Positions 1 through 64,000 of a stretch of 64,000 nt of DNA are shown here, in pieces (within the stretch, counting starts at the first letter, position 1; every line of letters begins with the position of its first letter). The stretch is from the NCBI GenBank assembly GCA_044344255.1, contig JBIJDH010000024.1, forward strand, positions 1 to 64,000. The letters run 5' to 3'. The translations under genes were made by a program, and so were the position numbers. The stretch is from Myxococcota bacterium. Its GTDB lineage: Bacteria; Myxococcota_A; UBA796; UBA2385. The notes under the pieces were generated by a model. It saw only the letters and a program-made list of their open reading frames with translations, was not told the DNA's origin and ran no database searches.

Positions 1-40
1 GGTCTGGCAGGTTGTCGAAGTGCTCCAGCAGCGTCGCCAT
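1..40 (-). CDS. ISAs1-family transposase, N-terminal fragment (partial)
   Basis: ATG at 40 with GGAGG upstream. Translation MATLLEHFDNLPD is cut by the window edge. Confidence 0.7.
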   Translation of the reverse strand, partial: MATLLEHFDNLPD

Positions 41-126
41 AGCGACCTCCGAGGCCGCGGCAGATGCCCGGCGGTAAGAGATCAACCCATGCTAACCTCT
101 TGCCCCGTCAAGATGCGATTGCCCTG
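1..126 (-). mobile_element. Left end of an ISAs1-family insertion sequence (runs off the window)
   Basis: The minus strand begins CAGGGCAATCGCATC (112..126), which resembles ISAs1-type terminal repeats. It is followed by RBS GGAGG and an ATG at 40 encoding MATLLEHFDNLPD, which matches the ISAs1 transposase N-terminal pattern (LxxHFxxLxDPR). Confidence 0.75.
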
Positions 127-395
127 CGGTCACACCCACCGCACACGTCGCGTCAACGCTCATGGTGAAGGGGAAACGGCATCATAATGATGGGAACGCC
201 GCGGTGTGTTCTCCGTGCTCGGCCGCCCAGATAAGACACGCAGTCGTTTCAACCTGACGGGTGACAGCATCCTTCTGATTGGAAATTGGCAAGCTCTTCC
301 CGTTCATGATACGGCTATGTCTGGTTGACCACCCAGGTTCGCTCTGTAGGCCTGTCGTCGGGCCTCTCCCCTTAGCGTCTCTGTAAAGGAGCGAT

Positions 396-2066
<1,671 letters not shown>

Positions 2067-2081
2067 GGGCTCCCCGGAGGC

Positions 2082-3062
2082 TCACAGGGCTCCGTCGAGG
2101 CGGCGCCCCACCCGCGGCGGCGCGCGCCCCAGCAGCAGGTCGGCGACGGCGGCCGAGATCGGCAGCCCCGCGTGTCGCTCGACGTGGTCGAAGAAGGAGA
2201 CGCTGTTCACCTCGAGGAAGACCCAGCGACCGTCCGGCGTGTGGATGAGGTCGACGGTGGCGAAGTTGAGCCCCATCTGATCGAGCAGGCGGAAGATGCG
2301 CACGAGGACGGCCTCCGGCAGGCCCTGAAAGGGGCGCACCGACGCCACGGCCTCTGGGCTGCCTCGCCAGTCGATGAGCTCCCCTGGCCGGAGCGCGGCC
2401 ACGAAGGCCTGTCGCCCAACGACGGTGATGCGCAGCTCCTCCTCGTTGAGCACCCGCTCCTGGAAGCACATCGGGCTGAGGGAGAGGCCCTGGGGGTCTG
2501 CGATCTCCTCGGGGCTGAGCAGGCTCGTGAGCAGCGGCCGCCCGTCCGCTTGCGAGATCCCCGAATTCTCGACGAGCTTGCAGACGACGCCGGTGGGGCA
2601 GGTGGCGGCGAAACGCTGGAGCGCCGCGGGGTCGTTCGTGATCAGGGTGCGGGGCACGGTGAGGCCCAAGGCGTGGGCCATCGCCACCACCCGCGGCTTC
2701 TGGTAGACGCTCAGCAGGGCCTCGGGCGGATCGAGCTGGAACAGCGTCGAGCAGCCGATCAGCGACCAGAGCGCGGCGTCCGCCTGGGCGCGGCAGGTGG
2801 CCCGGTGGTCGTCCGGGAGGTCGTCGGGCAGGCTGCGGCCGGTCTCGACGTGGCGGATCCAGATCGAGCCCACCCCGTCGAGCAGCCCGTCGCCGAGCGC
2901 GGTGGGCGGGGGCGCCTCACCAATGCCCAGGCTGAGGGAGAGCTCCGCGGGGAGGCGCCCCGTGTCGAGCACCCGGAGCTCGGCCCCCCGCTCGGCGAGG
3001 CGCGCCGCCACGAGGGGGAAGCTGGGGTCATCCACCTTGGCGCTGAGCGCGAGCACCTTCAT
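2082..3062 (-). CDS. MvdC/MvdD-like ATP-grasp peptide ligase (graspetide synthase type)
   Basis: ATG at 3062 with GAGG RBS. N-terminus VLALSAKVDDPSFPLV..LDTGRLP, then VPRTLITNDP, PMCFQE, ELRITVVG, IDWR, DLIHTPDGRWVFLEVN and GLPISAAVADLL, following the MvdD pattern throughout. Confidence 0.8.
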   Translation of the reverse strand: MKVLALSAKVDDPSFPLVAARLAERGAELRVLDTGRLPAELSLSLGIGEAPPPTALGDGLLDGVGSIWIRHVETGRSLPDDLPDDHRATCRAQADAALWSLIGCSTLFQLDPPEALLSVYQKPRVVAMAHALGLTVPRTLITNDPAALQRFAATCPTGVVCKLVENSGISQADGRPLLTSLLSPEEIADPQGLSLSPMCFQERVLNEEELRITVVGRQAFVAALRPGELIDWRGSPEAVASVRPFQGLPEAVLVRIFRLLDQMGLNFATVDLIHTPDGRWVFLEVNSVSFFDHVERHAGLPISAAVADLLLGRAPPRVGRRLDGAL

Positions 3063-3169
3063 GACGGCGTCCTCGGGGCAGGCCCAGAGGCTAACGCCAC
3101 CCCGCGGCGCAGGGCGGGGTAGGGCAAGCCCGTCGGCGGTCACCCCTGCGCCCGCCCCGAGGTCCGCCC

Positions 3170-4774
3170 GTGTGCGCCGCCCAGGACATCCTCCTCACCA
3201 CGCTGAACGCGAAGTACGCCCACAGCGCCTTCGGCCTCCGCTGCCTGCTGGCCAACATGGGGGAGCTCCGGGAGCGCACGATCCTGCGCGAGTGGGAGGC
3301 CTCCGCCCGGACCATTGACCTCCTCGAGGCCATCCTCAACCTCGAGCCGCGCATCGTCGGCTTCGGCGTCTACATCTGGAACGTGGCCCCGCTCACCGCC
3401 CTCGTGGCCGACCTGAAGGCCCTCCGCCCCGGCATCATCGTGGTGCTCGGCGGGCCCGAGGTCAGCCACGAGGCGGACGGCCAGCCGATCGTCGCCCTGG
3501 CCGACCACGTGATCCAAGGGGAAGGAGACCTCGCCTTCGCCGCGCTCTGCCGGGCCCTGCTGCGAGAGCCGGGAGAGCTGGGAGAGGGGGAGCCCGTCGA
3601 GCGGCCGCCAAAGATCATCGCCGCCCCCCTGCCCGACCTCACCCGCCTCGCCTCGCCCTACGGCGAGTACACCGACGAGGACGTGGCCCAGCGCGTCATC
3701 TACGCCGAGGCCTCCCGCGGCTGCCCCTTCCTGTGTGAGTTCTGCCTCTCCTCCCTCGACCGCCTCGTGCGCGCCGCCCCGATCGAGGCCTTCCTCGCCG
3801 AGCTCGACCAGCTCTACTCGCGCGGCGCCCGGCAGATCAAGCTGGTAGACCGCACCTTCAACCTCCACATCGAGGCGAGCCGACAGATCCTCACCTTCCT
3901 GCTCGAGCGGGCCCAAGGGGGCCTCTTCAGCCACCTCGAGGTCGTGCCCGACCGCCTGCCCGAGCCCCTGCGCGAGCTCCTGCGCCGCTTCCCACCGGGC
4001 ACCCTCCAGGTCGAGGTGGGCATCCAGACCCTCGACCCCGTCGTCTCCGCGCGCATCTCTCGCCGCCTCGATCGCGCGAAGATAGCCGAGAACCTCCGCT
4101 TCTTACGCGAGGAGACGAACGTTCACGTCCACGCTGACCTCATCATCGGCCTCCCCGGCGAGGGCCTGGACAGCTTCGGCGCGGGCTTTGACACGCTCTA
4201 CGCGATGCGCCCCCAAGAGATCCAGGTCGGCCTCCTCAAGCGGCTCCGCGGCACCCCGATCATCCGCCACGACCGCGAATTCGGCATGGTCTACAGCCAG
4301 AGCCCGCCCTATGAGATCCTGGAGACCGCCGCCCTCCCCGCCCCCACCCTGTCCCGCCTCAAGCGCTTCGCCCGCTACTGGGAGCTCGTGGCCAACAGCG
4401 GGAACTTCGTCGGCACCCTCCCGCTCCTCCTCGGAGACCGCCCCTTTCAGAATTTCCTCGACTGGAGCGACTGGCTCTGGGCCCGCACCGGACAGACCCA
4501 CCAGCTCAGCCTCCCCCGCCTCGGCCAGCTCCTCCACGCGCACCTCATCGATCGAGGCGACACCGCCGGGGCGAACACCACAGCGGGGGCGAGCGTCGCC
4601 GCGGCACTCTGGGACGACTGGCTGCGCCCGGGGCGCCATGACGTGCCGGGCTGGCTGCGGGAGCTGCTGCCGGACCGGCCGCTCCCCAGCCGCCGGGAGG
4701 CCTTGGGCGCGGGGCCCCGGCGGCAGGCTCGGCACCAGGCGGGAGGCGGGGTCAGTCCACCCGCGTCGCCGTGA
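3170..4774 (+). CDS. B12-binding radical SAM protein (DUF4080-type)
   Basis: N-terminal LNAKYAHS / GVYIWN / LGGPEVS cobalamin-binding domain. SRGCPFLCEFC (CxxxCxxC), VDRTFN, HADLIIGLPGE. Confidence 0.88.
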   Translation: MCAAQDILLTTLNAKYAHSAFGLRCLLANMGELRERTILREWEASARTIDLLEAILNLEPRIVGFGVYIWNVAPLTALVADLKALRPGIIVVLGGPEVSHEADGQPIVALADHVIQGEGDLAFAALCRALLREPGELGEGEPVERPPKIIAAPLPDLTRLASPYGEYTDEDVAQRVIYAEASRGCPFLCEFCLSSLDRLVRAAPIEAFLAELDQLYSRGARQIKLVDRTFNLHIEASRQILTFLLERAQGGLFSHLEVVPDRLPEPLRELLRRFPPGTLQVEVGIQTLDPVVSARISRRLDRAKIAENLRFLREETNVHVHADLIIGLPGEGLDSFGAGFDTLYAMRPQEIQVGLLKRLRGTPIIRHDREFGMVYSQSPPYEILETAALPAPTLSRLKRFARYWELVANSGNFVGTLPLLLGDRPFQNFLDWSDWLWARTGQTHQLSLPRLGQLLHAHLIDRGDTAGANTTAGASVAAALWDDWLRPGRHDVPGWLRELLPDRPLPSRREALGAGPRRQARHQAGGGVSPPASP

Positions 4775-5348
4775 ACGTGGCCTCGATGCGCAGGGGGCCG
4801 TCGACCTGGAGGCCGCCCACCGTGCAGCCCTCCGTGTAGTCCCAGCCCACGTCGCCGTCCTCAATGCCGGCCTCGGTGAAGAGGCCGGTCACGCGCCCGA
4901 GGGCCGGCGGCTCGCCGCAGCGGGTGTCGGCGCCGGCGAAGGCCTCGAAGGCGCCGTCCTCCTGCACATAGCCGGGCAGGCGCTCGCCCTCGGTGCCCAC
5001 CTCGGGGTCTCGGTTGACGATGTCGATGTACGCCTGCACCTCGGCGGTGGGCTGCTCGATCTCCACCGCCCCCCACAGGGCCTCCTCCGGGCAGAGGCGG
5101 TCGGCCTCCTCACAGAGCACGTCAAAGACCAGCACGCCCTCGGAGAGCTCCACCGCCTCGGCGCTCCCGGGCTCCACGCGGGCGACCACCGCGCCGTCTT
5201 CATAGATCGTCCAGGCGCTGTCGTAGTCGACTGAATATTGCCCGGTCACGTCCCCCGCGCCCTTCAAGGGCAAGCAGCCTGCCGTGAGGCCGAGCAGGAG
5301 CGCGGAGACGAAGCCGAGGGGGAGCCTGGGGGTGCAAGAGATGGACAC
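4752..5348 (-). CDS. Hypothetical lipoprotein
   Basis: Hydrophobic stretch and lipobox LTAGC, acidic beta-rich mature part. GTG start at 5348 inferred. Confidence 0.6.
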   Translation of the reverse strand: MSISCTPRLPLGFVSALLLGLTAGCLPLKGAGDVTGQYSVDYDSAWTIYEDGAVVARVEPGSAEAVELSEGVLVFDVLCEEADRLCPEEALWGAVEIEQPTAEVQAYIDIVNRDPEVGTEGERLPGYVQEDGAFEAFAGADTRCGEPPALGRVTGLFTEAGIEDGDVGWDYTEGCTVGGLQVDGPLRIEATFTATRVD

Positions 5349-5430
5349 AGGGCCTCCGAAGCCGAGGTTCGGCAGGCCCTCAATCGGTGGCGCTGCCGTC
5401 TCCGAGCGACGCCCGGGCCCTGCGGCCCAT

Positions 5431-6111
5431 TCAACGCCGCCGCGGCCTCGGCGCCTCACCCTCGGGGCGCACGATGCCCCGGAGGTTCGTGTCCCGGGCC
5501 CGCTGGATCATCGTGCGCATCACCTTTCGGAGCTCCACCCGCACGGCGGGGGGCTCGCCCCAGGCCTGCAGCACCTCGGCCACGGCCTCCAGCGTCGAGA
5601 GGGCCTCGCGCCGGGGCTCCTTTCGCATCTGGCCGTAGATCGAGGGCTCACGCGGGTGCAGCACCACGCGCTGGAGCTTCAAGAACCAGGGGTTCCGCCA
5701 CCAGATGGCCTTGCCCTGGCTCCAGGTGCCGTCGAGCACCACGATGCCGTCGAGCGGCTCGGTCACGGGCCCGCCAACCGGGTTCATCACGACCACTGGG
5801 GCCGCCTTGTCCGCCTCCGTGAGCTCGCGGGGCAGGCTGGCCGGGTAGAGCACCCCCCAGCGCCGAGGGTCCGCCTCCTCGCCGAGGGCCTGGCTGAGCG
5901 AGCCCCAGGAGAGGCCCACCACCACCTGCGCCGCGGGCAGCATCAGCTCGAGGAGCCGCGCCGTGCCGAGGTCGATGTCGGGCTCCTGGGGGTGCTGGAG
6001 CACGAGCACCCGCGCCCGCGTCTGCAGGGGCGGCGAGATGGCCGCGATGCGGTCACAGACGCAGATGGTCGCGGGCTTGAGGCAGGTCGGGCAGGCGGGG
6101 AGGGTGCTCAT
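5431..6111 (-). CDS. DTW-domain tRNA-uridine aminocarboxypropyltransferase (TapT/YfiP family)
   Basis: CPTCLKP..CVC, LQHPQE, LYP, VLDGTWSQ and LSTLEA are DTW family motifs. ATG at 6111. Confidence 0.88.
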   Translation of the reverse strand: MSTLPACPTCLKPATICVCDRIAAISPPLQTRARVLVLQHPQEPDIDLGTARLLELMLPAAQVVVGLSWGSLSQALGEEADPRRWGVLYPASLPRELTEADKAAPVVVMNPVGGPVTEPLDGIVVLDGTWSQGKAIWWRNPWFLKLQRVVLHPREPSIYGQMRKEPRREALSTLEAVAEVLQAWGEPPAVRVELRKVMRTMIQRARDTNLRGIVRPEGEAPRPRRR

Positions 6112-6309
6112 CGGGCGGTCGTAGCGCCCTTGGGCCGGGGGCGCACCTCTTGGGGGGGCCGGCTTCGGTGTCGAGCCTGCAGAGTCAGCGCTGGGGCCGG
6201 GGCGGCTCCGCCCGCCGGCGATGCGGTGGTACGATGGTGGTTCGATGCCTCGTCCTCGCCCCAACAGCCACCAGGAAGACCCTGCGGAGCCTCGCAGACG
6301 GAGCTGAAG

Positions 6310-7476
6310 ATGGGCCCCACCTCTCGAACCCTGCTCCTCCTGTCCACTCCTCTCGTTGCCTGTCACCGCGACGACACCTGCCGATCGGTTGATGAGGGGA
6401 AGCGCCGCGCGCCAACCGATCATTTCGAGGTCGTCGGGTCCTGGGAAGGTGGAGCGCCCATCGAGAGCCTCGCTGCAGGCTCCGATGGCACGCTCTTCGC
6501 GAGCTGGGTGGAAGAGGATGTTGAGTCGGGGTGGGATGGCGACACCTATGGCCTCTTCGAATCCGGGTTGTACACTTGGAACTGCAGCGAATGGACCTCG
6601 GAAGCGTGGACGGATCAGGCCCTCTATCACCTGTGGATGGCAGAGGACGGCGTCCTCGTGGCGGCGGGGATGCGGAATGACGACGGGTGGGGGGGCGCGA
6701 TGGGTCAGCGCTCCCCAATCGATCGCGTCTGGAGCTGGTCCGAGCGCCTCTCTTGGTGGCCGCCCGATGACGTCGGCGCGAGGCGCTCCAACGACGTAGT
6801 GGTCGTAGGGGCGCGTCTCCTCGTCCGTTTCCAGGACGGGGAAGTGACAGACCCGAGTGAGTGGGAGCGCTCTGGTTCCTACTTCGACTCCACCTGGGTG
6901 GGCTCGGATGGCATCGCCTGGGCCGCAGGGTACAGCGGCGGCTCGCGCATCAACATCGCCAGCCTCGCCCGTGTCGATGGGTTCGACGTGGAGTATGTCG
7001 ACCTACCCACTCCGGCTGACGAGTGGGACGGGGACTGGAACGACTGGTGGGACGAGCGGTTCTTCTCCATTCGGGGCTCCTCGCCTGACAATATCTGGAT
7101 TACTGGAAGGAGCTCGGGAGAGGAACACCCCGACGGCCTGCCCTTGCTCTTCTCTTATGACGGGGTGAGCTGGACCACGAGAGACCTGCCCATCGAGCTC
7201 TTGGAGTCCGAGCTGGGTGGCGGGGCATGGATGCCGGGCTCGTTGGCGGTGGCCGCTCCAGATGAGGTCTATCTCGAGATGCGAGGCGGTCAGTACAGTG
7301 ACCGTGGCGGTTGGCTGAATTCGATCTCGGCAGTGATTCGCTGGAACGGAGAGGGTTGGACGCTGATGTCGGGAATTCCAACCGACGAGTCCATTCGAGA
7401 GCTCGTGATCGTGCCCGGCGGGGGCGTCGCCGTGGCGGTGGATCACTCGATCCTGCTCGCAGGTGGCGACGGGTAG
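6310..7476 (+). CDS. Hypothetical lipoprotein, probable Trp-rich beta-propeller
   Basis: ATG at 6310 with GGAG upstream, lipobox LVAC. Blade-like motifs GSSPDNIWITG, YDGVSW, RWNGEGW. Codon usage is less GC3-biased than the flanking genes. Confidence 0.65.
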   Translation: MGPTSRTLLLLSTPLVACHRDDTCRSVDEGKRRAPTDHFEVVGSWEGGAPIESLAAGSDGTLFASWVEEDVESGWDGDTYGLFESGLYTWNCSEWTSEAWTDQALYHLWMAEDGVLVAAGMRNDDGWGGAMGQRSPIDRVWSWSERLSWWPPDDVGARRSNDVVVVGARLLVRFQDGEVTDPSEWERSGSYFDSTWVGSDGIAWAAGYSGGSRINIASLARVDGFDVEYVDLPTPADEWDGDWNDWWDERFFSIRGSSPDNIWITGRSSGEEHPDGLPLLFSYDGVSWTTRDLPIELLESELGGGAWMPGSLAVAAPDEVYLEMRGGQYSDRGGWLNSISAVIRWNGEGWTLMSGIPTDESIRELVIVPGGGVAVAVDHSILLAGGDG

Positions 7477-7713
7477 GCCCGGGAGCACTTGGGAGAGCGG
7501 GACTTCATGGAGCCGCCCGCCACTCGGCGTTCTCGCCAATCTGGTGCCAAATTCCAGATGTGCCGAACGTGGGGGGCTCAAGTGAGCGGGCTCGTCGTGT
7601 GTCGCGGCCTCCGGGAGCTTACCCTTTCGACTGAGCTCGAGGTCAAGGAAGGCGAGGCGAGGAAGGCGAGGCTGCATGGCCGCGGAGTGTACACGGTGGA
7701 AGGGGTGGCACCC

Positions 7714-9459
7714 TCAGGGCGCGTCGCTCACCTGTCCATCGCTGTCGTTGCCCCAGCAGGTGACCGCGCCCTCTTCGTCGAGCGCACAGGTGTGATGGCC
7801 CATGCCGTGAATGGAGACGAAGGTGCCCGCGGGCGCATCGCTCACCTGCCCCATGTCGTCGCGGCCCCAACAGGTGACGCTGCCCGCGGTGGTGATGGCG
7901 CAGGAGTGATTGGAGCCCGCAGAGACGGCGGTGAACTGCCCCGGAGGGGCCTGAGTGACCTGCCCGTAATCCTGGAAGCTCGACCCATCGTCTACCCCCC
8001 AGCACGCGAGGTCGTCGGCGGTCGTGATCGTACAGAAGTGAGCGGCACCGGCGGCCACCGCTTGGACGCTGCTCGAGGGCATATCGCCGAGCAGATCGTA
8101 AGAGTCCGCTCCCCAGCAGGAGAGCGCCTTCGCGGTGGTGATGCCGCACGCGGTCTGGTTTCCAACCGCGATCTCCGCGAAATTTAGGTCCGGCGGGGTC
8201 TTGTCGAGGCCGTAGGCCGTGCCATATCCCCAACAGCTCGCCTCGCCGCCGCTGTCCAGGGCACAAGCGGCGTTGCTACCGGCCGCGACCCGAGTGTAGC
8301 TGCCAGCCGGGGTCTCCGAAACTACGCCGAGATCATCGTACCCCCAACAGGTCACCGTTCGAGAGCTGCTGAGCGCACAATTGAAGCTGGAGCCCGCGCT
8401 GACAGACGAGAATGTGCCGCTCGGCGCGTCGCTCACCTGGTGTTCGCTGTCGTCGCCCCAACACTCCACCTCGCCGCTGGCCTGGATGCCGCAGGTGTGC
8501 GAGTGGCCGCCCGATACGACCAGGTACGGGTGCAAGTCCTCCCCGTCGCAGTCCTGATCCCGGCCGTCGTCGGGCTCCTCGACCGCGCCGGGCCAGGTGT
8601 CTTCGTCTTCGTCGTCGCAGTCATCTCCCCCGTAGCGGTCGCTGTCGTAGCCGTCCTGATCGGCGTCGTAGTCACTCTCCCCATCACAGTTCTGGTCCTC
8701 ACCGTCGTACCAGCGCTCCGAAGCGGAGGGGCGGACGTCCTCGTCCCGGTCATCGCAGTCGGCGCCACCGTAATGGTCGCTGTCGTAGCCGTCCTGGTCT
8801 GCGTCGTAGTCGCTCTCCCCGTCACAGTTCGTGTCTGCGCCGTCGTACCACTCATCATAAGCTCCGGGGTACACCGCGCTGTCCCCGTCGTCGCAGTCCG
8901 TACCCCCGCTGCCGGCGGAGGCGTACCCGTCGCCATCGCCGTCGATACCATCCTCGCCGTCACAGTTGTTGTCGACGTCATCGCCGACATCATCGCCGGC
9001 GCCGGGATGGACCGCCTCCGTGGAGTCGTCACAGTCGCCGTCCGTGGAGCGAAACCCGTCTCCGTCCACGTCACCAAGGCTGTCACCGCTGCCGTCGTCG
9101 CAGGCTCCCTGGACGACCTCTCCATCGTCGGTCAGCATGGCACAGGTGAAACACTCCTCTGTGATCACGGGCCAGGCCGGCTCGGGGCAGGACACGTAGG
9201 CGACACAGGTGAAGCGGCACTCGCCCTCCCCGAAGTTGGCGAAGGCCACGTCTCCCGACGCCTCCGACGCGGAGGCACCCCCAGAGACATCAAAGCCGTC
9301 GCGGGAGGAGCGGTACTCCTCCACCACCGTGCCCGCGGGGCAGGACTGGTCACCGCAAGAAGCAGCGACGCTGGCTGACTTTCCGCCGCACCCGGCGACC
9401 AGACCGAGGAGACCGAAGGCGAAGGCGCTCGAGGGCGAGGCGGGGGAGCGTGGTCGCAT
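7714..9459 (-). CDS. Lipoprotein with 4 DCDD..PGA..DxNCDG metal-binding (MopE-like) repeats and C-terminal RCC1-like repeats
   Basis: Lipobox VAGC. Repeats of DCDDxxxxVxPGA..DxNCDG, then repeated (V)SAGxxHxCA..G.VxCWG units. Confidence 0.85.
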   Translation of the reverse strand: MRPRSPASPSSAFAFGLLGLVAGCGGKSASVAASCGDQSCPAGTVVEEYRSSRDGFDVSGGASASEASGDVAFANFGEGECRFTCVAYVSCPEPAWPVITEECFTCAMLTDDGEVVQGACDDGSGDSLGDVDGDGFRSTDGDCDDSTEAVHPGAGDDVGDDVDNNCDGEDGIDGDGDGYASAGSGGTDCDDGDSAVYPGAYDEWYDGADTNCDGESDYDADQDGYDSDHYGGADCDDRDEDVRPSASERWYDGEDQNCDGESDYDADQDGYDSDRYGGDDCDDEDEDTWPGAVEEPDDGRDQDCDGEDLHPYLVVSGGHSHTCGIQASGEVECWGDDSEHQVSDAPSGTFSSVSAGSSFNCALSSSRTVTCWGYDDLGVVSETPAGSYTRVAAGSNAACALDSGGEASCWGYGTAYGLDKTPPDLNFAEIAVGNQTACGITTAKALSCWGADSYDLLGDMPSSSVQAVAAGAAHFCTITTADDLACWGVDDGSSFQDYGQVTQAPPGQFTAVSAGSNHSCAITTAGSVTCWGRDDMGQVSDAPAGTFVSIHGMGHHTCALDEEGAVTCWGNDSDGQVSDAP

Positions 9460-9609
9460 CGGGGGAGCACTCTCGAGAGGGTAGACGCATTGTGGGGCCG
9501 GGTCACTCCCGGCTGGAGCCGGCCTCCGAAGGGTACTCCTCTGCGGCGGTCCGGGGCAAGCGAGCGAGGACCACGGCGCGACCGGTCCCCGCTGCGCGCA
9601 CGCGGCCCA

Positions 9610-11799
9610 TCAGGGGTGCGCGATGACCACCAGCGTCCGGCCCCGCCGGAGGGCGCAGCGCAGCGCGAGGCCCATGTTCTCGGGGTCGAGCGCCCCGAAG
9701 CTCTCGTCGAGCACGATGAGGTCTGCCTTCTGGAGGAGGGCACGGGCGAGGTAGAGGCGGCTCTTCTCGCCGTGGCTGAGCTGCCAGCCGCTCTCCCCCA
9801 CCATCTGCAACATGCCCGACGGCATCCGGTCGAGGAGGGGGCCGAGGCCCAGCTCGCGGCAGAGGACCTCGGCCTCGGCGATCTCCTCCTCGGCGGCCGG
9901 CCAGGAGCGGCCGAGCAGGAGGTTGAAGGCGAAGGTGCCGATGATGACGCGGTTCTCGTGAAACTGCGGCGCGGAGACGGCCCGCCGCCGCCACAGGGCC
10001 TCGCCGAGCGTGCGGCGGTCGAGGCCGCGGAGGAGGAGCAGCCCGCTGTCGGGCTGGCGGAGGCCCACGAGCAGCGAGGCGAGGGTGGACTTGCCGCCGC
10101 CCGAGGGCCCCTCGAGCAGCACCCGGTCGCCGTCGCGGAGCTCGAGCGTGGCCCCCTGCAGCACCGGCCGGCTGCGGCCCCCGTGCTGGAAGTGGAGCCC
10201 CACCATCTCGATGAGCTTGCGCCCGCGGGCGAGCTCGGCGGGGGGCGCCTCGGTGTGGGCGGCGAGGGCGGGGGCCCCCGGGGAGGGCGCGAGGCCCCCG
10301 GCGGTCCAGAGGGGCTGCACCTGCTCCCAGGCGACGAGGGCGTCGGTGAGGGCGCCGAGGCCCCCGGCGAAGCGGTGCAGGGCCCCGGTGGCCATCAGGA
10401 TCGCGCCGGAGGCCACCGCCACCGCGACCGAGGTGCCCGCGGAGAGGGTGGCGCCGAGGCCGAGCACGAGCAGGGCCGCGACCACCCAGCCGCGGGGCAG
10501 GAGGCTGCGGATGGTGACCTCGAGGCGGTCGAGCGAGGCCGAGCGCGCGAGGTAGCCCTCCAGCGCTTCATCCTCGGCGAGGTGCCAGCGGCTGGGGTGC
10601 TCCTGGGCGATGCGGCTGCGGTGGCCGACCATGCGCTCGACGAGGGTGTTCGTGAGGTGGGCGCGGTCGCGGGTCCAGAGCTGGCGCCGCCGGTAGAGGC
10701 GCTGCCCCAGCCCGAAGCCGAGCAGCACCCAGGCCCCGAGGAGCAGCGCCAGGGCGGGCTCCGCCGCGGCCACCAGCGCCGCCGCGAGGAGCGAGAGCTC
10801 GATGAGCGCGATGATGAGGAAGAAGCCGCCGTTGAGGGCGAGCGACTCCACCACCTCGGCCTCCACCACCGTGCCGAGCAGGGCGCCCGCCCCCTTGTGG
10901 CGCACCGCCTCGGGCGGGGTGCGGAGGGCGCCCGCCATCATGCGCAGCTTGAGGAAGGCGCCGGCGCCGATAGCGAGCCGGCCCTGGGCCCAGGTGCCGA
11001 GCATCGTGAAGGGCACGGTGGTGAGCAGGACAAGCGCCCAGGCCTGCATCCAGCCGGCGTCGAGGCGCCCGCGCAGCGAGCCCTCGCCGAGCATCCACCA
11101 GGCCCCGAGGCCGAGGGCGTACTGGGCGAGGTGCGTGGTGAGCAGCAGGGCCAGCGGAGGGAGCAGGCCCGACTGCCGCAGCAGGACCGAGAGCGGGGCG
11201 TGCGGCGGGGCGCGGAGGAGCCAGGCCTGGTCAAAGACGACCCCGCCGTACCGCTCGCGGGTGAGCTCCTCCCGCAGCCGGCCGCGGCGGCTCGCCTCCA
11301 CCTGGATGGTGTCGAGCATGGCCTCGATCGCGGGGCCCACGCGGGCGTCGAGGGCGCAGGACCAGCGCCGCCGCAGCGCGGCCACGGGCACGGTGAAGCG
11401 GTCGCCCGTGGGCCCGAGGAGGTGCAGCCGGTCGCGGCCCGCGGGCCCCAGCAGGCCGACATAGCCCGCAGGTTCCTCCACCCGCAGCAGGGCCGGCCCT
11501 GCGCGGCGGAAGAAGGTGTCGAGGTCCCGGAGCGGCGTCGAGACCTGCTCGACCTCGACCCGCAGCCAGCCCCCGGCTTCGTTCAGCCACGCGTGGACGT
11601 CTCCCAGGTCGGTCGGCGGGTGGCCGAGCGAGACCTCGGCGTGCGGCTCGAGCCCCGCCTCCCGCGCGAGGGCCTGGGTGAGATCGCCGAGGCGGTCGAG
11701 CGGCCAGCGCCACCGCTCCAGGGGGAGGCCGTCCGGCTCGCTCGAACGGGCGGGGGCGCGCGACGAGGCGCCGTCGGTGGGGCCAGGCTCGGCGCTCAT
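9610..11799 (-). CDS. ABC exporter, TMD + NBD, with a degenerate N-terminal domain
   Basis: Walker A GPSGGGKS, degenerate signature LSHGE, Walker B LIVLDESFGALD, terminal IAHP. ATGA overlap with the upstream gene's stop. Confidence 0.88.
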   Translation of the reverse strand: MSAEPGPTDGASSRAPARSSEPDGLPLERWRWPLDRLGDLTQALAREAGLEPHAEVSLGHPPTDLGDVHAWLNEAGGWLRVEVEQVSTPLRDLDTFFRRAGPALLRVEEPAGYVGLLGPAGRDRLHLLGPTGDRFTVPVAALRRRWSCALDARVGPAIEAMLDTIQVEASRRGRLREELTRERYGGVVFDQAWLLRAPPHAPLSVLLRQSGLLPPLALLLTTHLAQYALGLGAWWMLGEGSLRGRLDAGWMQAWALVLLTTVPFTMLGTWAQGRLAIGAGAFLKLRMMAGALRTPPEAVRHKGAGALLGTVVEAEVVESLALNGGFFLIIALIELSLLAAALVAAAEPALALLLGAWVLLGFGLGQRLYRRRQLWTRDRAHLTNTLVERMVGHRSRIAQEHPSRWHLAEDEALEGYLARSASLDRLEVTIRSLLPRGWVVAALLVLGLGATLSAGTSVAVAVASGAILMATGALHRFAGGLGALTDALVAWEQVQPLWTAGGLAPSPGAPALAAHTEAPPAELARGRKLIEMVGLHFQHGGRSRPVLQGATLELRDGDRVLLEGPSGGGKSTLASLLVGLRQPDSGLLLLRGLDRRTLGEALWRRRAVSAPQFHENRVIIGTFAFNLLLGRSWPAAEEEIAEAEVLCRELGLGPLLDRMPSGMLQMVGESGWQLSHGEKSRLYLARALLQKADLIVLDESFGALDPENMGLALRCALRRGRTLVVIAHP

Positions 11800-14495
11800 G
11801 GGCGCTCCCCGAGCCGGCCGCCCTCGAGCCAGAGGTGGCGCCACTCTGCGCTCTCCCAGAGGCCGCGCCGCACCGCCTCCTCGGCCTGCTGGAGCGCCCG
11901 CCAGCGGCTGTCTTCGCGGGTACGGAGCAGCGCGGGGTCACCGTCCTCGGCCACCCGCCCACCCTCGATCACGAGCACCCGGTCAAAGGCCTCGGTGTCG
12001 CCCACGTCGTGGGTGATGCAGAGCAGCGTCACCCCCTTCCAGCGTTCGCGCGCCCGGGCGAGGAGCAGGCGGCGCTTGTCACGGTCGAGACCCCGGAAGG
12101 GCTCGTCGAGGATCACGAGCCCGACGTCCTTGCGGAGGAGCGCCCTCCCCAGCCGCACCCGCTGACCCTGCCCGCCGCTGAGCAGGCCGCCGCTCTCGCC
12201 GAGCGGGGTCTGCAGCCCCTCCGGGAGCTCCTCGAGGACGCTGCGCAGGTCGGCCTCTTCGAGGACGTCGCCGATCGAGGCCGCCGCGGCGCCGTCGTTG
12301 CCGTATAGCAGGTTGTCGAGGAGGGGCTGGTTCCAGAGGTGGACGTCGGGGTCGACCCAGGCGACACGCTGGCGGAGCGTGGCCTGGAGCGCGGAGTCGA
12401 GCGGCTGCCCGTCGATGAGCACCACCCCCTCGACGGGCTTGTGCCAGCCGAGCAGCAGGCCGACGAGGCTCGACTTGCCGGCCCCCGAGGGCCCGACGAT
12501 GCCGACGTGGCTGCCGCGCGCGATGTCGAGGTCGATGCAGTCGAGGATGCGGTGGCCGCCCGCGACCACGCCCACCCCTTCGAGGCGGAGCGAGAGGGCG
12601 CCCGGGGGCAGCGCCGAGGGGAGGCCCGTCTGCTCGGCCTCCTCGGGGGCGCCGAGCGGCTCCATCAGGCGGTAGGCGACGTTGCGGAGGGCGGGGTACT
12701 GCCGCACCCCCTGCGCCACCGCGAGGCCTTGGGCGGGGAGCTGGAGCGCCCACCAGGCCACCAGCAGCGCGCCGCTCGCGCCCGCCAGCTCACCCTCTCC
12801 GCCGCCCTCGCCCGAGACGTGCCGGAAGAGGAGCAGGGCGGAGAGAGCGAGGCCGAGCAGCGCCTCGACGCCCTCGGCCAGCACGCTGATGTCTTGGAGG
12901 GAGAGGCCCGACCGCCGCCACTCTACGAGCAGGGATTCGTGCTCCCGCCGCATCGTGCGCTCGGCGCCGTGGGTGCGGATGGCCATCAGGCCGAGCAGGG
13001 CGTCGAGGTAGAGGCTCATGAGCGAGCCCGCCTGCGTGCGGAAGCGGAGGTCGCGCTCGTTCAAGAGCGGCTGGACGAGCAGGGGCACGGCGACCGAGAT
13101 CGCGGCCACCAGCAGGGCGAGGGGGCCAAGGGCGGGGTCCATCCAGGTGATGGCGACGGTGGTGAGGCCGAGGCCCACGGCGCTGCGCACCACCCCGGCC
13201 CCCACGGCCGGGAGCCGCCGCAGCGCGGAGACCGAGTGGCTGCGCTGTGTCATGTCCGAGACCTGGCGGCTCTGGAAGTAGCGGTCTCCGAGCAGCGGGA
13301 TCTTGCGGAAGAAGGCGAGGCGGAAGCGCCCCTCGAGATGCCGACCCATGCGGGCCACCGAGGCCTGCAGGCCCCCCTCGAGCGCCAGCATCACCACGGC
13401 GAAGACCACGATGACGAGCACGCCGCCGAGCTTCTGCTCCGCCGGGCCGAGCGTGCCGGCGACGCTGTAGAGGGCGCGGAAGAGCAGCGCCTCGACGAGC
13501 AGCCCCAGCGAGACGAGCAGCAGCGTCGCACCCACGCGCAGGGGGCCGGTGTGGCCGTCCTCTCGCAGCATCCCCCAGAGGGTCTGGAGCGGGCGGGTCG
13601 GCGCCTCGTCGAGGGCGGCGCGCAGCTCGGAGGGCAGCACGACCGGCGCGGCGTCGGCGGCCGGCTCCTTCAGCCCCCGAACCCGCAGGAGGACGGCGCC
13701 GCGCATGATGACCGAGGGCTCGGCCTCCTCGGCCCCCTCGGCCTCCTCAGCAGCGGGAGGGTCGGAGGAGGGCGCGACGGCGCTCCAGTAGACCGGCGGC
13801 ACCGTCACCGGGGGCTCCTCCGAGGCGGCCTGGGCGACGATCGCCGCCACGGCGCGCCCGGCCTCCGGCCCGGCCCTCACCGCGCCAACGCGGCCGAGGG
13901 CCTCGACCATCCGCACGGTGGCGTCGAGGGCGGCGATCGACCGCCAGTCGGGGTCGGCGTAGGCGCGGTCGAGCAGGCCGCGGGTGCTCTCCGCGTCCAC
14001 GCCGAGCGCGCCGAGGCGGGCCACGAGCGGCGCCCGGAACTCGTCCTCCGCGGCCCAGCTCCGCCATCCCTCGGCGGGGACCGGCATCTGGTGGACGTAG
14101 AGGAGCTCCTGGAGCGCCCGGAGGCGCATCCAGCGGCGGCCGCTCGCGGGGTCCATCACGAGCGCGAAGCCCCCCACCACGCGCCAGATGATCACGAAGT
14201 GGGTGAGGCCTTGCGGCAGGGTGATGACCGCGAGGGCCGGCAGGTAATCGCCCTCCGCCCGGAGCACGTGGTCGCGGGGCACCACGACCTGCTCGGCGTC
14301 GAGGCCGAGCATCACGGCGAGGTCCTCGAGCGTGTCGATCGAGGTCCCGTCCACGCTCGTCTGGCAGGCCTCGCGCAAGCGGCCGTAGCTCACGTTCACG
14401 CCGAAGCCGCCGAGCAGGGCCTTCAACGAGGCCGGCCCGCAGTCCATGTTCGAGGTCTGCACGACCTCGGGGACCCACCAGCTTCGCTCCACCAT
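11796..14495 (-). CDS. Peptidase C39-containing ABC transporter (PCAT)
   Basis: QTSNMDCGPASL (catalytic Cys), HFVI (His), VMDPASG (Asp). TM helices, GPSGAGKS, LSGGQ, VILDEPF, ITHD. Confidence 0.92.
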   Translation of the reverse strand: MVERSWWVPEVVQTSNMDCGPASLKALLGGFGVNVSYGRLREACQTSVDGTSIDTLEDLAVMLGLDAEQVVVPRDHVLRAEGDYLPALAVITLPQGLTHFVIIWRVVGGFALVMDPASGRRWMRLRALQELLYVHQMPVPAEGWRSWAAEDEFRAPLVARLGALGVDAESTRGLLDRAYADPDWRSIAALDATVRMVEALGRVGAVRAGPEAGRAVAAIVAQAASEEPPVTVPPVYWSAVAPSSDPPAAEEAEGAEEAEPSVIMRGAVLLRVRGLKEPAADAAPVVLPSELRAALDEAPTRPLQTLWGMLREDGHTGPLRVGATLLLVSLGLLVEALLFRALYSVAGTLGPAEQKLGGVLVIVVFAVVMLALEGGLQASVARMGRHLEGRFRLAFFRKIPLLGDRYFQSRQVSDMTQRSHSVSALRRLPAVGAGVVRSAVGLGLTTVAITWMDPALGPLALLVAAISVAVPLLVQPLLNERDLRFRTQAGSLMSLYLDALLGLMAIRTHGAERTMRREHESLLVEWRRSGLSLQDISVLAEGVEALLGLALSALLLFRHVSGEGGGEGELAGASGALLVAWWALQLPAQGLAVAQGVRQYPALRNVAYRLMEPLGAPEEAEQTGLPSALPPGALSLRLEGVGVVAGGHRILDCIDLDIARGSHVGIVGPSGAGKSSLVGLLLGWHKPVEGVVLIDGQPLDSALQATLRQRVAWVDPDVHLWNQPLLDNLLYGNDGAAAASIGDVLEEADLRSVLEELPEGLQTPLGESGGLLSGGQGQRVRLGRALLRKDVGLVILDEPFRGLDRDKRRLLLARARERWKGVTLLCITHDVGDTEAFDRVLVIEGGRVAEDGDPALLRTREDSRWRALQQAEEAVRRGLWESAEWRHLWLEGGRLGERP

Positions 14496-14498
14496 GGC

Positions 14499-15653
14499 CT
14501 ACTGGCCCTTCCGAGCGAGGTTCCCGGCGGCTCGCAGCACGAGGGTGGCGGGCGAGACCGCCTCGATGGCCACCTCCACCTCGCCCTCGAGGCCGTGCTG
14601 CGCCGGGATGGCCGAGCCCTCGGTGGGGCCGATCGCCAGCTCCACCCGGATGCGCCCGTCCGTGGGCTCGGAGGCCACCCGATCGACCGCGGCGGGGAGG
14701 CTCCCGTACTCGATCCAGGGGAAACCATCGAGGCGGAGGTGGGCGGGCATGCCGGGGCGGATGCGCCCGACCGAGGCCCGGGGCTCGAACCAGGCGACGA
14801 CACGGAGCGGGCCGTCGGGCACCACCGCCCCGACACGCGCCCCGCGAGGGAGGAAGTCGCCTGGTTGGAAGGTGGAGATCGCGCCGATGCGACCGGTGAC
14901 GGGCGCGCGGAGCTGGTGCCGCTCCACCTCCCGATCGAGGCGAGCGATCGCGGCCTCGGCGGCCCCGAGCTCGCCCGTCAGCCGCGCCACCTCTTGCTCG
15001 AGCGCCTGGAGCACGGACTGCCGGTCGCCGCGGTCGAGCTCCCCCTCGAAGCCGACCCGCCGCACCCCCTGGAGCAGCGCCTCCGCCTCGGCCCGCTTCT
15101 GGTCGGCCTCGGCGATGGCGCGCTCGTGGTCGGCCGAAGAGAGGCTCCCGCTGGCGGCGAGCGCCTCGGCGCGGGCCCGATCGGCCTCGGCGAGGCGCGC
15201 GGCGGCGGCGGCCTCCTGCGCCCAGCTCCTCGCCTCGGCGATGGCCGCAGAGGAGGCGGTCTCCGAGCTGTCCAGGGCGCCCTGGATGGCGTCCCGGTGC
15301 GCGGTGGCGGCGCCGAGGGTGGCGAGCAGCGCGCTGTGGCGGGCCTCCACCTCCTGGAGCTGGAGCTCGAGGTCGGAGGCGTCGAGCTCGAGGATCACGT
15401 CCCCCTCCGCCACCTCGTCGTCGAGGCCCACAAAGACCGCCACCACTCGCCCATCGACGTCCGCCTCGAGCGGCCGCGCGGCCTCCAGGGACTCGAGGCG
15501 GGCGGCGACCGAGGTCTCGTAGACGGTCACCTCCGCCAGCGTGAACCAGAGGCTCCAGAGGCCGAAGAGCAGCCCGCCCACGACCGCTACGCCGAGGCGG
15601 CCGCCAGGGTCAGCCTCGAGGGCGCGCAGGGTCCGTGGGAAGGGGTTCGACAG
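14499..15653 (-). CDS. HlyD-family membrane fusion protein
   Basis: Single TM, lipoyl-like hybrid motifs (VDGRVVAV..VAEGDVILELD; LRAPVTGRI), coiled coil, LDGFPWIEYG. The frame is open upstream to a CTG at 15653 (LSNPFPRTLRALEAD); the start is uncertain (alternative GTG at 15581). Confidence 0.85.
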   Translation of the reverse strand: MSNPFPRTLRALEADPGGRLGVAVVGGLLFGLWSLWFTLAEVTVYETSVAARLESLEAARPLEADVDGRVVAVFVGLDDEVAEGDVILELDASDLELQLQEVEARHSALLATLGAATAHRDAIQGALDSSETASSAAIAEARSWAQEAAAAARLAEADRARAEALAASGSLSSADHERAIAEADQKRAEAEALLQGVRRVGFEGELDRGDRQSVLQALEQEVARLTGELGAAEAAIARLDREVERHQLRAPVTGRIGAISTFQPGDFLPRGARVGAVVPDGPLRVVAWFEPRASVGRIRPGMPAHLRLDGFPWIEYGSLPAAVDRVASEPTDGRIRVELAIGPTEGSAIPAQHGLEGEVEVAIEAVSPATLVLRAAGNLARKGQ

Positions 15654-15660
15654 CGGGGCC

Positions 15661-18600
15661 TCAGCAGCCGGAGTTGGTGGTGCCCGGGGTGCCGTGGTCC
15701 TGCAGGCTGATCGAGCCCGTGGTCTTGCACCAGTTGGCCGAGCTGTCGTTGCCGCTGCTCGTCATCGCCGAGCTCTTGAGCTCCATGCTGTAGCCAGAGG
15801 CGAAGGGCCAGCCCGAGGTGTAGCTCACCTGGTCGATGATCGAGAAGCCGACCGTGATGTAGAGGTCGTCCGCCGAGTTGCTCAGCGCGAGGCTGGAGCC
15901 GTAGGCCCAGTCCACGCTCACGCCGCCCATGATCGTCGAGCTGCCGGAGCGCCCCATCACCGCGTAGCCGTAGGCGGGGACCAGGAGCTGATCGGTGATC
16001 TGCGAGTAGATGCCGGTCAGGTAACCATTGTCGGCGATGACCCAGCCGCACATCCGAATGTCGGTGCTGCTCGTGTTGTAGACCTCGAACCACTCGCCAT
16101 TGGGATCCACCACCCCGGCCGGGTTGGGCATGATCTCGGAGATGATGAGCTCACCCGCCGTGATGACCCCCTCGTCGCAGGTGTTGTCACAGTCGTTGTC
16201 GTAGCCGTCGCGGACCTCGGTGGCGCCGGAGTAGACGGTGTCTACCGTGTCGTCACAGTCGGTGCCGCCGTAGGCGGTGGCGTTCGCTCCGTCGTAGTCC
16301 TGATCGTAGTCGGAGAGGCCGTCGCAGTTGCTGTCGCGGCCGTCGTACCAGGTCTCGAGCGCCCCCGGGTAGACCGAGGAATTCGAGTCGTCACAGTCCG
16401 TCGCCGAGGTCACGTAGCCGGTGTCCTGGTCGCAGAGGGCCTGGGTGCTCGTCCCTCCGTAGGTGTCGCCGTCGGAGTCGAGGAAGTAGGTGGTCTTGGT
16501 GGCGGCCGAGGCGGTGCTGTCGTCGTTGTCGGAGAGGCCGTCGCAGTCCTCGTCGGTGTCGGCGGCGTCACAGACCTCGGTGGCGGCGGGGCTGATCGCG
16601 GGGTTGGCGTCGTCGCAGTCGGTCGAGGCGAGCGAGTAGCCGGACACGAGGTTGCAGGCCTTGACGCTGGTGGAGGATCCGTACGCGTCACCGTCCCCGT
16701 CGATATAGAACGTGTACTTCGTCGAGGACTTGGTGCTCGAGTCGAGGTCGTCCGACAGGCCGTCGCAGTCCTCATCGGCGTCCGAGCTGTCACAGATCTC
16801 GGTCGCGCCGGGGTTGATGGCGGCCTTGGTGTCGTCGCAGTCGGTGTCCAGCGCCGAGTAGCCGCTCGGCAGGTCGCAGTAGGCGCCGCTGGTGCTCCCG
16901 CCGTAGGTGTCACCGTCATAATCCAGATAGAACGAAGTCTTCGTGGCCGACGAGGCCGAGCTGTCGAGGTTGTCGGAGACACCGTCGCAGTCTTCGTCGG
17001 TGTTGAGGGCGTCGCAGAGCTCGGTGGCGCCGGGGTTCACGGCGGCCGCGCCGTCGTCACAGTCCTCATCGAGGGCGGCGTAGCCGACCGGCCGGTCACA
17101 GGCCTGAGAGGCGGCGCCGACCCCGTAGCCGTCGCTGTCTCCGTCGGCGTACCAGCTCGACATGCCACCCGCGGCGGCAGAGCCGTCGAGGTCGTCGGTG
17201 AGCCCGTCACAGTCCTCATCGGTGTTGGCGGCGTCGCAGATCTCCTGAGCGGCGGGGTTGATCGCCGCCTTCGTGTCATCACAGTCGAGGGGGAGGGCCG
17301 CGAAGCCGGTGGGCTGGTCACAGGTGGTGGCCGTGACGGTGGTGCCGTAGGTGTCGCCGTCGGCGTCCTGGTACCAGGTGGTCTTCGTGCTCGCCGTGAC
17401 CGAGCTGTCGAGGTCGTCGGTGAGGCCGTCACAGTCCTCATCGAGGTTCAGGCTGTCACAGACCTCGGTGCCGGCCGGGTTCACGCTGGCCCGGGTGTCG
17501 TCACAGTCGGTGGTGTTCGTCGCGTAGGCGGTGGGCTGGTCGCAAAAGGCGACCGCTGCGGTGGTGCCATAGGTGTCGCGGTCGCTGTCCACATAGTAGA
17601 GGCTCATCGTGGTCGCGAGCGAGGTGGGGTCGTTGTTGTCGGCGACCCCGTCGCAGTCTTCGTCCGTGTTCGCGGCGTCACAGACCTCCTGGGCCGCCGG
17701 GTTCACCGCGGCCTTGCTGTCATCACAGTCGCTCGCCACGGTGGAGTAGCCGGTGGGGAGGTCGCAGTACTGAGCGGTGGTGGTGCTCCCGTAGGTGTCC
17801 CCGTCACTGTCCAGGTACCAGCTCGCCTTCGTGGAGGCGAGCGACGAGCTGTCGTCGTTGTCTGACTTGCCGTCGCAGTCCTCGTCGGTGTTCGCGGCGT
17901 CGCAGACCTCCTGGGCGCCGGGGTTGATGGCGGCGACGCCATCGTTACAGTCGGTCGAGGTGGAGAGGTAGCCCGACGGCATGTCACAGTAGCTCCCCGA
18001 GGTGGGCCCGCCGTAGCCGTCACTGTCGGCGTCCTGGTAGCCGGTCGACTTGCCGCTGGAGAGCGTGGTGCTGTCGGCGTCGTCCGACGTGCCGTCGCAG
18101 TCCTCGTCGGTGTTGGCGGCGTCGCAGATCTCCTGGGCGCCCGGGTTGATCGCGACCGCGCCGTCGTTACAGTCGCTGGAGCTGGTGACGTAGCCGGTGG
18201 GCTGGTCGCAGGCGGCGACGGCCATGGAGAGCAGTCCGTAGCCGTCGGAGTCGCCGTCCCGGTACCAGGGGGTGGTGGTGGCCGTCGAGACCGAGCTGTC
18301 GGCGTCGTCGGCGCGGCCGTCGCAGTCCTCATCGACGTTGACCGCGTCACAGACCTCGGTGGCGCCCGGGTTCACGCCGATGGCCGCGTCGTTACAGTCG
18401 CCGCCGGTGAGAACGTAGCCCACGGGCTTCGCACATTGGGCGACGGAGGTGGAGCTGTCGCCGTAGCCGTCACCGTCCACGTCGCGGTACCAGGTGACGG
18501 CGCCGGTTGCGGTGGCATCGTCGGTGAGGCCGTCGCAATTGTTGTCGATGCCGTCGCAGATCTCCGTGGCGCCGGGGTTGACGCCGATAGAAGCGTCATC

Positions 18601-19917
18601 GCAGTCGGTGCTGTCGGTGGAGTAGCCGCCGGGCAGATCGCAGGTGGCCAGCGCCGAGCTCGCAGTGCCATAGCCGTCGCCATCGGCGTCCTCGAAGTAG
18701 ATCGAGCCCGTGCCGACATCGACGCTCGGATCGTCATCGTCGATGAGGGTGTCACAGTCGTTGTCGATGCTGTCGCAGACCTCACCGGCGGCGGGGCTGA
18801 TGTGGCTGTCTCCGTCGTCGCAGTCGGTTCCGAGCGCGACGTAGTCGGCGGGCTGCTCGCAGGCCATCAGCCGGTCGGAGTTGTCGCCGTAGCCATCTAC
18901 GTCGGCGTCGGCGTAGAAGACCTCACCGGTGCTGGTGTCGACGTCGGGATCGGCGTCGTCGGTGAGCGTGTCACAGTCGTCGTCGATGTCGTTACAGATC
19001 TCGAGCTCGTCGGGGTTGATGGCCGCGTCGGCGTCGTCACACTCCGCACAGGCCGCCCAGCCGTCGCCGTCGTAGTCTGTGTAGCCCGTGCTGCCGTCAC
19101 AGTTGTAGTCGTTCGGATCGGTGCAGTCCGTCTCCGAGGCGTAGGGGTGGTACAGCGTGTCGGCGTCATCGCAGTCGCCGGCCTCGGCGGCGTAACCTTC
19201 GGGGAGCTCGCAGGCCTGCGTCGTCTGGTCATCCTGGCCCCAGCCGTCGCCGTCGTCGTCCTGATACCAGGTGGTGGTCACCTCTTCGTCGATGACCGCG
19301 TCGCAGTCATTGTCCACGAGGTCACAGATCTCGGGGTGACCGGGGTAGACGTCGGCGGCGGCGTCGTCACAGTCGCGATCATCCGAGACGTAGCCCTCGG
19401 GCTGCTCGCAGTCCTCGACGGTGTCGTCGGGGTCGCCCCAGGTGTCGACGTCCTTGTCGGCGTACCAGGTCTGGCGCCCGATCTCGTCGATCTCGCCGTC
19501 GCAGTTGTTGTCGATGTTGTCACAGGGCTCTTCGGCGCCGGGGTAGATCGTCGGATCGACGTCGTCGCAGTCCGTTGAGTTGTTGACCGCGCCGTCGGGG
19601 ATGCTGCAGGCCTCGGTGGGGGCCTCGACGTCCCCGAAGCCGTCGCCGTCGTCATCGACGTAGAAGGTGGAGAGCACCCCCTCGTCCACCGTGCCGTCGC
19701 AGTTGTTGTCGAGGGCGTCGCAGAGCTCGGGCGCCCCGGGGTGCACGGCGGCGTCGGCGTCGTTGCAGTCGTCATCGGCGTAGCCGTCGCGGTCGAGGTC
19801 GTAGCCGTCGCCGCCCTCGTCGCCGCCCCCCGCGGTGTCATCCGACTTCCCATCGACGCAAGAGACGAGCTCAACGCAAGAGATGAGGAGGGCGAGCGTC
19901 ACGATCAGGCGGTGCAT
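15661..19917 (-). CDS. Large Asp/Cys-rich repeat (MopE-like metal-binding motif) lipoprotein with C-terminal lamin-tail domain
   Basis: ATG at 19917 with AAGGAG RBS, signal ending LVSC. About 18 DCDD..NPGAxEVCD..DxDCDG units alternate with WYxDxDGDGYG..C..PxGY. C-terminal GELIISEIMPNP..GEWFEVYN is an LTD pattern. Confidence 0.88.
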   Translation of the reverse strand: MHRLIVTLALLISCVELVSCVDGKSDDTAGGGDEGGDGYDLDRDGYADDDCNDADAAVHPGAPELCDALDNNCDGTVDEGVLSTFYVDDDGDGFGDVEAPTEACSIPDGAVNNSTDCDDVDPTIYPGAEEPCDNIDNNCDGEIDEIGRQTWYADKDVDTWGDPDDTVEDCEQPEGYVSDDRDCDDAAADVYPGHPEICDLVDNDCDAVIDEEVTTTWYQDDDGDGWGQDDQTTQACELPEGYAAEAGDCDDADTLYHPYASETDCTDPNDYNCDGSTGYTDYDGDGWAACAECDDADAAINPDELEICNDIDDDCDTLTDDADPDVDTSTGEVFYADADVDGYGDNSDRLMACEQPADYVALGTDCDDGDSHISPAAGEVCDSIDNDCDTLIDDDDPSVDVGTGSIYFEDADGDGYGTASSALATCDLPGGYSTDSTDCDDASIGVNPGATEICDGIDNNCDGLTDDATATGAVTWYRDVDGDGYGDSSTSVAQCAKPVGYVLTGGDCNDAAIGVNPGATEVCDAVNVDEDCDGRADDADSSVSTATTTPWYRDGDSDGYGLLSMAVAACDQPTGYVTSSSDCNDGAVAINPGAQEICDAANTDEDCDGTSDDADSTTLSSGKSTGYQDADSDGYGGPTSGSYCDMPSGYLSTSTDCNDGVAAINPGAQEVCDAANTDEDCDGKSDNDDSSSLASTKASWYLDSDGDTYGSTTTAQYCDLPTGYSTVASDCDDSKAAVNPAAQEVCDAANTDEDCDGVADNNDPTSLATTMSLYYVDSDRDTYGTTAAVAFCDQPTAYATNTTDCDDTRASVNPAGTEVCDSLNLDEDCDGLTDDLDSSVTASTKTTWYQDADGDTYGTTVTATTCDQPTGFAALPLDCDDTKAAINPAAQEICDAANTDEDCDGLTDDLDGSAAAGGMSSWYADGDSDGYGVGAASQACDRPVGYAALDEDCDDGAAAVNPGATELCDALNTDEDCDGVSDNLDSSASSATKTSFYLDYDGDTYGGSTSGAYCDLPSGYSALDTDCDDTKAAINPGATEICDSSDADEDCDGLSDDLDSSTKSSTKYTFYIDGDGDAYGSSTSVKACNLVSGYSLASTDCDDANPAISPAATEVCDAADTDEDCDGLSDNDDSTASAATKTTYFLDSDGDTYGGTSTQALCDQDTGYVTSATDCDDSNSSVYPGALETWYDGRDSNCDGLSDYDQDYDGANATAYGGTDCDDTVDTVYSGATEVRDGYDNDCDNTCDEGVITAGELIISEIMPNPAGVVDPNGEWFEVYNTSSTDIRMCGWVIADNGYLTGIYSQITDQLLVPAYGYAVMGRSGSSTIMGGVSVDWAYGSSLALSNSADDLYITVGFSIIDQVSYTSGWPFASGYSMELKSSAMTSSGNDSSANWCKTTGSISLQDHGTPGTTNSGC

Positions 19918-20047
19918 GAGGGACTCCTTCGGCCGCCGGACGGTATCGCAGAACGTGGGCACCCGCGAGCGACGGTCTGATGACGTCGCGGGAGGCGGTC
20001 GCGGGTTGTCAGGCTATGGTGAGGTCACCCGAGGGACGAGACCACCG

Positions 20048-22768
<2,721 letters not shown>

Positions 22769-22784
22769 CCGGGCCGGCAGGGGC

Positions 22785-22813
22785 CCTCGGGGTGGCGCGC
22801 GGCCGCCCCGAGG
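22785..22813. terminator. GC-rich hairpin between convergent genes
   Basis: CCTCGGGGTGGC-GCGCG-GCCGCCCCGAGG forms a 12-bp stem with one G-T pair. There is no U-tract. Confidence 0.35.
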
Positions 22814-22828
22814 ACACGCCCCGACCCC

Positions 22829-24523
22829 TCAGGCGAGCTTCCAGCGCACCCCGTCCTTGGTGTCGTCGAGCAGCACGCCGCGGGCCTTGAGGGCGGCGCG
22901 CAGGCCGTCGGCGCGCGCGAAGTCGCGGGCCCTCTTGGCGGCCTGACGGGCGCCGATGTACCGCTCGGCGAGGGCCGGGTCATCGTCGGCGAGGGCGTCG
23001 AGCTCGGCGTCGGTGCGGGGGCTCCCCTCGCCCAGCTCGGCGGTGGTGACGATGCCCGAGCGGCGGCGCCGGTCGAGGAGGTCGAGCACGGCGTCCGTCT
23101 CGGTGAGGAAGGCCAGCGCGGCGGTGGCGCCCGCCCCGCGGGGATCGGCGGCGTTGATGGCCGAGACGGCCTCGGTGAGGGCGGAGATGGCGGCGGCGGT
23201 GTCCACGCAGTCGTCGAGGGCGGCGTCGAAGGCGAGGCGGCCGCGCTCGAGGGCCTGGAGCAGCGCAGGGCTGGCCTCGCCCGGCAGCGGCTCCTGCTCG
23301 CGGAGGCGGTCAAAGAGGCCTTGGTAGCGGCCCACGAAGACCCGCGCCTGATAGAGCAAGTCCATGCTGAAGTTCAGCGACTGCTGGAAGGGGGTCCAGA
23401 CGAGGGCGGCCCGCAGCACGCTCGCGGAGACCTTGCCGTCGGCGAAGCCCGCCTCGTCGCGCAGCCGCGGACTGAGCTCAGGGCGCCCGGCGGCGACAGG
23501 GTCCAGCAGGTCTTTCAGGGTGAAGAAGGTGCCGTCCCGCTTCGACATCTTGCGGTTGTCCACCATCAGGTGGCGCCCATGCACCCAGTAGCGAGCGAAA
23601 TTCGCGCGAACGCCCCCGTCGGGCCCCGGGACGTGGGTGTCAAACGCGCCCACGCTCTGCGCGATCTCACACTCGTGGTGCGGGAAGATGTTGTCCTCCC
23701 CGCCCGTGTGGATGTCGATGGCCTCGGCGAGGCAGCTCCGGGACATGGCCGAGCACTCGATGTGCCAGCCGGGGAAGCCGCGGCCGATGCCCGGGTTGAC
23801 CCCCTGTGGGCGGAGCGCCCGGAAGCGCGCCCAGTCTTCGGCGGGCCAGCCTTCGGGAGCGTGAGGGTCCCACTGCATGAGGTGCTTCTGGTCGGTCTTC
23901 CAGAGGGCGAAGTCGCGGGGATCTCGCTTCCCTTCCCGCACGTCCACCCGGGCTCCGGCCTCGAGCTCGTCGAGGACCTTGCCGGAGAGCTGCCCGTAAG
24001 CTGGGAAGCGGCTGATCTCAAAGTAGACCTGCCCCTGGCCGTCGGTGTACGCGAGGCCCCGCTCGATGAGGCGCTCGATGACGTCGAGCATCTCGCCGAT
24101 GTAGCGCGTGGCCTGCGGGTGGAGGCTGCGGTCCGCCCCCTCGGCGCCGAGCTGGTTCTTGAGGCGCAGGGCCCGCGCGTCTTCGACGAAGGCGGCCTCG
24201 AAGAAGCGCGCGACCTCGAAGGGGTCCTTGCCGATGCGGCGGGCGGCCACCGCGAGCTTGTCCTCCCCCTCGGCGTCGGCGAGGTGGTCTTCGGTCATGT
24301 GCCCGACGTCGGTGATGTTCATCACATGACGCACGGTGTAGCCTCGGCGCTCGAGCGTCCGGCGCAGCAGATCTCCCAGGAGGAAGGACCGGAAGTTTCC
24401 GATGTGCGCGTAGGAATAGACCGTAGGCCCACACGAGTAGATCAGCACCTCCCGCCCCTCGGGATCGAGAGGAAGGAAGGGCTCAGCTTGATTCGACCAG
24501 GTGTTCGGGAGGACGAGGGGCAT
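22829..24523 (-). CDS. cysS: Cysteine--tRNA ligase
   Basis: [59 protein letters not shown]-terminal [14 protein letters not shown] at 24523. Confidence 0.95.
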
Positions 24524-24606
24524 GCAGATCCAGGAGGGCAAGCGCGCCAGAGCGGGCGCTGTGCGTATCCCGCGCCCCTCTCCGCCGCCGCGCCCTCCCC
24601 CGGGCC

Positions 24607-26370
24607 TCAGCGCCCCTGCGCGGCCGGTGGCTGCGGTTGGGGTGAGGGCGGGGCTTGCTTGGGCGGGATTGGCCGCTCGGGGCAGGTCCACTGATAGACA
24701 GCCCCGTTCTCCGGCCGCGCGAGCACCCGCGTCCAGCAGTCCCCGACGGTGGCCGGCGCCTGGGTGGCCTCGGCGAGGGAGGCGGCGTCTGGGGCGTCCT
24801 TCGGTGAGACAGACTCCCCCGGCCAGAGGATGGCGTAGAGCGTGCCCTCCTGGGCGAGGCGCGAGCGGCAGGTGTCGCGTGTGGCCGTGCAGCGCACATA
24901 GGGGCGGACGGCGGTGATCATCGTCCACGGTCGCGACTGTGCATAGTCGAGCACGAAGGCGTCGGCGGCGAGCAGCTTGTCCGCCTCGCGGGCCTTCCGC
25001 CCCCACTCATCCGGCTCGACCCCCGACCAGCCGTCTCCCTCGCGCGGGGCGGGGTTCAACACCCCCGGCGCCAGCGTCGCCCAGGGGGAGCCCGGCCACA
25101 CCAGCGCGACCCCGAGCGCGCTCCACACCATCGGCGCGCCGCCGAGGCGGCTGAGGCCGGCCGCGGCGAGTGCCGGCAGCACGACCACGAAGGGCAGGGC
25201 ATACCGATGCTGAAAGTGAAGGTGCAAGGTGCTGTAGGCCACCAGCGCCACCGGGAGCATGCCCACCCAGGCGAGGCGCGGGCGGCCCCGGCTTCGGGCG
25301 AGGAGCCCGACGAGCAGGACCAGCCAGAGGAGCGAGGTCTGCGGGAGCTGCATCTCCATGCCACGGGCCGCGTGGGGGTGGAAGAAGCCCCGGGAGGCGG
25401 GGGCCTTCACCAGCGCGGCGACGCGGTGGAGCGACCGGAGCAGCTGGGAGATCGGCTCACCGGGGCTCCAGCCCTCGACGCCCAGCTCGGGGGAGATGTC
25501 GAGGCCGAGCGGCACCCGGGCCGTGATCGCCTCCAGCGAGAGGATCGGCAGCTTCGCGGTCGAGAGCTCCTGGTTGAGCAGCGGGAGCGCGCCGACGAGC
25601 AGCGCGGCGGCGACCCACCCGCCCAAGCGCCCGCGCCACAGCAGGAGGGGAGCCCCGAGGGCGACGAAGGCCAGGGCCACCGGGAGCTGCTTCGGCTCCG
25701 AGGTGAAAGCGACGGCGCTCGCGAGCACCACGGCCGCGGTCGCGAGGGCGACGCGCCGCGCGCCGCCGCGGCTGAGCAGCGCGACCAGCGAGACGACGCC
25801 GAGCAGGTCGGCCGCCGCGACGAGGGCGTAGGGCGTGAACTGCCGCCCGAGGTCAGCCACCGCAGGGAGGTGCAGGGCGAGGCAGAGCCCGGCGAAGCCC
25901 GCCGCGCGCCCGCCGAGGCTCCGCCCCAGGGCATAGGCGAGCGGGCCGAGCAGCACGCCCGAGGCCATCGAGACGAAGACGCCCGCCTCGGCCACCCCCA
26001 TCGCGTCCGGCGCCAGCGCCGCGGCGAGCCAGGCGAAGGCGGGGTACCGATCTTCACCGTACATCGTGAGGTCACCGCGAAAGAGCGCCATCGCGGCAAA
26101 GAAGTTCATGTCGGAGTCTGGCCCGTAGGGGGACCGAAAGGGCGAGAGGCGGTGCCAGGTGCCGAAGAGCGGCGGGAGGTTCACGAGGAGGCCGCCCAGC
26201 ACGAGCGCCACGTCCCAGCCCCAAGGGTGCTCGAAGCGCCGGGCCCAGCCCACCCGCTCCGGCCAGCGCCGCGCGAACATCGCCGCCGCGCACCCGCCCA
26301 ACAGCGCGCAGAAGAGAGCGACGAGCTCCCAGGAGTGGAGGGGGGCGGAGGATGCGACGTGCCCGGGCAT
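24607..26370 (-). CDS. Polytopic membrane protein, possibly GT-C (ArnT/PMT-like) glycosyltransferase
   Basis: Many TM segments, an acidic first loop (GPDSDMNF..EDRYPAF), an RYxLP motif and a soluble C-terminal domain. Start uncertain. Confidence 0.5.
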   Translation of the reverse strand: MPGHVASSAPLHSWELVALFCALLGGCAAAMFARRWPERVGWARRFEHPWGWDVALVLGGLLVNLPPLFGTWHRLSPFRSPYGPDSDMNFFAAMALFRGDLTMYGEDRYPAFAWLAAALAPDAMGVAEAGVFVSMASGVLLGPLAYALGRSLGGRAAGFAGLCLALHLPAVADLGRQFTPYALVAAADLLGVVSLVALLSRGGARRVALATAAVVLASAVAFTSEPKQLPVALAFVALGAPLLLWRGRLGGWVAAALLVGALPLLNQELSTAKLPILSLEAITARVPLGLDISPELGVEGWSPGEPISQLLRSLHRVAALVKAPASRGFFHPHAARGMEMQLPQTSLLWLVLLVGLLARSRGRPRLAWVGMLPVALVAYSTLHLHFQHRYALPFVVVLPALAAAGLSRLGGAPMVWSALGVALVWPGSPWATLAPGVLNPAPREGDGWSGVEPDEWGRKAREADKLLAADAFVLDYAQSRPWTMITAVRPYVRCTATRDTCRSRLAQEGTLYAILWPGESVSPKDAPDAASLAEATQAPATVGDCWTRVLARPENGAVYQWTCPERPIPPKQAPPSPQPQPPAAQGR

Positions 26371-26437
26371 GGCGCACGCTACCACGCCCGCTCGAGGCCG
26401 AGCTCAGGCGCGGGTCAACGCCCGCAGCGGCGCGCCC

Positions 26438-27363
26438 TCACCGCTCGCGGCGCCCGAGGTCGGGCGCCTCTCCGTGCACATAAGTGACGCCGAAGCGGCC
26501 CTTGATACAGAGGTTCCCCTCGGTGACCACCCCGTCGGCGGGGGACATCACCCGCACGATGCGGTTGTCCTGAACGGTGAGCTCCAGCGTACAGCCCACC
26601 CCACAATAGGGGCAGATGGTGCGGGTGGTGGTCTGGTCTGCCTCCCGCCAGTCTCCCGCGTCCCGAAGGTCAGCCTCTGACTTGAACATCAGCGCGCCGG
26701 TCGGGCAGACGTTGATGCAGTTCCCGCAATAGACGCATGCGGAGTCGGGGAGGCCCACGTCATACTCGGTGCTGATGCGGGCGTCGAAGCCGCGCCCCGC
26801 CACCGCGATGGCGAAGGTGTTCTGCGCGTCCTCTCCGCAGGCCTCTACACACTTGTAGCAGGTGATACACTTGCTGTAGTCACGGACATACAGCTCATTG
26901 TCCACCTTTCGAGCCTGGTGGACCGTCTCCGCCAAGGCGCCGTTCGTCGGGGCGTGGTGGCCGGTCTGCCGGTGGTCTCGCTCTCCGAGCGCCGCCGCGG
27001 GGGCCGGGGGCCCAAAACGACCGGGATCGGCCCCGTAGCGGCGGGCGTGGGCCTGCAGCTCGGGGGCGGTGGAGCTGTCGACCGAGGAGAGCAGCAGCTC
27101 CATCACCATCTTGCGGCTGCTGCGCACCCGCGGGCTGTCCGTCTCGATCTCCATCCCCGCCTCGGCCCTTCGGGCGCAGGCCGGGATGAGGGTGCGAGCG
27201 CCCTTGAGCTCGACCACGCAGATCCGACAGACGTTGACCGGCGTGAGGTTCTCGGCCCAGCAGAGGGTGGGGATATCGACGCCCACGGCCTCTGCGGCCT
27301 CCTTCACGGTGGAGCCGTCGGCCACCGTGACGGCGTGGCCGTCGATGGAGAGGGTGACAGACC

Positions 27364-27367
<4 letters not shown>
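26438..27367 (-). CDS. Formate dehydrogenase Fe-S subunit (NuoG N-terminal-like: 2Fe-2S, 2x4Fe-4S, plus molybdopterin Fe4S4 domain)
   Basis: IPTLC..VCRICVVE..PAC (2Fe-2S), CITCYKCVEAC and CVYCGNCINVCP, C-terminal TICPYCGVGC..LCIKGRFG. ATGA overlap with the upstream gene. Confidence 0.9.
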
Positions 27368-29244
<1,877 letters not shown>

Positions 29245-30859
29245 GGTGCCGGTCCCGCTCCACCCGGATGGCAGCGGCCTTGAATTCGGCCGTCCCTGCC
29301 TTCGGATCTGTCGCTTCGATGGTGAGGAGATTGGTGTCGACGTCGTCGGCGTCGTGGTAGGTCATGAAGGCGAGCCCGGGGGGCAGCCCGGGGTCGAGGC
29401 GGGCCTCCGCCAGCACCGAGGCGCGGCGGCTCGTCACCCGCACGAGCTCCCCTTCGCCGACGCGGAGGCGAGCGCAGTCCTGCGGCGAGAGGTCGATCGT
29501 CTCTCGCTTTCGGAGCGGGTTCTTGTATTGGCTCGTCTGTACGCCCGTGTTGTACTCATCGAGGCGCCGGCCGGTGGTGAGCCGGATCGGGAACTCGGGG
29601 GAGAGCTGGTCCACCGGCCCCTCCGGCTCTGTGCAGGAGAAGGGAGCCGCCCGACCGCCGCGCGGGACCTCCCAGAGCCGACCGTGAAGGTGGGTGGAGC
29701 CCGGGTGGTCCTCCGCGGGGCAGGGCCACTGGATGCCGTCCAGCGCTTCGAGCCGCGCGTAGCTCATGCCGCGGTGCATGGGAGAGAGGAGGCGGAGCTC
29801 ATCCCAGAGCTGCTCCGGGCTGGGCTGACCGAGGTCGCGGCCCAGCCGTCGAGAGAGCTCGGCGAGGATCCAGATGTCGTCCTTCGCCTCTCCGGGGGGG
29901 TCGAGCGCCTTGCGGCAGCGCTGCACCCGCCGCTCGGAGTTGGTGACCGTGCCCTCGCTCTCCACCCAGGAGGCCGAGGAGGGCAGCACGACGTGGGCGA
30001 GCTCCGCCGTCTTCGTGAAGAAGATGTCTTGCACGATCAGGATCTCGCGCGAGGCCAGGAGCTGCTTGCAATGGCCGGCGTCGGCCTCCGACTGCGCAGG
30101 GTTCTCGCCGATGATCAGCAGGGCCCGCAGCGCCTCGCGGCCCATGGCCTCGAACATCTCGGTGAGGTGCCAGCCCTTCATCGGCGGGATGGTGACCCCC
30201 CACAGGGCCTCGTAGCGGGCGCGGACGACGTCGTCCTCTACGTCCTGGAAGCCCGGCAGCTTGTGGGGGAGCGCGCCCATGTCACCCCCCCCCTGGACGT
30301 TGTTCTGTCCGCGCAGGGGGTTGATGCCCGAGCCCGGCCGACCGACATGACCGGTGAGCAGGCCGAGGTTGATGAGGGAGAGCACGTTGTCCACGCCGTT
30401 GTGGTGCTCGGTGATGCCGAGGGTCCAGCAGAGCTGAGCGCGGTCGGCCTTGGCATACGCGTGGGCGAGGGCGCGGATGAGGGCGGCGGGGACGCCGGTC
30501 ACGGCCTCACCGCGCTCGAGGGTCCAGGGCTCGACGTGGGCGCGGTAGGCCTCGAAGTGCTCGGTCGCGTTGCCGACGAAGGCCTCATTCAGGAGGCCCG
30601 CGTGGATGATCTCCCGGCCCACCGTGTGCGCGAGCTCGATGTCCGTGCCGACCCGGAGCTGGAGGTGGGCGTCGGCCCAGTCTGCCGTCGCCGTGCGCCG
30701 GGGGTCAATGACGAAGCAGCGGGCCCCCTTGCGGATGCCCTTGAGCACGTGATGAAAGAAGATCGGGTGCGCCTCGCGGGCGTTGCTGCCCCACAAGACG
30801 ACCACATCGGTGTCCTCCACGTCTCGATACGAAGAGGTGCCACCACCCGCACCAAAGAC

Positions 30860-30878
30860 CGTCGCCAGACCGACGACG
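30860..30878 (-). promoter_or_regulatory. Bacterial SECIS element
   Basis: mRNA reads UGA-CACGCGCCUAG (11 nt)-CGUCGUC-GGUCU-GGCGACG, a 7-bp stem with a GGUCU apical loop. Spacing and loop resemble E. coli fdhF. Confidence 0.85.
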
Positions 30879-31210
30879 CTAGGCGCGTGTCAAGTACGAT
30901 TGCAGGAGTCGATGTTGTTCGACCCCACCGTGGCGCGGATGAACTTCTGGGCGAAGTAGTTCATCTCGTTGGTGGCCTTGCTGCAGCTGAAGACGCCGAA
31001 GGTGGAGGGGCCGTGCGCCGCCACCGAGCGCTCGATGCCCGCCGCGGCGACGTCCAGCGCCTCCTCCCAAGAGGCGCGGCGAAAGCCTGCGCCATCCCGG
31101 AGCAGCGGGTGAGTGAGGCGGGCGTGAGCGAGGCGAGCCATGGAGACCTCCGAGCCGGCCCATCCTAACCCATCGCCCCCCCCAGAGGACCAGCGGGCCC
31201 CAGCGGCGGC

Positions 31211-32560
31211 TCAGTACACGTAGCCGAACATCCCGATGCACATCTCGTCGAGGGTGCCCTCGCCGAGGTAGACATCGACCGGCTCCTCGAGCCCGACGTC
31301 CGCCAAGGCCCGCGCAGTGCCGGGGTTGTCGAGGGTGTTGTTGTAGTCGCAGCGGATGACCAGCCGGTCGCCGCTCGAGAAGGTGGGGGCGTCCTCCACC
31401 CCGCCCTCGTAGCGGTACTGCTGCTGCCAGTCGTAGTCGTAGCGGCTGGCGGGGAGCAGGCACTCGGAGTCAGGCTCGTCGGCGGCGGGCGTGGAGCGCT
31501 CGAGCCAGACCGACATGTTCGTCCCGATGAGGTGCATGTGGGCGCCCACCATCACGAGCGGGATCTCGGGGATACCCTCGGGGAGCTCGACCACCATCTC
31601 TTCGGAGTGGGCGGCGCTGCCGGCCGGGATGCGGAACTCCGCGGCCCCGCGGTCGCCCTCACCGGGGAGGAGGCCATCATCCTCGTGATCGAAGTTGCCG
31701 AGCAGGGCGCTGTAGAGCTGCCGCTCGGGGGCGCTCGCGAGTCGGCGCAGGCGGAGCGCGGGCTGGTCGACCTCACCCACCGCACCTGCCGGGTGGTAGT
31801 GCATCTGAAGGACGATGCGCGAGCCCGCGGGGACCAGCATGCCCACGCCCTCGGGGGCGTAGTTCGGGCCCTGGCCGGGCACCCAGGTGGCGAGCAGCGT
31901 GGGGTTGCCGAGCCCGCCGTCTCCCCCACAGTCATACCACCCGTCTTCGTTCACGAGGTCGTCGCTGAGGGCGTCCGGATCGAGCAACACGAGGGTGTGG
32001 TGGGCGATGCCGCGGTTCTCGGGCACCGTCTCGACACCGTCGATCCACATGTCTTCGGTGTTGCCGGGGTTCACGACCAGACAGACGAACTCGTCGGCGC
32101 CGCCGCGCGAGCTGTAGCTGCCGGTGGCGGGGAGCTCGAGCACGTCGCCGCTCAAGGTCTCGGGCTCGGTGAGCTCGGCGGGGGCGGCCTCATCTGGGTC
32201 TCCCACGGGGGCTCCGGCGGCGGCCCAGGCCTGGATGGTCTCGATCTCCGCCTCCGACAGCCGCCGATCGTCGGCCCAGGCGCGGGTGGGCGTGCACTCG
32301 TCGGTCTCGAAGGCCCCCCAGGGCGGCATGCGCCGAGCGGTGACCGCGTCCGACACCGAGGAGGCGAGGGAGGCGGCGATCGCGGGATCGGTGAGGTCAA
32401 AGGAGGCGCCGTCGGGCCGATGGCAGCCCGCGCAGCGCTCCGCGACGATCGGCGCCACCTCGCGGTGCCAGGTGGGGCCCGTGGCACCAGAGCCACCGCT
32501 GGCGGCCTTGTCCGCGGCGTCATCCGACGAGCAGGCGAGGAGGGCGAGGGCCAGCAGCAT
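31211..32560 (-). CDS. Lipoprotein: c-type heme motif + copper type II ascorbate-dependent monooxygenase-like domains
   Basis: Lipobox LLAC, CAGCH, RRMPPW, copper ligands IAHH, QMHYH, AHMH and DEMC. Confidence 0.8.
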   Translation of the reverse strand: MLLALALLACSSDDAADKAASGGSGATGPTWHREVAPIVAERCAGCHRPDGASFDLTDPAIAASLASSVSDAVTARRMPPWGAFETDECTPTRAWADDRRLSEAEIETIQAWAAAGAPVGDPDEAAPAELTEPETLSGDVLELPATGSYSSRGGADEFVCLVVNPGNTEDMWIDGVETVPENRGIAHHTLVLLDPDALSDDLVNEDGWYDCGGDGGLGNPTLLATWVPGQGPNYAPEGVGMLVPAGSRIVLQMHYHPAGAVGEVDQPALRLRRLASAPERQLYSALLGNFDHEDDGLLPGEGDRGAAEFRIPAGSAAHSEEMVVELPEGIPEIPLVMVGAHMHLIGTNMSVWLERSTPAADEPDSECLLPASRYDYDWQQQYRYEGGVEDAPTFSSGDRLVIRCDYNNTLDNPGTARALADVGLEEPVDVYLGEGTLDEMCIGMFGYVY

Positions 32561-32651
32561 GAGAGATCCTCCGACCAAAGAGACCTCGCCCCCCTTACCC
32601 GCGGGGGACGCTCCCCGCCGCAGGGGCGCACAAAATTCACCCCACACGCTC

Positions 32652-33149
32652 TCAGTCCACGCGCACCGCCGTCGAGAGCCCCGACGCGGTGATCAGGGCC
32701 CAGTCCCCTGCGGGGACGCCCGTGATCCGATAGGCCACGTCGAGGGCGCAGATGCAGTCGCAAAAGTCATTGACGAGCTCATAGGAGAGGTACAGCTCAC
32801 CAGCCCCCTCTGCGACGGAGGGCACCACGTCCTCGGGGCAGCACCCATCGGCGAAGGCGAAGTGGGTGACCTCGATGGTCCCGACAGTAGACGCCGCCGC
32901 CTCGAGCCGCTCCTCCCGGCCCTCTCCGCAGCCGAGGTTCTCCACGTCCTCGACCGCCAAGCTGGTGCCGTCGGTCCCGTCCGTCCCGTCGGTCCCGTCG
33001 GTCCCGTCCGTCCCGTCCGTCCCGTCGGTCCCGTCGGTCCCGCCGCTATCGACGGAGCCGTCCGGATCATCCTTGTCGGCGGCGCCTCCGTCACAGGCGA
33101 GGGCGCCGAGGGTCAAGAGCGAGGCGAAAGCGAGGAGGGGACTGCGCAT
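32652..33149 (-). CDS. Hypothetical lipoprotein with (DGT)n linker
   Basis: Lipobox ALAC, DGT x8, C-terminal domain with CC and CDCIC. Confidence 0.75.
   Translation of the reverse strand: MRSPLLAFASLLTLGALACDGGAADKDDPDGSVDSGGTDGTDGTDGTDGTDGTDGTDGTDGTSLAVEDVENLGCGEGREERLEAAASTVGTIEVTHFAFADGCCPEDVVPSVAEGAGELYLSYELVNDFCDCICALDVAYRITGVPAGDWALITASGLSTAVRVD
32964..33041 (-). repeat. 9-bp tandem repeat encoding (DGT)8
   Basis: GACGGGAC(C/G) units read directly. Confidence 0.85.
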
Positions 33150-33347
33150 GGTTTGGCCGAGGTGGGGGTGGGTAGCCAGGGCCCGGAGGGGCCTTCGCCC
33201 TCACCCCTAGGATAGTCACCGGCCGTGGGCTGGCCCATAGAGCAGATCTGCACGCCTGCGGGCCAAGATGACCCACGGCTTGTGCGGCCCCGCGGTGGAC
33301 GCCGGCGACGAGGGGCCGCATAAGAGAACATCCACTTGGAGCCCTCC

Positions 33348-34934
33348 ATGCGCCGCTCTCCGCTCAGCCTGCTCGTCCTCCTCCTCGCCGCCTGCGGCGA
33401 CTCCACCCCGAAGGGCTCCACCTCCGAGACACCCGCCGACGGCGCGGATGGTGCGGACGGCGGCGACGGCACCGACGGCAGCGAGGGGGAGGGCGAGGGC
33501 GAAGGTGAGGGTGAGGGTGAGGGGGAGGGGGAGGGTGAAGGGGACGCCGACACCGACGCCGACAGCGACACCGACGTCGATGACGAGAGCCCCGCCGACA
33601 CCGACCTCCCCGAGGACACCGGCGAGCCCGAGTGTGACGAGGCCACCCCGGTGACCCTCTACCTCTCCCCGGACGACTCCAACTCCATGTCTTCGCCCGT
33701 CCAGGTGCGCGAGAAGGTGCTCGCGGCCGGGTATCCCGGCAGCGCGCCCATCCGGGTCTGGGAGTTCTTCAACTACTACCGCTTCGCCTACGCCCCCGCG
33801 GAGCCCGGCGCCCTCCGCCTCGACGCCGCGCTGGTCCCCCGGGTGGGCGGATCCTGGACCCTCCAGCTCGGCTTGACGAGCCCGCCCGCCGACACGGACC
33901 GCGATCTCATGAACCTCACCTTCGTGCTCGACACCTCGGGCTCGATGGAGGGTCGATCGATGGACATGATGAAGGCCTCGATGTCCGTCATCGCCGGGCA
34001 GCTCCAGGCCGGCGACATCGTCTCGATGGTGACCTGGTCGAGCGACGATCGGCTGATCCTCGACAGCCACACCATCACTGGTCCGAGTGACACGGCGCTG
34101 AAGGGTGCCATCACGGACCTCTCCGCCGCCGGCGGCACCGACCTCTCCAACGGGCTCACCAAGGGTTACGCGCTGGCCGAGAAGAACTACTCGGTCGGGC
34201 GGATCAACCGGGTGGTGCTCATCAGCGACGGGGGCGCGAACATGGGCGTCACCGACGGTGCGCTCATCGGCGCTCACGCCGCCGACAGCGACGCCGAGGG
34301 GATCTACCTGGTCGGCGTCGGGGTCGGCACCCACAACTACGACGACACCTTGATGGACGACGTCACCGACCTCGGGAAGGGCGCCGCGGTCTTCATCCCC
34401 ACCGAAGCGGAGGCGGAGCGGGTGTTCAGCGAGCGCTTCTCGAACACCTTCGGCGTCTCGGCCCGCGATGTGGGGCTCCAGCTCACCCTGCCGCCGGGCT
34501 TCGAGATCGTGCGCTTCTCCGGAGAGGAGTACAGCACCGACTTCACCGAGATCGAGCCCCAGCACCTCGCACCCGACGACAGCATGGTCTTCTTCCAGGA
34601 GATCGAGACCTGCGCGCCCGAGGGCATCAGCGACGAGAGCCCGGTGACCGTCACCGCCGTCTGGAAGGACCCCCTCACCTTTGTGTCCAACGAGCAGGTC
34701 CTGTCCACGACCTTTGGCGAGCTCGCGGCCGCCGACACCGTCGAGCTCACCCGCGGCGCGGCCCTCTTCGCTTATGTCGAGATGCTCAAGGCCTGTCGGT
34801 ACGGCTGCAGCGACGCGGTCGGGCTGGCGGCCTGGGACACGAGCATGGACGCCCTCGACGCCGCCGACCTCCTCCTCCCCGGCGACGCCGATCTGGCCGA
34901 GCTGCGCCTCATCACCGAGGCCCTGGCGCCCTGA
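33348..34934 (+). CDS. vWA-domain lipoprotein (YfbK-like)
   Basis: Lipobox LAAC, (EG)10 linker, EFFNYY, MIDAS DTSGSM, GGT, NRVVLISDG. Confidence 0.85.
   Translation: MRRSPLSLLVLLLAACGDSTPKGSTSETPADGADGADGGDGTDGSEGEGEGEGEGEGEGEGEGEGDADTDADSDTDVDDESPADTDLPEDTGEPECDEATPVTLYLSPDDSNSMSSPVQVREKVLAAGYPGSAPIRVWEFFNYYRFAYAPAEPGALRLDAALVPRVGGSWTLQLGLTSPPADTDRDLMNLTFVLDTSGSMEGRSMDMMKASMSVIAGQLQAGDIVSMVTWSSDDRLILDSHTITGPSDTALKGAITDLSAAGGTDLSNGLTKGYALAEKNYSVGRINRVVLISDGGANMGVTDGALIGAHAADSDAEGIYLVGVGVGTHNYDDTLMDDVTDLGKGAAVFIPTEAEAERVFSERFSNTFGVSARDVGLQLTLPPGFEIVRFSGEEYSTDFTEIEPQHLAPDDSMVFFQEIETCAPEGISDESPVTVTAVWKDPLTFVSNEQVLSTTFGELAAADTVELTRGAALFAYVEMLKACRYGCSDAVGLAAWDTSMDALDAADLLLPGDADLAELRLITEALAP
33483..33543 (+). 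repeat. 6-bp repeat encoding (EG)10
   Basis: GAGGGN units read directly. Confidence 0.8.
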
Positions 34935-35003
34935 TATCTCCCTGCTCCCCACTGCCTCCGGGCGCCAAGCACACTTTGTACTCTCGGACCGATCGGAGGC
35001 GCG

Positions 35004-36050
35004 GTGGAGTCTGAGCACCTGGACTATGAGAAGCTCGGCCGAGAGCTGCTCCTCGCCCTGCGAGGAAAACGCTCGCAGACCGCCTGGTCGCGGCGCCTTG
35101 GTTACAAGAGCAACGTCGCTTATGCCTGGGAGGCGGGCCGCCGCTGGCCGACCGCCGCCGAGACCCTCCGCGCCGCCGCCCGCACCCACATCGACGTCCG
35201 CGCGGCGCTGGAGCGCTTCTACGGCAAGCCTCCCCCCTGGCAGAGTGACCTCGACCCCACCACCCCCGCGGGCGTCGCCGCCCTCCTCGATGACCTGCGG
35301 GGGAGCACCTCCATCGCCGACCTCGCCCGACAGACCGGCCTCTCCCGATACGCGATCTCCCGCTGGCTCTCCGCCGCGACCGAGCCGCGCCTGCCGGACT
35401 TCCTCCGCCTGGTCGAGGTCGCCTCGGTGCGCCTCGTCGATCTCCTCGCCGCCTTCCTCGATCCCCGGCTCCTCCCCTCTATCGCCCCCCTCTGGGAGCG
35501 TATCGAGGCCCGCCGACGCGGCGCGGCGGAGCTGCCCTGGACCCAGGCCATCGTGCGGGTGCTCGAGCTCGACGCCTATCGGGCCCTCCCGGCCCACGAG
35601 CCCGGCTGGGTCGCCCAGCGACTGGGCATCGAAGAGGCCGAGGAGGCCCGCTGCCTCGCCTTCCTCCGCGACACCGGCCAGGTGAGCTGGACGGGCACTC
35701 ACTACCACCCCGATCTGCAGGCCGTCGACACCCGCCGGCACCCCGAGATCGGCCGCAAGCTCAAGGCCCACTGGACCCGCGTGGGCGCCGAGCGGATCGA
35801 GGCGGGCGCCCCCGGCCAGTTCTCCTACAACGTGTTCACCGTCTCGGCGGCAGACTTTGAGCGCATCCGAGAGGCGCACCTCCAGTACTTTCACGCCCTC
35901 CGCTCGATCGTCGCCGCCTCGTCGCCCAATGAGGTGGTCGCGGTGGCCAACGTGCAGCTCTTCGCCCTCGGGCCACAGACGACAGGGCCCGTCGGGCCGC
36001 AGACGACAGGGCCCGTCGGGCCGCAGACGACAGGGCCCGTCGGGCGCTAA
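35004..36050 (+). CDS. Double XRE-HTH / DUF4423-type transcriptional regulator
   Basis: Two XRE-like HTHs (SQTAWSRRLG..AWEAGRRWP; SIADLARQTGLSRYAISRWL) and a C-terminal FSYNVFTVS..ANVQLFAL. Confidence 0.75.
   Translation: MESEHLDYEKLGRELLLALRGKRSQTAWSRRLGYKSNVAYAWEAGRRWPTAAETLRAAARTHIDVRAALERFYGKPPPWQSDLDPTTPAGVAALLDDLRGSTSIADLARQTGLSRYAISRWLSAATEPRLPDFLRLVEVASVRLVDLLAAFLDPRLLPSIAPLWERIEARRRGAAELPWTQAIVRVLELDAYRALPAHEPGWVAQRLGIEEAEEARCLAFLRDTGQVSWTGTHYHPDLQAVDTRRHPEIGRKLKAHWTRVGAERIEAGAPGQFSYNVFTVSAADFERIREAHLQYFHALRSIVAASSPNEVVAVANVQLFALGPQTTGPVGPQTTGPVGPQTTGPVGR
35970..36041 (+). repeat. 24-bp tandem repeat x3 (GGGCCRCAGACGACAGGGCCCGTC) at the regulator's 3' end
   Basis: Read directly. 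Encodes GPQTTGPV x3. Confidence 0.9.
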
Positions 36051-36553
36051 TTTCCGCTCCGGGCCTCGCTCCCGCGCTTCGCCGCTCGGCGTCGGAGCTC
36101 GGCCGGCCCGAGAAAGAGGCCATAGGGCTCCTCCCCGCGCACGTGGTGGACCTCGTGGGCGGCGACGATCCGCCGAAAGAACCGGGAGCGCCCAAGGAAG
36201 GCCACCGGCAGCCTCCCGTGGATGAGCCCGTCGTGTACCACGGAGTAAGACAGTCCAAAGGCGGTCATGCCGAGGCCCACCGCGAAGAGCACCTCGCGGA
36301 GCAGCCCCGGCGCGCCGAGGCAGCCATAGAGGATCATCGCGATAGCCGGGGGCGCGTGGAGGACGGCGAAGACGTCGTTCTTCTCGAAGCGGCCGACCCT
36401 CGGCTCATGGTGAGAGCGGTGCCAGCCCCAGAGCGGGCCGTGCCAGACCCGCCCGTGCACGAAGGCCGACCAGGGCTCCATCATCGCGGCGACGGGGAGG
36501 CCGACGAGGAGCCAGACGAGCACCTTCTGCCCCGCCTCGGACAGGTCGCTCAT
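36047..36553 (-). CDS. crtZ: Beta-carotene hydroxylase
   Basis: His boxes HGRVWHG, WHRSHH, FEKND, VVHDGLIHGR, AHEVHH. ATGA overlap with carH. Confidence 0.9.
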   Translation of the reverse strand: MSDLSEAGQKVLVWLLVGLPVAAMMEPWSAFVHGRVWHGPLWGWHRSHHEPRVGRFEKNDVFAVLHAPPAIAMILYGCLGAPGLLREVLFAVGLGMTAFGLSYSVVHDGLIHGRLPVAFLGRSRFFRRIVAAHEVHHVRGEEPYGLFLGPAELRRRAAKRGSEARSGN

Positions 36554-37434
36554 TTTGCGGCCTCGCGGACGAGGAGGGAGGAGGCGCTGCCGACCCACTC
36601 CACGCCGCGCACGGGGGGCAGCAGCTCGGTGTCGATCCCGCGGCCGCCGATCACCACGCGGGTGGCCTCATCACAGCCCCCCCGGAGGGCCCGCGCATAG
36701 GCGACGAGCTCGCCCATGTGCTGGGTCAACATCACGCCGATGCAGACCATCTGCGGCCGCGCGTCGCGCAGCATCAGCAGGAGGTCCGGGAGGGGGACGT
36801 CCGCGCCGAGGTAGGTCACCCGCCAGCCCTGGAGGGCGAGGAGCACGGAGAGGCCGAGGAGGCCACCGTCATGCCGCTCCGCGGGGAACCCCGCCGCGAC
36901 GACGCCCGGCCCGCCCACAGGCCCGCACTCGAGGCTGAGCAGCATCGCCACCATCTGCTCGCGGCAAAACTCGCTGGCGAAGTGCTCCTGAGCGACCGTG
37001 ATCTCCCCCCTCGACCAGCGCTCACCGAGCTCGCGCAGGATGGGGAAGTAGACATCGAGGACGAGGCGGTTGTAGCCGAGCGTCGCCATCCTGGGCACCA
37101 ACCGATCGGCCCGGGCCCGCTGGTAGGCCAGCAGCTCGACGACGAGCTGAGCGCGGAGTTGGTCGATGCCCTGGGGCTCCGGGAGCTCCGCCAGCGGCGG
37201 CGGCGGCGCCAGCTTGGCCCGATCTCCGAGCAGCGAGATGGCCTCGCTCACCTTGTGCCCGGCGTCTACGAGCCGCTTGATCTCCTTGAGAACCGCGACG
37301 TCCTGCTCCGAGAATTCCCGATAGCCGTTGTTCTGTCGCTCCGGCGTGAGCATTCCATAGCGCCGCTCCCACGCCAGGAGGGTGTTTCGAGGGATGCCCG
37401 TCAGCTCAGCTACAGTCTTGATGCGATAACCCAT
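36550..37434 (-). CDS. carH: MerR-family B12-binding photoregulator (CarH/CarA/LitR)
   Basis: MerR HTH (YRIKTVAELTG..LLAWERRYG), W-x9-EH (WSRGEITVAQEH), ExHxxG (ERHDGG), YLGADVP. Located inside the crt operon. Confidence 0.85.
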   Translation of the reverse strand: MGYRIKTVAELTGIPRNTLLAWERRYGMLTPERQNNGYREFSEQDVAVLKEIKRLVDAGHKVSEAISLLGDRAKLAPPPPLAELPEPQGIDQLRAQLVVELLAYQRARADRLVPRMATLGYNRLVLDVYFPILRELGERWSRGEITVAQEHFASEFCREQMVAMLLSLECGPVGGPGVVAAGFPAERHDGGLLGLSVLLALQGWRVTYLGADVPLPDLLLMLRDARPQMVCIGVMLTQHMGELVAYARALRGGCDEATRVVIGGRGIDTELLPPVRGVEWVGSASSLLVREAAK

Positions 37435-37437
37435 GAT

Positions 37438-38358
37438 TTAAGAGCCTCGGGGAGCCGGAAGAGCCGCGGTGCCGGCGACCTGTCGCCATTTCAAGAAGTC
37501 CATCAGACCGGAGACGACCGCTCCCAGTCGGGAGAGGGGGGGCAAGATGGTTCGACCGTGGCTGGGGTCGGCGCCATGGACCGCCACGAGGCGGTGCCCA
37601 ATGCCCTGGTAGAGGCGCGCCGCGACGAAGATCGCGACCCGGCTGCGGAGGGGGATGAAGCCCATGCCGGCGCGACCGAGATCGTAGAGGCCGTCCGCCC
37701 GGCGCAGCAGCGCGCGGACCACCCGGGACAGGGCCGCGCGGTCGGCGGTGCCTGCGAGCACCGCCTCCGGGGTGAGGCCCTCTGCCGACAGGCGGGACGC
37801 GGGGAGGTAGACCCTGCCCATTCGGGCGTCCTCGACCACGTCGCGACTGAGGTTCGTGAGCTGCATCGCCATCCCGAGGGCGATGGCGTGCCGCCGGGCG
37901 GTGGGGTCTGTCACCCCGAGCACCCCGCACATGAGGAGGCCCACCGTCCCCGCCACCCGATAGCAGTAGAGATCGAGGACGGCATCGTCGGAGATCCGGA
38001 CGGGCTCCAGATCGGAGAGGGCGCCCTCGATGAGGTCGAGCGCGGCCTGGACCTCGATCTGCTTCTCCGCCGCCATCCGCAAGAAGTGGGAGACGAGGGG
38101 GCGAGGCACGGCCTCCTGACGCAGCTCGGCCTGCAGCTTCGAGAGCTCCAGGCGGGCGATCGCGGGGTCGGGGGACTCATCGGCGAGGTCATCGATGAGC
38201 CGACAGAGGGCATAGACCACCGCCGCGTCGTCGGTGGCCTGGGCGGGAAGGAAGAAGGCGGCCAATCGAAAGGAGCGGGCGTGCTTGGACAGGACCGCCC
38301 GGCTCTGGCTCACGAGCTCCTCGGCCCGCTCGACCTCCCCGGCGACGGCGGTGCTCAC
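37438..38358 (-). CDS. crtB: Phytoene synthase
   Basis: ARSFRLA, YALCRLIDDLAD, YCYRVAGTVG, LGMAMQLTNLSRDVVEDARMGRVYLP. Confidence 0.93.
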   Translation of the reverse strand: MSTAVAGEVERAEELVSQSRAVLSKHARSFRLAAFFLPAQATDDAAVVYALCRLIDDLADESPDPAIARLELSKLQAELRQEAVPRPLVSHFLRMAAEKQIEVQAALDLIEGALSDLEPVRISDDAVLDLYCYRVAGTVGLLMCGVLGVTDPTARRHAIALGMAMQLTNLSRDVVEDARMGRVYLPASRLSAEGLTPEAVLAGTADRAALSRVVRALLRRADGLYDLGRAGMGFIPLRSRVAIFVAARLYQGIGHRLVAVHGADPSHGRTILPPLSRLGAVVSGLMDFLKWRQVAGTAALPAPRGS

Positions 38359-39947
38359 TTTGCCACGCTGGGAAGCACGCGGGGGAGGCGGGCGCTCACC
38401 AAACGCGCGGCCGAGGGCAGCGGGAGGGCGGCCACCGGCAGGGGCACCACCTTCTCCATCACCTTGGCGCCGCAGAGCACCCCCGGTACGCCGGCGCCCG
38501 GGTGGGTGCTGGCGCCGACGAAGTAGAGCCCGTCTACGTCCTCGGAGCGGTTGTGGTATCGGAACCAGGCCGACTGGGTGAGCACGGGCTCGATGCCGAA
38601 GGCCGCGCCCTGATAGGACCGCAGGTCTCCGGCGAAGTAGCGCGGATCGACCGAGTGGCAGGTGACGATGTGCTCGCGCAGGCCGGGCAGCACCCGGGCC
38701 TCGAGGTGAGAGAGGATGCGCTGCTCGTACTCTGGCGCCGCCTCTGCCCAGTCAATGCCCGAGAGCTGGTTGGGCACCGGCGAGAGCACATAGAAGGCCT
38801 CTCCCCCCGGCGGTGCGAGATCGGGATCGGAGCGAGTGGGGGCGTGGAGGTAGAGCGAGAAGTCGTCGGCCAGCACCTTCTTGTTGAAGATGTCGGTGAG
38901 CAGCCCCTCGTAGCGGGGCCCGAGCACGATCGAGTGGTGGGCCTGATCGGCATACGGGATGTCGGTGCCGAAGTAGGTCACGAACAAGCTCATCGACTGG
39001 CGCTTTCGGGCGACGGCGCGGTCGCTGTGCTTGCTCCGGTGCTCTGGCGCGATCATCTTCGTGTAGACCATCGAAGGATCGGCGTTGCTGACCACGAAGC
39101 GACAGGGGATCCGCTCGCCGCTCTCGAGCACCACCGCCACCGCGCGCCCGTCCTTCACCTCGATACGCTCGACCGGCGCCTCGGTGCGCACCTCGACGTC
39201 GAGCTCGGCGAGGAGGTCCGTCAGCGCGGTCACGAGGGCGCCCGTGCCGCCCTTCGGGAAGAAGACCCCCCATTTTCGCTCGAGCCAGTGGATGAGCATG
39301 TAGATGGAGGTGGTCTCCATCGGGTTGCCGCCCACCAGCAGGGGCTGAAAGGTGAAGACCTGCCGCAGGCGGGGGTCTTCGATGTACTTGCTCACGAGAC
39401 CATAGACGGTGCGGTAGCTCTCGAGGCGCACCATGTCGGGCACGGCGCGCAGCATGTCCGAGAGGCGGTCGAAGGGCTGATCGGCCAGCTTCATGTAGCC
39501 GACGTCGAAGATGCGCTCGGCGTGGGCGGCGAGGCGGCGATAACCATCGACGTCGCGAGGGGAGAGGGCCTGGATCTGCGAGAGGATCCGCTCCTCCTCG
39601 CCCACGTAGTCGAAGGTGGCGCCGTCGGGGAACATCACCCGGTAGAAGGGATCGACCGGCAGCAGCTCGACATAATCTCGCCGGTCTCTCCCCACGAGGC
39701 TGAAGAGCTCGTCGATGAGGTAGGGAGCGGTGATGACGGTGGGGCCGGCGTCGAAGGTGAAGCCCTCTCGATGGAAGACCCGCGCGCGGCCGCCGGCCTG
39801 GGGCCCCGCCTCGAGGACACGCACGGGGTGACCCATGGCGCGGAGGCGGATGGCAGCAGCGAGGCCGCCGAAGCCGGCGCCGATGACGACGACGGGCGCG
39901 CCGTCCGCGGTGGGGCGGGCCCCGGTCTGTTCAGGATTGGGGGACAT
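38355..39947 (-). CDS. crtI: Phytoene desaturase
   Basis: VIGAGFGGLAAAIRL, FDAGPTVITAP, LERKWGV, ADDFSLYLHAP, EPVLTQSAWFR, GASTHPGAGVPGV. ATG at 39947. Confidence 0.95.
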   Translation of the reverse strand: MSPNPEQTGARPTADGAPVVVIGAGFGGLAAAIRLRAMGHPVRVLEAGPQAGGRARVFHREGFTFDAGPTVITAPYLIDELFSLVGRDRRDYVELLPVDPFYRVMFPDGATFDYVGEEERILSQIQALSPRDVDGYRRLAAHAERIFDVGYMKLADQPFDRLSDMLRAVPDMVRLESYRTVYGLVSKYIEDPRLRQVFTFQPLLVGGNPMETTSIYMLIHWLERKWGVFFPKGGTGALVTALTDLLAELDVEVRTEAPVERIEVKDGRAVAVVLESGERIPCRFVVSNADPSMVYTKMIAPEHRSKHSDRAVARKRQSMSLFVTYFGTDIPYADQAHHSIVLGPRYEGLLTDIFNKKVLADDFSLYLHAPTRSDPDLAPPGGEAFYVLSPVPNQLSGIDWAEAAPEYEQRILSHLEARVLPGLREHIVTCHSVDPRYFAGDLRSYQGAAFGIEPVLTQSAWFRYHNRSEDVDGLYFVGASTHPGAGVPGVLCGAKVMEKVVPLPVAALPLPSAARLVSARLPRVLPSVAK

Positions 39948-41091
39948 GGGAGGGGCTCCAGAGCTGGGCGATCGGGGCGAGGGAGGCGTCCACGAGCTCG
40001 GTGGCCACGCCCCGGAGGGCGGCGGTGAGCGCGGGATCGGAGAGGACCTGTTCACGGATCTGCATGATCTCGGTGAGCACGGCGTCGAGCGCGCCGCTCT
40101 TGCGGAAGCGCCGGATCGCGAGCTCGACGCTCGAGTCGGGGGTGGCCTCGCGGGGGGCCTGGAGCAGGGCGAGCAGCCAAGGCCGGTCGGAGGGGGCGCG
40201 CTCGAGGTGGGCGACGACGAGGCTGCTCACCTTGCCCTCGCGGAGGTCCGCGCCAGGGCGGCCGCGACCTTTGTCTCCGTAGAGGTCGACCACGTCGTCC
40301 TGGAGCTGGAAGAGCACGCCGAGCTCGGCGAAGGGGGCGGACATCCGGGCGGCGGCGGCGGCGTCGTAGCCGGCCACCAGCGCGGCGCCCTCGACCGGCA
40401 GCGAGAAGAGCCCGCCGGTCTTTCCCCGAGCGGCCCGCACCCAGGCGGCGCGGTGGAGGTGCTCGCCGGGCAGGAGGTCGATGTCTTCCACTTGACCGCG
40501 CACGGTGCGGACCGCAGCCTCAGCGAGCGAGCGGGAGAGGGCGGCGCGATGGTCCCCCGAGACCTGCAGGCTGGCGAGGGCCACGAAGGGGAGCATCAGG
40601 AGGAGGTCACCGGCGTTGATGGCCTGGTGGACCCCGTGGCGCACCCAGGTGGTGGGCTGGCCGCGGCGGACGGTGTCACCGTCCTGGATGTCATCGTGGA
40701 TGAGCGTGGCATTATGAAGCAGCTCACAGGCCGCGGCCCAGGGCGCGGCGGCGGCGCGGTCGCCCCCGAGGGCGGCGGTGGCGGCGAGGGCGAGGCGGGC
40801 CCGCACCCGCTTGCCGCCGGTGGAGAGGTGCTCCTGCACCATCACGCCGGCCCGATCGAGCCGATCTCCAGACGCCAACCGCCCCATCATCGCCTCGACG
40901 AGGTCGAGCCCCTCATCGCAGAAGATGGAGTCTTCCCCCATCACGACGGGTGAAACGGGCGGGACCGGCAGCGGCAAGACCGGCAGCGGCAGGACCGGCA
41001 GCGGAAGGACAGACAGGGGCAGGACAGACAAGGGCAGGACAGACAAGGGTAGTGCGGACATCGGGCTCCCTTCGGGGGCGGGCGGCATCAT
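39931..41091 (-). CDS. crtE: Geranylgeranyl diphosphate synthase (polyprenyl synthetase)
   Basis: GGKRVR, ELLHNATLIHDDIQDGDTVRRG, KT, FQLQDD, DLREGK. Start at 41091 (ATGA overlap) or 41061. Confidence 0.88.
   Translation of the reverse strand: MMPPAPEGSPMSALPLSVLPLSVLPLSVLPLPVLPLPVLPLPVPPVSPVVMGEDSIFCDEGLDLVEAMMGRLASGDRLDRAGVMVQEHLSTGGKRVRARLALAATAALGGDRAAAAPWAAACELLHNATLIHDDIQDGDTVRRGQPTTWVRHGVHQAINAGDLLLMLPFVALASLQVSGDHRAALSRSLAEAAVRTVRGQVEDIDLLPGEHLHRAAWVRAARGKTGGLFSLPVEGAALVAGYDAAAAARMSAPFAELGVLFQLQDDVVDLYGDKGRGRPGADLREGKVSSLVVAHLERAPSDRPWLLALLQAPREATPDSSVELAIRRFRKSGALDAVLTEIMQIREQVLSDPALTAALRGVATELVDASLAPIAQLWSPSHVPQS
40963..41052 (-). repeat. 15-bp tandem repeat (~6 copies) encoding LPLSV/LPLPV at the CrtE N-terminus
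   Basis: Translation SALPLSVLPLSVLPLSVLPLPVLPLPVLPLPV. Confidence 0.85.
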
Positions 41092-42371
41092 GCGCTCACG
41101 AGGCGGAGGAGGAGGTCGACCCCGCGGGGGCTGGCCCCGGCGCGGGCGAGGGTCTGTCGCAGATCGTTGCGGGCCTCGAGGAAGAAGGCGGCCATCGTGC
41201 GGAGCAGCTCGGGGGAGGGCGAGCCGGCGTCGAGGAAGCCCTGCCAACGCTCCGCGGGAAGCGCGAAGAAGGCGTCGAAGAAGGCCTCGGTGCCGGCCCG
41301 GTCAAGGCCGCCGATCACGCCCATCCCAAATCGATAGACCGCCCACTGCCGCAGGCGGTCGAGGGGCCAGAGGGTGTCCCACGCCTGCCGAGAGACCTCC
41401 GCGGGGCTGCCTTCGGCCGTGGCGAGCAGGCGGGCGAGGGCGGGGGCCTCCCGGAGGGCTCGGGCGACCTGATAGCCCGTAGCGGGGTGCACCATCCCGG
41501 CGGCGGCGCCAAAGCCGAGCGTGCGCTGTCCGATCGCCGGCATCGTGCCCCCCATCGGGATGACACACCGCTCTTCGGAGAGGACCCGCGTGGGCCGGAG
41601 CCCCATCCGGCTGAGCCGGCGAGAGAGGCGCCCCGCCAAGACCTCGAAGGAGACAGGCTGATCGCGGACGAGCACCGTCTCCTCGACGAAGATCTGGTGC
41701 CGGCCGAGAGGCAGGGCATAGAGGAAGGTGGGGAGGGCCTCGACGGCCGCGTCGACGAGCTCCGGCCCAGGGCGAAGGGCAGAGAGGGGCCGCCAGTCCA
41801 TCAGGACCATCTCACCCGGCTCGAAGGGGTGGCCCTCGACCTCGATGAGCTGCCCATAGGCCGACTGGAAGCCCGGAGAGCCGGAGCGCCCGGGGGTGAG
41901 CAAGGTCTGTCGGCCGGTGGCGTCCACCACGTGGCGGGCCTCGAAGACCCGCCCATCCGAGAGGGTGACGGCGCTGCCGCGCTCGCCGTGAGAGACCGCC
42001 ACGGCCTGCCCGGGCTCGTGATCGACCCCTAAGCAGAGGCAGCGGTCTGCGAAGAGCTGCTGGAGCCGTGCCGTGTCGAGCCGGGCGTACCGACGCCCCA
42101 GGTTGAGCTCGGGGCGGGAGGAGGTGGAGACGCGCGGGCAGAGCCAGGTCGCCTCGACCACGCCCGGGTCTTCCGGGAAGAGGCCCTCGATCTCCGAAGA
42201 CCAGGCACCGTAATTGTGCGTCCAGCCGGCCAGCGGCTCCGGGGAGATCAAGCGGACCCTCAGGCCCTCCGCCGCGCTCGCCGCGGCCAGCGAGACCGCG
42301 GCGGGGCCGCCGCCGACGACCAGAAGATCGACGGAGGGGGCGCCCAGGGTGCGGTCGGGGAGTGCGTTCAT
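41088..42371 (-). CDS. crtL: Lycopene cyclase, CrtL (plant/cyanobacterial-like) type
   Basis: DLLVVGGGPA, NYGAW, FQSAYG, MVLMDWR, PTFLYALP, FVEET, EERCVIPMGG, GAAAGMVHPATGY, FFDAFF. ATG at 42371. Confidence 0.88.
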   Translation of the reverse strand: MNALPDRTLGAPSVDLLVVGGGPAAVSLAAASAAEGLRVRLISPEPLAGWTHNYGAWSSEIEGLFPEDPGVVEATWLCPRVSTSSRPELNLGRRYARLDTARLQQLFADRCLCLGVDHEPGQAVAVSHGERGSAVTLSDGRVFEARHVVDATGRQTLLTPGRSGSPGFQSAYGQLIEVEGHPFEPGEMVLMDWRPLSALRPGPELVDAAVEALPTFLYALPLGRHQIFVEETVLVRDQPVSFEVLAGRLSRRLSRMGLRPTRVLSEERCVIPMGGTMPAIGQRTLGFGAAAGMVHPATGYQVARALREAPALARLLATAEGSPAEVSRQAWDTLWPLDRLRQWAVYRFGMGVIGGLDRAGTEAFFDAFFALPAERWQGFLDAGSPSPELLRTMAAFFLEARNDLRQTLARAGASPRGVDLLLRLVSA

Positions 42372-42410
42372 GGGGAGCCTCGAGGGAGGGCCGAAGGTGT
42401 GTGCGAACCA

Positions 42411-42449
42411 CTTGCCAAGTGTATACACAGGTTGTATATGGATGGCAAG
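42411..42449. promoter_or_regulatory. Dyad operator / overlapping divergent promoters of the crt operons (probable CarH site)
   Basis: CTTGCCA-N4-TATACA-N5-TGTATA-N4-TGGCAAG, perfectly symmetric, AT-rich, in the 95-bp gap between crtL and crtC. A TTGCCA -35-like hexamer lies on each strand. Confidence 0.75.
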
Positions 42450-42466
42450 AGCCAAGTGCAAAGTCC

Positions 42467-43651
42467 ATGCGCACCGCCCCTCCACCGGAGGATCCCCTGC
42501 TCCAGCTCAGCCCCACGCACAGCCAGCCCAGCGCAGACGCCCTGCAGCGCCCTGGCGCCTTCCTTTGGTGGTACCTGGACTTGATCGACGAGCGCGGCGA
42601 CGGCCTCGTGCTCATCTTCTCGTGGGGCCTGCCCTTCCTCCCCGGCCTCGCCGCCGCCGCCCGTGACGGACAGGCGACCCCGCCGTCGGCCCGGCCGAGC
42701 GTCTGCTTCTCGCTCTATGAGGGTGGAAAGACCACCTTCTACCTCCTTCAAGAGCTCGATCCCGGCGCAGCCCACTGTGACGTCTCGGGGCGGCTCCGCA
42801 TCGGCAGCTCGACGCTCGAGACCACCCTCGAGGCCGACGGCGGCCTCCTCGTCGAGGCCTCGCTCGACTGCCCGATCCCCGGCAGCGTCGAGCGCCTCGT
42901 GGGGCGCGTCGTGGCGCGGGGCCGCCCTCGCGTCGGCGGCGACGACGGCGACGGCGACGCCTACCCTGCACACACCTGGAGCCCCCGCCTCGCCGCCGCC
43001 GATGCCACCGCGCGCCTGCTCATCGGCGGCCGGCGCAGCGTCGAGCTCCACGGCCGCGGCTACCACGATCGTAACGACGGCACGGCCCCCCTCCACGCCC
43101 ACGGCATCCGCGAGTGGTGGTGGGCTCGGCTCGCGCTGCCCGATCGGGAGCTGGTCTGGTACGCCCTCGCAGCGGAGGTCTCCGCGGGGGCCACAGCCTC
43201 CGGTGACCGGCAGATCCTGATGGAGATCGGCCGCGACGGCGCCGCCCGACGGCTGGACTCCCCCGAAGATCGCCACCCCGGCGCGCTCGGCCCCGCGGCC
43301 GACCTTCACCTCTTCGGCCCGCGTAGCCCCCGCCGCCTGCGCCTCCACGACAGCGCGGGAGCCCCCGTCGAGGCCCGCCTGCGCTGCATCGACGACAGCC
43401 CCTTCTACCAGCGCTTCACCCTCGAGGGGCGCTCGGCCCAGGGCCCCGTCCGCGGCTTCGCGGAGCGGGTGCGGCCGGCGGCGATCGACCCCGACTGGAT
43501 GCGCCCCCTGGTGCGGATGCGGGTCCACGCCGTCGGCCGCCAGAGCTCCCGCTGGCTGCCCCTCTTCAACGGCCCGGTCGAGACCCGCCTCTCCCGGCTC
43601 ATCCAGCATATGCTCCGCCCCTCCCTCCAGCTCGCCGCGGTGACCGGGTGA
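42467..43651 (+). CDS. crtC: Carotenoid 1,2-hydratase (CrtC-like)
   Basis: PGAFLWWYLD..GLVLI, HTWSP, GRGYHDRNDG, WWWAR, DSPFYQR, plus the crt context. Confidence 0.75.
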   Translation: MRTAPPPEDPLLQLSPTHSQPSADALQRPGAFLWWYLDLIDERGDGLVLIFSWGLPFLPGLAAAARDGQATPPSARPSVCFSLYEGGKTTFYLLQELDPGAAHCDVSGRLRIGSSTLETTLEADGGLLVEASLDCPIPGSVERLVGRVVARGRPRVGGDDGDGDAYPAHTWSPRLAAADATARLLIGGRRSVELHGRGYHDRNDGTAPLHAHGIREWWWARLALPDRELVWYALAAEVSAGATASGDRQILMEIGRDGAARRLDSPEDRHPGALGPAADLHLFGPRSPRRLRLHDSAGAPVEARLRCIDDSPFYQRFTLEGRSAQGPVRGFAERVRPAAIDPDWMRPLVRMRVHAVGRQSSRWLPLFNGPVETRLSRLIQHMLRPSLQLAAVTG

Positions 43652-44835
43652 ACGCTCCCCTTGACGAGCTCATGCCCTGGCTCCTCCTCACGCTGCCGGC
43701 GGCGGTGCCCTTCGGCCTGACCCTCTTGAACCTCGCCACCTGGGCCGACGCCCCGCGGGAGGGCGCCTTCCGATCGTCGGTCTCGGTGCTGATCCCCGCC
43801 CGCGACGAGGCCGCCACCATCGAGCGCTGCGTCCGCGCCGTGGTGGGATCCGGCCTACCGGTGCGGGAGATCGTGGTCTGCGACGACGGCTCCACCGACG
43901 GCACCGGCGACATCCTCCGCCGCCTGCAGGCCGAGCTCCCGCTCCTCCGCGTGATCCAGGGAGCCCCCCTGCCGCCGGGCTGGGTGGGCAAGGTGCACGC
44001 CACCCACCAGCTCGCGCAGGCCGCCCAGGGTGAGCTGCTGCTCTTCCTCGACGCCGACGTCGCCCTCTCTCCCGGCGGCCTCGCCCGCCTCGCCGCCCTC
44101 GCCGAGACGCCGGTGCCGGGCACGCTCTCCGGCCATGTGGGCCCGCCCGACGTGGTCACGGCCGTGCCGCTCCAGCGTATGGGCACCGCCGCCGAGCGGC
44201 TGCTGATGCCTCTGCTCTACCTCTCCTACACGGCCTGGCTGCCCGAGCTCCTGGTGCCCCGCCTCTCCGACCCTCGGCTGCTCGCGGCCAACGGCCAGCT
44301 CCTGCTCATCCGCCGCGCGGCGCTCGATCGTATCGGCGGCTTCGGCGCGGTGCAGGCCGAGGTGGTCGATGACATGGCGCTGTGCCGGAGGGTGAAGGCG
44401 TCGGGCGGCCAGGTGCTCTTCGCCGACGGCCGTCGCCTCGCCACCTGCCGCATGTATGACTCGGGGAGCGCGCTCTGGCGCGGCTTCTCGAAGAACCTCT
44501 ACGAGGGGGTGGGCGGGCACCCGCTGGCGCTGGCCTTCGTGGTGGCCCTGCACCTCGCCTGCTTCGTGGTCCCCTACCTCGCCGTGCCCATCGCCCTCCT
44601 CGCCGACGCCCCCGCCTGGGCCCTGGCCGGGCTCGCGGGCGTGCTGCTGAACACGGCGATGCGGGGGGCGATGGCGCTCCGCTGGGGGCACCCCCTCTGG
44701 AGCGTGATCGCACACCCCGTGGGCGTCCTCGGCCTGCTGGGAATCGCCTTCACCTCGATGCGCTGGAGCCGCCAGGGCCAGATCCAGTGGCGGGGCCGCA
44801 GCTACGCCGCCCGACCGCTGCGGGGGGCTCCATGA
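43648..44835 (+). CDS. Carotenoid glycosyltransferase (GT2, CrtQ-like)
   Basis: SVLIPARDE, DDGSTDGT, LPPGWVGK, LFLDAD, AANGQ, VDDMAL, CRMY..GFSKN, WRGRSY. GTGA overlap. Confidence 0.85.
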   Translation: MNAPLDELMPWLLLTLPAAVPFGLTLLNLATWADAPREGAFRSSVSVLIPARDEAATIERCVRAVVGSGLPVREIVVCDDGSTDGTGDILRRLQAELPLLRVIQGAPLPPGWVGKVHATHQLAQAAQGELLLFLDADVALSPGGLARLAALAETPVPGTLSGHVGPPDVVTAVPLQRMGTAAERLLMPLLYLSYTAWLPELLVPRLSDPRLLAANGQLLLIRRAALDRIGGFGAVQAEVVDDMALCRRVKASGGQVLFADGRRLATCRMYDSGSALWRGFSKNLYEGVGGHPLALAFVVALHLACFVVPYLAVPIALLADAPAWALAGLAGVLLNTAMRGAMALRWGHPLWSVIAHPVGVLGLLGIAFTSMRWSRQGQIQWRGRSYAARPLRGAP

Positions 44836-45599
44836 GCGAGTCCCTGCGCCTGCCACGCCCGCCGCGAGACGCGCGCTCGCCTACGTTCCTGCGGCTCGTG
44901 CGCCCCTACGTGCGGCGGCGAATCTCGCGCGAGCTCGACGGGCTGTGGGTCTCCGGCCTGGAGCCGCTGCGCGCTCGGCTGGCCGAGGGGCCCCTGCTGC
45001 TCGCACCCACCCATGTCTCCTGGTGGGACGCCTTCCTGCTCGTCGCCCTCGACGAGGCCCTGGGCGCCGAGGGCTGGTGCCTGATGGACGCCGACAACCT
45101 CGCCCGGCTGCCCTTCTTCGGCTGGATCGGCGCCCTGCCCCTCGACCGCACCGGCGGCGCGCGCGCCCGACGGGGGCTCGAATTTGCCGCCGCCAAGCTG
45201 AGCGGCCCCGGCAAGGCCCTCTGGGTCTTCCCACAAGGTCGGCAGCGGCCGGCCCACCTCCGCCCGCTCGGCCTCGCGCCCGGGGTCCGCCTCTTGCAGC
45301 GGCTCACCCAGGCGCCGGTGGTGCCGATCAGCCTGAACTACCTCTTCCGCGAGGGCGAGCGGCCCGCCGCCTTCGCCGCGATCGGGCGCCCGGTGGAGGG
45401 GGACCTCCTCCCCGGCCTCGAGGCCTCCCTCGTCCAGGGCCTCGACGCCATCGATCGGTTCGTCGATCGGGGCCAGGGCGACTTCCGGCCCCTCGTCGCC
45501 CCGCACGGCGCCCGCAGCGAGGCGGGCCGCGGCGCGCGCCTGCTGCGGCAGCTCGGCGGCGCCACCCCCGAGCGCGACCCGGCCGGAGCGGGGCCATGA
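44832..45599 (+). CDS. PlsC-family acyltransferase, probable carotenoid-glycoside acyltransferase
   Basis: HxxxxD motif THVSWWD and WVFPQG. ATGA overlaps on both sides. Confidence 0.8.
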   Translation: MSESLRLPRPPRDARSPTFLRLVRPYVRRRISRELDGLWVSGLEPLRARLAEGPLLLAPTHVSWWDAFLLVALDEALGAEGWCLMDADNLARLPFFGWIGALPLDRTGGARARRGLEFAAAKLSGPGKALWVFPQGRQRPAHLRPLGLAPGVRLLQRLTQAPVVPISLNYLFREGERPAAFAAIGRPVEGDLLPGLEASLVQGLDAIDRFVDRGQGDFRPLVAPHGARSEAGRGARLLRQLGGATPERDPAGAGP

Positions 45600-47125
45600 G
45601 CAAGGCTCGCGGCCCGCGGGTGATCGTGGTCGGCGCGGGCCTCGGGGGCCTCGCCGCGGCCATCGAGCTGGCTCACGCCGGCTGCCAGGTCCGCCTCCAA
45701 GAGGCGTTGGACCGCCCCGGCGGCAAGGCGGGGGTGGTGACCTGCGATGGGGTGGAGCTCGACAGCGGGCCGAGCCTGCTCACCTTACCCGACGTGGCCT
45801 TCGCCCTGCTCGACCGCCTCCCCGGCGGCCGCGACCGCCTCAAGCTCCGTCGGCCCTCTCCCGCCTTCCGCTACCTCTACGTGGATGGCGCCGTAGTCGA
45901 CGTCTTCGTCGAGCCGGAGGCCACCCTCGCGAGCGTGCGCGCCGCGCTCGGCGCCGAGGCCGCCGACGACCTCCAGGGCTTCCTCGACTACTCCCGGCAG
46001 ATCTGGGAGGCCGCCGCCCCGCCCTTCGTCTTCGGCCCGGCGCCGGAGTTGTCCAACCTCTTCGGCCTCGCCCAGGGCTGGTCGGCGCTCGGGGCGCTCC
46101 GCCACATCGACCCCCTCCGGACGATGAAGACGGCGATCCACGGGCGGATCCGCTCCCCGCACCTGCGGATGCTGCTCGAGCGTTACGCCACCTACAACGG
46201 CTCCGACGTGCGGGCCGCGCCCGCCACCCTCAACTGCATCGCCCACGTCGAGCTCGCCCTCGGCGGCTTCGGCGTGGAGGGCGGGATCGGCGCCCTGATC
46301 GAGGCCCTGACGGCGGTGGCCGTGGGCCTCGGGGTCGAGCTCCACCTCGGCGCGCCGGTCGCGGGCCTCCGCGTGGAGGGCGGCCGGGCGCGCGGGATCC
46401 GACTTCCGGACGGCGCGGAGATCGACGCCGACGCCGTCGTCGTCAACGCCGACGTGGCCTCGCTCTCCGAGGGTCCCGGGGGCCCCGAGGGCGGCCTCCT
46501 CCCCGCCGCCCATCGCGGGGCGGTGTCGGCCCCCGCCACCCCCTCGATGTCCGGCTGGACGGCCCTCTTCCGCGCCCGCCGCAGGCCCGACCGTGTCGCT
46601 CACACCGTCCTCTTCCCTGCTGACTATGGTCAGGAGATGGTCGACCTCTTCGACCGCGGCCGCCCGCCCGAGGCCCCGACCGTCTATGTCTGCGCCCAGG
46701 CGGTGGCCCACGGCCGGGCCGGCTGGGCCGAGGAGGAGCCCCTCTTCGTGATGATCAACGCCCCCGCCGAGCCGCGCCGGGGCCCCTCGCCCACCGACGG
46801 CGCGCGCCTCTGTGCACAGGCCCGCCAGCGCCTCGAGGCCGCGGGCCTGCTCCTCCCGAACGATCGGCTCCTCTGGGAGCGTGCCCCCGCCGGCCTCGCC
46901 GCCGCCTTCCCCGGCAGCCGCGGCGCCATCTACGGCGCCGCCTCCAACAGCCCCACCGCCGCCTTCGCCCGCCCGGCCAACCGCGTCCGCGCCCTGCCGG
47001 GCCTCTACCTCGCCTCCGGAGGCGCCCACCCCGGCGGCGGCATGCCCCTCGTGATGATGTCGGGTCGGCTCGCCGCCGCCGCCCTGCTCGAAGACCACCC
47101 CGCCGCCGCCTGGAGCCGCCCGTGA
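45596..47125 (+). CDS. crtD: CrtI-family FAD desaturase, probable 1-hydroxycarotenoid 3,4-desaturase
   Basis: VVGAGLGGLAAA, DSGPSLLTLP, RYATYNGS, GAIYG, GGAHPGGGMP. Co-transcribed with crtC. Confidence 0.75.
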   Translation: MSKARGPRVIVVGAGLGGLAAAIELAHAGCQVRLQEALDRPGGKAGVVTCDGVELDSGPSLLTLPDVAFALLDRLPGGRDRLKLRRPSPAFRYLYVDGAVVDVFVEPEATLASVRAALGAEAADDLQGFLDYSRQIWEAAAPPFVFGPAPELSNLFGLAQGWSALGALRHIDPLRTMKTAIHGRIRSPHLRMLLERYATYNGSDVRAAPATLNCIAHVELALGGFGVEGGIGALIEALTAVAVGLGVELHLGAPVAGLRVEGGRARGIRLPDGAEIDADAVVVNADVASLSEGPGGPEGGLLPAAHRGAVSAPATPSMSGWTALFRARRRPDRVAHTVLFPADYGQEMVDLFDRGRPPEAPTVYVCAQAVAHGRAGWAEEEPLFVMINAPAEPRRGPSPTDGARLCAQARQRLEAAGLLLPNDRLLWERAPAGLAAAFPGSRGAIYGAASNSPTAAFARPANRVRALPGLYLASGGAHPGGGMPLVMMSGRLAAAALLEDHPAAAWSRP

Positions 47126-47892
47126 TCACCCTCAGCCTGTGGGCGGCGCTCACCCCCTCCGCGGCCGCCCTCCCGCCCGGCGGCGACCTCCTGCCCGGGA
47201 CCTATGGCCTCGAGCTCTCGCTCGCCTCCCTGGCCGACCTCCCCTTCCTCGGCTCGACGCCGGGGAGGAGCCTGTCCTGGAGCCTCACCACCGTCTCGGC
47301 CACCCCGGAGGGCCTCGTCCAGTCCCACAAGACCTGCGCCGTGCGCATGGAGGGCCGGACGGGGAATTCGAGCGTCCACGTGCCCGCCGCCTTCGTCGCC
47401 GCCCTGCCGGTCCGCACCTACCCGATAGACCTGAGCGCCGGCTATACCGCCGACCTCGGGCTCGACGCCGTCGGCTTCGACCCCGCCCGCGGCCCGCTGC
47501 CCACGCGGATCGACGAGCCCGCCGTGATCGACTGGGACCACGACGGACAGCCCGGCGCCACCGTCGAGCTCCGCATCCCCCTCCTCGGCACCTTTCAGCT
47601 CTATGTCGCCCAACAGGCCCACATCCGCCTGGAGGGAAAGACGAATGGGGCCGACGGGGCCAACGGAGGCGGCGGCGCGAGCGGCGGTGTCGCCTACGTG
47701 GCCTTCGACCAGCACACCCTCGGCGCCAGCAGCGCCTTCTTCGATCGCTCCCCCCGGGTCGCGCCGGTGCCGGAAGACAGCCGCTTCACGCTGATCCCCC
47801 TCCCCGCCGGCGCCCGCTGCGAGGCCGTGCGGACCGTCTTCTGTGACCGCGGCCTCTCCCGCAGCGCCTGCGCCGACCCCTCGAAGGAGTGA
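47122..47892 (+). CDS. Hypothetical secreted protein at the end of the crtC operon
   Basis: GTGA overlap with crtD, signal-like N-terminus, DWDHDGQPG acidic motif. Confidence 0.65.
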   Translation: MITLSLWAALTPSAAALPPGGDLLPGTYGLELSLASLADLPFLGSTPGRSLSWSLTTVSATPEGLVQSHKTCAVRMEGRTGNSSVHVPAAFVAALPVRTYPIDLSAGYTADLGLDAVGFDPARGPLPTRIDEPAVIDWDHDGQPGATVELRIPLLGTFQLYVAQQAHIRLEGKTNGADGANGGGGASGGVAYVAFDQHTLGASSAFFDRSPRVAPVPEDSRFTLIPLPAGARCEAVRTVFCDRGLSRSACADPSKE

Positions 47893-47962
47893 GCCCACCG
47901 GCGACGGCTCCCGGCCCTCCCCGGGGGCTTGAGTTACGCTGGAGGTCGCCGAGAGGTTTTGT

Positions 47963-48844
47963 ATGCTTTCCCTGCTGCTGATGCTCCTCGCCTGCCGCTC
48001 CAACGCACACCGGGGGATAGAGGCCAAGGGCGGAAGCGGCGAAGACAGCGGCGAGCCGACGGACAGCGATGAGCCCGGCGACAGCGATGAGCCCGGCGAC
48101 AGCGATGAGCCCAGCGACAGCGGAGAGGGGCTCCCAACCGGCTGGCCGGAGGAGCTGCCCGCCTGCGCCGATCTCGCGGACCCCTTCCCTCTCGCGGGGC
48201 TCGACGACATCGACGCGGCCTGGGCCGGTCGCCCCGAGTCGGCGGTGGTGGGCGCCGCGATGGCGCTCGTACGAGGCGCCTCCGAGGCCGGCGGCTGTCC
48301 GAGCCTGGTGGACGATCCCTGTGGCGCGGGCACCGTCTTTACGGGCGGCTGCGAGGCCGGGGATGTGACGGCCACGGGCTCTGGTTGGAGCGACGCCTGC
48401 GACGATGGCGGAACCTGGACCTGGTCCGACTTCTCCGTCGCCGATCCGGTGGCAGGTTGGTCCTTCGCGGCGGAGGGGATGGCCTCCTTCGTTATCTCGG
48501 GCGACCAGCTCGAGGACTGGGAGATGGAGGCGACCCTGCACGGTGTCTGCGCCGACGGTGGCTGCGACGGCGTCTATCATTGGAGCGGCACCCACTTCAT
48601 CGGGGGAATGGTGGAGGAGCGACACCAGCGGGCCACCATCGAAGCAGAGGGAGACAGCCGCCAGGGGGAGCTCTGTATCGATGAGTCCCGGGTCCCCGAG
48701 CCCACCTGTGCGGAGGAGGATGTGGGCTGGACCATCCTCCAGGGAGACCGGGTCGTCGTCGCCCTCTGGGACGGAGACATCGCCTGCGATGGCTGCGCGC
48801 GGCTCTTCATCGAGGGGGAGGAGGTGGGCGGGTGGTGTCCCTGA
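47963..48844 (+). CDS. Hypothetical Cys-containing lipoprotein
   Basis: Lipobox LLAC, DSDEPG repeats, CDGC near the C-terminus. Confidence 0.7.
   Translation: MLSLLLMLLACRSNAHRGIEAKGGSGEDSGEPTDSDEPGDSDEPGDSDEPSDSGEGLPTGWPEELPACADLADPFPLAGLDDIDAAWAGRPESAVVGAAMALVRGASEAGGCPSLVDDPCGAGTVFTGGCEAGDVTATGSGWSDACDDGGTWTWSDFSVADPVAGWSFAAEGMASFVISGDQLEDWEMEATLHGVCADGGCDGVYHWSGTHFIGGMVEERHQRATIEAEGDSRQGELCIDESRVPEPTCAEEDVGWTILQGDRVVVALWDGDIACDGCARLFIEGEEVGGWCP
48062..48115 (+). repeat. 18-bp tandem repeat x3 (GACAGCGATGAGCCCRGC)
   Basis: Read directly. Encodes DSDEPG/DSDEPS. Confidence 0.85.
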
Positions 48845-48921
48845 GCGCGCAGGTGGGCGGCCGCCGAGAGGGAGCGCCCCTCGGAGGCCCGGGGTATGGC
48901 ACCCGCAAAACCGAGGTCCTG

Positions 48922-51321
48922 ATGCGCCGCCGCCGTGGAGTCCCGCCGCTCCTCCTCCTGGTCCTCTTGCAGGCCGCCTGCGGGGGGTCGGAGCCCCCGA
49001 GCGGCTCCCCCGACGCGGCCGACGGCTCGGCCATCGACACCGACACCCACGACCCGACAGACGCGGACACCGACGCGGACACCGACGCGGACAGCGACAC
49101 CGACACAGACACGGACGCTGACGATTCGGGCGACACCGGCTCCGCCGCCTCCTGTGGCCAGCGCTTCGCGGGCTGGCCGGCCCCCGCACGGGCGCGTTTC
49201 GCCGGCTTCTCGGCGGCGACCGTGCTCGACCTCGACGGCGACGGCCTCCTTGACTTCGCCACCTGCTGGATCAACGTCAACTGGGCCCTGAACCAGGGAG
49301 GCCCCTGGGTGGTCGAGGGTGAGCTGGCCGTCACGCTCGAAGGGATAGACCTGGACGACTACTGCGAGGACATCGAGGGCCTCGACGTCGATGGGGATGG
49401 TGACCAGGACGTCCTCGTCTCCGCCTACTACACCGGTGGGCTCCGCTGGTTCGAGAACGACGGCGCGGGCGGGCTCACCGACGGTGGCCTGCTCGGGAGC
49501 GGGGTCACCTCTCTGGCCTACATGGCGGTGGGTGACTTCGACGGGGACGGCGCCGTTGACGTGGCGGCCCACCCCCTGGTCTTCTGGAATGACGGAGGCG
49601 GGACCTTCACCCCCGCGCCCTCACCTTGCACCGGGACACCACGGTACGGCGCGGCCGCCATCTTGCCCGGCGGGGCCTCTCTGCTCACCTGTACCTCGGC
49701 CGGCACCGCCTTTGTCGCCAGCGCCGCGCGTATTTGGACCGCCGCCTCTATCGATCCCGATTGCGGCGCCTGGCAGATAGACGGGGGACCTGTCAGCGCG
49801 GCTGACTTTGACGGGGACGGCGACCTGGACACGCTCGCGACCTGGAACGAGAGTGTCTATGTGTGTGAGGGAGACGGTTCGGGTGCGCTCAGCCTCGGGG
49901 CGACGCTGACCCCGGGCGGCGATGCCCGGGTCTCCAACCTCATGGATGTGGACGGGGACGGCTTCGTAGACTTCGCGGTCTACAGCGGGGGCAACCTCGC
50001 CGGCGCCGACCTCACGCTCTATCATGGGAGCGCCTCGGGCTTCGTGGCCACCGATCTGCTCCACCTGTCGGAGGAGACCGTGCAGAGCGGGGGCGCCATC
50101 TATCAGGACATGGACGGAGATGGCTCCGCAGATGTGTTGGTGTGGAACGGTCACAGCGACACCATCTCCTGGTTCGCCTCCGACGGGGCGGGTGGGTTCC
50201 CAGAGAGCTGGTCCGTCATCCCCGAGGTCAATCATGACCAGGCGGCCACCGCTGCCGACCTGGACGGCGACGGAGCGCCCGAGATCGTCGCCGCGACCTA
50301 TGACTCGGCCCGTGTCTACTGGAACGACGGAGCGCGTATCTTGACTGAAGGCGGCGAGGCGACGGTCGACCTCAGCTCCTGGTTCAACGACACACGCATC
50401 TGGCCAGGCGGCGTCGAGCTCGACGGTACCCCGGGAGAGGAGGCCATAGCCACCACATCCGACGGCGCCACCTTCGCGGTCCTGGACGGCGATGGGCGTG
50501 GCTTTACCGCCACCGCCTACGCCGGGCCGGAGGTGGACGTAGACACCACCTTCCAACACGCGGCAGACCTCGACGGCGACGGAGATGACGAGCTCCTGAT
50601 CGAGAACGCGGCCGTCAACAGAGGAGACATGGACGGCGATGGCGTCATCGACGACGAGGTGAAGATCCTCATCGGCGGCCTCGGCGAGGCGGGCTTCCCC
50701 ACCGCCTGGACCGACCTCGTGTTCAGCCTCGGGCCCGACCCGGTGCTCGCCCTGACGATGGACGCCGACCTCGACGGCGACGGCCTCGTCGACCTCGCGA
50801 TCGTAGACGCCGCGGGCGTCCGCCTGTGGGGCTGGGACGGCGCTGCGCTGGTCGAGCGCGTCTCCACCGACCTCATCTGGGGCGGAGGCTCCGCCGATTA
50901 CACCGCCCGCGCCTGGCTCGCCTCCACCGACGCCGACGGAGACGGCGACATCGACCTCCTCATCGCGCTCCGCGGGCTGGCCTCTGTCCAGGTGCTCGAG
51001 AACGACGGCGCCGGAGCCTTCACGGCCGGGGCCATCGTGGCCGTGCCCGCGTCGCTGGAGGAGGCGGCCTACGCAGCGCTGGCCGACCTCTCCGGGGACG
51101 GCCACCTGGACGCCTGGACGCTCGACGGCGACGACGGCGTCGTCCGGAGCTGGCGAGAGACGGAGGCGGGCTGGGAGACGCTGTTGCTCCAGACGATCGG
51201 CATCCTCAACCACGGCACGGCCCGGGACATCGACGGTGACGGTGTCGCCGACCTCGTGGGCGCGGGTGGCCGCCAGTTGTGGGTCTATTGGGGCACGGGC
51301 AAGGAGGTGCCCTGCGAGTGA
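48922..51321 (+). CDS. FG-GAP/VCBS-repeat beta-propeller lipoprotein
   Basis: Signal ending QAAC, DTDA linker, many DxDGDGxxD units and WFENDGAG motifs. Confidence 0.88.
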   Translation: MRRRRGVPPLLLLVLLQAACGGSEPPSGSPDAADGSAIDTDTHDPTDADTDADTDADSDTDTDTDADDSGDTGSAASCGQRFAGWPAPARARFAGFSAATVLDLDGDGLLDFATCWINVNWALNQGGPWVVEGELAVTLEGIDLDDYCEDIEGLDVDGDGDQDVLVSAYYTGGLRWFENDGAGGLTDGGLLGSGVTSLAYMAVGDFDGDGAVDVAAHPLVFWNDGGGTFTPAPSPCTGTPRYGAAAILPGGASLLTCTSAGTAFVASAARIWTAASIDPDCGAWQIDGGPVSAADFDGDGDLDTLATWNESVYVCEGDGSGALSLGATLTPGGDARVSNLMDVDGDGFVDFAVYSGGNLAGADLTLYHGSASGFVATDLLHLSEETVQSGGAIYQDMDGDGSADVLVWNGHSDTISWFASDGAGGFPESWSVIPEVNHDQAATAADLDGDGAPEIVAATYDSARVYWNDGARILTEGGEATVDLSSWFNDTRIWPGGVELDGTPGEEAIATTSDGATFAVLDGDGRGFTATAYAGPEVDVDTTFQHAADLDGDGDDELLIENAAVNRGDMDGDGVIDDEVKILIGGLGEAGFPTAWTDLVFSLGPDPVLALTMDADLDGDGLVDLAIVDAAGVRLWGWDGAALVERVSTDLIWGGGSADYTARAWLASTDADGDGDIDLLIALRGLASVQVLENDGAGAFTAGAIVAVPASLEEAAYAALADLSGDGHLDAWTLDGDDGVVRSWRETEAGWETLLLQTIGILNHGTARDIDGDGVADLVGAGGRQLWVYWGTGKEVPCE

Positions 51322-51417
51322 AGGGCAGCGTCGGATGTGCGGCCGAGGCGGCGCTCATCGGCCTCGGAGAGGTGGAGCCCCCGCGCCGCCAGATGGCCGC
51401 GCCGATGTGGGCCTGCA

Positions 51418-52377
51418 TCACCGGTCTTTCGGGACCACCCGCACCGCCGAGCCCGCCTTCCCGATCTTCCTCAGGTTCTTCGCCGGCCCCTTCCCGATCG
51501 GATAGAGTGACGGCCCCACCGGCTCGACGACCACGAAGGTCTCTCCCTTGCCGCTCTTCTTCGTGGCCTGAAAGGTGGCGTCTCCCTTGGCGGGCTTGAT
51601 GCCCACGCCGGCGAAGGCGTGGCCGGGCAGATAGACCACCGCGGCGGGGAGCTTCGGCAGCTCGGCCCGCAGGAGAGCCAGGAAGAGCACGACCTTGGAG
51701 TCACAGTCGGCGCGGTTGCGGGAGAGGAGGGCCAGCGGGCGGCGATAGCCGGGGTCGTCGCCGTTTCGTTTGGCGACCTCGTAGGGGATGCTCTGGATGA
51801 AAGAGAGGACCCGCTCGACATAACGTCGCTCGCCGTTGACCCCCTCTCGCAGGGCCTCGGCCAGCGGCCGCACGGCGTCGGTGTACTCGACGACGAGGCG
51901 GGCGTGGTCATAGGACAGCAGGGTGGGGGAGAGCCAGAAGAAGTCATTCTTCTCGATGAACCGATTGAGCGCCTCTCGCTGGACCTCCTGGGCCCCGGCC
52001 AGGGCGCGCTGGATCACCTTCTTGTTGGGGCCGGTGGCGCGGAGGGAGAGGCCGCCTTCCCCATCCTCGCTCACCTTGAGCACGACGCCGTCGTTGAGCG
52101 ATCGTGCATAGTCACGGATCGCCTCCTCAACGGCGTTGTTGGCTCTCTTCTTCGGGAAGCCGGTGGTCTTCTTGAGGTCGGCCTCCACCTCGTCTGTGGG
52201 GAGGGAGAAGTCGACCTTGTGCGCCTTGTGGTCACCGTCCTTCCAGCCCACCTTGAATTCGGTCTTTCGCCCGCCCTCGTCCTTGTTGAATTGGGTCTGC
52301 TCCCCGTGGGCGGCGGCCGACAGGAAGAGCCAGAGCAGGAGGCCCGACGAGAGGCAAGCCCGCAGCAGGGGCCTCAT
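51418..52377 (-). CDS. Secreted transglutaminase-like (Cys-His-acid) protein
   Basis: Signal peptide. FIQSIPY, DCDSK, PGHAFAG and VEPVG are consistent with a transglutaminase-like triad. Confidence 0.65.
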   Translation of the reverse strand: MRPLLRACLSSGLLLWLFLSAAAHGEQTQFNKDEGGRKTEFKVGWKDGDHKAHKVDFSLPTDEVEADLKKTTGFPKKRANNAVEEAIRDYARSLNDGVVLKVSEDGEGGLSLRATGPNKKVIQRALAGAQEVQREALNRFIEKNDFFWLSPTLLSYDHARLVVEYTDAVRPLAEALREGVNGERRYVERVLSFIQSIPYEVAKRNGDDPGYRRPLALLSRNRADCDSKVVLFLALLRAELPKLPAAVVYLPGHAFAGVGIKPAKGDATFQATKKSGKGETFVVVEPVGPSLYPIGKGPAKNLRKIGKAGSAVRVVPKDR

Positions 52378-53201
52378 GCGGCCGCCCAGGGCGCTTCGGC
52401 GAGCCCGTCGAGCCTCCAGGGCTCGGCGAAGAGGGCGCGCACGGTCTTGGCGAGCACGCCGCCCTGAGCGCCGTCGAGGTAGCGGTGGTCTATGGTCGCG
52501 GTGATGATGACCTCCGACCGCGCGACCACCGCCCCGTCCACGATGGCGGGCTGCTCGGTGACCGCGCCGATGAGCACGAGCAGGGGCACGTGGGCCCAGG
52601 GGGTGTGGGGCGCGAAGCCCTCGTCGAGGCCGAACATGCCCACGCTCGTGATGATGCAGCTCCCGAAGGGGAATTGTTCGAGGCCGAGGGCCGGCACCGA
52701 CAAGCCCGCGCAGGCGGTGAGCCAGCCGCTCAGGCGCACGAGCGGGCGGATGAGCCAGGTCGGCAAGAGCTTGAGCGGGCCCTGGCTCTTCTGGAAGGCG
52801 GCGTCCTGGCCCTTTTGGAGGCGCTGGGCCCCCTCCCGGAGCTCGCGAGCGAGGGCGCCCGTGCCCTTCTTGTCCACGTCCTCCACCTTGAACTTGGCGA
52901 GGTTGCCGCCCTCCTCGATGCTGACGAGGAAGGCCACCGCCACACGATCGTGGGGGATGTACCGCCCAAGGAAGATGCGACCGTTGAGGCTCGGGGTCTG
53001 GGCGAGCGCGAGGCCCACCGCGCGGCCGACGATGTGGGTCATCGTCACCTTCTCGCCAGTGGTGGCCCGGAGGTGGTCGATGTACCGGAGCACGTTCGTG
53101 CAGTCGAGGCGCAGCTTCCCGTAGATGTTGCCCTCCGAGGGGGCCGTCCAGGAGGCGATAGCGAGCTTGCGGCGGGTGGTCATGGCGTTCATGCCGGACA
53201 T
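52374..53201 (-). CDS. Stand-alone 2-oxoacid dehydrogenase E2-type acyltransferase catalytic domain
   Basis: ITSVGMFG and TIDHRYLDGA (DHRxxDG). No lipoyl domain. Confidence 0.85.
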   Translation of the reverse strand: MSGMNAMTTRRKLAIASWTAPSEGNIYGKLRLDCTNVLRYIDHLRATTGEKVTMTHIVGRAVGLALAQTPSLNGRIFLGRYIPHDRVAVAFLVSIEEGGNLAKFKVEDVDKKGTGALARELREGAQRLQKGQDAAFQKSQGPLKLLPTWLIRPLVRLSGWLTACAGLSVPALGLEQFPFGSCIITSVGMFGLDEGFAPHTPWAHVPLLVLIGAVTEQPAIVDGAVVARSEVIITATIDHRYLDGAQGGVLAKTVRALFAEPWRLDGLAEAPWAAA

Positions 53202-53257
53202 CGTAGCACCCCCTCGGACGCGGGCGCGTTAGCCCCGGCGGACCCAGAGGAGCGCGC

Positions 53258-54231
<974 letters not shown>

Positions 54232-54235
<4 letters not shown>

Positions 54236-55557
54236 CACGTCCCTGGGCGGGGATCCCGACGGACCGCGCGATCTGGCTGTGGGCGGCGGTCAGCCTCGTC
54301 GCGGTCTTCGGCTTCGTGACCCCCGCCCTCGGCCTCGTCGCGCTCGGCCTCGATGTCATCGTGCTGATCGCGGTCCTCATCGATCTGCGACGCGCCGGAC
54401 AGACGGCCCTGCAGCTCGAGCGCCTGCTCCCCCCCGTGGCCCACCAGGGCGAGCCGATGGAGGTGGTGCTGCTCATCGACAACCCGAATGACCACCCCCT
54501 CGGCCTGCGCATCCGGGAGGTGCTCTCCCCCGCCCTGTCGGCCGAGCCGGTGGCCCTCGAGCTCGAGCTTCCGGCCCGCTCTCGGGCCCGCCTGCCCTAT
54601 TCGGTCCGCCCCCTCCGCCGCGGGCGCAGCGTCGCCGCCCCGCTGGCCCTGCGGGTGCGAGGCCCCCTCGGCCTCGCCTGGGCCGACCGCGCCCTCCTCC
54701 CCGACCAGTCCATTCGGGTCTATCCGCGTGCGCACCTCGAGGGACAGGCCGGCCTCGTCGTGCGACAGGCGCTGCGCCAGCGGGCCGGCGCCAACCCCCG
54801 AGAGCGGCGCGGCCTCTCGACCGAGCTCTATGCCCTCCGGGAGTACCAGAACGGCGACCCCATGCGCTCGATCCACTGGCGAGCGAGCGCCCGCCGCGGG
54901 ATGCCGGTCACCCGAGAGACCTGCTGGGAGCAGCACCAGCACATCGTCATCCTGCTCGACTGCGGCCGGCCGATGTCCTCGCTCGCCGACGACCTCAACA
55001 AGCTCGACCACGCCCTCGCCGCCGTCCTCGCCCTGATGCGGGTGACGCTCTCCCAGAACGACCACGCCACCCTCGTGCTCTTCAGCCAGGACGTGCGCCG
55101 GGTGGTGACCGTCGACCGCCGCACGGCCTCCTTCCACACCGTCTTCGAGGCGGTCCACGACCTCGAGGCCGACCAGGACGAGCCCGACTACACCGCCGCC
55201 GTGGCCTGGTGCGCCCGCAAGGTGCCCCGCCGCTCCCTCGTGCTCGTCGTCACCTCGGTGCTCGACGCGCTCGGCGCCGAGCGGCTCCAGGGCGCCCTCA
55301 AGGGCCTCGCCGCCCGACACCGGCCCCTGCTCGTCAACCTCGAGGACCCCGGCCTGATGGCCCACGCCCGCTCCATCCCCGAGGAGCCCCTCGAGGCCTA
55401 CGCCAAGACCTCGGCGATGGCGATGCTGGCCCGCATCAGCGGGCTGACCCGGGCCCTGCGCGAGCAGGGGGTAGACGTGGTCTCCATGCCCGCCTCGGAG
55501 CTGGCGATCGGGATGATTGACCGATACCTCGCTTTCAAGGCGCGGCGGGGGATGTAG
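54232..55557 (+). CDS. DUF58-domain protein
   Basis: TTGA overlap with moxR, two N-terminal TMs, [28 protein letters not shown]. Confidence 0.9.
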
Positions 55558-55576
55558 GGTGCGAAATACCTCATGA

Positions 55577-55624
55577 TTGAGTTAACTCGGACTTGAGTTA
55601 ACTCGAACCTGAGTTAACTCAGCG
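55577..55624. repeat. Three GAGTTAACTC palindromes at 16-bp period
   Basis: Cores at 55579, 55595 and 55611. Units TTGAGTTAACTCGGAC / TTGAGTTAACTCGAAC / CTGAGTTAACTCAG. Confidence 0.92.
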
Positions 55625-55682
55625 TTGAGCCAACGCGGGGCATCGCATGGCCGCCCGTCGAGGTGCTGATTAGGTGCGGTCG

Positions 55683-57005
55683 ATGAGCCCTGTCGAAAAG
55701 GACCATCTCCTCAAGACCTTCTACCAGGCCATGGAAGATCGCCCGCTCGAGCCGGACGACAAGATGCACGTCGACCTGTCCCGCGAGGAGCTGCGGGGGG
55801 CCGATCCGGTCGCCAGCTTGGAGACCACCATTCGTTGGGCCCTCCAGGGCAGCGCCCAGTTGATGAGCGGCTTTCGGGGCACGGGCAAGAGCACGGAGCT
55901 GCGGCGACTGAAGCGGCGCCTCCAGGACGGTGAAGGCGACTTCGTCGTGCTGCTCTGCGACATGGACGACTACGTCAACATGACCACCCCGCTCGACGTG
56001 AGCGACCTGCTGCTCACCATGGCGGGAGCGGTGGGCGAGGGGCTCGCAGCGGTCAACAAGAAGCTGGCCGGGGAGGGCTACTACGGCCGCTTCCTCGGCT
56101 TCCTCCAGTCCCTGCGCATCGATCCGGAGCTGAGGGCCAGCCTCCCCCTCTCGCCGGTCGAGCTCAAGCTCAGCCTCCGGCATGACCCGACCCTGCGGGA
56201 GCGCATCCAGAAGCAGCTCAGCGGCCACGTCGCCGCCCTTGTGCAAGACGTACGCGCCTGGTTCGCCGAGCGGCTCCTTGCCTTGCGGGCGGAGCGGGGC
56301 GAGGGCACCCAGCTCGTGGTGCTCTTTGACTCGATGGAGAAGATCCGGGGGACCTCGATCAACGAGGCCGAGGTCACCGCCTCGCTGGAGACGGTCTTCG
56401 CCGGCCATGCGGCGCGCATCGTCATCCCGGAGGTGCACCTCGTCTTCACGGTGCCCCCCTGGCTCAAGGTGAAGGTGCCCGCGCTGCGCAGCCTCTACCA
56501 GAACTTCGAGATGCTCCCCTGCGTCAAGGTGAAGACCCGCGACGGGGCGGTTCATCCCGCGGGGGTGCAGGCCCTCGTGGAGCTCGTGGAGAAGCGGGCC
56601 GCCTGGCGGCCCGTGATCTCCGATCGGGAGCTCCTGGAGCGGCTCATCCTCTGCTCGGGCGGCTACCTCCGCGACCTCCTCCACCTGCTGCAGTCCGTGG
56701 CCCGCCTGAGCGCCCAGCAGAGCCTGCCCGTCGCCCGGCCGGTGGTGGAGGCGGCCATCAGCAAGATTCAGAACGGCTACCTACCGCTGACCCACGAGGA
56801 CGCGCGTTGGCTCGCCGCCATCCATGCGCACCGCTCGACGGAGCTCGAGGGCCTCGACGGCCTGGGCCTGCTCGCGCGGCTCTTCGACAACCTGCTCGTG
56901 CTCACCTATCGAAACGGGGCCGAGTGGTACGACGTTCACCCGTTGGTGCAAGAGCAGGCGATCGAGATGGCCGGGCGGAAGAGCGCGCCTGCCGCCGCCG
57001 GTTGA
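55683..57005 (+). CDS. P-loop ATPase (AAA+/STAND-like) of unknown function
   Basis: Walker A GFRGTGKST, Walker B VVLFDSMEK, SGGYLRDL, C-terminal YRNGAEWYDVHPL. Alternative GTG start at 55674. Confidence 0.85.
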   Translation: MSPVEKDHLLKTFYQAMEDRPLEPDDKMHVDLSREELRGADPVASLETTIRWALQGSAQLMSGFRGTGKSTELRRLKRRLQDGEGDFVVLLCDMDDYVNMTTPLDVSDLLLTMAGAVGEGLAAVNKKLAGEGYYGRFLGFLQSLRIDPELRASLPLSPVELKLSLRHDPTLRERIQKQLSGHVAALVQDVRAWFAERLLALRAERGEGTQLVVLFDSMEKIRGTSINEAEVTASLETVFAGHAARIVIPEVHLVFTVPPWLKVKVPALRSLYQNFEMLPCVKVKTRDGAVHPAGVQALVELVEKRAAWRPVISDRELLERLILCSGGYLRDLLHLLQSVARLSAQQSLPVARPVVEAAISKIQNGYLPLTHEDARWLAAIHAHRSTELEGLDGLGLLARLFDNLLVLTYRNGAEWYDVHPLVQEQAIEMAGRKSAPAAAG

Positions 57006-59815
57006 TCGGCGCATTGACCTCTCTCTCTCCCAGCGGTGAGTCGGCCTGGCAGGAGCTGGAGGCGCACCTCGCCTGGTCGGATCGGCCCTGGATCGGCTGG
57101 ATCTTCACCGGCCATACGGCCTCGGCCCTGGAGCTCCTGCGCCGAATGCAGGCGGCCTGGTCTGACCGCGACAACGAGGTGCGGACGCCCGACCAGCCCG
57201 GCGAGCTGCTCGCGGCCATCCCATGGCTCGTAGACGAGCGGGAAGGTCGGAGCGGCTTCGCCGCGCTGCACGTGCGCCACCTCGGCGCCGCCTGGGCCCA
57301 GGCCTGGGACGCGCTGCACCTTCGGCTGAACTCGCTTCGGGAGCGCGTTCGCCGCGAAGGGAGGGGCGGCGTCCTCCTCATCGCCCACCCCGACTGGAAG
57401 CCGCGGGTGCGCGACGCGGCGCCCGACCTCTACAGCGTCGCGAGCTTCGTCTTCGACGTCGAGCCGCCTCCCTCCGAGGAGGCCCCGGCGCTCATCGGGC
57501 TCGGCCCGCTCTCTGGCTGGGCCTTCGTGCCCTTCCCGCGGCCGGGCTCGGAGGACCAGATCCGACTGCTGGAGCAGGACATCGCCCGCCAACCCGAGCG
57601 CGCCGCGGAGCTGGCCCTCTCTCTCGGCCGGGCCCTCTTCGCCGCCGGCCGCTTCTCAGAGGCCCTGGCCCGGGTGGAGGCCATGGAAGAGCCGGCCGCC
57701 TTGGAGCTCCGCGGCCTCGCGCTGGCGCACCAGGGTCAGCGCGACCTGGCCTTGTCGGCATTGCGGGCTGCCTTCGCGGTGGAGCCTGGGGCTCTGTCTG
57801 ACGAAGGGGCCTCGACCCTCCACAACCTCCTCTGCGCCGACGCCTCCCCCCTCGAGGCTGTGGAGATGGCGGAGCGGTGGGTCAAGGCCCTTCAAGCGCG
57901 CCTGCAGCGACCAGGGGCCCTCCTCGAGGATCAGGTGGCCCTCGCCCAGGCTCGCCTGGCCCTCTCACGGGCACAGCTCCTCCAGAACGCGCCTCAGCTC
58001 GCCGTCGACGCCGCCCGAGCCGCCGAGGCGGACCTCGAGGCGCTGCATCGCCTGAACCCCCACCTCCACACCCTGCGCGGGCACCTCGGCGCCGCCCGGC
58101 TCCGGCTCGCCGAAGCCTCGAACCACCTCGGGGACACCGTCCGGGCGCTGGCCACCGCGGAGCAGGGCCTGGAGGAGCTCCGCGAGGCCGGCGCGGACTG
58201 GACGGCCGTCGAGCTGGCCTGTGGTTGTCTGGTCATCCAGCTCCTCCTCGGGATGGGTGAGGCGCAGGCCGCGAGGGCACAGGGCGACAAGGTCCTCGCG
58301 CGGCTGCTGGCCCTCGACGGGGAGCCGGCGCCGCCTCGCGGGCTCAGCCCGGCCAGCATCGGCGCCCTGTTTGGACAGATCGCCGCAGCGCAGAGCGCCG
58401 CCGGCGATCTTCGACAGGCACTGAACTTGTACGCACATGCTCAGGCACAGTTTGTCACGCGGCCTCTCCAACGACCTGAACAGGCCTCCTACGCCGCCTT
58501 GCTGGCGTCCTTCGCCTCCGCGCTCTTCGACGCTGGCGATCGAGAGCAGGCCATGGCCCTGGCGGAGGAGTCCCTTCGACACTTCCAGGCTCTTCCGGCG
58601 GAGGAGGTGGATAAACGAGCGGCCCGACGTGCCCAAGGGCGCTGTCTCCTCCAGCTCTCGAGAATGAAGATTGAGTTGGGGGATGCGCCCCTGGGAAAAG
58701 AGCTGTCCAAGATAGGAGTTCGGCTCTTTGACCAGCTCCGTCGAGACGGCGCTTCGGTACAGACGGAGCTCCTCGTGGCGATGGCGAGGCTCGCCCATGC
58801 CGAGCGGGAGGTTGGGAACGCGCCTGCGGCGCTCCGCCTGGCCGACCAGATCCTCTCCGAGATGGGTCCGCTCGCCAGGGACAACCCCGCTGAGCTGGCG
58901 CTCCACGCCGACATCCTCACCACACGGGCGAACGCGCTGCTTGACCTGAGAGGGCCCTCCGCCGCGTTGCCGGCTCTCGAGGCGGCGAGAGCAGCCTGGG
59001 TTTCCGTGGTGGGAAGCGGGCGAGGCCGTGCGGAGTGGCTCTTCAGCCTGTCCCAGGTAGAGGTTCAGCTCTCCTCCGCCCAGTCATCCTCGGGGCGGTC
59101 GGAGGAAGCCATTCGGCTCGCAGAGATGGCCCTGCTGCATTCTCACGAGCTGAAGGCTCCCTACCCGTCCCGCGCTCACGGCCGTTCGTTGGCCATTACA
59201 CGGTCGCACATTGCTCTGGGTGTCGTCCAGCTCGAGCTCGGGAGAGTTGCCGCGGCGCGAAAGGCCCTCGAAGACGCGCTCCTGCAGAATCGCGAGATGG
59301 AGCAAGCGGAGGGTGAGACACCGCACGGCCTCCACCAGCGCAGCAACATCCTCCGACTCCTGGGCCGAGCCGAGGCGAAGGGCGGAGACACCCTGCAGGC
59401 GCGGCGCCATCTGCAGGAGGCAGCCGACACTTCGAGGTACCTGATCCTTCGTTATCCCGGCTTCCTAGCGGGGCGACGGGAGCTCGATATGGCTCTCATG
59501 GAGCAAGCAGCCATTTTGCAAGGAGCAGGAGACACCGCTGGCGAGAGGACGATCCTCCGAGAGGCCACGGAGGTCCTGAGGGCGGACCCTACCCCAGAAG
59601 GCAAGCGCAGCCTCGCTCAGGTGCTGCACCGGCGAATCAGCCTCGAGGTCGCCGCCCAGGAGCCGGGCCTTCGTCAGGAGGCGCTCTCTCTGCTGAATGA
59701 CCTGGAGCGCCAGGGACTCAGCCGACCCGAAGATCGAGACCTCCATCGCACGCTGTCGGAGCCGCCCGCCCCCGGCCCGGGGAGGGCCGCCCGACGGGCT
59801 CGTCGCAGCGGCTGA
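57002..59815 (+). CDS. TPR-like helical repeat protein with an N-terminal alpha/beta domain (possibly an inactive NTPase fold)
   Basis: TTG at 57002 overlaps the ATPase stop (TTGA). N-domain RLNSLRE..VLL..APDLYS, then many A/L/G helical TPR-like units. Confidence 0.8.
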   Translation: MIGALTSLSPSGESAWQELEAHLAWSDRPWIGWIFTGHTASALELLRRMQAAWSDRDNEVRTPDQPGELLAAIPWLVDEREGRSGFAALHVRHLGAAWAQAWDALHLRLNSLRERVRREGRGGVLLIAHPDWKPRVRDAAPDLYSVASFVFDVEPPPSEEAPALIGLGPLSGWAFVPFPRPGSEDQIRLLEQDIARQPERAAELALSLGRALFAAGRFSEALARVEAMEEPAALELRGLALAHQGQRDLALSALRAAFAVEPGALSDEGASTLHNLLCADASPLEAVEMAERWVKALQARLQRPGALLEDQVALAQARLALSRAQLLQNAPQLAVDAARAAEADLEALHRLNPHLHTLRGHLGAARLRLAEASNHLGDTVRALATAEQGLEELREAGADWTAVELACGCLVIQLLLGMGEAQAARAQGDKVLARLLALDGEPAPPRGLSPASIGALFGQIAAAQSAAGDLRQALNLYAHAQAQFVTRPLQRPEQASYAALLASFASALFDAGDREQAMALAEESLRHFQALPAEEVDKRAARRAQGRCLLQLSRMKIELGDAPLGKELSKIGVRLFDQLRRDGASVQTELLVAMARLAHAEREVGNAPAALRLADQILSEMGPLARDNPAELALHADILTTRANALLDLRGPSAALPALEAARAAWVSVVGSGRGRAEWLFSLSQVEVQLSSAQSSSGRSEEAIRLAEMALLHSHELKAPYPSRAHGRSLAITRSHIALGVVQLELGRVAAARKALEDALLQNREMEQAEGETPHGLHQRSNILRLLGRAEAKGGDTLQARRHLQEAADTSRYLILRYPGFLAGRRELDMALMEQAAILQGAGDTAGERTILREATEVLRADPTPEGKRSLAQVLHRRISLEVAAQEPGLRQEALSLLNDLERQGLSRPEDRDLHRTLSEPPAPGPGRAARRARRSG

Positions 59816-59927
59816 GATCTTCAGGGCCAGTCGAACGGTCAGGCGATATCGATAGGGCCCCGTGAGGGGGAGCTCGTCAGCCGCGAAGACCCGGCCCGGA
59901 TGGCCCAGGCCGAGCCCCTCCAGCGGC

Positions 59928-60323
59928 TCAGCCCGACCCGGGCCCGGAGGGGCGCTCCGCACGAGGGCTCTCCGTCTCCGGGTTGTGCTTCCGCCAGGCC
60001 CAGGCGCCGGCGAGGGGCAGCTCGTACCACTCCCCGTCATTGGCGGCGACGCAGGCCCGGATCTCATAGAGCACGTAGACGATGAGGGCCGGGAAGGCGA
60101 GGATGCCGCAGGAGCAGAGGCTCACCGCCAGGATGATGGCGCCGAAGTAGAAGCTCTGGAGCGCGTGGAAGGCGACGAACTCGCTCTCATCGCGCTTGTA
60201 GAGGTAGAGCAGCAGGGGGGCGAGCACGCCGCCCTCGAGGAAGGTGACCCCGTGCGCGGCGAAGGCCCAGGTGGTCTCGTCTCGGGTGATGTTCAAGCCC
60301 TTGGCCACCCGGTGTTCCGACAT
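59928..60323 (-). CDS. DUF4870-type small membrane protein
   Basis: ATG at 60323 with GGAGGAG RBS. WAFAAH..PLLLY..SEFVAFHALQS..ANDGEWYELP. Confidence 0.8.
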   Translation of the reverse strand: MSEHRVAKGLNITRDETTWAFAAHGVTFLEGGVLAPLLLYLYKRDESEFVAFHALQSFYFGAIILAVSLCSCGILAFPALIVYVLYEIRACVAANDGEWYELPLAGAWAWRKHNPETESPRAERPSGPGSG

Positions 60324-60351
60324 GCTCTCCTCCAGAGATCCCGACCCCAGA

Positions 60352-60441
60352 GATCTTGACCCGCAGGGATCTTGACCCGCAGGGATCTTGACCCGCAGGG
60401 ATCTTGACCCGCAGGGATCTTGACCCGCAGGGATCTTGACC
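60352..60441. repeat. 16-bp perfect tandem repeat GATCTTGACCCGCAGG (5 full copies + 1 partial), intergenic
   Basis: Units start at 60352, 60368, 60384, 60400, 60416 and 60432. A degenerate copy precedes them at 60337. Confidence 0.95.
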
Positions 60442-60499
60442 ACGGCCCGGGCTACGTTCCAAGAGGAACCCTATTTCGTCGCCGATGTCGGAGCGATGG

Positions 60500-61513
60500 A
60501 TGAAAGCCGAATCTCGCCTCCCCGCCGCCCTCCTGCTGTCCGTGGTCAGCCTCATCTTCTTGAGCGGCTGCCTGTTCTTGCGGCTCCATCCCTCGGCCAG
60601 CGGGCCCGCGGCCGCTGACCCCCGCGCCCGCACGGAGGTGGAGGCGACGGTGCGCGCGCTGTCGGGGCCCCGCAACGTCGATCACCCCGCCGCCTACCGC
60701 CGGGCCGCCGACTGGATCGAGGCCGCCTGGGTGGACCAAGGCTACACGGTCACCCGCGAGGCGGTGATGGGCGACGTGCCCAACCTGATCGTCGAGCTCC
60801 CCGGAGTCGAGCCCCCCGGCGCGGACCTCCCCGGCGCCGAGGCCCCTGGAGGCCGAGGCGTGGTGCTCCTGGGCGCGCATTACGACTCCTGCATGGGCGC
60901 GCCGGGCGCTGACGACAACGCCTCGGGGGTGGCGGCGATGCTCGAGGTCTCCCGCCGCCTCGCCGGCCAGCGCCTGCCGCTCACGGTGCGCTTCGTCGCT
61001 TATGCCAACGAGGAGCCGCCGTGGTTTCAGGGGCCGGGCATGGGCAGCCCCGTCAACGCCGCCGCGGCAGCCCTCCGGGGCGACCGCCTCGAGGCGGTGA
61101 TCGTGCTCGACGCCGTCGGCTACTTCGACGACCGCCCCGGCAGCCAGCGCTGGCCCCTCGGCCTCAGCCTGCTCCTGCACGACCGCGCCGACTTCATCGC
61201 CGTCGTCGCCGACACGGGCTCGGCCCGGATGATGCGCCGGGTGACGGCCGAGCTGCGCCGCCAGGGCGGCCTCCCCACCCTCGGCGCCGCGATCCCCGCC
61301 TTCGTGACCGGGGTGGACTGGTCTGACCACTGGTCCTACTGGCAAGAAGGCTACGAGGCGGTGCTTGTCACCGACATGCCCCCCTTCCGGAACCCGCACT
61401 ACCACGAGCCCACCGACACCCCCGACAAGCTCGACTACGACCGCCTCGCCGCGCTCTCCCTCGCGCTGTCGGGCACCATCTCCAGCCTCGCCGGTGGTCC
61501 CGGCAACTTCTAG
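60500..61513 (+). CDS. M28-family metallopeptidase
   Basis: GAHYDS, GADDNASG, ANEEPP, WSDHWSYW, NPHYHEPTD. Alternative start at 60485. Confidence 0.9.
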   Translation: MKAESRLPAALLLSVVSLIFLSGCLFLRLHPSASGPAAADPRARTEVEATVRALSGPRNVDHPAAYRRAADWIEAAWVDQGYTVTREAVMGDVPNLIVELPGVEPPGADLPGAEAPGGRGVVLLGAHYDSCMGAPGADDNASGVAAMLEVSRRLAGQRLPLTVRFVAYANEEPPWFQGPGMGSPVNAAAAALRGDRLEAVIVLDAVGYFDDRPGSQRWPLGLSLLLHDRADFIAVVADTGSARMMRRVTAELRRQGGLPTLGAAIPAFVTGVDWSDHWSYWQEGYEAVLVTDMPPFRNPHYHEPTDTPDKLDYDRLAALSLALSGTISSLAGGPGNF

Positions 61514-61549
61514 ACAGGCGCGGCCGACCGCCCTGACTATGATGCGCGT

Positions 61550-64000
61550 ATGCGCACCTGTCCCCCGCTGTGCTCCGCCCCCTCGACCACCGCCCGGGTC
61601 GGCGGCCCGGCGCCCTCCCTCACCGGCTCCCTTGTCCTCATCGGGCTGCTCGGGCTCAGCGCCTGCGGGAGCGGCAAGGCCTCCCTCGGCGGCGGGGACG
61701 ACGGGGTAGACGGGGCCGACGGGACAGACGGGGCCGACGGGGCCGACGGGGCCGACGGCGGAGACGACACCGACCCCCTGCCGCCGCCGGCCTGCGGCCT
61801 CACCTGGACGGTCGCCGGCGGGGACGCGGCGCGCGGCGTCTACCTGCCGCTCGACACCGACGCCCTCGACGAGGCCGCCTGGGCCACCGAGCGCCTCCGC
61901 CTGCGGCCGATCACCCTCTCCGGCGCCGCCGACGAGGTCGGGCTCACGGTCACCGGCGAGGGCGCGCTCCTGCTCTTCGCCGCCGACGGCAGCGCCCGCT
62001 CGCTTGAGGCCCCGCTCACCGCGGCCGAGCTCCCCGCCACCCTGTATGTGCAGGGCGCGGTGGGCGGAGCGGTCGCGCTCACCGCCACGGGGAGCGCCGG
62101 CGGCCTGGACTGTGACCTCCCCGCCAGCCTCTCCCTCGACGTCGGCGCGCCCACCGGCCTCGGCGGCCGCAGCCTCAGCGTCGCCCCCGGCTTCGAATTC
62201 GTGCGCAGCGTGCAGGACGGCGACGCGCTCGAGGTGGCGCTCGACCCCAACCGCCACACCGACCGGGTCGGCCAGCCCTTTGACCTCTACCTCGTCCCGC
62301 ACAAGAGCCCCGCCGACTGGGCCACAGACCCGAGCCTGACGGGCCTCGTCGGGACCGAGACCCTCGCCGAGGGGGCCCTCGGGATCTGGACCGTCGGGGA
62401 AGACCTCGCTGTCCCCTCGGGCGCGCTCTACGTCGCCTACGACCTCGTGCTCGACTTCGGCCAGGACGGGCAGCTCGACCCCGGCGACATCGCCGCTGGC
62501 CCTGGGCGTGAAGAGGCCGGCGCCTACGTCGTCGCCGACCTCACCACGAAGGGCCCCCACGCCGTCACCACCGTCGAGTACTCGGGCGGCCGCTGGCTCG
62601 GCCAGCGCACCTACTTTCCCACGGACATCGCGGCCTTCGAGGAGGCCCGCCCCCTCGTCGTGGTGAGCCACGGAAACGGGCACAGCTACACCTGGTACGA
62701 CTACCTGGGGGAGCAGCTCGCCTCCTGGGGCTACGTCGTGATGTCGCACGAGAACAACACCGGTCCCGGCATCGAGAGCGCGTCCGAGACCACGCTCACC
62801 AACACCGACTACCTGCTCTCGCACCTCGACAGCATCGGCGATGGCGCGCTCGAGGGGCACATCGACAGCCACCGCATCGTCTGGATCGGCCACTCCCGGG
62901 GTGGAGAGGGCGTGGCGCGCGCGGCCGACAAGCTCTTCACCGGCAGCTTCGTCCCGGATGAATACACCTACGAAGACATCGTGCTCATCAGCTCGATCGC
63001 CCCCACGGTCTTCCTGGGCACGGGTCACTCGACCCCCCATGACCGGCCCTACCACCTCATCGCGGGCGCGTCGGACGGCGACGTGACCGGCGGCGCAGAC
63101 TGTGAGATCTGCCAGTTCCTCCGCATCCCGGAGGCCGCCGAGGCCGAGGTCGCCGTGACCTACGTGGAGGGGGCCAGCCACAACGACTTCAACTGCTGCG
63201 GCTTCGACGACGGCACCGGCCCCGACCTCATCGGGCGCGCGGCCGCTCAGCAGGTGGCCAAGGCGGCCTGGATGGCGCTCCTCACCTGGCGGGTGGAGGG
63301 CGACCCCGCCACCCGCGACTTCGTCGAGCGCCCCTACGAGAGCTTCCACTCCATCGGCATCCCCGACACGGTGATCGTCGCCAGCCAGTGGAGCGACCCC
63401 GGCCTCGATCGGCTCGTGCTCGACGACTTCGAGTCGAGCCCGGAGCTCACCCTCTCCTCGAGCGGCGGCGCGGTCAGCGCCACGGTCACGAACCTCGTCG
63501 AGGGCCGCCTCGACGACGGCAACAGCAGCTTCGTCTGGGACGACTCCGATCCCATGAACGGGATGACCCTGTCCACCTCGGCCTCGGAGGCGACCTCGGG
63601 GGCCCTCTTCGACTGGACCGAGGAGGGCAGCTATACGATCGAGGTCCCGGCGGGCGAGGGCGACTGGCTGGCGAAGCGCTGGCTCTCCGTCCGGGCCTGT
63701 CAGCAGAGCCAGCACCCGAACACCGAAGACCTCGACGGTGGCCTGTCCTTCAGCGTCACGCTGGTGGACGGGGCCGGCGTCGAGGCCAGCCTGCCGATCG
63801 CCCCGCTCAGCCGCCTCCCTGCCCCTTACGCCCGCTCCAGCGGCTGGGGGGCCGGCTCGACCGGCTGGGCCAATGAGTGGCAGACCCTCCGCCTGCGCCT
63901 CGCCGACTTCGAGGCGGGCGGCACCGGCATCGACCTCCAAGACATCGCCCTGCTGCGCTTCGACTTCGGCGGGGAGGCGGGAGACGCCCCGGGCCGCATC
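61550..64000 (+). CDS. Large lipoprotein with an alpha/beta-hydrolase domain (partial, runs off the window)
   Basis: Absent from the ORF track because there is no stop in the window. Lipobox LSAC, (DGA)n linker, PLVVVSHGNG, LASWGYVV, nucleophile GHSRGG, DGDV, GASHNDF. Confidence 0.8.
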   Translation, partial: MRTCPPLCSAPSTTARVGGPAPSLTGSLVLIGLLGLSACGSGKASLGGGDDGVDGADGTDGADGADGADGGDDTDPLPPPACGLTWTVAGGDAARGVYLPLDTDALDEAAWATERLRLRPITLSGAADEVGLTVTGEGALLLFAADGSARSLEAPLTAAELPATLYVQGAVGGAVALTATGSAGGLDCDLPASLSLDVGAPTGLGGRSLSVAPGFEFVRSVQDGDALEVALDPNRHTDRVGQPFDLYLVPHKSPADWATDPSLTGLVGTETLAEGALGIWTVGEDLAVPSGALYVAYDLVLDFGQDGQLDPGDIAAGPGREEAGAYVVADLTTKGPHAVTTVEYSGGRWLGQRTYFPTDIAAFEEARPLVVVSHGNGHSYTWYDYLGEQLASWGYVVMSHENNTGPGIESASETTLTNTDYLLSHLDSIGDGALEGHIDSHRIVWIGHSRGGEGVARAADKLFTGSFVPDEYTYEDIVLISSIAPTVFLGTGHSTPHDRPYHLIAGASDGDVTGGADCEICQFLRIPEAAEAEVAVTYVEGASHNDFNCCGFDDGTGPDLIGRAAAQQVAKAAWMALLTWRVEGDPATRDFVERPYESFHSIGIPDTVIVASQWSDPGLDRLVLDDFESSPELTLSSSGGAVSATVTNLVEGRLDDGNSSFVWDDSDPMNGMTLSTSASEATSGALFDWTEEGSYTIEVPAGEGDWLAKRWLSVRACQQSQHPNTEDLDGGLSFSVTLVDGAGVEASLPIAPLSRLPAPYARSSGWGAGSTGWANEWQTLRLRLADFEAGGTGIDLQDIALLRFDFGGEAGDAPGRI

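Follow-up and report, generated by a model that had tools for sequence, protein, structure and literature searches.

Heteromeric AAA+ loaders (clamp-loader delta/delta', Orc2/3) and Hda-DnaA use an inactive or accessory AAA+ subunit to complete a neighbor's ATP site; these are housekeeping replication machines without variable sensor cargo. In the published account of BREX, BrxB docks on the ATP pocket of BrxC, supplies an arginine and forms a bridge to PglZ (PMC13326643). The nSTAND2 operon, as described by Kaur et al. 2021 (PMC8195603), places an active STAND gene ahead of one whose product joins an inactive STAND to TPRs and a variable C-terminus; it was predicted to be a counter-invader system and proposed to form a hetero-multimer. 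The gene pair considered here, from a window of 64,000 nucleotides on a Myxococcota contig, is akin to both BREX BrxB-BrxC and the nSTAND2 operon and belongs to neither. It has the look of an as yet unnamed switch into which bacterial immune proteins plug.

The first gene, on the + strand, starts at GTG 55674 or ATG 55683 and ends at 57005; databases call the 440-aa ATG form, and residues are counted here from the GTG, which yields 443 aa. The second (57002 to 59815, + strand, 937 aa) opens with a TTG, a start shared by the seven full-length proteins among the eight members of its cluster. The TTGA overlap reported in the initial annotation between the ATPase and a ~940-aa protein is borne out (Table 1), and in 40 of 79 paired loci this 4-nt overlap is the nearest in-frame start. 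RNA contigs, from a library possibly containing DNA (one run, with 7% of words), are short, at depth 2-6, and cover parts of 55015-55990 and 56662-56902, none lying over the partner. No match to a sigma-70 promoter was found at the locus.

Table 1. Features of the gene pair and its upstream region, in window coordinates
Feature	Position	Strand	Basis
16-bp tandem array of palindrome GAGTTAACTC	55577..55629		sequence
Constant ATPase, 440 aa: AAA+ core, helical insert, lid, winged helix	55683..57005	+	model, motifs, fold matches
TTGA stop/start overlap, translational coupling	57002..57005	+	sequence
Partner, predicted inactive AAA+ core, residues 1-157	57002..57472	+	model (pLDDT 88.7), fold matches
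Partner, divergent TPR-like helical repeat array, residues ~180-937	57530..59815	+	weak TPR profile match

The palindrome array previously noted upstream is real, with three perfect copies (55579, 55595 and 55611, period 16), the only ones in the 8.18-Mb genome, and a decayed fourth. As the array occurs upstream of homologues in 1 of 78 cases, and TRF arrays of period 16 number 46 in the host genome, it falls outside the conserved module; it is locus-specific and incidental. An operator role for the ATPase winged helix was rejected on the same ground, the array not being conserved in the 77 other upstream regions. The upstream neighbors encode MoxR and DUF58, the downstream ones DUF4870 and an M28 peptidase. 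MoxR-DUF58 was likewise rejected as a part of the system: no MoxR cluster occurs among neighbors recurring in at least 3 of 83 loci, and where the DNA downstream of an orthologous MoxR-DUF58 could be seen (3 of 3 cases) the pair is absent.

All of the motifs first read in the ATPase are present: an intact Walker A (G66-F-R-G-T-G-K72-S-T) and Walker B (VVLFD219-S-M-E222), and the C-terminal Y-x-N-x3-W-x-DVHP motif (Y412-R-N-G-A-E-W418-Y-D-V-H-P423); a sensor-2 (G329-G-Y-L-R333) accompanies them. Across 157 sequences K72 is kept in 152, D219 in 154, R333 in 152 and the acidic residue at +3 of Walker B (D219-S-h-E/D222) in 154-155, and no Arg column just before strand 5 exceeds 41%, so that a conserved arginine finger is apparently lacking. 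The model (pLDDT 93.5) has an Orc1/Cdc6/TnsC/STAND-like AAA+ core, a lid and a C-terminal winged-helix-like domain. Drosophila Cdc6 is the top fold match (7jgr_G, Z 15.3, rmsd 3.4 over 244 aa), in a tied leading group with TnsC (14.9), Paby2304 (14.8) and Orc2 (14.3); BrxC follows at Z 11.6 (rmsd 6.5, 287 aa). A helical insert between Walker A and B (residues ~105-208), a KAP-type feature, is present here without a transmembrane segment. KAP itself (PF07693) does not match the window ATPase; it matches one cyanobacterial homologue (26.2 bits, cut-off 20) and 11-18% of members in most of the closest Atlas clusters, with one cluster reaching 95%.

Neither gene reaches the cut-off of any Pfam, NCBIfam or PADLOC family. 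For the ATPase the sub-threshold matches are AAA_16 (E 0.0015), AAA_22 (E 0.0036) and PDC-S01 (E 0.08), and three further ATPase homologues gave 0 PADLOC matches. The best match among PDB sequences (E 0.029) names no family, and 50,697 phage records gave no match. The literature searched, outside which most subscription papers lie, yielded no description of the pair, in keeping with its initial listing as a candidate undescribed system. Six plasmid-locus protein accessions are absent from 7 supplements of PMC13581612 (MOESM1, 3 and 4, outside that scope, may list the clade), and four accessions and a locus tag are absent from 13 supplements of PMC8195603.

The partner begins with what is, by its structural model, an inactive AAA+ core, and continues in divergent TPR-like repeats. 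Its N-terminal domain of ~155 aa, here called the tag, contains the LNSLRE and APDLYS motifs and lacks Walker A, and the alpha/beta fold proposed for it proves in the model to be an AAA+/P-loop core of five strands, without Walker A/B or lid, that stops after strand 5 at residue 152. Avs5 is the top fold match (9nc9_D, Z 11.6, rmsd 2.9 over 128 aa), followed by NSF D2, p97 and RFC, tied at Z 10.8; clamp-loader delta/delta', Orc2/3 and Hda are also among the matches. BrxB was listed in neither fold search of the tag, which excludes nothing. Specific paralogy of the tag with its own ATPase is not claimed: hhalign gave E 0.012 and a probability of 3.7% on near alignments, and E 0.54 on broad ones. 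Protein clusters (50% identity) that contain the tag number at least 2,761, yet no Pfam family covers it. R113 is kept in 157 of 157 relatives, N110 in 155 and D142 in 154. The proposed long TPR-like array carries a real signal that is weak (TPR_12, E 4.5e-6, 27.2 bits, below the 30.1 cut-off); its best match among other partners is ~30% over 155-170 aa. As had been remarked, no effector is recognizable in the window pair.

Pairing, which the initial annotation had posited, is near-obligate. The tag gene lies directly 3' of the ATPase in 77 of 80 GTDB loci, with a 78th behind a frameshift, and the ATPase lies directly 5' in 51 of 52 loci picked by tag; across 301 genomes the ATPase occurs in 37, the tag in 36 and both in 34. 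L174 and L175 are ATPases without any partner. The tree of the ATPase parallels that of the tag (154 loci, r 0.77, against 0.26 for the best of 500 permutations). Co-folding, suggested at the outset as a check, passed with a score of 0.80 against 0.00 for the best control, with runs agreeing in at least 89% of contacts and a partner pLDDT of at least 79; 116 of 157 solved and 2 of 215 mismatched pairs reach the pass mark, counts that are rough here. The tag is predicted to dock head-to-tail on the ATP pocket, with ATPase residues 68-69, 223-231 and R333 contacting tag residues 110-111 and 141-146. Solved head-to-tail AAA+ interfaces (ORC, BrxB-BrxC) in predictor memory may be echoed in such a pass.

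The pair shares with BREX, as published, an Orc/Cdc6-clade ATPase with a winged helix and a lid-less inactive AAA+ core (PMC13326643; PMC12839542; PDB 9zll), and the docking predicted here resembles that of BrxB, with an arginine in trans and the ATPase linked to a further protein. It differs in comprising only two genes, without methyltransferase, PglZ or other BREX gene: no PglZ, PglX/MTase or BrxA lies in the window, and no BREX core gene occurs among 125 immediate neighbors, one of which is a kinase with a partial PglW match. The window ATPase has 440 aa where BrxC is given as 1200-1300, and the tag forms the N-terminal part of cargo proteins that vary. The three-stranded beta cap described after strand 4 of the inactive domain in BREX types 1 and 3 is absent from the tag model, which has helices between strands 4 and 5.

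The order of the nSTAND2 operon, an active NTPase gene and then an inactive one with TPRs, is also found here. In its published description, however, a wHTH is retained in the inactive protein, which has HEPN or GT4 at its C-terminal end, and each of the two chains has an arginine finger, whereas the tag ends at strand 5 and the arginine candidates are its invariant R113 and frequent R147, the ATPase having none conserved before strand 5. PF20702 gave no match at E 0.1 in the partner or in 75 N-domains and 0 in the host genome, HEPN or GT4 gave none in 74 + 52 partners, and neither the ATPase nor the tag profile picked up a genuine PF20702 fragment (L186, E 1e-24). Since nSTAND2 amounted to 1 fragment in 351 genomes and full members to none (3 of 151 own-phylum matches were weak and are intact archaeal-type ATPases; 0 of 5 handles), the distinction is one by profile, fragment and published description.

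Avs and bacterial NACHT proteins offer a further likeness, a STAND-like NTPase with TPR, WD40 or FGS sensor, and many tagged cargos are such receptors; as described in PMC13581612, though, effector, NTPase and sensor there form a single chain, while the ATPase here is a stand-alone gene with neither sensor nor effector. This ATPase has their AAA+ core with helical domain and winged helix and their acidic residue at +3, and no PADLOC Avs or Pfam NACHT/NB-ARC/nSTAND match over cut-off. The MoxR-vWA-iSTAND ternary systems and the EAD/EACC principle, in their published outline (PMC7159879, PMC8195603), likewise combine a constant NTPase, variable cargo and an inactive STAND domain, with a shared cargo vocabulary of EAD1, EAD5, TIR, NACHT and FGS. 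The present system differs in having no conserved MoxR or vWA, the adjacent MoxR-DUF58 being incidental, and in an adaptor that is, by its model, a dead AAA+ domain with predicted heterotypic binding; Pfam iSTAND matched no partner N-domain.

Behind the tag, cargo varies. In a phylum-wide sample of 52 loci the tag heads TPR arrays in 24 and immune-type cargo in 20 (NACHT/STAND, phosphoesterase, TIR, EAD, FGS or kinase modules), and 20 regions from close relatives include EAD-like plus SAVED in 3 and phosphoesterase plus NACHT in 2. The host genome has other tagged proteins, a TIR-NACHT-FGS on contig C25 and a NACHT on C75. Three ATPases without a tag are fused to defense-type ABC ATPases; the ATPase of L176 is joined to Septu PtuA (E 2e-47), with PtuB next (E 9e-32), and that of L058 to a HEC-01A-like ABC ATPase (E 5e-50). 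Given this variety and these fusions, the tag behaves as a portable docking tag that joins variable conflict cargo to one constant ATPase. The earlier notion of an NTPase and an inactive-NTPase/TPR sensor split over two genes thus keeps its dead AAA+ domain, pairing and predicted complex, but the picture of one NLR cut in two needs changing, because the tag in many relatives fronts complete NACHT/STAND receptors and effectors.

We favor, by a slender balance of probability, a two-gene conflict (counter-invader) switch in which a constant ATPase serves a tagged, swappable cargo protein. In favor of it, a plasmid copy in Acaryochloris sits between toxin-antitoxin genes and integrases. As the ATPase apparently lacks a conserved arginine finger, its site would be completed or gated in trans by the tag, through the invariant N110/R113 and, in most copies, R147; by analogy the tag may also cap an ATPase oligomer as BrxB does for BrxC. 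The window's TPR array would bind an invader protein, altering the tag-ATPase contact such that the ATPase turns over or oligomerizes. Because no effector is fused at the locus, the output could be the ATPase itself, through Orc/TnsC-style DNA binding by the winged helix, or an effector encoded elsewhere, for which the host's other tagged proteins are candidates.

A rival reading keeps the docking architecture and makes the TPR-only branch, window locus included, a non-defense signaling switch, STAND-like and of MalT/AfsR type, for development or stress sensing in large-genome, often multicellular bacteria. The window clade is nearly all TPR-only (other cargo in 5 of 89 loci at >=33% ATPase identity), 60 of 74 partners scanned are TPR-bearing and effector-free, and sigma-54 and kinase cargo occur. 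The defense-island enrichment for which a neighborhood survey had been proposed is not seen for this clade: 13 of 125 immediate neighbors have a PADLOC match at 1e-8 and ~3 are convincingly defense genes, the rest being generic kinases, ABC transporters and ankyrins (raw counts without a control set). Stable housekeeping genes flank the pair within some lineages (L012/L016/L019/L022, L039/L048/L053, L067/L068/L076/L078), and defense and non-defense STAND clades are interspersed in the part of PMC13581612 relevant here. We nevertheless judge signaling unlikely, since presence is patchy (8 of 18 family genomes), with up to 9 pairs in one genome and many paralogues unlinked, TPR arrays vary in length and sequence where ATPases stay 33-50% identical, sister branches carry TIR, SAVED, EAD and NACHT cargo, and the partner has no DNA-binding output domain. 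On a separate tally, the points that weigh against a conflict switch are the effector-free, nearly all TPR-only clade, the few defense neighbors (~3 of 125, no control set), the stable flanks, R147A/W144Y in the window tag, and partnerless L174 and L175.

Rather less probable still is an ATPase acting as a dedicated chaperone or brake: by binding the tag it would help a toxic or aggregation-prone cargo to fold or assemble, or keep it inactive, as proposed for MoxR on vWA-fused effectors. A second switch should be superfluous for the many cargos that are complete receptors, already equipped with NTPase and effector; a constant component with variable cargo is the grammar of MoxR-vWA systems as sketched in PMC7159879; and translational coupling suits co-folding. 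The fold, however, is Orc/Cdc6/STAND with a winged helix, not MoxR or a pore-loop unfoldase, and the predicted contact at the ATP pocket gives the tag the position of a ring subunit, not that of a substrate.

That the family functions while the window copy decays, its tag without an arginine finger and its repeats drifting, seems improbable. The copy has A147 and Y144 where its near clade has R in 71 of 75 and W in 74 of 75, its TPR score is below cut-off, GC3 falls from 0.87-0.92 to 0.72-0.83 past codon ~400, and partner variants differ at 6-20 of 937 residues, against 1-2 of 440 for 4 of the 5 full-length ATPase variants. Yet the frame is intact in all seven full-length cluster members, all sharing A147/Y144; N110, R113, D142 and every ATPase motif are kept; R147 is also missing in 32 of 157 relatives (kept in 125); and the complex prediction passes with the window sequence first. 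Very improbable, and already largely refuted, is a role as the TnsC-like targeting module of a mobile element in which the partner selects the target: MuB, like TnsC, is among the top ATPase folds and some plasmid copies lie near integrases or IS, but no transposase or TniQ occurs among neighbor clusters recurring in at least 3 of 83 loci, TnsB and TniQ/TnsD are absent from the window, phage records hold no match, and the cargo types are not target selectors.

The conflict-switch reading has a broader form, which we put forward tentatively and with some doubt: the tag may be a general plug wiring any sensor or effector, whole NLR-like receptors included, to a dedicated Orc1/Cdc6-like helper ATPase via active-site completion in trans. 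If so, bacteria would possess a counterpart to plant helper NLRs or NAIP-NLRC4 in the form of helper-sensor pairs, one genome would house several mutually orthogonal ATPase-tag pairs, and there would be an explanation, open to test, for a large class of NACHT/TPR/WD40 proteins with no apparent effector or a puzzling N-terminus. K72 and R113 offer clean point mutants for testing the mechanism. The BrxB-BrxC mechanism, solved only in 2026, would extend to a minimal two-gene unit with swappable cargo. The tag accounts for the unannotated N-terminus of many NACHT, SAVED, TIR, WD40 and TPR proteins in myxobacteria, cyanobacteria and others, and tagged receptors are predicted to need the adjacent ATPase, which matters when single STAND genes are cloned for phage assays.

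The two genes form a real and widespread pair. Reading of the ORFs agrees with the initial annotation, which had described an ATPase with Walker A and B and a C-terminal motif, coupled to a partner without Walker A. All motifs expected of the ATPase are found (Walker A GFRGTGKST, Walker B VVLFDSME and the sensor-2 arginine GGYLR333, counted from GTG 55674), its C-terminus is the YRNGAEWYDVHP motif, and the partner carries LNSLRE and APDLYS. Database records use identical starts for both proteins (clusters of 10 ATPases and 8 partners), and the closest named homologues come mostly from Myxococcota or Deltaproteobacteria assemblies, which makes a myxobacterial host probable. Scans of both proteins against Pfam, PADLOC (a check proposed earlier) and NCBIfam gave zero families at cut-off; the TPR-like array claimed for the partner does match TPR_12, but at 27.2 bits, below the cut-off of 30.1.

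Coordinates of the gene pair, other window features and selected loci (window positions unless a locus or contig is named; G000 is the window's genome)
Feature	Position	Strand	Remark
ATPase, 440-443 aa	55683/55674-57005	+	ORF reading
Partner, 937 aa	57002-59815	+	ORF reading; TTGA overlap with ATPase
Stand-alone 2-oxoacid dehydrogenase acyltransferase catalytic domain, 275 aa	51418-53201	-	Overlaps secreted transglutaminase-like gene
MoxR ATPase and DUF58/vWA pair	53258-55557		Immediately upstream of ATPase gene
Second 16-bp tandem array (GACCCGCAGGGATCTT, 6.2 copies)	60343-60441		Between divergent DUF4870 and M28 peptidase genes
Distant pair L002	G000:C25:1041-4970		Partner tag-TIR-NACHT-FGS
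Distant pair L108	G000:C75		Partner tag-NACHT
ATPase fused to Septu PtuA ABC ATPase	L176:4369-7943	-	Followed by PtuB HNH gene; tag gene absent
Archangium ATPase fused to AAA_21 ABC ATPase (HEC-01A-like)	L058:4118-7344		Followed by overlapping 244-aa ORF of unknown type
Archangium ATPase fused to AAA_21 ABC ATPase (HEC-01A-like)	L056:7992-10061		
Tag fused to seemingly degenerate second ATPase copy	L144:2438-3811		By eye: eroded P-loop, SGG lid motif, terminal HPL
Acaryochloris plasmid pair	L183:5749-14685		ATPase and 1830-aa tag-repeat-WD40 protein

The unit that recurs is the ATPase with the partner's N-terminal domain (residues 1-157), hereafter the tag; what follows it is the cargo. Conserved pairing, an earlier question, is evident in the best 80 of 447 loci from a GTDB scan: the tag gene lies directly downstream in 78 (77 intact and L051 behind a frameshift), and the remaining two are the Archangium fusions, which have no tag. 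Across 301 genomes sampled from the phylum, the ATPase occurs in 37, the tag in 36 and both in 34. Of 72 tag matches there, 52 were fetched, leaving out 4 from the window's genome, 13 whose adjacent ATPase was evident from coordinates and 3 weak ones; the ATPase lies directly upstream in 51, and the last has a broken remnant. Seven loci chosen as ATPases without a tag match comprised three weak tags, one degenerate tag (by eye), one fusion and two with no partner. The ATPase and tag trees correlate at r 0.77 over the 154 loci left after removal of 3 near-identical ones (best of 500 permutations, 0.26), which indicates joint inheritance rather than co-adaptation, since kin share history. The pair is patchily distributed, occurring in 8 of the 18 genomes of the family; the window's genome holds four pairs (on contigs C54, C18, C25 and C75) and another, G168, nine. 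Plasmid copies occur in Acidobacteria and Cyanobacteria (9 records, the tag confirmed in 4/4 fetched), and the tag profile matches 2,761 representatives at E 0.001.

Modeling places both components among AAA+ proteins. The ATPase model (44-row alignment, pLDDT 93.5), with its predicted AAA+ core, helical insert, lid and winged helix, matches Cdc6, TnsC, archaeal Orc2 and Paby2304 at Z 14-15, and NLRs, MuB and BrxC at Z 11-13. For the tag, where an NTPase fold without Walker A had been proposed, the model (75-row alignment, pLDDT 88.7) gives an AAA+ core of five strands without a lid. Its matches, Avs5 (Z 11.6, rmsd 2.9, 128 aa), NSF D2, p97, clamp loaders and Cdc6, are spread over about 1 Z, and on the model the fold class is secure while the nearest subfamily is not. 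The tag is not claimed as a paralogue of its own ATPase, a relationship that profile comparisons did not support.

Co-folding of ATPase and tag, as earlier suggested, scored 0.80 against 0.00 for the best control, with runs agreeing in at least 89% of contacts and a partner pLDDT of 79 or more. Of solved pairs, 116 of 157 attain the passing mark, and of mismatched ones 2 of 215; both counts are rough because our own alignments were used. The predicted interface joins the ATPase P-loop (68-69), post-Walker B loop (223-231), R333 and lid to the first helix, helix 3 (110-111, 114) and APDL region (141-146) of the tag. Because AAA+ subunits customarily meet head to tail on this face, solved complexes (ORC or BrxB-BrxC, for instance) may account in part for the pass. 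Over 157 pairs, tag R113 is invariant and N110, D142 and R147 are kept in 155, 154 and 125, as are ATPase K72, D219 and R333 in 152-154; these counts are not fully independent, because some tags were found by a profile containing the motifs, whereas the 78/80 pairing count is independent. R113 is absent from the confidently touching residues, and no conserved arginine precedes ATPase strand 5 across the 157 pairs. A147 and Y144 are found in the window's tag and throughout its cluster (7 of 7 full-length members); the paralogous C18 pair retains R147.

The cargo varies. Near the window's ATPase it is TPR in 60 of the 74 GTDB partners scanned, a set that excludes 3 truncated at contig ends, the others being 12 without a match, one sigma-54 AAA and one NACHT. 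Phylum-wide, TPR accounts for 24 of 52 loci (18 at 1e-5, 6 weaker), a second NTPase or conflict module for 20 (14 at 1e-5, 6 weaker, TIR+EAD1 among the latter), and 8 have no match; the 14 carry NACHT, phosphoesterase+NACHT, NACHT+FGS, AAA_35, EAD5, FGS or kinase. The 20 regions of close relatives include three EAD-like+SAVED partners (EAD label by eye) and two phosphoesterase+NACHT partners. Partners at L100, L101 and L113 consist of tag, EAD-like helical domain and SAVED, with no cyclase among their called neighbors, and cyanobacterial partners continue from the tag into helical repeats and WD40. On its flanks, the Acaryochloris pair has toxin-antitoxin genes (HicAB and RelE-type), integrases and a NACHT gene. 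Along the ATPase tree, cargo class (by our own labels) switches 13 times or more, versus 27 or more when shuffled.

Together with the ATPase fusions to PtuA and to HEC-01A-like proteins, this variety is what chiefly argues for a conflict role. It also recasts the inactive domain: an active NTPase and an inactive-NTPase/TPR partner are indeed divided over two genes, as first supposed, but as ATPase and docking tag, not as halves of a split NLR. In the mechanism that we somewhat favor, docking is predicted and we infer the gating, trigger and output. Coupled translation would yield the complex, the tag would sit on and gate an ATP site that the ATPase cannot complete itself, and trigger binding by the cargo would change the contact and switch the ATPase. 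The output may be the cargo's own enzyme, where it has one; in TPR-only loci, the window's included, it would be either the ATPase or an effector acting in trans, for which the L002 and L108 partners are candidates.

Several observations count against a conflict role. Non-TPR cargo occurs in only 5 of 89 loci of the window's clade, and the window pair has no visible effector. Defense-island enrichment, proposed as a check, was not seen: 13 of 125 immediate neighbors of GTDB pairs match PADLOC at 1e-8 (these neighbors alone were scanned), about 3 look like real defense genes (type III methyltransferase, PDC-M28C, mad2), and recurring neighbors are housekeeping genes reflecting shared synteny. 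Of the rival readings, signaling outside defense by the TPR branch is unlikely. That the ATPase is instead a chaperone or brake seems improbable. Decay of the window copy is more doubtful still; its TPR array is a divergent one, matching other partners at about 30% at best (over 155-170 aa), and the partner's 3' half has lower GC3, features that fit recent swapping or drift alike. Transposon targeting is hardly credible.

The palindrome array reported just upstream is real and occurs nowhere else in the genome, but appears in 1 of 78 upstream regions of homologues; with 46 period-16 arrays in the genome, it was set aside and not counted in the conserved module. The second array is unrelated in sequence and is one of many short minisatellites there. 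Orthologues of the upstream MoxR-DUF58/vWA pair precede other genes in three relatives.

In BREX, the inactive AAA+ protein BrxB docks on the ATP pocket of BrxC and contributes an arginine; it also stimulates hydrolysis and forms a bridge to PglZ (PMC13326643; PMC12839542). Our pair may work similarly, but tested negative for BREX membership as described there. It likewise resembles the predicted nSTAND2 operon but fell outside it (PMC8195603, in part); the proteins at L084 and L085 that weakly match its Pfam family PF20702 are PDC-S27-like, intact ATPases of archaeal type, and the cut-off of that model therefore admits non-members. It also fell outside Avs/bNACHT (PMC13581612) and MoxR-vWA-iSTAND (PMC7159879), as far as the available text of each defines them. 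The accessible parts of bioRxiv 10.64898/2026.10.19.760177 and PMC10907252 do not describe the pair, and our literature search found no paper on it, although the ATPase clade may figure in some supplementary tables of PMC13581612. The pair is without a name; it is of the active-plus-inactive AAA+/STAND type, and what sets it apart is that the tag is portable and the cargo exchangeable.
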